From positions 1 through 25,567 of the IMG/VR virus record IMGVR_UViG_3300017910_000198: a DNA stretch of 25,567 nt, one strand, 5' to 3'. A program made the translations under genes and the position numbers. This DNA comes from a virus. Taxonomy: Duplodnaviria; Caudoviricetes. The notes below the pieces were generated by a model. That model worked only from the letters and a program-made list of their open reading frames with translations, made no database searches and was not told where the DNA came from. Position 1 is the first letter of the stretch. Each line of letters starts with the position of its first letter. Below are positions 1 to 25,567 of the stretch, piece after piece.

Positions 1-348
1 AACCTAGTAGTAGATGAAGACACAGCGCAAGACTTTCGCTCAAAGGGCTATGCAGTAAAAGATATGGAAGAAGGGCCAGCTCTGATTATCAAGCGTAAAG
101 TTAATGGGCCAAATGGAATGGTTCGTTCAGCTCCAAAGCTTGTAGATGCTAACAAGAACCCTATTGACGAGCGTGTAGGTAATGGCTCGACTGTCAAGGT
201 TCAGTACAAAGAGTGGGAATCGGTTTGGAAAGGTAAGACTTTCAAAGGTCTTGACTTCCAAGCTATGCAAGTGTTAGACTTGGTATCTGTCGGCAGTGTC
301 GATGGTGCAGAGTTTGAAGTAGAAGACGAAATGGAGGAAGCGTTATAA
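1..348 (+). CDS. Single-stranded DNA-binding protein (T7 gp2.5-like), 5'-truncated
   Basis: Frame 1 is open from base 1 (NLVVDEDTAQDFRSKGYAVKDMEEGP...). Motifs VGNGSTVKV and QAMQVLDLV; acidic C-terminal tail (EFEVEDEMEEAL); lies upstream of the primase-helicase. Confidence 0.8.
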   Translation, partial: NLVVDEDTAQDFRSKGYAVKDMEEGPALIIKRKVNGPNGMVRSAPKLVDANKNPIDERVGNGSTVKVQYKEWESVWKGKTFKGLDFQAMQVLDLVSVGSVDGAEFEVEDEMEEAL

Positions 349-573
349 ATGAACATCTATAAGAAAGACGATATTTCTTACGATGTTTCACTGCTAGACG
401 AAGAGGCTCAAGCGTTGTTTGGGCTTCTTCAGCAAGCAATGGTCAACGTAAGACAATACAACGATAAAGTACAACTCTTTCAAGCAGGTGCTACACATAT
501 ACAGCAGTTGTTTGAAGCTAAGCTTACGGATGAAGCTATTACAGAGGACATGGATGTTGAAACCGAAGACTAA
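349..573 (+). CDS. Small acidic hypothetical protein (weak resemblance to DUF6447-type helical phage proteins)
   Basis: ATG directly after the SSB stop, GGAGG upstream; 74 aa with pattern YDVSLLDEEAQALF. Confidence 0.7.
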   Translation: MNIYKKDDISYDVSLLDEEAQALFGLLQQAMVNVRQYNDKVQLFQAGATHIQQLFEAKLTDEAITEDMDVETED

Positions 574-588
574 TCACGAGGTATCAAC

Positions 589-2253
589 ATGGCTTTTGTC
601 AAACACAATCTGCCTTGCCACTCTTGTGGAGGCAGTGACCCAGTAAGTCAGAACGATGATGGGTCAGCCTATTGCTTTAGTTGCAATAGTTATTTTAAAG
701 ATTACGGCACAGCGGAAGTGCAACCAAAACAAGATGATACGATAATGGAATTTGGAGAGTATCAGTCGAGTCATACAAACGGCTCTAGCTTTAACGCATT
801 GGATGATAGAGACATCAGCCTAGACACAGCTAAGAAGTATGGTGTTAGGTCTACTACTCTCAATGGCAAAGTTACTAGCCACCGCTATCCTTACTTCTGC
901 AATGGAGAGCAGGTAGCAACAAAGATACGGAAGCCCAACAAGAAGTTTGCGTGGGAGGGTGACTCAAAGGAAACAGGGTTGTTCGGAGAGCAGCTCTTTA
1001 AGGCAGGCGGTAAGTTTATTACAGTCGTAGAGGGAGAGTGTGATGCTATGGCAGCATACGAACTACTCGGAAGTAAGTGGCCTGTCGTATCTATAAAGTC
1101 GGGAGCACAAGGAGGTGCTCGTGATGTTAAGAATAGCTTAGAGTTCCTAGAATCTTTTGAAACTGTAGTTCTGTGTTTCGACTCAGACAAGCAGGGCAAA
1201 GAGGGAGCGAGGGCTATTGCCAAACTCTTGACACCCAACAAGGCAAAGATTATGTCCTTGCCAGAGGGTTTCAAAGATGCTAACGATATGCTCAAGGCTC
1301 GGAAGCATACAGCATTCGTTAGTGCTTTCTGGGATGCTAAGGTCTATACTCCGTCTGGCATTCTAAACTTGTCGAACCAGTTAGATGCTTACAAGAAGCT
1401 ACGCACCGAGAAGAAGCCGTCTATTCCCTATCCCTTTACAGGACTCAACACAAAGCTTGAGGGACTACGAGCAGGTGAACTTGTAACTCTAACTGGTGGT
1501 ACAGGTCTTGGTAAGTCTAGTGTGACACGAGAACTGGAGCATTGGCTTATCAACCACACCAAAGATAACGTGGGCATTGTAGCACTAGAAGAGAACTGGA
1601 GTCGCACAGCAGAGGGCATTATGTCCATCGAAGCTAACGCTAGACTGCACCTCGACAGTGTTAAGAATGCTTACACCGATGACGAGCTTGAGAACATCTA
1701 CCGCAAAGTCTTCATGGGTGAGAACGAGGGTCGTGTTTGGATTCATGCACACCTCGGAGTCAATCACCTAGAAGATATATTCAGCAAGCTACGCTACTTG
1801 ATTGTCGGCTTGGATTGCAAATGGGTTGTTGTAGACCACTTGCACATGCTAGTGCTACAAGCCCTTGAGGGTGATGAACGTAAAGCTATTGATGGTATCA
1901 TGCACAGACTACGCTCCCTTGTAGAAGAGACAGGCGTAGGTATGATTCTGGTGTCACACCTCAGACGAGTCGAGGGCAATCGTGGTCACGAGAATGGTAT
2001 CGAGACAGGTCTATCACACTTACGAGGCAGTCAGTCAATCGCTCAGTTATCTGATGCGGTAATATCTCTAGAACGGAATCAGCAGTCAGATGATATTATC
2101 GAGGCATCGACCACAAAGGTACGTGTTCTAAAATCTAGATACACTGGTGATGTGGGTGTTGCTTGCAGCCTCATCTACGATGGTGAGACAGGCAGACTTT
2201 CTGAGATTCCCAATGACGATAACTACAGCGCATTTGACGGAGATGAGTTATGA
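589..2253 (+). CDS. DNA primase-helicase (T7 gp4-like: Zn finger + TOPRIM + DnaB-like SF4 helicase)
   Basis: CHSC...CFSC zinc ribbon; TOPRIM EGECDAM, FDSDKQG, KDANDML; Walker A GGTGLGKS; VVDHL; LRGSQSIAQLSD; GAGGT RBS. Confidence 0.97.
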   Translation: MAFVKHNLPCHSCGGSDPVSQNDDGSAYCFSCNSYFKDYGTAEVQPKQDDTIMEFGEYQSSHTNGSSFNALDDRDISLDTAKKYGVRSTTLNGKVTSHRYPYFCNGEQVATKIRKPNKKFAWEGDSKETGLFGEQLFKAGGKFITVVEGECDAMAAYELLGSKWPVVSIKSGAQGGARDVKNSLEFLESFETVVLCFDSDKQGKEGARAIAKLLTPNKAKIMSLPEGFKDANDMLKARKHTAFVSAFWDAKVYTPSGILNLSNQLDAYKKLRTEKKPSIPYPFTGLNTKLEGLRAGELVTLTGGTGLGKSSVTRELEHWLINHTKDNVGIVALEENWSRTAEGIMSIEANARLHLDSVKNAYTDDELENIYRKVFMGENEGRVWIHAHLGVNHLEDIFSKLRYLIVGLDCKWVVVDHLHMLVLQALEGDERKAIDGIMHRLRSLVEETGVGMILVSHLRRVEGNRGHENGIETGLSHLRGSQSIAQLSDAVISLERNQQSDDIIEASTTKVRVLKSRYTGDVGVACSLIYDGETGRLSEIPNDDNYSAFDGDEL

Positions 2254-4016
2254 ACTTAGTATTTGACATAGAGGCTGACGGCCTCGAACCGACAAAGATA
2301 TTTTGTGTCGTGGCTCAGGATGTAGACACAGGCGATATATTTACATTCGACATTACACAACTAGAAGAAGCCTACGGATTACTCAAGGCTGCTGATAAAC
2401 TTATTGGACACAACATCTTGGGCTACGACTTACCTGCCCTCAAGGATGTTGCAGGTGTTGACCTGTCAGACAAAAAGATTGTTGACACGCTTGTATTGTC
2501 CAGATTGTTTCACCCCAATCGTGAGGGTGGTCATGGCTTAGAGTCTTGGGGTTATCGCCTCAAGTTCTCTAAGGGTGACTATGGTGCTAATCAAGATGCT
2601 TGGGATGCGTATTGCCCAGAGATGCTAGAGTATTGTAAGCGTGATGTAGAGCTTAATACAAAAGTATATATGCAACTACGCAAAGAAAGCAGGGGCTTTA
2701 CACCTCACTCAGTAAAACTAGAACACGAGGTCGCTAAGATTATTGACCAACAAAGACGGAATGGTTTCCGACTAGACCTCAAGAAAGCAATGCTGCTTAG
2801 TTCCCTGTTCAGCGAAAAGCTACAGGCAGTTGAAGCAGAAGTACAAGAGACATTCAAGCCTGTGGTTACTTACACAACGCTACTGCCTCAGTACACAAAA
2901 GCAGGTAAGCTATCCAAACGTGCTAAGATAAAAGACCACCCCGATGGTAAGACTATGGTCACAACCGAAGATGAGCAAAGCTCTTTGTTGTTGCATGGCG
3001 AAGCAGTTCGTGTAACCGAAGAACCTTTCAATCTAGGTTCTCGCAAGCAGATAGGCGAGAGACTTATCGAAGCAGGTTGGAAGCCTAAGAACTTCACACC
3101 TACTGGTCAGCCGATTGTTGACGAGGGAACGCTAAACAAAGTAAAAGATATACCCGAAGCAGAGATGATTGCGAAGTACCTCATGCTGCAGAAGCGTTTA
3201 GCACAGGTGTCTAGTTGGATTAAAGCCACCGAAGATGACGAAAGAGTGCGTGGTTACGTTAATCCTAATGGTGCTGTTACAGGTAGAATGACACATTCTC
3301 ACCCCAACATGGCACAAATACCAAGCACTAACTCGCCCTACGGCAAAGAGTGTAGAGCTTGTTGGTCTGTTGACAAGGGTAACAAACTCGTAGGCATTGA
3401 TGCCTCTGGCTTAGAACTACGAATGCTTGCCCACTACATGAACGACAAGGAGTATACAAATGAAATCCTCAACGGAGACATTCATACAACTAACCAAAAG
3501 CTTGCAGGACTTGAATCTAGAAGTCAGGCAAAAACTTTCATCTATGCGTTACTGTACGGAGCAGGAGATTCAAAACTTGGAACAGTGGCTAGGCGAAACA
3601 GAGAAGGCGGTAAAGAACTGCGAAGACGTTTTCTTGATAGTCTCCCATCATTTAAGTCTCTTGTCCAACGAGTACAAAGAGAAAGTAAAGCGGGATTCGT
3701 TAAGGGACTAGATGGTCGTAAGCTGCACATACGCTCTGAACACGCAGCACTCAACACATTGTTGCAGGGAGCAGGTGCTATTGTTATGAAAGAAGCTATG
3801 GTCATTCTCGATAAGATGCTCAAGCGTTTGCAATTAGACGCTAAGTTTGTAGCGAATGTACATGATGAATGGCAGATAGAATGCAGCGAAGCTGATGCAG
3901 ACCAAGTTGGTAAGCTAGGCGTTACAGCTATTATTGAAGCAGGTAAAAAACTAAACTTAACCTGTCCTCTAGATGGGGACTACAACGTAGGAGATGGTTG
4001 GCATGAAACCCACTAA
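2250..4016 (+). CDS. polA: Family A DNA polymerase with 3'-5' exonuclease (T7 gp5-like)
   Basis: Exo I FDIEAD, Exo II GHNILGYD, Exo III YCKRDV; TGRMTHSHPNMAQIP; motif A DASGLELR; motif B RSQAKTFIYALLYG; motif C VHDE; ATGA overlap with the helicase stop. Confidence 0.97.
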   Translation: MNLVFDIEADGLEPTKIFCVVAQDVDTGDIFTFDITQLEEAYGLLKAADKLIGHNILGYDLPALKDVAGVDLSDKKIVDTLVLSRLFHPNREGGHGLESWGYRLKFSKGDYGANQDAWDAYCPEMLEYCKRDVELNTKVYMQLRKESRGFTPHSVKLEHEVAKIIDQQRRNGFRLDLKKAMLLSSLFSEKLQAVEAEVQETFKPVVTYTTLLPQYTKAGKLSKRAKIKDHPDGKTMVTTEDEQSSLLLHGEAVRVTEEPFNLGSRKQIGERLIEAGWKPKNFTPTGQPIVDEGTLNKVKDIPEAEMIAKYLMLQKRLAQVSSWIKATEDDERVRGYVNPNGAVTGRMTHSHPNMAQIPSTNSPYGKECRACWSVDKGNKLVGIDASGLELRMLAHYMNDKEYTNEILNGDIHTTNQKLAGLESRSQAKTFIYALLYGAGDSKLGTVARRNREGGKELRRRFLDSLPSFKSLVQRVQRESKAGFVKGLDGRKLHIRSEHAALNTLLQGAGAIVMKEAMVILDKMLKRLQLDAKFVANVHDEWQIECSEADADQVGKLGVTAIIEAGKKLNLTCPLDGDYNVGDGWHETH

Positions 4017-4434
4017 AGCAGACAGAAAAAAGTTTGACCTAGATTTGCAATATGGCGAGGTGCGTGAGAGTAAAATAGCGGATATGTTGCAAAATAAAAA
4101 GATTGAAGTCAAGTCGGAACGTGACCTGTGGCAAAAGACAGGTAACATTTGCATCGAGTATAAGTCTTATGGTAAGCCATCGGGCATTGATGCGACTGAA
4201 TCCGACTACTGGTTTCATAATCTTTGCATCGGTGATGATGAATATTGTACACTGGTGTTCAACACAGCAACACTCAAGAAGATTGTCAAGCGCCTAGATA
4301 GTTTTAAAACTGTATCGGGTGGCGACCATAAGGCAAGCCAGATGTATCTGCTGAACTTGCAGAAGCTATTTTCATCTGATGTAATCAAAGCATTCAAGGA
4401 GCTAGAAGATGAGCAAGAAGAACAAGCAGCTTGA
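4003..4434 (+). CDS. Restriction-endonuclease-like PD-(D/E)xK family phage protein
   Basis: KIEVKSE...TGNICIEY...KPSGIDATESDYW pattern. Start moved from 3994 to ATG 4003 because GGAG (3990-3993) abuts 3994 but lies 9 nt from 4003. Confidence 0.65.
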   Translation: MKPTKADRKKFDLDLQYGEVRESKIADMLQNKKIEVKSERDLWQKTGNICIEYKSYGKPSGIDATESDYWFHNLCIGDDEYCTLVFNTATLKKIVKRLDSFKTVSGGDHKASQMYLLNLQKLFSSDVIKAFKELEDEQEEQAA

Positions 4435-5278
4435 GAACGTAGTACCCGACATATACGCTAAGCTAGAACAGCTATCAGCAGGTAAGCCTCTTCCATTGAC
4501 GGAGGAGGCTATTGATGCCACACTAGCTTCAATGAAAGAGTCTATACTCCATTGGGCTACCCCAAGAGAGCGTGACAGTAACTTTACTTTGCGTATGTCT
4601 AACATCGGTAAGCCGTCACGACAGATGTGGTTTGAACAACGTGACACTGATACAGGTAGAGATATAGATGGTGCAACACAGATTAAGTTCTTGTATGGTC
4701 ATATCCTTGAAGAAGTAGCACTGATGTTGGTGCGTATGGCAGGGCATGATGTCACAGACGAGCAGAAAGAAGTTAAAGTCGAGGGCATTACTGGTCACAT
4801 GGACTGTAAGATTAACGGACAGGTGGTAGATGTTAAGACTGCATCCAAGTTTGCATTCAACAAGTTCAAGAATGGCACGTTAAATTCGGATGACCCTTTC
4901 GGTTATCTCGGACAGCTTGCAGGATATGAAGCTGCTGAAGGTACAGATGGTGGTGGATTTCTGGTTGTGAACAAAGAAAGCGGTGAGTTGTGTATGTTTC
5001 AGCCCGAAGACCTTGACAAACCTAACATAGAAAGTCAAATTAACAAGGTAAGAGCTGATTTAAAACTTGACAAACCGCCCGAACTGTGTTATAATCCTGT
5101 ACCAGAGGGTAAGAAAGGTAACATGATATTGCCTAAAGGTTGCTCGTGGTGTAAGTACAAGCATGAATGTCACAAAGATGCTAACAATGGCGAGGGTCTT
5201 AGAACTTTCAAATACTCTACTGGCTACAAATACTTTACAGAAGTAGTATCAGAACCAAATGTGGATGAGATTTTATGA
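4409..5278 (+). CDS. Cas4-like PD-(D/E)xK exonuclease
   Basis: LRMSNIGKPSRQMWF, GHILEE, GHMDCKINGQVVDVKTAS, YLGQLAGY, C-terminal CSWCKYKHEC. Confidence 0.85.
   Translation: MSKKNKQLENVVPDIYAKLEQLSAGKPLPLTEEAIDATLASMKESILHWATPRERDSNFTLRMSNIGKPSRQMWFEQRDTDTGRDIDGATQIKFLYGHILEEVALMLVRMAGHDVTDEQKEVKVEGITGHMDCKINGQVVDVKTASKFAFNKFKNGTLNSDDPFGYLGQLAGYEAAEGTDGGGFLVVNKESGELCMFQPEDLDKPNIESQINKVRADLKLDKPPELCYNPVPEGKKGNMILPKGCSWCKYKHECHKDANNGEGLRTFKYSTGYKYFTEVVSEPNVDEIL
5067..5095 (+). promoter_or_regulatory. Consensus sigma70 promoter (TTGACA-N17-TATAAT with extended -10 TG) inside the exonuclease CDS
   Basis: TTGACA 5067-5072, 17-nt spacer, TGTG 5085-5088, TATAAT 5090-5095. Confidence 0.75.
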
Positions 5279-5562
5279 ATCGAAAGAAATCTAAAAGGAT
5301 TAGTAAACACGCAAGAACTCTACAGCTAGAATGGGTTAGAAGTCTTCTCAGTGACGAGGAGGCTTCTAAAATCAATATGGATAATCTAGACGAGTTTCTA
5401 CCAGAGCAGACCCACCTGTGGGCTAGACAGACAATGTTCACTAGCTTCTATACGAAGAAGTGGCTCTGCAATAAAATTAAGCAGCTACTCAGGATATACC
5501 CCGACAAAGAGGTTGAGGATATAACCTCCGCAGATGTAGCGTGGAAAGCTGCTCAAAGATAA
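5275..5562 (+). CDS. Hypothetical protein
   Basis: ATGA overlap with the exonuclease stop; 95 aa with a basic N-terminus. Confidence 0.75.
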   Translation: MNRKKSKRISKHARTLQLEWVRSLLSDEEASKINMDNLDEFLPEQTHLWARQTMFTSFYTKKWLCNKIKQLLRIYPDKEVEDITSADVAWKAAQR

Positions 5563-5571
5563 AGGAGTACC

Positions 5572-6051
5572 ATGAAAAAAATACGGAAAGGCTATCGGAA
5601 AGCCAGAGTCAAACGACCAGTAGAAAAGGATTTAGTTAAAGGTTATGACTCTAATTGGGAGTACGAGCTTCATTCTGGCATACTAGACGAGTGGGAGCAT
5701 CATGTGGACAAAGTTGAATATGTTGTCTCCCACAAGTATGAACCAGATTTTGTACGTACAATTGACGGAAAGAAGATATTACTAGAAGCTAAGGGCAGGT
5801 TTTGGGATAGTGCTGAATACTCCAAGTATGTTTGGATTGCTAAGGTGCTTCCCGATGATGTAGAACTTGTCTTTCTGTTTGCCAACCCTAATGCCCCAAT
5901 GCCACAAGCTAAGGTACGCAAGGATGGGACTAGGAGGTCGCATGGCGAATGGGCTTCTAGCAATAACTTCAGGTGGTTTAGTGAGGACACTATTCCAGAC
6001 GATTGGATTAACGTAAAAAATAAAGAGGACTTTACAGATGAGCATAGATGA
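5572..6051 (+). CDS. Endonuclease I / Holliday junction resolvase (T7 gp3-like)
   Basis: YDSNWE, YEPDF, LEAKGRF, LVFLF, WASSNNFRW; AAGGAG RBS. Confidence 0.85.
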   Translation: MKKIRKGYRKARVKRPVEKDLVKGYDSNWEYELHSGILDEWEHHVDKVEYVVSHKYEPDFVRTIDGKKILLEAKGRFWDSAEYSKYVWIAKVLPDDVELVFLFANPNAPMPQAKVRKDGTRRSHGEWASSNNFRWFSEDTIPDDWINVKNKEDFTDEHR

Positions 6052-6448
6052 TGCAACACCAAGAGAGTGGGATAGAATGAACTTTGAACGCACTAAGTCG
6101 GGTGAGCCTACGTTTGCTGAGTACATGAAACGCTTAAACTCTAAGTATGTGTATGACAGCACTGAGGACTATGGCAATGAAGTGACTAATGATGCAGGAG
6201 ATTTTGCGGATTGTTGGGAGTCTAAAGAAGTTGATATGGTTGAACAGCCTCCGCATTACAACTACGGCAACATCGAGTGCATTGAAGCTATTAAAGAAAG
6301 CATGACCCCCGAAGCTTACAGAGGCTACCTCAAAGGTAACTGCATGAAATATCTCTGGCGTTATGAAAGAAAGGGAAAACAACTTCAGGATTTGCATAAA
6401 GCTCAGTGGTATCTCAACAGGCTGACTACCGATGGAGGCATTAAATAA
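6038..6448 (+). CDS. DUF3310 protein (T7 gp1.7 nucleotide kinase-like)
   Basis: VEQPPHY...IECIEAI...YLKGNCMKYLWRYERKG...DLHKAQWYL; GAGGA RBS. Confidence 0.85.
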   Translation: MSIDDATPREWDRMNFERTKSGEPTFAEYMKRLNSKYVYDSTEDYGNEVTNDAGDFADCWESKEVDMVEQPPHYNYGNIECIEAIKESMTPEAYRGYLKGNCMKYLWRYERKGKQLQDLHKAQWYLNRLTTDGGIK

Positions 6449-6612
6449 TGGTAGATTACTACAAGCCTATAGACTCTAGTAAGATTAAAACTCTTGATGA
6501 CGTTATCGCTGTGCTCAGCGTGATACAGGTGTCTGTATGGAACGAGCCTGAGTCAGAGTTGTACAAGTCTGTAGAGCATCTTCTTGAGTCGATAGGTGGC
6601 GAAGAAGAATGA
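6448..6612 (+). CDS. Small hypothetical protein, 54 aa (not in ORF track)
   Basis: TAATG coupling to the DUF3310 stop, GGAGG upstream; MVDYYKPIDSSKIKTLDDVIAVLSVIQVSVWNEPESELYKSVEHLLESIGGEEE. Confidence 0.7.
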   Translation: MVDYYKPIDSSKIKTLDDVIAVLSVIQVSVWNEPESELYKSVEHLLESIGGEEE

Positions 6613-6767
6613 ACTGCTATCACTGTGGCTCAGAGGTAATGTGGGGTGGTGATGCTTTAATCGACCACGAGAACGATGAGTTTCAAATGGAGACACATCT
6701 CTACTGTTCAAACAAGGAGTGCAATGCAGAGTATCTTGTGTATCTGCCGAAAAATAAAGATGAATAA
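6609..6767 (+). CDS. Small zinc-ribbon protein, 52 aa (not in ORF track)
   Basis: ATGA overlap; MNCYHCGSEVMWGGD...LYCSNKECNAEYLVYLPKNKDE, i.e. CxxC...Cx4C. Confidence 0.75.
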   Translation: MNCYHCGSEVMWGGDALIDHENDEFQMETHLYCSNKECNAEYLVYLPKNKDE

Positions 6768-6939
6768 GAATAAATACTGGAGAATCTGGGCTAAATCTTT
6801 AGGTGAAAAGGTGGGCGAAACAGATAGGCAGGCTGATGCTGTTGCGCTAATCCGAACCTTTTGGTGGTTCGTACACATCTTCACCTGTTTCATAATCATA
6901 CTTGGAAACGCAACAAATCTAGGGTGGCTAAATGGATAG
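6760..6939 (+). CDS. Small membrane protein, 59 aa
   Basis: WRIWAKSLGEK...ADAVALIRT followed by one hydrophobic segment; start moved from 6676 to ATG 6760 because the upstream part overlaps the zinc-ribbon gene. Confidence 0.7.
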   Translation: MNKNKYWRIWAKSLGEKVGETDRQADAVALIRTFWWFVHIFTCFIIILGNATNLGWLNG

Positions 6940-7081
6940 GAAAGAAGAAAGGCGAGACAGATTTAATCGTAGGAAGAAGCATAAAAAACTAACTGGCTCT
7001 AAGAAAGTAAGAGCTGAAACTAAGAAAACAAAAGGAAACGCAAATGACGTTCAATATCGGTACGAATGTACTCAACTTTGA
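6932..7081 (+). CDS. Small basic protein, 49 aa (not in ORF track)
   Basis: MDRKEERRDRFNRRKKHKKLTGSKKVRAETKKTKGNANDVQYRYECTQL; fills the gap between neighbours and overlaps both. Confidence 0.55.
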   Translation: MDRKEERRDRFNRRKKHKKLTGSKKVRAETKKTKGNANDVQYRYECTQL

Positions 7082-7250
7082 GTTAAGATATGGTGTAGGT
7101 TTGGATATAGAGTTCTGCGAAAGCCGACCCATCTGGGGTACTGAACCTGACAGTAATAAATTAATCCCTATGTGGTTCGAGGGAGTGGCTGTAGCTATAC
7201 CATTCTTTCTAATCTGCTTTGGGCGAATCGGTGACTTAAACGAGGATTAA
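7044..7250 (+). CDS. Hypothetical protein
   Basis: AAAGGA upstream of the ATG; 68 aa; collinear with the operon. Confidence 0.65.
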   Translation: MTFNIGTNVLNFELRYGVGLDIEFCESRPIWGTEPDSNKLIPMWFEGVAVAIPFFLICFGRIGDLNED

Positions 7251-7252
7251 AA

Positions 7253-7435
7253 ATGAAACTTACATACAATCAACGCTACAAACTAAAGGCTACTGCCTTA
7301 CTTATTATCTCCCCAATCTACGTACCTGCTATGATTCTATGGGATAACCAACGAGTTATTTGGGATTTCTACAAAGAAACGTACAAGATTATACGTGGCA
7401 CTCACCCTGACCTCAAGGAAGAAAACAATGGATAA
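7253..7435 (+). CDS. Small hypothetical protein with one hydrophobic segment
   Basis: GAGGA RBS; ATALLIISPIYVPAMILW; stop overlaps the RNR start. Confidence 0.65.
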   Translation: MKLTYNQRYKLKATALLIISPIYVPAMILWDNQRVIWDFYKETYKIIRGTHPDLKEENNG

Positions 7436-9311
7436 ATATCAAGAGTTCATTCATAAAAGCCGATACGCTCGATGGCTTTCAGAAGAGGGTCGCAGAGAGA
7501 CTTGGGCAGAAACAGTACAGCGGTATGTGAATTTCTGGGTTGACCGCAAGCAGATTGATGCTAAGACTGCTGATAGACTGTATGATGGCATCTATACTCT
7601 AAAGGTTATGCCGTCTATGCGGTGCTTAATGACGGCAGGTAAGGCTCTAGATAAAGATAACGTAGCAGGATTCAACTGTAGCTACCTAGCTATCGACTCA
7701 CCTCGTAGCTTTGACGAGCTTATGTACGTTTTGATGTGCGGAACAGGCGTAGGATTCAGCGTAGAGCGTAACTTTATCGGTAAACTGCCTATAATTGCAG
7801 AGACATTCCACCCTACAGACACTACAATCGTTGTGGCTGACAGTAAGATTGGTTGGGCTTCTGCGTTTAGAGAGTTAATCGCAATGCTTTATGCAGGGAA
7901 AATACCCAAATGGGACATGAGCAAGATACGCCCTGCAGGTGCTAGACTTAAAACCTTTGGTGGTCGAGCAAGTGGCCCACAGCCCCTTGAAGATTTGTTC
8001 CGCTTCTGCGTAGAAGTCTTTACAAAAGCAGCAGGTAGAAAGTTATCGTCTATTGAGTGTCACGATGTTGTGTGTAAGGTTGCAGACATTGTGGTTGTAG
8101 GTGGCGTAAGACGTTCTGCACTGATTAGTTTATCTAACTTGTCCGATGGTCGCATGGCTAAAGCTAAAGTAGGTGCATGGTGGGAAGCAGATGGACATAG
8201 ACGTTTGGCTAACAACAGCGTAGCATACACAGAGAAGCCCGACTTTGAAGCCTTCATCAACGAAATGCGTACACTGTATGAGAGCCGAGCAGGTGAACGA
8301 GGACTGTTCAGCCGTGTAGCTGCTCAGAATATTGCAGCACGTAATGGTCGTAGAGACTCAGAGCAAGACTTTGGTACTAACCCATGCTCTGAGATTATTC
8401 TACGCTCTAACCAGTTCTGTAACCTATCAGAAGTTGTAGTGCGTGAAGATGACACAGAAGAAACTCTAAAAGAAAAAGTAGAGTTGGCTGCAATCATCGG
8501 TACACTTCAAGCAACACTTACAGACTTCCGTTACTTGCGTAATATTTGGGCAAGGAACACTGAAGATGAAGCCCTGTTGGGATTGAGCATGACAGGAATC
8601 ATGGACAATAAACTTCTATCTGGTCAAGGCGACCAAGCAGAACTAGAAAAGACTCTGGAGAACTTACGAAATGTGGCTATCAATGTTAATAAAAAGTGGG
8701 CTAAGAAGCTTGGCATTAACCAGTCTGCAGCTATTACTTGTGTTAAGCCATCTGGCACTGTATCTCAGCTTGTTGATTCTGCTAGTGGTATACATCCTCG
8801 CTTTAGCAAGCACTATATTCGTAGAGTACGTTCAGACAAAAAAGACCCACTGGCAGTCTTTATGGAAGCAGCAGGATTCCCAGTCGAGCAAGATGTGATG
8901 TCAGAGTCTTCAGTGGTCTATAGCTTTCCAATTAAGTCTCCCGAATCTAGTGTATGTGTAAAAGAAGTGGGTGCAATGGAACAGCTACGGCTCTGGAAGA
9001 CTTATCAGAACTTTTGGTGCGAACATAAACCAAGTATTACTGTGTACTATACCGATGATGAATATCTGCAAGTAGCGCAGTGGATTTGGGAAAACTTTGA
9101 TATATGCTCTGGTATATCACTACTTCCAGTGAGCGACCATGTTTATCAGCAAGCCCCTTATGAGGATATTACTCCCGAAGCCTACGATGAACTGTTAAAC
9201 TCTATGCCTAAGAATGTAAACTGGTCTGACTTGGTTTACTTTGAGCAAGAGGATAACACTACAGGCTCACAGGAACTAGCGTGTACTGGTGGAGCGTGTG
9301 AGATAGTATAG
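7428..9311 (+). CDS. nrdJ: Class II (adenosylcobalamin-dependent) ribonucleotide reductase
   Basis: FNCSY, VVVGGVRRSA, GTNPCSEI, FCNLSEV, TCVKPSGTVSQL, C-terminal ACTGGACEI; no beta-subunit gene in the window; start moved to ATG 7428 (AAGGA upstream). Confidence 0.88.
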   Translation: MDKYQEFIHKSRYARWLSEEGRRETWAETVQRYVNFWVDRKQIDAKTADRLYDGIYTLKVMPSMRCLMTAGKALDKDNVAGFNCSYLAIDSPRSFDELMYVLMCGTGVGFSVERNFIGKLPIIAETFHPTDTTIVVADSKIGWASAFRELIAMLYAGKIPKWDMSKIRPAGARLKTFGGRASGPQPLEDLFRFCVEVFTKAAGRKLSSIECHDVVCKVADIVVVGGVRRSALISLSNLSDGRMAKAKVGAWWEADGHRRLANNSVAYTEKPDFEAFINEMRTLYESRAGERGLFSRVAAQNIAARNGRRDSEQDFGTNPCSEIILRSNQFCNLSEVVVREDDTEETLKEKVELAAIIGTLQATLTDFRYLRNIWARNTEDEALLGLSMTGIMDNKLLSGQGDQAELEKTLENLRNVAINVNKKWAKKLGINQSAAITCVKPSGTVSQLVDSASGIHPRFSKHYIRRVRSDKKDPLAVFMEAAGFPVEQDVMSESSVVYSFPIKSPESSVCVKEVGAMEQLRLWKTYQNFWCEHKPSITVYYTDDEYLQVAQWIWENFDICSGISLLPVSDHVYQQAPYEDITPEAYDELLNSMPKNVNWSDLVYFEQEDNTTGSQELACTGGACEIV

Positions 9312-9322
9312 GGGGATATGAG

Positions 9323-9547
9323 ATGAAAGCAAAGGAAGCTAATCTACTATCGTTTAGAATTATTGTAAATCATTCGGGGGCTATCCTAACGGAAATAGGT
9401 GGCCTTCCCGAAGACAAATTACATGAAGTTTTTAAGGATAATGAGCTTGTGTTAGTACGAAAGATTATTCGTGAGGCTAAACCCAAGCTTGAGAAAATGC
9501 ACGACTTTTTAGAAAGGGAACTAACAGCGTTCCATCATATTGAGTAA
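9323..9547 (+). CDS. Hypothetical protein, last gene of the + arm
   Basis: GGGGGA upstream; 74 aa. Confidence 0.7.
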   Translation: MKAKEANLLSFRIIVNHSGAILTEIGGLPEDKLHEVFKDNELVLVRKIIREAKPKLEKMHDFLERELTAFHHIE

Positions 9548-9569
9548 ACGCTGTTACTTCCGAAAAATC

Positions 9570-9610
9570 CCAGTTTTCTGCAAGTTAAGTTTCTAACTTA
9601 TTAAAACTGG
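9570..9610. terminator. Imperfect inverted repeat at the junction of the convergent arms (possible bidirectional terminator)
   Basis: CCAGTTTT (9570-9577) pairs with AAAACTGG (9603-9610); inner AAGTTA (9582-9587) pairs with TAACTT (9594-9599). AT-rich, no canonical U-tract. Confidence 0.45.
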
Positions 9611-9616
9611 AAGTTA

Positions 9617-9928
9617 CTACCATTTAACTTTATCAGCCCAGTATGCTGCAGACATTTTGCCTTTCGCAATATTTCTGCGGTGTCGGGCTTTAAAGCTTTT
9701 ACGTTTCTTTTTCATCTTAGCAGATTCACCTGCTTTAGGTTTACCTGCTGTCTTAGCTCCCTGCTCCCCGAAACGTATTGTCTTAACCTTATCGCCTTCC
9801 TTAGCTACAACGATGTGAGACTTCTTAGGGTGGTTTGGTGTGCGCTTAGGCTTATTGTAGCCTGATACACCTGCTCTTTTAAGCCTAGAGTCTCTAGCTT
9901 TACCACCTTTCTTATATTCTTCTCTCAT
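9617..9928 (-). CDS. Very basic small protein (DUF5754-like pattern)
   Basis: 103 aa, 34 K+R by hand count; KTIRFG..G...RKSFKARH...SAAYWADKVKW; N-terminal YKKGGKA; ATGA-coupled. Confidence 0.8.
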   Translation of the reverse strand: MREEYKKGGKARDSRLKRAGVSGYNKPKRTPNHPKKSHIVVAKEGDKVKTIRFGEQGAKTAGKPKAGESAKMKKKRKSFKARHRRNIAKGKMSAAYWADKVKW

Positions 9929-10167
9929 CGTTTTTTACCTTTGTGTAGACCATGTTTAGCGTGTTGCTTACCTTTCTTAGTAGCTTCCTTCTTTTTCTTG
10001 TTAGCTGCTGCTAGTTTCTTTCTGCCTGCAGCAGTTGACTTGAGTTTAGCTATAGTTCTAGATGGAGCATACACCTCTCCAGTCTCAGAAGACTTCTTAC
10101 CGCTAGGTGTTCTCCACTTTTGTTTTGTCCACTTCTTTAAGGACTTCTGAGATTTCTTGAGAGCCAT
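9925..10167 (-). CDS. Very basic small protein (resembles the C-terminal half of DUF5872-type proteins)
   Basis: 80 aa, 28 K+R; QKSLKKWTKQKWRT..G.....GEVYAP...KK.EATKKGKQ; TAATG-coupled. Confidence 0.78.
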   Translation of the reverse strand: MALKKSQKSLKKWTKQKWRTPSGKKSSETGEVYAPSRTIAKLKSTAAGRKKLAAANKKKKEATKKGKQHAKHGLHKGKKR

Positions 10168-10310
10168 TATTTGTGTACCTTTTGTATGGCGAAGTCTGCG
10201 GTCAGGCTTGCACCTTTATGTGGTACAAACTTGCCTTTGTGCTTCATAAGTTTAAAAGAGCCATTCTTTTGTTTCATCCAATGATAACCTTTCGGTGCTT
10301 TAACTTTCAT
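10167..10310 (-). CDS. Basic K/H-rich mini-protein, 47 aa (not in ORF track)
   Basis: MKVKAPKGYHWMKQKNGSFKLMKHKGKFVPHKGASLTADFAIQKVHK; TAATG overlaps at both ends, GGAGG upstream. Confidence 0.78.
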   Translation of the reverse strand: MKVKAPKGYHWMKQKNGSFKLMKHKGKFVPHKGASLTADFAIQKVHK

Positions 10311-10495
10311 TACTTGTAACCTCCACCTTTAGCTTTATATTCACGAGCAAGCATCTGAGCTTTTCTCGCACTCCACTGACCTGCCCTGCCACCTTTTGAG
10401 CCTGCTTTAATTTTCTCAAACAATCTCTTACGCATAGTAGGCTTAGTGTAATTCCCTGCTTTGTTTACTGTTGACTTCTTTTTCTTAGCTGCCAT
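10310..10495 (-). CDS. Very basic small protein (resembles the N-terminal half of DUF5872-type proteins)
   Basis: 61 aa, 19 K+R; YTKPTMRKRLFEKIKAGSKGG.AGQWSARKAQMLAREYKAKGGGY. Confidence 0.8.
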   Translation of the reverse strand: MAAKKKKSTVNKAGNYTKPTMRKRLFEKIKAGSKGGRAGQWSARKAQMLAREYKAKGGGYK

Positions 10496-10496
10496 A

Positions 10497-10895
10497 TTAT
10501 TTGTTCCTTTGTACGCCTTTAGCTTTTTCTACAGTTCTCATAGTACCTAAGCCTAGCATACCGATAAGAACTGGCATCATTTCTGAAGTGTCTAAGACTG
10601 GAACTACAATGGTAGATTCAGCCAGAGCAAGTGCAAAGTTCGCCATTGGGATAACCATGAAGTTACAACCCATGCCGATGACAGCAACCCACCCCACAGC
10701 AGGTCTCCACCCACTGACAAAAAGCGACTTATGCGCTGCTTCCGTCTTATTAACTTCAAGTTGAGCTTTCGCAAGCTCCTGTGCGTGTTTTTCAGCCATT
10801 GTCGATAGTTCAAATGCGATAGCATTCTTTTTGTCTTTATCCTCTATAAATTTATCTAGTAGCCCTGTAACAGGCCCGATTAATGATTGTAACAT
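10497..10895 (-). CDS. Holin of the 3TM / GTA-holin (DUF3154) family
   Basis: EAAHKSLFVSGWRPAVGWV and MLGLGTMRTVEKAKGV; next to the endolysin; AGGAG RBS favours ATG 10895 over GTG 10904. Confidence 0.85.
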   Translation of the reverse strand: MLQSLIGPVTGLLDKFIEDKDKKNAIAFELSTMAEKHAQELAKAQLEVNKTEAAHKSLFVSGWRPAVGWVAVIGMGCNFMVIPMANFALALAESTIVVPVLDTSEMMPVLIGMLGLGTMRTVEKAKGVQRNK

Positions 10896-10908
10896 AGTCT
10901 TCACTCCT

Positions 10909-11271
10909 TTAGTAACTCCACATTACGCCAGTTCCATTACTATCCAAACTGCGGTTATCGACATGGATAAATGTATTAGCGATTCCAATACCGCCAAATC
11001 CCATTTTAATAGCTTCTTGAACAATTTTATATTTCTGTTTTCCGTTGGTGACTTTAATATCTGATGCAATACCTTTGGCATGTGTTCCTGCTTTCTCCTT
11101 TCTCTTTTCAATTGAGTGGTTTGGACTTCTGTAACCACTGGTTATAATAAACGGAAACCCACAGGCTTCACGCAGCTCATCGAGTCTGTGTATAAAATCT
11201 ATACACATCTCATTTTCTCCTGTCTCTTGACAGTTGAAATCTTCTAGTTTAAAGTATTTAAATTGGCTCAC
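10909..11271 (-). CDS. Endolysin, peptidase M15A family
   Basis: YFKLEDFNC, ITSGYRS, H-x6-D (HAKGIASD), GIGIANTFIHVD; ATGA overlap with the giant gene stop. Confidence 0.92.
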   Translation of the reverse strand: MSQFKYFKLEDFNCQETGENEMCIDFIHRLDELREACGFPFIITSGYRSPNHSIEKRKEKAGTHAKGIASDIKVTNGKQKYKIVQEAIKMGFGGIGIANTFIHVDNRSLDSNGTGVMWSY

Positions 11272-14200
11272 ATTAGCACCCCACTTATGTTAAAGGTAAA
11301 TTGTTTTTCAGGGTCATTGCTGACATCTTGAGCAGCGTGTACTAATTCACCATACTTATCTTTTGCATCTTTAGTTCTGTCGCTCTTAGCGGAATCAAAG
11401 TCGTATTTGTCTGGCAAGACTTGATACTTGCCGTCACCCAAATCTTTAAAGTTAAATGCACCAACAGTTGTAAACATCTCAAACGATGGGTCAGTCAAAG
11501 AAGTCAACGCTAAGTCTACTAAATCTTGGTCTTCTCGTTGACCTCTGTAAAACTCTGCAGGTGGAGTACCATCTTTCATTAGAGGATAGTCTCTGTACTG
11601 AACACTTGTACTGCCTCGTGCCATTGCATTCTCTACAGCAGTTCTAAGAACATCTTGCTGTGCAGTTCCAAAGCCTTCAACACGCACATCAGGCACTTCC
11701 ATATCTAATCCTAGCTTGTTGCCTAGCATATAGCGAGTAAACTGTACCGCATTCTCAGGCATAATATTTACGCCTGCTCTAAGTTTACGCTTAGTTTCTC
11801 GTAGGATAGGTGGTATTGTTTCTTCTTTTAGAGTTACAATTTCTTCTTTAACAGTATCAACAATTTCACCTGTTTTCTGTGCTATGCTACCGCCTATGTT
11901 GCCTACAAATATCATTCCTTTCGTGCTTGCTTCTTTAGCAGTATCAACAAACTCGCTTGTTTTTTCGGCTACAGTATCAGCTATTTCACCTATCTGCTCT
12001 AAGCCTCCTGTGTCCCCTGTAGTTCCTGCGGTGTTTTGTGCCACCCTTCCCTCTGAACTAAAGTCTGCGCTTAGTACCCCATCAATAAAGTTTGTAAATC
12101 CTGACAGGTCGCTTTCTTCTTTACGCAAAGCACCTGACATATTCTCTGCAGTTCTACCTTGACCGCCAAAGCTAGGAAGTTTTAGGGCTGCTAATCGCTC
12201 TCTGAAACTCTTGCCTGACTTTTTAGGGGGTTCTTTTAACTCAATTTCTGGCTTTTTTGAGTTATCTTGAGTTGAAGATTTGCTACCAAGTATTCTGCGT
12301 AGGGCTGAAGTAGTCTTGCTGATTGTTTCTGATACTGTACTTTGTACATTTTTAGAAACATTTTCAGCAGTTTCTTTCACAGCTTCACCCAGTTCTTTGG
12401 TAGCTTCTACAGCACCATCAAACATTTCAGTTGTAGGTAACTCGATTGGCTCAGACTTAGCAACGATTTCAGCCTGTTGAGATATAGCAGATTGGATAGG
12501 CTTTTCAAAGCTTAGTGTATCACCTGCATAAATCAAATCAACATTCTTAATGTTGTTTATATCTGCTATTTCCTGTACAGTCATGCCTTGTTCTTCAGCA
12601 ATCTTAGTAAGCGTATCGCCCTGCTGAATAACATATCCACCCTCTGCAAACATCGGCATACCTTTCAGTATGTCTTCTCGCATTTTTTCAGTTAGTTTAA
12701 TAGTAGGTAGCTCGACAGTTCCATCACCTCTGTCGTACATTTCTTTGGTAATCTCAACGCCATACTTCTTAGCAAACTTTTTGTTTAAGTGTTTGATAAG
12801 TGTCTTGTCGTAGAAGTCAAAGAACTTCTGACCGCCTTCTTTAAATTTCATGTTGCGCTTGAGTACGTAGTCTCCATCACTGTCTGGTGTAGAAGCTAAT
12901 AAGTCTTTGGCATTTTTATCACCAATAATCTTAGGCAGCTTAGCTTCAAGCTCCTCCATAGTTTCAAAGTTCATTATGAAGTCACTAAATTCATCATCAG
13001 TTCTTCTGCCCTGCAATCCAAATCCTGATGGAGAACCATCTTTCATGTTTTGTCGGGAGAACAAAACTACTTCATTAACTGCACCCATCTTATTGTTGCG
13101 GATAGCCTGCATTTCACCAGTAACTATAGCAACTCGGTCATAGCCTTCTTCAGCAGCAACCATCATAGCTTTGCGTAGACCTTGCAAGCCCCAACGTCTT
13201 TCGTTCATGTACGGAAGGTCGGGTACACCCATTTGTCTTTCAATGGCTAAGTCCATTATCTCATCAGCCATGCCTTGTCGTTCTTGTTTTAGTTCTTCGA
13301 GTCGCATGAATCTTGCTCTAAACTCTTCAGCTCTTTCTTTACCTAAGCCTCTTTTAATATTTAGGTCTTTATTTTGGGCTTTAGTTAGGTCAGATATTTC
13401 TAACTCAAGCTCAGTGTGTCGAGCCATCAATTCGTTATACGTTTTGCTTTGAGCTGCGGTATATCTTTCCCCACCACGACTGATTGCTTGCGAGGCATCA
13501 GACTGTATTTCGTCTATCAGCAATACCTTTTCAGCCTTGTCTGCTTTTGCAGTAGGTGTAATGTCTGAAAGTCTAAGGTGCAACAGAGGATTCTTAACAC
13601 CTTTGAAGTGCTCGTGTTCGTAATCTACATCTGTCTTTCTAAACTTCTGAGGCAGTGTGAATACAAGCTCTCGATAGTTTTGAGTGTTTTGACCATCGAA
13701 AGAATAGTTTAAATGTACAGGGTTCGCATCAAAGTCAGACAAGCCTACTTTGTTTTGGAACTCGCTAAACCTTGTGGTGTACCAATCTTCAAATGCTTCT
13801 GCACCTTCGCCAGTTAAATCGTCAAACGCATCAACTTCGTAAGGGTAGTTTTCTTCTGCCCATTCCCAAAATGCTTTTTCGTCTGCATCCATCAAGTCCT
13901 CTGCATCGTCTAACAGCATATCGTCTGAAACATTATCGTAATCGTCTTTGTGTCTAACTCGACCTGTTTGAACTTCTAAGTCGAAATTTTGTTCGTCAAA
14001 ATGACGGAGAACTTCTTCTTTAGTTACAGGCTTGTTGTTTCCAAAGCGTTCAGTAATTCCAGTGTAGTCTAACTCTTCGTCACTTACACCTTTCTTTTTC
14101 ATATCGTTGATAATTGACTGACCTGCTCTAGGCTTAACACCTTGAATTTCCAGTGCTGCTTTGTGTGCAGGGCTGTAGAATCCAGAAGCCAGTTTAGGTG

Positions 14201-17200
14201 CAAAGGCTTTAGCTACAACGCCACCAATGTTGAATCCGCTTCTTCGGTCTGAAGAATCAAAAGCCTGTGAAGCTACTGACTTAAATTGCTCAGGCTCAAA
14301 CAAGATGTAGGAGTACGGAGACTCACCTTGATAGCTAGGCTCTGCAGTATTGCGGTACTTAACAGAATCAAACCCAAGCTCTTTCAAGAAGCTTTGGAAG
14401 TCTAGGTTCAACTCAGCACGTTTCATGTCTGTTTCAACTTTCTGCAACACATTGTCGTAAGACTTTTGGTTGATGAAAGGTTGCAACTCTACAGCTCTTT
14501 CGTAGAACTTGTCGAACTGTTTGTTTACTTTGGCAGTTATCTCAACTCCATTAGCCTTGATAGCATCTTTGACTTTCTGTGCAGAATCGTTAAAGTCTAG
14601 TAAGATAGACTCAACACGCCATGAACCCATATCGTCTTCAACTACCAGAGGCTTCTTGACGTTGATATACCCCTGTTCGACTGTATAAGGTCTGATTGAT
14701 GCACCATCTTTGCCTATTTGCTGAGAAACAAAATTAAAGAAGTTGTTGTAAGCGTTTGGCTTAGGCTTAGCATTGACACCCACAAACTGTCGCATAAGCT
14801 TCTCAGTCTTAGCAGGGTCATTGTTTGATAGCTCGTTTGCCATGTCACGAACCATAATCATGTCGATGTTTCCTTTGCTACCTACATGAGTACCAGTCTC
14901 ACGAGGAAACAGGAAAGAAACATTGAAGTCTGCATCTTGATAGCTAGACACAACACGATAAATTAAATCTTTGTTTTCTGAATCGGCTGTGAATTTTACC
15001 TGTGCATCTTTTCGCTGTTCTGGCGACAATACGTTACGTTGTGTTCTAGGCGAATCCATCTTTGGAGCTTTGAATTTCTCAAAGTTGATTTCATTTTTGC
15101 TTGCCAGTTTCAGCATAGCATCCCTAGCAACTTCAAACGCACCTTTATCGCTGAGCATAGGGAAAGAAGTTTTAAGCTCTTTGTTTAAGATGTTGTGCAG
15201 ATAATCCAAAGACTTTTCATCAAACTTAACTTTCTTCGCTGCTTCTTTTTCTGCAGCAGTCAAGTCGATAGACAGCTTCTTGTTCATAGCCTTGATGGTC
15301 ATAATCTCAGGATTCATAACCATTGCAGCAATCTGAGGATTCTGAGCATTTGTATCTAAGTCAATAATAGTCTCGATAGCTTTGATGTGGTCAGAAGAAA
15401 AACCTGCTTCTTCCTGAATCTCAAACATCAGTCTTTCTCTTTTGACTGCATTAGGCTCGTCATAAATTCTGCGTTCTTCTGCAAGCTTACTAGCCTTAGC
15501 ACTTTTCTCTGGAGAAGATTCCATCAGATTAATTAGGTTAGCTTCTTTCAACTCTTCAAGGTCAAAGTCGTTAAACTTGATTTCGCCTGTTGCGTTAGCT
15601 GCACTAATGTCTGAATCAATTTTCTGTGCAGCTTCATCAATCAGTTTAGAATCAATCTTGCCATCTGTCATCTGCAACAGCTTTTCGCTAATGATGTTTC
15701 CGTAAGTAAACCCATCTTCAGGCTTGGGAGTCTTCTTGCCCATCAGTGCATCAATAGCTTTTGTAGCTAATACTACACCACCTTTGTTGTACTTGTCAAT
15801 AGGCTGAGCCTTTTCAAACTCAGGAATGAAACCACCAAACACATCGTTCTGTGCTTTCTTCAAGTTTCTGCGGTAGTTCTTAACGTAGTCTTCGCCTAAG
15901 ATTTGCTTACCAAAATATGTACCAGAAACAAGCGGTATCTTATATCCTACAGTCGGGATAATCCCTTGTTGAATTAAGCTTAGACCATCCGATGCTGCAG
16001 GGCCAAATGGAAGCGTAGCATACGCTAAGTTGCTTTTGCTATACTTAGCTGCTGTTTGAGCACGTTTAAGGCTGTCGAGTAATAACCCATTACCACCCCA
16101 ACGAGCGATAGCTTCTTTAGTAATTTCCCACTCAGTCTTGCCTCTTTCGTTTTCACCGCCTGTACGTACATAGTTAGTCCAACGAGCCATGCCTGTCATA
16201 ATAGCGCCTGCAGCTAGTATCTTAGGTGCGTTACGCTTAGGAGCTTTGATAAGAGACTTAGTAGCTCCTTTGAGGATAGTATTGGTAAACGCAGCAGGGT
16301 AGCTTAGCAGTTGAAACAATACCGCAGTCTTAGGGTTAGAAAATAGCAGTGGCTTAACGCCTGAGAGCGCAGTAGGCTGTAGGATTACGCCATTGGTGTA
16401 ACGTGCAGCACCACCCAAGAAGTCTGACTTGTAAAAGTCATCATCTAGCTTAGCGCCTGCATTGTGCCAATCAACGGCTTTCTGCCAATCAATGCCTAGT
16501 TCTGCAAGCTCTCCTGCAAGAACTTCGCCATCACCATCTAGCACTCGGTTTGGATAGCGAGTAGCTAGTTTCTTAATGTTGTCATCAATTAGGTTTTTAC
16601 CGCTTGAAAACGAAACATTCTGAACAAACTTTGTCCACTGGTCAAGCAGTGTGATTCGGAAGAACTTATTACTTGCAGTTTGCAAGCCTTCAGAAACTAA
16701 CTCGTCACCTGCAAGTCTGTCACCAACCTGAGCAAGTGCTTGGTCTACATGAATGCTAAAGTTACGCATTTCAGCCAAAGCTTCGTTTGCTGTAAGTCCG
16801 TTTTCATCCATAAGCTTCTTTTGCATTCCGCTTGTGATTTTTTTGTGTGACATGGATAAAGCTTCACCAAAACCTTTTACGGAGTTGACCACGCCTGCTT
16901 TGCTTATGTTGATAAATACTTCTGTCAAACTTGAAAGAGTTGCCAAACCTAGAAGTGCGACACGATTGGCAAAGCTATATGTATCTACAGCGGTTTGTGC
17001 GCCTCGACCATAGCGGTCTACGCCCTCGCCTGTAGCAGTACGATACAGGTTTTCAATCTGCCTACGCATCTTAGGGGTCATTGTTTCGCCCTTGTCTGCT
17101 AATTCTTTTTCAATTCGGTTGATGTAAAACTTGTTGAACTCGTCTGCATTGCGTACACCTAGTACACGATGCTTCGCTATAGACTTTCCGTACTGGTAAG

Positions 17201-19019
17201 TGTATGCGTGTAAAGCTCCAAGAACATCAGAGTTTAGAAACTCTTCAAAGTCTGAATCATTTCCGATAGTATTAATTTTACGTTTAGCTGAAAAGAAATA
17301 ACCAGAAGAAGTACCGCTGTCTACTTGGTTCTTAACGTCTAGCATATTTGCTACAGTGCGCTTAGCTTCTGCTTTGCTCATACCTGCTTTAGTTACAAAC
17401 AAGTCTACAAGCTTATTAGGATTCTTTTCAACAGCACTACGACTCCACATACGAGGAATGTAGTTTTCTACTAGCTTATCAATAACGCCAATATCATTTA
17501 GGGCATCACCCATTTCAGCGTATAAGGCTTTGATTTCAGTTGCGGAGATAGTGATAGCTTCATTTACTTCTTTACTAAACTGGTCATGGTAAATAGGCTT
17601 TTCACTTCTCATGCTTTTAGACAGAGCATCGTTTATGTCTGTAGCAAGCTTAGTGTCAATCTCACTCAGAGAAAGATGATTTACAATGCTACGGAATCTT
17701 TCATTTATCTTGCCAGTAACTTCACGCTGAACTTCTGAAACGTCTTTTTCTACAACGTCTTTCTGAACTTTGTAATCAACGCCAAACTCGTGGCTAAGCT
17801 TTTGTTGAAGCTGTCGGGCTGTGCCAGAGAACTTAACGATAGGCGATAGAACGCCTGCAGCTTTACCAAAGAAGTTGCCTGACAGGTTAGCTGATAGTTG
17901 GAATAAACCTTGTTTAATTCTATTGGTTTGACCCTCAACAGTTTCTTCGGCATCAGCAGCAGCTCGAATGATTGCTCTGATTTCTTTCTGTGTTTTTTCA
18001 CCACCGCCTAAGTCTTCAGCAAACTTGTTAATAACATCGTCTAGCTGTTCATCTATGTCATTAACGCCTTTTACAGTGGTTGTCTCACCAGTAAGTCTAG
18101 CAGCTTCATCGACCAAAGTCCCACCAGAAGCAGGAATAAACTCGCCCTCTAGTGCTTCGTCAAAAGCTTCACTAGCTTCGGAAACAGACAGCTCTTTAGA
18201 ACTGGCATTGCCGTTCTTAAAGTATTTGTTAGCAATTGCTGAGCCTGCTTTGTATAGACCAAAACCTGCAGCACCGCCTATAACAGTGCCTAACGCAGTT
18301 TCGCCTACACTATACTCGTCACGTATATCAGCAGCTAAATCAAGCTCCTGCATTGCGTGTGTGCCTGCTGTGCCGTATGTAGAACCAATCAGCGTAGAAG
18401 CCGTCAAAGGATTTTTAGCAGCAGCAGCGGAAGTAGCCCTAACTGCGTTCATAAGGGTTCTACCTGCAGCATATTGAGCTGACTTACGAGCAGCAATACT
18501 AGCTGCGGAAGAAGCACCTAAGTTTGTAGTACCTGATAAGATACCGCCTAAAGTTAATAGGTTTTCAGGGTTGAACACAACGTCAGCACCGATGTCTCCA
18601 ACGGCTTGCATTGTTTCACCAAAGCCACTAACTTCTGCATTGCCCCAACGAGCTTTCATAACTCGGAATGCTTGTTTAACGTGCTCTGGAGCATCTTCTA
18701 GTGCGTTAGCTAAAGCAAGCGGAGCACCTAGACGATACTCTAAGTCACGCATATATTCGGTGGGGTCATCAGTTTGACCTGTTGCAGCTTGGTCAACTAA
18801 ATAGCTTCCTACTCCCTGTACTTCGGCTAAATAGTCTGTAAGAGTTTCAAAACTAGATAAAACAATTTCATCATTTTCAAAGTCTTTGATTGTGTAGTTG
18901 TCGGGAGTTCTTAGATTTACTTTACTTTCTCTAATTACTCTTTCTTCACCAATGCCTGCTGTGTAACGCTCAGGGCCAGTTAGCTCAGGATACAATGTAT
19001 CTGTAGTATTGTCTTCCAT
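11268..19019 (-). CDS. Giant (2583 aa) multidomain internal virion/ejection protein (polyvalent-type)
   Basis: N-terminal ~1075 aa resembles podovirus large internal virion proteins (G/A-rich hydrophobic segments, ENYIPRMW, FQLLSYP); then ART-PolyVal-like, EIQSD and LysM modules; last of the ejection-type genes. Confidence 0.8.
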   Translation of the reverse strand: MEDNTTDTLYPELTGPERYTAGIGEERVIRESKVNLRTPDNYTIKDFENDEIVLSSFETLTDYLAEVQGVGSYLVDQAATGQTDDPTEYMRDLEYRLGAPLALANALEDAPEHVKQAFRVMKARWGNAEVSGFGETMQAVGDIGADVVFNPENLLTLGGILSGTTNLGASSAASIAARKSAQYAAGRTLMNAVRATSAAAAKNPLTASTLIGSTYGTAGTHAMQELDLAADIRDEYSVGETALGTVIGGAAGFGLYKAGSAIANKYFKNGNASSKELSVSEASEAFDEALEGEFIPASGGTLVDEAARLTGETTTVKGVNDIDEQLDDVINKFAEDLGGGEKTQKEIRAIIRAAADAEETVEGQTNRIKQGLFQLSANLSGNFFGKAAGVLSPIVKFSGTARQLQQKLSHEFGVDYKVQKDVVEKDVSEVQREVTGKINERFRSIVNHLSLSEIDTKLATDINDALSKSMRSEKPIYHDQFSKEVNEAITISATEIKALYAEMGDALNDIGVIDKLVENYIPRMWSRSAVEKNPNKLVDLFVTKAGMSKAEAKRTVANMLDVKNQVDSGTSSGYFFSAKRKINTIGNDSDFEEFLNSDVLGALHAYTYQYGKSIAKHRVLGVRNADEFNKFYINRIEKELADKGETMTPKMRRQIENLYRTATGEGVDRYGRGAQTAVDTYSFANRVALLGLATLSSLTEVFINISKAGVVNSVKGFGEALSMSHKKITSGMQKKLMDENGLTANEALAEMRNFSIHVDQALAQVGDRLAGDELVSEGLQTASNKFFRITLLDQWTKFVQNVSFSSGKNLIDDNIKKLATRYPNRVLDGDGEVLAGELAELGIDWQKAVDWHNAGAKLDDDFYKSDFLGGAARYTNGVILQPTALSGVKPLLFSNPKTAVLFQLLSYPAAFTNTILKGATKSLIKAPKRNAPKILAAGAIMTGMARWTNYVRTGGENERGKTEWEITKEAIARWGGNGLLLDSLKRAQTAAKYSKSNLAYATLPFGPAASDGLSLIQQGIIPTVGYKIPLVSGTYFGKQILGEDYVKNYRRNLKKAQNDVFGGFIPEFEKAQPIDKYNKGGVVLATKAIDALMGKKTPKPEDGFTYGNIISEKLLQMTDGKIDSKLIDEAAQKIDSDISAANATGEIKFNDFDLEELKEANLINLMESSPEKSAKASKLAEERRIYDEPNAVKRERLMFEIQEEAGFSSDHIKAIETIIDLDTNAQNPQIAAMVMNPEIMTIKAMNKKLSIDLTAAEKEAAKKVKFDEKSLDYLHNILNKELKTSFPMLSDKGAFEVARDAMLKLASKNEINFEKFKAPKMDSPRTQRNVLSPEQRKDAQVKFTADSENKDLIYRVVSSYQDADFNVSFLFPRETGTHVGSKGNIDMIMVRDMANELSNNDPAKTEKLMRQFVGVNAKPKPNAYNNFFNFVSQQIGKDGASIRPYTVEQGYINVKKPLVVEDDMGSWRVESILLDFNDSAQKVKDAIKANGVEITAKVNKQFDKFYERAVELQPFINQKSYDNVLQKVETDMKRAELNLDFQSFLKELGFDSVKYRNTAEPSYQGESPYSYILFEPEQFKSVASQAFDSSDRRSGFNIGGVVAKAFAPKLASGFYSPAHKAALEIQGVKPRAGQSIINDMKKKGVSDEELDYTGITERFGNNKPVTKEEVLRHFDEQNFDLEVQTGRVRHKDDYDNVSDDMLLDDAEDLMDADEKAFWEWAEENYPYEVDAFDDLTGEGAEAFEDWYTTRFSEFQNKVGLSDFDANPVHLNYSFDGQNTQNYRELVFTLPQKFRKTDVDYEHEHFKGVKNPLLHLRLSDITPTAKADKAEKVLLIDEIQSDASQAISRGGERYTAAQSKTYNELMARHTELELEISDLTKAQNKDLNIKRGLGKERAEEFRARFMRLEELKQERQGMADEIMDLAIERQMGVPDLPYMNERRWGLQGLRKAMMVAAEEGYDRVAIVTGEMQAIRNNKMGAVNEVVLFSRQNMKDGSPSGFGLQGRRTDDEFSDFIMNFETMEELEAKLPKIIGDKNAKDLLASTPDSDGDYVLKRNMKFKEGGQKFFDFYDKTLIKHLNKKFAKKYGVEITKEMYDRGDGTVELPTIKLTEKMREDILKGMPMFAEGGYVIQQGDTLTKIAEEQGMTVQEIADINNIKNVDLIYAGDTLSFEKPIQSAISQQAEIVAKSEPIELPTTEMFDGAVEATKELGEAVKETAENVSKNVQSTVSETISKTTSALRRILGSKSSTQDNSKKPEIELKEPPKKSGKSFRERLAALKLPSFGGQGRTAENMSGALRKEESDLSGFTNFIDGVLSADFSSEGRVAQNTAGTTGDTGGLEQIGEIADTVAEKTSEFVDTAKEASTKGMIFVGNIGGSIAQKTGEIVDTVKEEIVTLKEETIPPILRETKRKLRAGVNIMPENAVQFTRYMLGNKLGLDMEVPDVRVEGFGTAQQDVLRTAVENAMARGSTSVQYRDYPLMKDGTPPAEFYRGQREDQDLVDLALTSLTDPSFEMFTTVGAFNFKDLGDGKYQVLPDKYDFDSAKSDRTKDAKDKYGELVHAAQDVSNDPEKQFTFNISGVLM
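12507..12635 (-). other. LysM peptidoglycan-binding domain within the giant protein
   Basis: YVIQQGDTLTKIAEEQGMTVQEIADINNIKNVDLIYAGDTLSF matches the LysM consensus. Confidence 0.93.
14241..14980 (-). other. ADP-ribosyltransferase-like (ART-PolyVal-type) domain within the giant protein
   Basis: LIYR...GTHVGS...GYINVKKPL...D.GSW...GFDSVKYRN..E...SYILFEPEQFKS....FD. Confidence 0.65.
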
Positions 19020-19041
19020 TAATAAGTTACCTTTTATCTGA

Positions 19042-20967
19042 TTAGGCTTCTGGATAGTAAGTGGTCATGTACTCTTTTAAGAAAGCTTCATATTCATCTC
19101 GTGCTTCCTTAGTTATTTTTGCATAGACTTCTTTACCCTGATTTGTTGCAAAATATTTAGACTCGTATTTTTCTTGTTTTTCTACCATTTTATCTGCTTT
19201 CTCAGCTAATCTTTCAAGCTTCATAAAAGCACTTGCATGGTCGCCAGTAGACCTTCCTCTTTTACCTGTTAGTTTTTCAGGTCGAGGGACAGTAGCTAAA
19301 CTTTCTACAGCACTCAAGTCTTCAGTTACAACTTCTCCAGTTTCATTAGTTTCAGTTTCAGTTGATTTTTTTACAGCCTCACCGCCTTCTCGATATTTAA
19401 ACCCTTTAATAAATTCGGCTAAGCTTTGTCCTTTTTTGGGGCTTTTACCAGAGTCGATTGCTGCTAAAACTCTACTCATGTCTGCAATAGCAAGTTGTCT
19501 ACCTAGTGTTTGAGATACAGGCGTTCCGTTTGATGTAGTACCTTGAAAGTAATCCATACCTAAAAATTTATCCATAAACCCCTGTCTTTCAGAAACATCC
19601 ATCAATGATAAGCTATGATATAGTTCTTCTTTATCATCTAGAAGATAGGCGATAACATTTTGTCTTTCTTTAATTACGCCTTGAGCTTGCATTTCATCTG
19701 CAATAAACATAGTTTCAATAATGTTTCCTGCTACTGAGGGTAGAGTAACATTCTTGCGTTCTTTGTTGTCTTCTAAGTAGTCATCTATTAGTTTCAATTG
19801 AATTTTTGCACCTGATTCATAGTCAGGAACAATTCCGTTATTATATAGAATCGTAGCAGCAGCAGTAACACTTGCTGCAATTTCCTTCTCAAACTTCAAA
19901 GAATCCTGTGCAGCTACAACATCATCATCGTGTCGGTTGTTTGTGATTTCTTTAATGCTTTCACGAATATTAGAATAATAAGGACTTTGGTTGTATTGAG
20001 TAGCACCAAACTCAGCCTTATCTTCATTCAATATTCTAGCAGATAAAATCTTATGTTTTTGTGATAGATTAACATCGGTTTGAGTTTTAGCTTTAGTTCC
20101 GTTAAGGGCATCGTGAGATATATAATGTATAGTATTTCCAGTTTGAGCTTTCAACATTTGTGTTTCGGTTTTGTCACCAAACATATTTGTTTCTGTAACT
20201 TTATAACCTTCACCGATTATTTTTGTTTGAGGCTTACCTAAATCAACACGCTCTTTGTTTTGCTCAGCTAAGTACGTTGATAGACTGGCGTTTCGGGTAA
20301 TTGCATAAGCATCTTGATAGCCCTTGATAGTTTTAGCATCATCAACATACAGAGTAACTTCTCCGATAGCCTTGTCCATTTGACCTAAGCCTGATTCACC
20401 TAAGTTGTCTACGCCAATAATTCTACGAATATCACCTATGAAAGAAGCTTCTTTTTTAACTCTTTGGTCAATGTAGCTATTGTAATTCTCCATGTTGCCT
20501 GTGCTATTGTAGCTTTTATGTGCTGCTTCCCTGTCCTCAAAAGCTTTTTTATACTCAGGCAGATAACCCTTAATCATTTTAGCTTTTAGAGTTTGAAAGT
20601 TGCTTTCGTTATAAGTTCCTTGTGCTCCATACATATTTCTAAGCTGAGCATCCATAAGCTTATCTACTTGGTTGTAGTAGTAAGTGTCTCGCCCTACTTT
20701 ATCTGCTTCTAAAATCTCCGTAGCAAATGCTTTATGTTTATCATTCACATTTTGCATCAGAAGTTTATTAGCTACAACATCTTCATTTTGCATTAGCCTG
20801 TTTTGTTTTTCTGCATAAATATCTGTAAAAACGCTTTTACCGATATTCACAGCCATGTTAGTCCACTCTTTTTTACGAGCATCTTTTTCGGCTTGCTTTC
20901 TCAGTTTATCGTTTCTATCACGAATATCTGATAAAAGGCTTTCACCATACGCTATTGAGTCTACCAT
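19042..20967 (-). CDS. Putative internal virion (ejection) protein, 641 aa
   Basis: Position between ejection-type genes; helical, charged sequence; no recognisable catalytic motif. Confidence 0.6.
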   Translation of the reverse strand: MVDSIAYGESLLSDIRDRNDKLRKQAEKDARKKEWTNMAVNIGKSVFTDIYAEKQNRLMQNEDVVANKLLMQNVNDKHKAFATEILEADKVGRDTYYYNQVDKLMDAQLRNMYGAQGTYNESNFQTLKAKMIKGYLPEYKKAFEDREAAHKSYNSTGNMENYNSYIDQRVKKEASFIGDIRRIIGVDNLGESGLGQMDKAIGEVTLYVDDAKTIKGYQDAYAITRNASLSTYLAEQNKERVDLGKPQTKIIGEGYKVTETNMFGDKTETQMLKAQTGNTIHYISHDALNGTKAKTQTDVNLSQKHKILSARILNEDKAEFGATQYNQSPYYSNIRESIKEITNNRHDDDVVAAQDSLKFEKEIAASVTAAATILYNNGIVPDYESGAKIQLKLIDDYLEDNKERKNVTLPSVAGNIIETMFIADEMQAQGVIKERQNVIAYLLDDKEELYHSLSLMDVSERQGFMDKFLGMDYFQGTTSNGTPVSQTLGRQLAIADMSRVLAAIDSGKSPKKGQSLAEFIKGFKYREGGEAVKKSTETETNETGEVVTEDLSAVESLATVPRPEKLTGKRGRSTGDHASAFMKLERLAEKADKMVEKQEKYESKYFATNQGKEVYAKITKEARDEYEAFLKEYMTTYYPEA

Positions 20968-20972
20968 GTTTT

Positions 20973-21551
20973 CTATCCTGTAGGTTGTGCCATAAGGCTA
21001 GGGTTTTCTGGAGTAGGCGCTTCTTCTTCTTGAGGCTTTTCTAGCAAGCTGATTTCGGGAAGTTCCTGCATTTTTTCTTTCATGTCTGGAGTAATCACAC
21101 CAGTAGTTTCACCAGTTTGGGCAACAGTACGCATCTTATTCATCATGTCTTCTTGCATATTAGCACCGAAAACGTCACCCTCTTCTTCTTCGTTGTCTAT
21201 CTTAATATCTAAATCTAATCGTTCAGCAAGTGCAATTAGCATATAAGCTAAAGGCTCTGCAAGCATTAGCATCAAATCAGGATTCCACATTCCATCTTGG
21301 AAGTGTTCAAACAAAATAACTTCTACGATTGTCATAACTGGAACGCCTTTACTAATGCCCATCATCAAGGCTTCGTATCGTTGTTCATCTTCAGTTAAGT
21401 AATCCCACAAATATAAAGAAGCCTCGTGAACATTTACAAACTGAGGAGGCTGCTCATAGGGGGCAGGGTTATCAGGATTGTTTGTTAAAGACATACCTGC
21501 GATAGGTCTATCCATTTTTGAAACTTCTTGCAAGTAATCTTCTTCATTCAT
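20973..21551 (-). CDS. Acidic virion-module protein, 192 aa
   Basis: PIAGMSLT..P....PYEQPPQF and WNPDLMLML patterns; TAATG-coupled to the upstream gene. Confidence 0.7.
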   Translation of the reverse strand: MNEEDYLQEVSKMDRPIAGMSLTNNPDNPAPYEQPPQFVNVHEASLYLWDYLTEDEQRYEALMMGISKGVPVMTIVEVILFEHFQDGMWNPDLMLMLAEPLAYMLIALAERLDLDIKIDNEEEEGDVFGANMQEDMMNKMRTVAQTGETTGVITPDMKEKMQELPEISLLEKPQEEEAPTPENPSLMAQPTG

Positions 21552-22732
21552 TATACTGTACCTCCAATGCCTCTAGACATTGTTTGCAAATAAAAGTTTG
21601 CCCCTGCTCCAAAAGGTGCTTGGTCGTAATAGCCACCACCAGACAATTGTACTTGCATAGCTCTATCGTTAATGTCGGGAGAAGCATAAGACCCTGCAGG
21701 CATCATATCGAACGATGGAACATAGGCGTTATATTGAATAGGTGCTACAGGCTTTTCTTCTAATCCTGCAGCTTGCATAGCTTTAGTTTCAAGAGCATCA
21801 GTAGTTCTGTCACCTAAGTTTTCTGCTAATGTTGTTGGAGCTTCTTGTACTTCTTTCACAACACCTTCAACAAATTTCTTAGGAGCTTCTTTAATACCAG
21901 TTACAAGTTTATCCACTAAAGTTGGTTCTGGTGTAGTTCCTAATTGCGTAGCAGTTTTACTTGCGCCTGCTGCTAAATCTTTATCAAATGCTGTTTGATT
22001 AAATCCTGAAGCATCAATCTTTTGTGGGTCAATTTTAAGAGCATCGTCAAATGCTTTCTGATTAAATCCTGAAGCATCCATTTTTGGGTCAGCCAATAAG
22101 CTTTTATCGCTAGTCACTTCAGGAACTTTTTTAAGGTCTGCTTTAACATCTGCTTTGACATCTGTCTTAATGTCCATTTTTTCTCCACCTGCCTGAACAT
22201 CACCTGTAGGTGTAACGGAGCTAGTGCCTGCAATGTTAGTTTCAAATGCTGCCATAACCTCGCCTGCTCTAGTTGATACAGCTTCCTGTGTAGCTTTCCA
22301 AGCCTGTCCAAAAGTTTTACTTTCAATGCCAGTTTTAATTCCTACCTTTTCTAACGCAGCACCAGTAAACTCTCTTACAAAAGTTGAAACGCCATCTGTA
22401 ACAGTTCGGAATGCGGAGTGTCCTGCTTTAGCAAACTTAGCACCTGCTTCAAGAATTTTACCTGCACCTTTCACAAGGACATTGCTACTAGCTGTCATCT
22501 TACCAATTCCTGTGCCGATAGCTTTACCTACAGCACCACCGATTTGGCCTAACACCTTTCCCATCACAGCCCCGATAGGTGTGAACATAAGAGCTAGTTG
22601 ACCTACAATGCCAATCTTGCCCATGAACTTGCCTATCTTTTTAAAAGCTGACTTGATTCCTTTGCCGATGCTTTTGAAAGCAGTCTTAATGCCCTTCTTA
22701 ATTTTTTTAAATACTTTACTAAAAAATCCCAT
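21551..22732 (-). CDS. Putative membrane-penetrating ejection/pilot protein, 393 aa
   Basis: Cationic amphipathic N-terminus followed by a G-rich hydrophobic segment. Confidence 0.6.
   Translation of the reverse strand: MGFFSKVFKKIKKGIKTAFKSIGKGIKSAFKKIGKFMGKIGIVGQLALMFTPIGAVMGKVLGQIGGAVGKAIGTGIGKMTASSNVLVKGAGKILEAGAKFAKAGHSAFRTVTDGVSTFVREFTGAALEKVGIKTGIESKTFGQAWKATQEAVSTRAGEVMAAFETNIAGTSSVTPTGDVQAGGEKMDIKTDVKADVKADLKKVPEVTSDKSLLADPKMDASGFNQKAFDDALKIDPQKIDASGFNQTAFDKDLAAGASKTATQLGTTPEPTLVDKLVTGIKEAPKKFVEGVVKEVQEAPTTLAENLGDRTTDALETKAMQAAGLEEKPVAPIQYNAYVPSFDMMPAGSYASPDINDRAMQVQLSGGGYYDQAPFGAGANFYLQTMSRGIGGTV
21984..22078. repeat. Tandem duplication, 32-nt core with 63-nt period (DASGFNQxAFD twice)
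   Basis: 21984-22015 and 22047-22078 match at 30 of 32 positions. Confidence 0.9.
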
Positions 22733-22744
22733 TTTGAATACCCT

Positions 22745-24976
22745 TTAAGTTGCTCTGTCTAATGCAGCAGATAGTGTGCTTATAAATGTTGTTGTGTCGT
22801 TTTTGTTTTTAAACACCGCTTCGTTACCAATTGCTGTAGCAAGCATCTGAGCCATACGTTGTCTTTCACTTTCGTAGTTTAAACGTACATAAGCAGCTTC
22901 GTCACGCAATTGTTGCCAGAGTTGTGTTTGTTGTTGACTTGTTAGGTTGTACGCAATTTGAGCGTTCTGTTGGTTAGCTGAGTTTTGAGCAGCAGTATTA
23001 GCTAGGTTAGCTTGTCTACGCCACTGAACATTAGACTGTTCAACAGCCTGTGCATTTGCAGCATTCCACTGGTCACGCTGAAAGTCTTGTTGCTCATTAA
23101 ACTTCTCAACATCTACAGCGAGTTGAGCTTGGAACTGAGCAGCTTGTAACTCATTGCCTGCTTCTATAGCAGCTTGTCTGTTCTTTGCTGTAGCGTTGAA
23201 CTGGTCACGAGCAGAATTAGCTGAAGCATTGTACTGGTCTATTTGAGCAGACAGTGATGCCATAAACTGTTCAGTTTGCTGTTCATTCATAGCAGAGAAC
23301 TGTCGAGCAGCGTTATCGGCAGCTTGGTTAGTCAACAGTGCTTGCTGTCGTTGCTGAGCCGTAAGAATATTAGACTGCTGTTCATTGCTTAAATTAGTCA
23401 TATCCATTTGCAAGAACGCTTGAGCATTTTGAACTGCAAGCTTAGTATTCTTGTCTAAGTTTGCTACATCTAGGTTAGCCATTGCAGTAGCGTTTTGCAT
23501 TGCAGCTTGTTGGTCAGCACTAAACTGAGTTGCTGTCATGCTCTGCATAAACTTACTATTAGCTAAAGCAACTTGCTGTTCTGCATTGAATGTAGTCAAG
23601 TCAAAGTTAGCACTGGTCATTGCATTTTGTATTGCTGCTTTCTGGTCTACAGTAAGTTGAGCCTGATTCATGTCAGCAGCTATCTTGCCTTCAAGCAAGT
23701 TAGTTTGCATTCTAGCATTTAAGTTAGCCAACTCTGTTTGCTGTGCATTGCTAAGATTTTCAGAAGCAGCTTGATTTCTAGCAGTAAGATTAGCCAGTCG
23801 CATCTGTTGGTCGTTGCTAAGATTAGCCAAGTCCATCTGCTGTTTGAAAGCTGCGTTCTTAGATAAGAAGTCGGCTGCAATTTGCTTATCTTGTGCAGTA
23901 GCACTTTGGATAGCTTGAGCATTACTTTGTGCAATTGGTAATGCACTTTGAATGATTGCATTAAACAGAGAGTCTCTGCCCACAGTAGAAGCACTCATAC
24001 CACGCCTAGCTAAGTTAGCTTCAACTTTAGCGAGAGCAGGTCTAGCCCATGTAGGTACTTCACCATCTTCCATGCCTGCCATCAGCGATTCCATCTGAGC
24101 ACTTACAAGAGCTTCTTCGGGCAGTCCAGAAAGAGTAGTCTTAATATCTTCTGGCAGATTTTCCATTTCTTCTGCAACCAACTCTGGATTATCTGCAAGA
24201 CGTTGTGCAATCTCAGCATCTTTAAGACCTTGAGATTTTAGATTCTGTATTACTTTATTTTTACTGATTGTACGCTTTTGAAGTTGGTCAGCTTCGTACA
24301 TACTCATAATCTGAGCAGCTTCGCCATCTGGAGCAGGTTCGCCTGTAATGGCTTCACGCTCTTTAACTTCTGCTTCTTTAGTAGCCTGTACCTCAGTTTT
24401 CTTGCCAGTTATCTGACCTACAAAAGATTCTTCGCTAGGCTTTAGTTCTGCTGTTTCTGCCATAGCTTCTTGTTCAGCCTGAGTATCTCGTTGGGCTGCA
24501 ACAGCTTCTTGAGTCAGTGTAGCATCTTGTTGCTCAGCCAAAGCCTCTTGAGAGACTTCACCTTGAGCAGCTTCAACATCTTGAGCCTGTACTTGCGTAG
24601 CATCGTATTGTGCTGCTGTAGTTTGCTCAGGAGCAGCTACTTGCCCTGCTTCTCCTTGCAAAGCAGTTGCACCCATGTCAGGAGCTTCAACAGTTTGTTG
24701 AGACACTTGTCCTGCAGGGTCAAGAGTTTGTGTGTCTGAAGCTAATGTAATAGTACCTGTACGTGGGTCTGTACTGGTTCTCTGTGCATACATTCTAGGT
24801 ACAACTAAATCTGGAGCATCTTGCTCAATACTTATTGGTGCTCCTGCAGCATTAGTAGTAATAGTTGACTTAGGAGTCTCTTCAGTTTTAACTTTAGCTG
24901 ATTTTGGAGTACCATAAGTTTGTTTTTGTACTGTAGCTCCTACACGCCTGCCCTGTTTGAGTGGTGGTCTTGCCAT
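22745..24976 (-). CDS. Q/N/A-rich long coiled-coil virion protein, 743 aa (candidate DNA ejection tube)
   Basis: Low-complexity A/E/Q/T N-terminal region, central VPTWARPA...RRGMSASTVG segment, then an 11-residue repeat region. Confidence 0.7.
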   Translation of the reverse strand: MARPPLKQGRRVGATVQKQTYGTPKSAKVKTEETPKSTITTNAAGAPISIEQDAPDLVVPRMYAQRTSTDPRTGTITLASDTQTLDPAGQVSQQTVEAPDMGATALQGEAGQVAAPEQTTAAQYDATQVQAQDVEAAQGEVSQEALAEQQDATLTQEAVAAQRDTQAEQEAMAETAELKPSEESFVGQITGKKTEVQATKEAEVKEREAITGEPAPDGEAAQIMSMYEADQLQKRTISKNKVIQNLKSQGLKDAEIAQRLADNPELVAEEMENLPEDIKTTLSGLPEEALVSAQMESLMAGMEDGEVPTWARPALAKVEANLARRGMSASTVGRDSLFNAIIQSALPIAQSNAQAIQSATAQDKQIAADFLSKNAAFKQQMDLANLSNDQQMRLANLTARNQAASENLSNAQQTELANLNARMQTNLLEGKIAADMNQAQLTVDQKAAIQNAMTSANFDLTTFNAEQQVALANSKFMQSMTATQFSADQQAAMQNATAMANLDVANLDKNTKLAVQNAQAFLQMDMTNLSNEQQSNILTAQQRQQALLTNQAADNAARQFSAMNEQQTEQFMASLSAQIDQYNASANSARDQFNATAKNRQAAIEAGNELQAAQFQAQLAVDVEKFNEQQDFQRDQWNAANAQAVEQSNVQWRRQANLANTAAQNSANQQNAQIAYNLTSQQQTQLWQQLRDEAAYVRLNYESERQRMAQMLATAIGNEAVFKNKNDTTTFISTLSAALDRAT
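22952..23842 (-). repeat. 27 consecutive 11-residue (hendecad) protein repeats
   Basis: Unbroken register from QQMDLANLSND to NSANQQNAQIA; Asn at position 7 in 18 of 27 units. Confidence 0.85.
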
Positions 24977-24979
24977 TAT

Positions 24980-25177
24980 TTATTCCCCTGTTTTGCCTGT
25001 GGACTTGCCTAACAGTCCTTGAACAGTTTGGCTTTCGTATATACGCAACCCTAACCATATAATTGTAAGTAATGAAGCTATGGGTGGCAACCAAGCAACT
25101 AGGCTTAGTACGCCTGTACTGGCTGCTGCAACATCCATTACTTGTTTAGTTTCTTCTTCAATGTCGCTTAGTTGCAC
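24980..25177 (-). CDS. Small membrane protein (holin-like), 65 aa
   Basis: AGGAGG upstream of a GTG start; hydrophobic TGVLSLVAWLPPIASLLTIIWLGLRIYE. Confidence 0.7.
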   Translation of the reverse strand: MQLSDIEEETKQVMDVAAASTGVLSLVAWLPPIASLLTIIWLGLRIYESQTVQGLLGKSTGKTGE

Positions 25178-25192
25178 TTTGCGCCTCCTGAA

Positions 25193-25567
25193 TTATTTTA
25201 ATAAGTTTACAAATGCGTAGGTCATTCCTACAATTGAAGGTACAGCAACTAAAACAATAACTATACCAGTAAATATTTTTACAACTAAATCACGATTCTT
25301 TGCAGCTTGCCGTTGACGATTTACTTCTTCTTGTCTACGTTTACGTTTACAGTCTGCTTGGAATTGTAACCAATCATCATACAGATTTGCTCGACCTGCA
25401 TAAATCATCAATTCTCTAAGTTCTTCTTCCTGTTGTTTTAAAGTCTCTAAAGCCATGAAAGCTTCCATATCGGATTTGCTTCCATTCTTATTTGCCTTTT
25501 TAGCTATCTCACTTTTGGAATCAAAGTATGATGTAGCTTGCTTCGCAACACGAGTAAGGTCTTGTCC
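25193..25567 (-). CDS. Hypothetical protein with C-terminal TM helix, 5'-truncated by the window
   Basis: Frame stays open from 25468 to the window end (GQDLTRVAKQATSYFDSKSEIAKK...); C-terminal IFTGIVIVLVAVPSIVGMTYAFV. Confidence 0.75.
   Translation of the reverse strand, partial: GQDLTRVAKQATSYFDSKSEIAKKANKNGSKSDMEAFMALETLKQQEEELRELMIYAGRANLYDDWLQFQADCKRKRRQEEVNRQRQAAKNRDLVVKIFTGIVIVLVAVPSIVGMTYAFVNLLK

Follow-up and report, generated by a model that had tools for sequence, protein, structure and literature searches.

What is a short aromatic-glycine motif doing at the joints of the largest protein encoded by this phage? The window (the whole stretch of DNA analyzed, 25,567 nucleotides) carries the gene for a 2583-aa protein, the final and biggest gene of a presumed ejection-protein block, and this giant protein of a marine phage is a chain of swappable modules that is likely injected into the host. 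The question bears on the delivery of enzyme modules by marine podophages at infection, on the position of the cut in the C-terminal part of lambda gpH and the enzyme that makes it (both given as unknown in the accessible text of PMC12617516), and on whether gp45 of crAss001 really spans the portal as a single chain. Should the tag behave as predicted, it would provide a compact rule for loading protein cargo into a phage head and releasing it. The protein and its blocks are as follows.

11268..19019, minus strand: modular 2583-aa protein; open reading frame with a full-length phrog_7348 match and 20 related loci
15792..19019, minus strand: core block, aa 1-1076, likely the ejection-protein core; phrog_6958 match
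14232..15788, minus strand: ART-PolyVal-like block, aa 1078-1596; PF18760 at E 0.07, below cut-off
12648..14231, minus strand: EIQSD module, aa 1597-2124; unannotated, common to other polyvalent phage proteins
12510..12635, minus strand: LysM domain, aa 2129-2170; PF01476 at E 3e-12
11271..11762, minus strand: C-terminal mobile module, aa ~2420-2583; unannotated, with homologue matches

The phrog_6958 match (virion structural protein) covers aa 684-917 of the core block at E 1e-15, and distant stand-alone homologues of this block, 957 and 1222 aa long, occur in phages PhCF1.2 and Slicky01. The PF18760 match spans aa 1447-1586; a relative's match (L027, E 5e-6) likewise falls below the cut-off. 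The C-terminal module is matched in 7 of 57 in-clade proteins, in part at different positions. Searches with the EIQSD module returned no family from Pfam or NCBIfam, no credible hit in the PDB, no named family in the ESM Atlas, and no match among annotated phages; a PDB sequence search with the core block was also without a credible match. One polypeptide in a late, virion-gene context holds several effector-type domains that are shuffled among relatives. Its motifs, with a slash marking the predicted cut, lie at the following positions.

15771..15791, minus strand: junction motif 1, YNKGGVV, aa 1077, in frame; cut Y/N
14214..14234, minus strand: junction motif 2, FNIGGVV, aa 1596, in frame; cut F/N
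12630..12650, minus strand: junction motif 3, FAEGGYV, aa 2124, in frame; cut F/A
12825..12845, minus strand: FKEGG, aa 2059, within the EIQSD block, closing an insertion
11883..11903, minus strand: degenerate GNIGGSI, aa 2373, preceding the C-terminal module

An earlier, sequence-only reading had placed the three junction motifs at these residues and coordinates, dividing the protein into blocks of about 1076, 519, 528, and 460 aa; the placement holds, and the blocks become 1077, 519, 528, and 459 aa if the chain is cut after each aromatic residue. Motif 2 does lie past the ART-like domain, 10 aa beyond the weak ART-PolyVal match, and motif 3 does overlap the start of LysM, by its first two residues in the Pfam match. 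That reading overlooked the fourth [FY]xxGG at aa 2059 and the degenerate copy at aa 2373. The former, possibly an extra site or a structural turn, has FxxGG at its position in 34 of 56 aligned homologues, which counts against a pure joint mark; at the latter, the single homologue of 57 that can be aligned reads GNVGSSI.

The pattern [FY]xxGGxV, picked after the sites were seen, occurs three times in the protein against an expectation of 0.063, a number reached in 1 of 20,000 shuffles, and the looser [FY]xxGG occurs four times against 1.07 (P 0.024). It is the position of the motifs in homologues that rules out a chance origin: the core end carries the motif in 48/48 homologues (10% of random 34-aa windows do) and the EIQSD end carries it as FxxGG in 57/57 in-clade proteins, although these proteins are related by descent and the counts are therefore not independent events. 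The glycine pair itself is present in 45/48 core ends and in all 57 EIQSD ends. At the N-terminal junction of EIQSD, the loose motif is found in 56/57 homologues and GG in 13 (15 with two copies taken in a shifted register), the remainder reading GS, GA, GK, GQ, GR, or AG. A signal at the DNA level is ruled out by free codon use: 37 junctions comprise 37 different 15-mers that use all four Gly codons, so the constraint acts on the protein. Counting against the motif as a cut site between modules are the joints lacking a clear copy, namely that before EIQSD in one relative (L002), the LysM-linker joints, and one of the 57 N-junctions.

In relatives, modules are exchanged, reordered, lost, or split off at the motifs, and alignment ends coincide with them. 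EIQSD precedes LysM in the window protein and L001, follows it in L008, L010, L014, and L018, and is missing, with other modules in place, from L003, L005, L007, L011, and L013; in one lineage the gene is split 45 aa past motif 1, with the core in L013 and L015-L017 forming its own gene that ends there and the ART-PolyVal-like block lying on a separate gene. The proposal that the motif marks junctions of interchangeable modules is thereby borne out. The EIQSD module has 106 homologues, many bearing LPD or ART-PolyVal Pfams, and these separate the two halves of the motif. The module ends in F or Y both inside and outside the clade, but xxGG follows in 57/57 in-clade proteins and in 0/21 out-of-clade proteins with a readable EIQSD end (from a set of 49), where the end reads F-S/Q/A; one out-of-clade protein has MYKGG. 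Total [FY]xxGG counts are 201 against 52 expected within the clade and 56 against 47 outside it. A relic intrinsic to the module is therefore ruled out for xxGG, which is clade-specific, and accepted for the aromatic residue: the xxGG tag was added within this clade. The data thus show that module joints carry the motif, that it is confined to this phage clade, and that modules are exchanged there.

The motif also extends to the neighboring genes.

19042..24976, minus strand: presumed ejection genes (743, 393, 192, and 641 aa), function inferred from position
19375..19395, minus strand: YREGGEA, aa 525 of the upstream 641-aa gene, from the motif scan
9896..9916, minus strand: YKKGGKA, aa 5 of a 103-aa basic protein, from the motif scan

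Relatives keep the upstream ejection genes in the same order. The sequence-only reading suggested comparing late with early genes, and the motif is enriched in the ejection genes: they hold 20 copies within 16,853 aa where 6.9 would be expected, and the early genes 6 within 16,661 aa where the expectation is 5.3. In the seven relatives whose N-terminus we inspected, the first ejection protein begins with a short basic leader ending in the motif; the window's 743-aa gene is without an N-terminal copy, which counts against our model. Such leaders resemble those on packaged proteins in the T4 gp21 system. SPN3US gp245 offers the same likeness (PMC10052503, in part). Unlike either system, this phage is of a short-tailed type, its motif is different, and no S77/S78-type family was found among 123 ORFs of two complete relatives.

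Three characterized proteins suggest the register of a cut. The T5 tape measure pb2, an ejected virion protein processed to pb2* and pb2C, is cut after R1127 as mapped by mass spectrometry (PMC10038345, in part); residue 1128 begins AEGG, so the cut is R/AEGG, matching the window's F-A-E-G-G in four residues, and R-A-x-G-G is invariant in 7/7 T5-like sequences. The ejected cargo protein C1/gp45 of crAss001 carries several x-A-x-G-G sites, at which cuts would give pieces starting at 207, 261, 330, 425, and 560, and its portal-bound part resolved by cryo-electron microscopy, residues 425-552 (PMC10172136, in part), begins at one of them, residue 425 being the A of N-AFGG (N/AFGG). This start, A425 in PDB 7qog, may only reflect where density begins: the authors treat gp45 as uncut, and cleavage is not mentioned in the accessible text of the paper. 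From the T5 and gp45 registers we predict cuts after the aromatic residue (Y/NKGG, F/NIGG, and F/AEGG). Lambda gpH is processed to gpH* and gpHC by a cut near its C-terminus (PMC12617516, in part). In that region a GEFV core lies between FATGG 733 and YATGG 778, with a degenerate AIGG upstream; a cut at FATGG would start gpHC at A734 and leave a piece of 12.2 kDa, and the reported value of about 14 kDa counts against that site. These systems also differ from ours, pb2 being a tail protein of a siphophage that has a single site with a basic P1 residue and carries its cassette in cis, and gpH cleavage a tail-assembly event without appended enzyme modules, as far as the accessible text describes it.

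We place roughly even confidence in a reading of R-x-x-[FY]-x-x-G-[GS] as a joint mark and likely maturation cut site, cleaved after the aromatic residue, possibly by an unannotated protein whose gene lies between portal and scaffold in relatives. A single precursor chain of ~286 kDa would enter the prohead by means of its core and then be split into fragments of about 117, 59, 61, and 50 kDa, leaving the channel core, ART-like enzyme, EIQSD module, and LysM cell-wall module free to act independently once ejected. Polyvalent proteins resemble it in organization: they are late-gene products of several domains, ART-PolyVal and lysozyme modules among them, for which cutting into units has been proposed (PMC5512222, in part), and EIQSD occurs in LPD-bearing members. 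Processing there is assigned to an MPTase acting on its own chain, whereas the 2583-aa protein matches no MPTase family in Pfam, nor do any of the 123 ORFs of two complete relatives; glycine is not mentioned in the accessible part of that paper.

The sequence-only reading had also suggested seeking a protease elsewhere in the genome. A candidate processing gene does exist in relatives, at a location outside the window. No known head protease, including the S77/S78 type, was found by Pfam (E 0.001) in the same 123 ORFs, whose sole peptidase matches are S74 tail-fiber chaperones and an M15 endolysin. The candidate has the portal upstream in 50/50 and the scaffold downstream in 79/79 loci with sufficient flank; it was not seen in 4/5 fragmentary records, which counts against the proposed role. 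A position between portal and scaffold is the usual one for a protease. The arrangement recalls prohead-protease systems of the HK97 gp4/T4 gp21 type, in relatives only. Each protein is a string of modules separated by motifs (272 motif-like sites in 69 proteins against 43.5 expected), and it contains a ~60-aa core, F-x-x-x-G-x-V-x-G-x-G-T-G-x-S-D-S-I-P-A-R-L-S-D-G-E-F-V, that is invariant across about 30 residues in 65 sequences. The family numbers 6,129 unannotated proteins at E ≤ 0.001. In the cultured Pelagibacter phage HTVC103P the head gene is gp79, and the motif appears as FNVGG at 1231 of gp52 and as KNIGG at 10 of gp59.

Among phage records the core has 303 matches, and of the 50 listed most are tape measures, in which it lies in cis between two motif copies. 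PDB matches are 8zdo (E 2e-9), 8rk3 (E 4e-4), and lambda (E 0.17 PDB-wide), and a search of the lambda genome alone with the cassette profile retrieves gpH at E 7e-6. These profile matches indicate that the head-gene core is homologous to the C-terminal GG cassette of lambda/JBD30/Douge-type tape measures. In the opening motif, all 55 tape-measure cassettes have the first Gly, whereas none of the 53 head-gene copies has Gly there, as expected if the latter copy is itself uncut. The cassette of T5 falls into a sister family, A-x-G-G...V-G-E-x-G-P-E (HHalign 97.8%), of which the 12-column start alone aligns with the head-gene family, at a probability of 4.7%. The residue before A is R/K in 108/119 T5-type sequences and F/Y in 31/37 junctions here, so what T5 has in common with these phages is the motif, with homology no more than possible. 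The gp45 domain does not align with the head-gene core (probability 0.17), and the core found no match in crAss001 gp44-gp47, gp49, or gp50.

Neither core nor cassette belongs to a Pfam or NCBIfam family; the head-gene protein has no protease match in either and only tape-measure-type matches in PHROG, and AlphaFold models of the head-gene domain and the tape-measure cassette (pTM 0.27 and 0.34) leave the core poorly folded. An ESM Atlas lead from the core to crAss_CARG1 (0.83) failed HHalign, and PF25725 was found in 0/5 records; a cyanophage match (H171) was spurious. Our literature search, with most subscription papers beyond its scope, yielded no description of motif or cassette, and no virion gel or proteomics for this clade. 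Co-occurrence of tag and cassette would fit the complete records of PhCF1.2 and Slicky01, two cases with no cassette (0/2) and no motif at the end of the core homologue. We tentatively suggest, at somewhat less than even confidence, that the ~60-aa core is the cutter or reader, acting in podophages in trans on substrates that retain only the tag. More doubtful still is the broader proposal that the ~60-aa GG cassette is an undescribed X/x-x-G-G protease, working in cis in tape measures and as a trans head protease in HTVC103P-like podophages; if true, lambda gpH and T5 pb2 would both gain the enzyme and site that have long been missing, and in these podophages a module would need only the tag to be joined to the ejected protein and set free within the virion.

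The main competitor, which we consider unlikely but serious, is an uncut docking or packaging tag: a short strand would attach to the head-gene core or the portal, tethering and ordering modules and leaders in the prohead, with the chain ejected whole. Motif copies 5-6 aa from the stop (in 3/57 proteins, and in L008, L010, L014, and L018) speak for such a tag and against cleavage, since a cut there releases nothing, and the tag would suit the many copies in each head-gene protein, the core without a recognizable protease fold, and the portal-bound gp45 piece beginning at AFGG (PMC10172136, in part). The N4 virion RNA polymerase is packaged unprocessed, yet encapsidation requires its peptidase region (PMC5512222, in part). 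A single tag per chain, however, would be enough for packaging, whereas most joints bear one, and the sole mapped case of a like motif, R/AEGG in T5, is a cut.

An unread passive joint, a hinge or module cap inherited with its modules and offering in-frame microhomology for recombination, is decidedly improbable. It would account for the aromatic residue at module ends outside the clade, for the FxxGG conserved inside EIQSD, and for module exchange at the motif, but xxGG tracks the clade rather than the module, codons vary freely, and a hinge explains little of the copies that occur on N-terminal leaders and all along the head-gene protein.

In adenain and ASFV pS273R substrates, Gly-Gly is obligate at the cut. 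The sequence-only reading named these among its analogies, and a cysteine protease of this kind, cutting at or after Gly-Gly, would fit the near-constant GG at the core and EIQSD ends. The comparison is weak: the second Gly is often replaced at EIQSD N-junctions, the T5 cut precedes A-x-G-G, and Pfam detects no protease of that clan in the 123 ORFs, leaving this reading very improbable. Least probable of all is a host protease that cuts the chain either inside the producing cell or, following ejection, in the periplasm, with the head gene as another substrate: it draws on a 1973 paper, cited in PMC10038345, whose title refers to selective host involvement in T5 tail-protein cleavage and on the motif-separated structure of the head-gene protein itself, but the core is invariant, the gene position is constant, and phages of unrelated hosts use the motif.

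The sequence-only reading had placed three [FY]xxGGxV peptides at the module junctions of a 2583-aa protein, and all three lie, in frame, exactly where it put them in a 25.6-kb phage fragment with replication genes on the + strand and late genes on the − strand:

11268-19019, − strand: 2583-aa giant protein
15771-15791, − strand: motif 1, YNKGGVV (aa 1077)
14214-14234, − strand: motif 2, FNIGGVV (aa 1596)
12630-12650, − strand: motif 3, FAEGGYV (aa 2124)
10909-11271: 120-aa Peptidase_M15 gene, likely the window's endolysin
21551-22732, − strand: 393-aa gene
9617-10167, − strand: two small genes closing the late operon

The giant protein matches phrog_7348, a 2564-position family whose PHROG label "endolysin" is probably misleading, along its whole length. 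A virion-protein match lies within its first 1076 aa (the core), a sub-threshold ART-PolyVal match ends at aa 1586, and LysM starts at aa 2129. The strict pattern arose by chance in 1 of 20,000 shuffles; because it was picked post hoc, we tested the motif in relatives. Its working consensus is R-x-x-[FY]-x-x-G-[GS]-x-[VI].

The motif marks real module joints. The core-bearing proteins of 20 loci measure 1139-2577 aa and vary downstream of the core. The module that the sequence-only reading called EIQSD precedes LysM in the window and L001, follows it in L008, L010, L014, and L018, and is absent from L003, L005, L007, L011, and L013, where a pesticin-like lysozyme or other modules stand instead; in one lineage, the gene stops 45 aa past motif 1 and the ART block begins a separate gene. 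In 57 further in-clade proteins, with module boundaries drawn from profiles without the motif, the EIQSD module ends in FxxGG in 57/57 and a looser form stands at its start in 56/57 (random, 6.6%), while the core-end motif is present in all 48 proteins reaching that point (random windows, 10%). Since these proteins are related, the counts measure conservation, not independent events. Alignment of homologues bore out the expectation that accessory modules vary while the motif stays at the junctions. The picture has limits: some joints have no clear motif, 34 of 56 homologues also keep an FxxGG within the EIQSD module, and 3 of the 57 proteins carry the motif 5-6 aa from the stop. ESM Atlas, PDB, and family searches returned no name for the EIQSD module, and the C-terminal module is likewise unannotated. 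Two further motif-flanked modules were seen: a DUF6973-like one between ART and LysM (L006, aa 1671-1796; L008, aa 1596-1720) and, after the core of L003, L006, L008, L010, and L013, a ~45-aa mini-module (GGEVxVPNAPxEPDERIxKxTGxPYN) missing from the window's protein.

The proposed count of the motif in late versus early proteins showed enrichment in the ejection genes. In five partial genomes, near-duplicate halves excluded, ejection genes hold 20 [FY]xxGG motifs over 16,853 aa against an expected 6.9; early genes hold 6 over 16,661 aa (expected 5.3), and the remaining late genes hold 7 over 17,829 aa (expected 11.4). Codons differ at all 37 junctions, sites that were chosen for GG, which places the selection on the peptide. 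The EIQSD module also occurs in 49 polyvalent proteins from outside the clade; the 21 of these with a readable end all show F or Y there, followed by xxGG in none of the 21 (usually by S, Q, or A); one out-of-clade end carries MYKGG. Sequence comparison thus assigns the tag to the clade, not to the module. Both EIQSD ends of out-of-clade proteins P0321-P0359 read [RKLM]-[FY]-[SQR] (RYS, RFS, LFQ), possibly the joint code of a different lineage.

Outside the window, relatives whose sequence extends into the head module have an unannotated head gene between an SU10-type portal and a scaffold-like gene (portal upstream in 50/50 and scaffold downstream in 79/79 loci with enough flank). Its protein is a string of small motif-split modules (272 sites versus 43.5 expected) with a nearly invariant ~60-aa core. 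At E ≤ 0.01 this core hits 303 phage records (of the 50 matches listed, most are tape measures), and it also matches PDB 8zdo and 8rk3 and lambda gpH. In tape measures this core, which we term the GG cassette, opens with x-A-x-G-G, and a second copy usually comes next; in long ones, read by eye, it recurs between apparent enzyme modules. The T5 cassette represents a sister family with ~13,000 stretches in IMG/VR, where the residue before A is R or K in 108 of 119 copies; alignment of the T5-type and head-gene families gave a match at the start and nothing beyond.

Two published boundaries fall within this motif. The T5 pb2 cut lies after R1127 (PMC10038345), and in the T5 genome record AEGG follows directly. 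In crAss001 gp45, the portal-bound portion that cryo-EM resolved begins at residue 425 (PMC10172136), the A of N-AFGG, although this start may be a modelling boundary. Both positioned cases place the boundary one residue inside the motif, before x-x-G-G. Lambda gpH loses ~14 kDa near its C-terminus, with site and enzyme given as unknown in PMC12617516; cleavage at FATGG 733 would release 12.2 kDa if the fragment is counted from the residue after GG. Upstream, the glycine-rich aa ~700-725 of gpH (L116) hold a degenerate S-AIGG-AV, where a cut would suit the reported 14 kDa better. For JBD30 a site is merely predicted, at 1066, away from FASGG 1019 (PMC11445458), and TM4 gp17 is probably processed (PMC1796659); the accessible text of both sources maps no cut.

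Our favored reading, held at about even odds, is that the motif is a maturation cleavage site, cut after the aromatic residue, which would work like the processing of T4-type packaged proteins and of tape measures. The main rival, an uncut docking tag, seems to us rather unlikely. Judged by the rules of adenain, pS273R, T4 gp21, and HK97 gp4, the system belongs with neither adenain-type nor canonical prohead-protease systems, and the proposed adenovirus/ASFV Gly-Gly analogy is disfavored because one class of junction can do without the second Gly, reading GG in 13-15 of 57 cases. A literature search, mostly without subscription papers, found no published description of motif or cassette.

The search for a protease elsewhere yielded the head gene of relatives as a candidate reader but no Pfam head protease among 123 of 138 called ORFs of two complete relatives (the 15 left out being short or opposite-strand calls; the giant protein of G012 was entered as two stretches). 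The first Gly of the opening motif is present in 55/55 tape-measure copies and 0/53 head-gene copies, a contrast from which we infer that the head-gene core could be an enzyme or reader and itself no substrate. AlphaFold left this core unfolded, and therefore no catalytic geometry can be claimed; its invariant D, S, and E are no more than candidate catalytic residues. Head gene and ejection core occur together in seven relatives' genomes (G001, G004, G005, G008, G011, G012, and G013) and in the contigs of L006 and L008; the head gene was not found in fragments G002 (which lacks the portal region), G006, G007, and G009. In cultured pelagiphage HTVC103P it is gp79. One module pool may feed both head gene and ejection protein. 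G013 has a free-standing ART-PolyVal-like gene between portal and head gene (L220:14381-14977, − strand), and the head-gene proteins of L044, L058, and L067 open with similar-looking N-termini ending KQVGG, which suggests fusion. In Roseobacter phage CRP-212, a divergent core that lacks the opening motif sits in gp38 (L216:12184-15795), a gene of 1203 aa that lies between the portal and a gene of scaffold size, with the coat gene further on.

A basic amphipathic segment, MGFFSKVFKKIKK, forms the start of the window's 393-aa gene. Comparable basic segments come after several motifs and begin the split-off gene in L013 (MAFSSLISKAIT); they are possibly membrane- or DNA-binding leaders. Short basic tails past the last motif end the L002 and L006 proteins (GKVLNTLKRARN and GGKVRNALRKLRGV), and the C-terminal end of crAss001 gp45 resembles them (AKGGKVRTKKKK). 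The two small proteins closing the window's late operon are very basic, have similar genes in relatives, and are candidate DNA-condensing core proteins.
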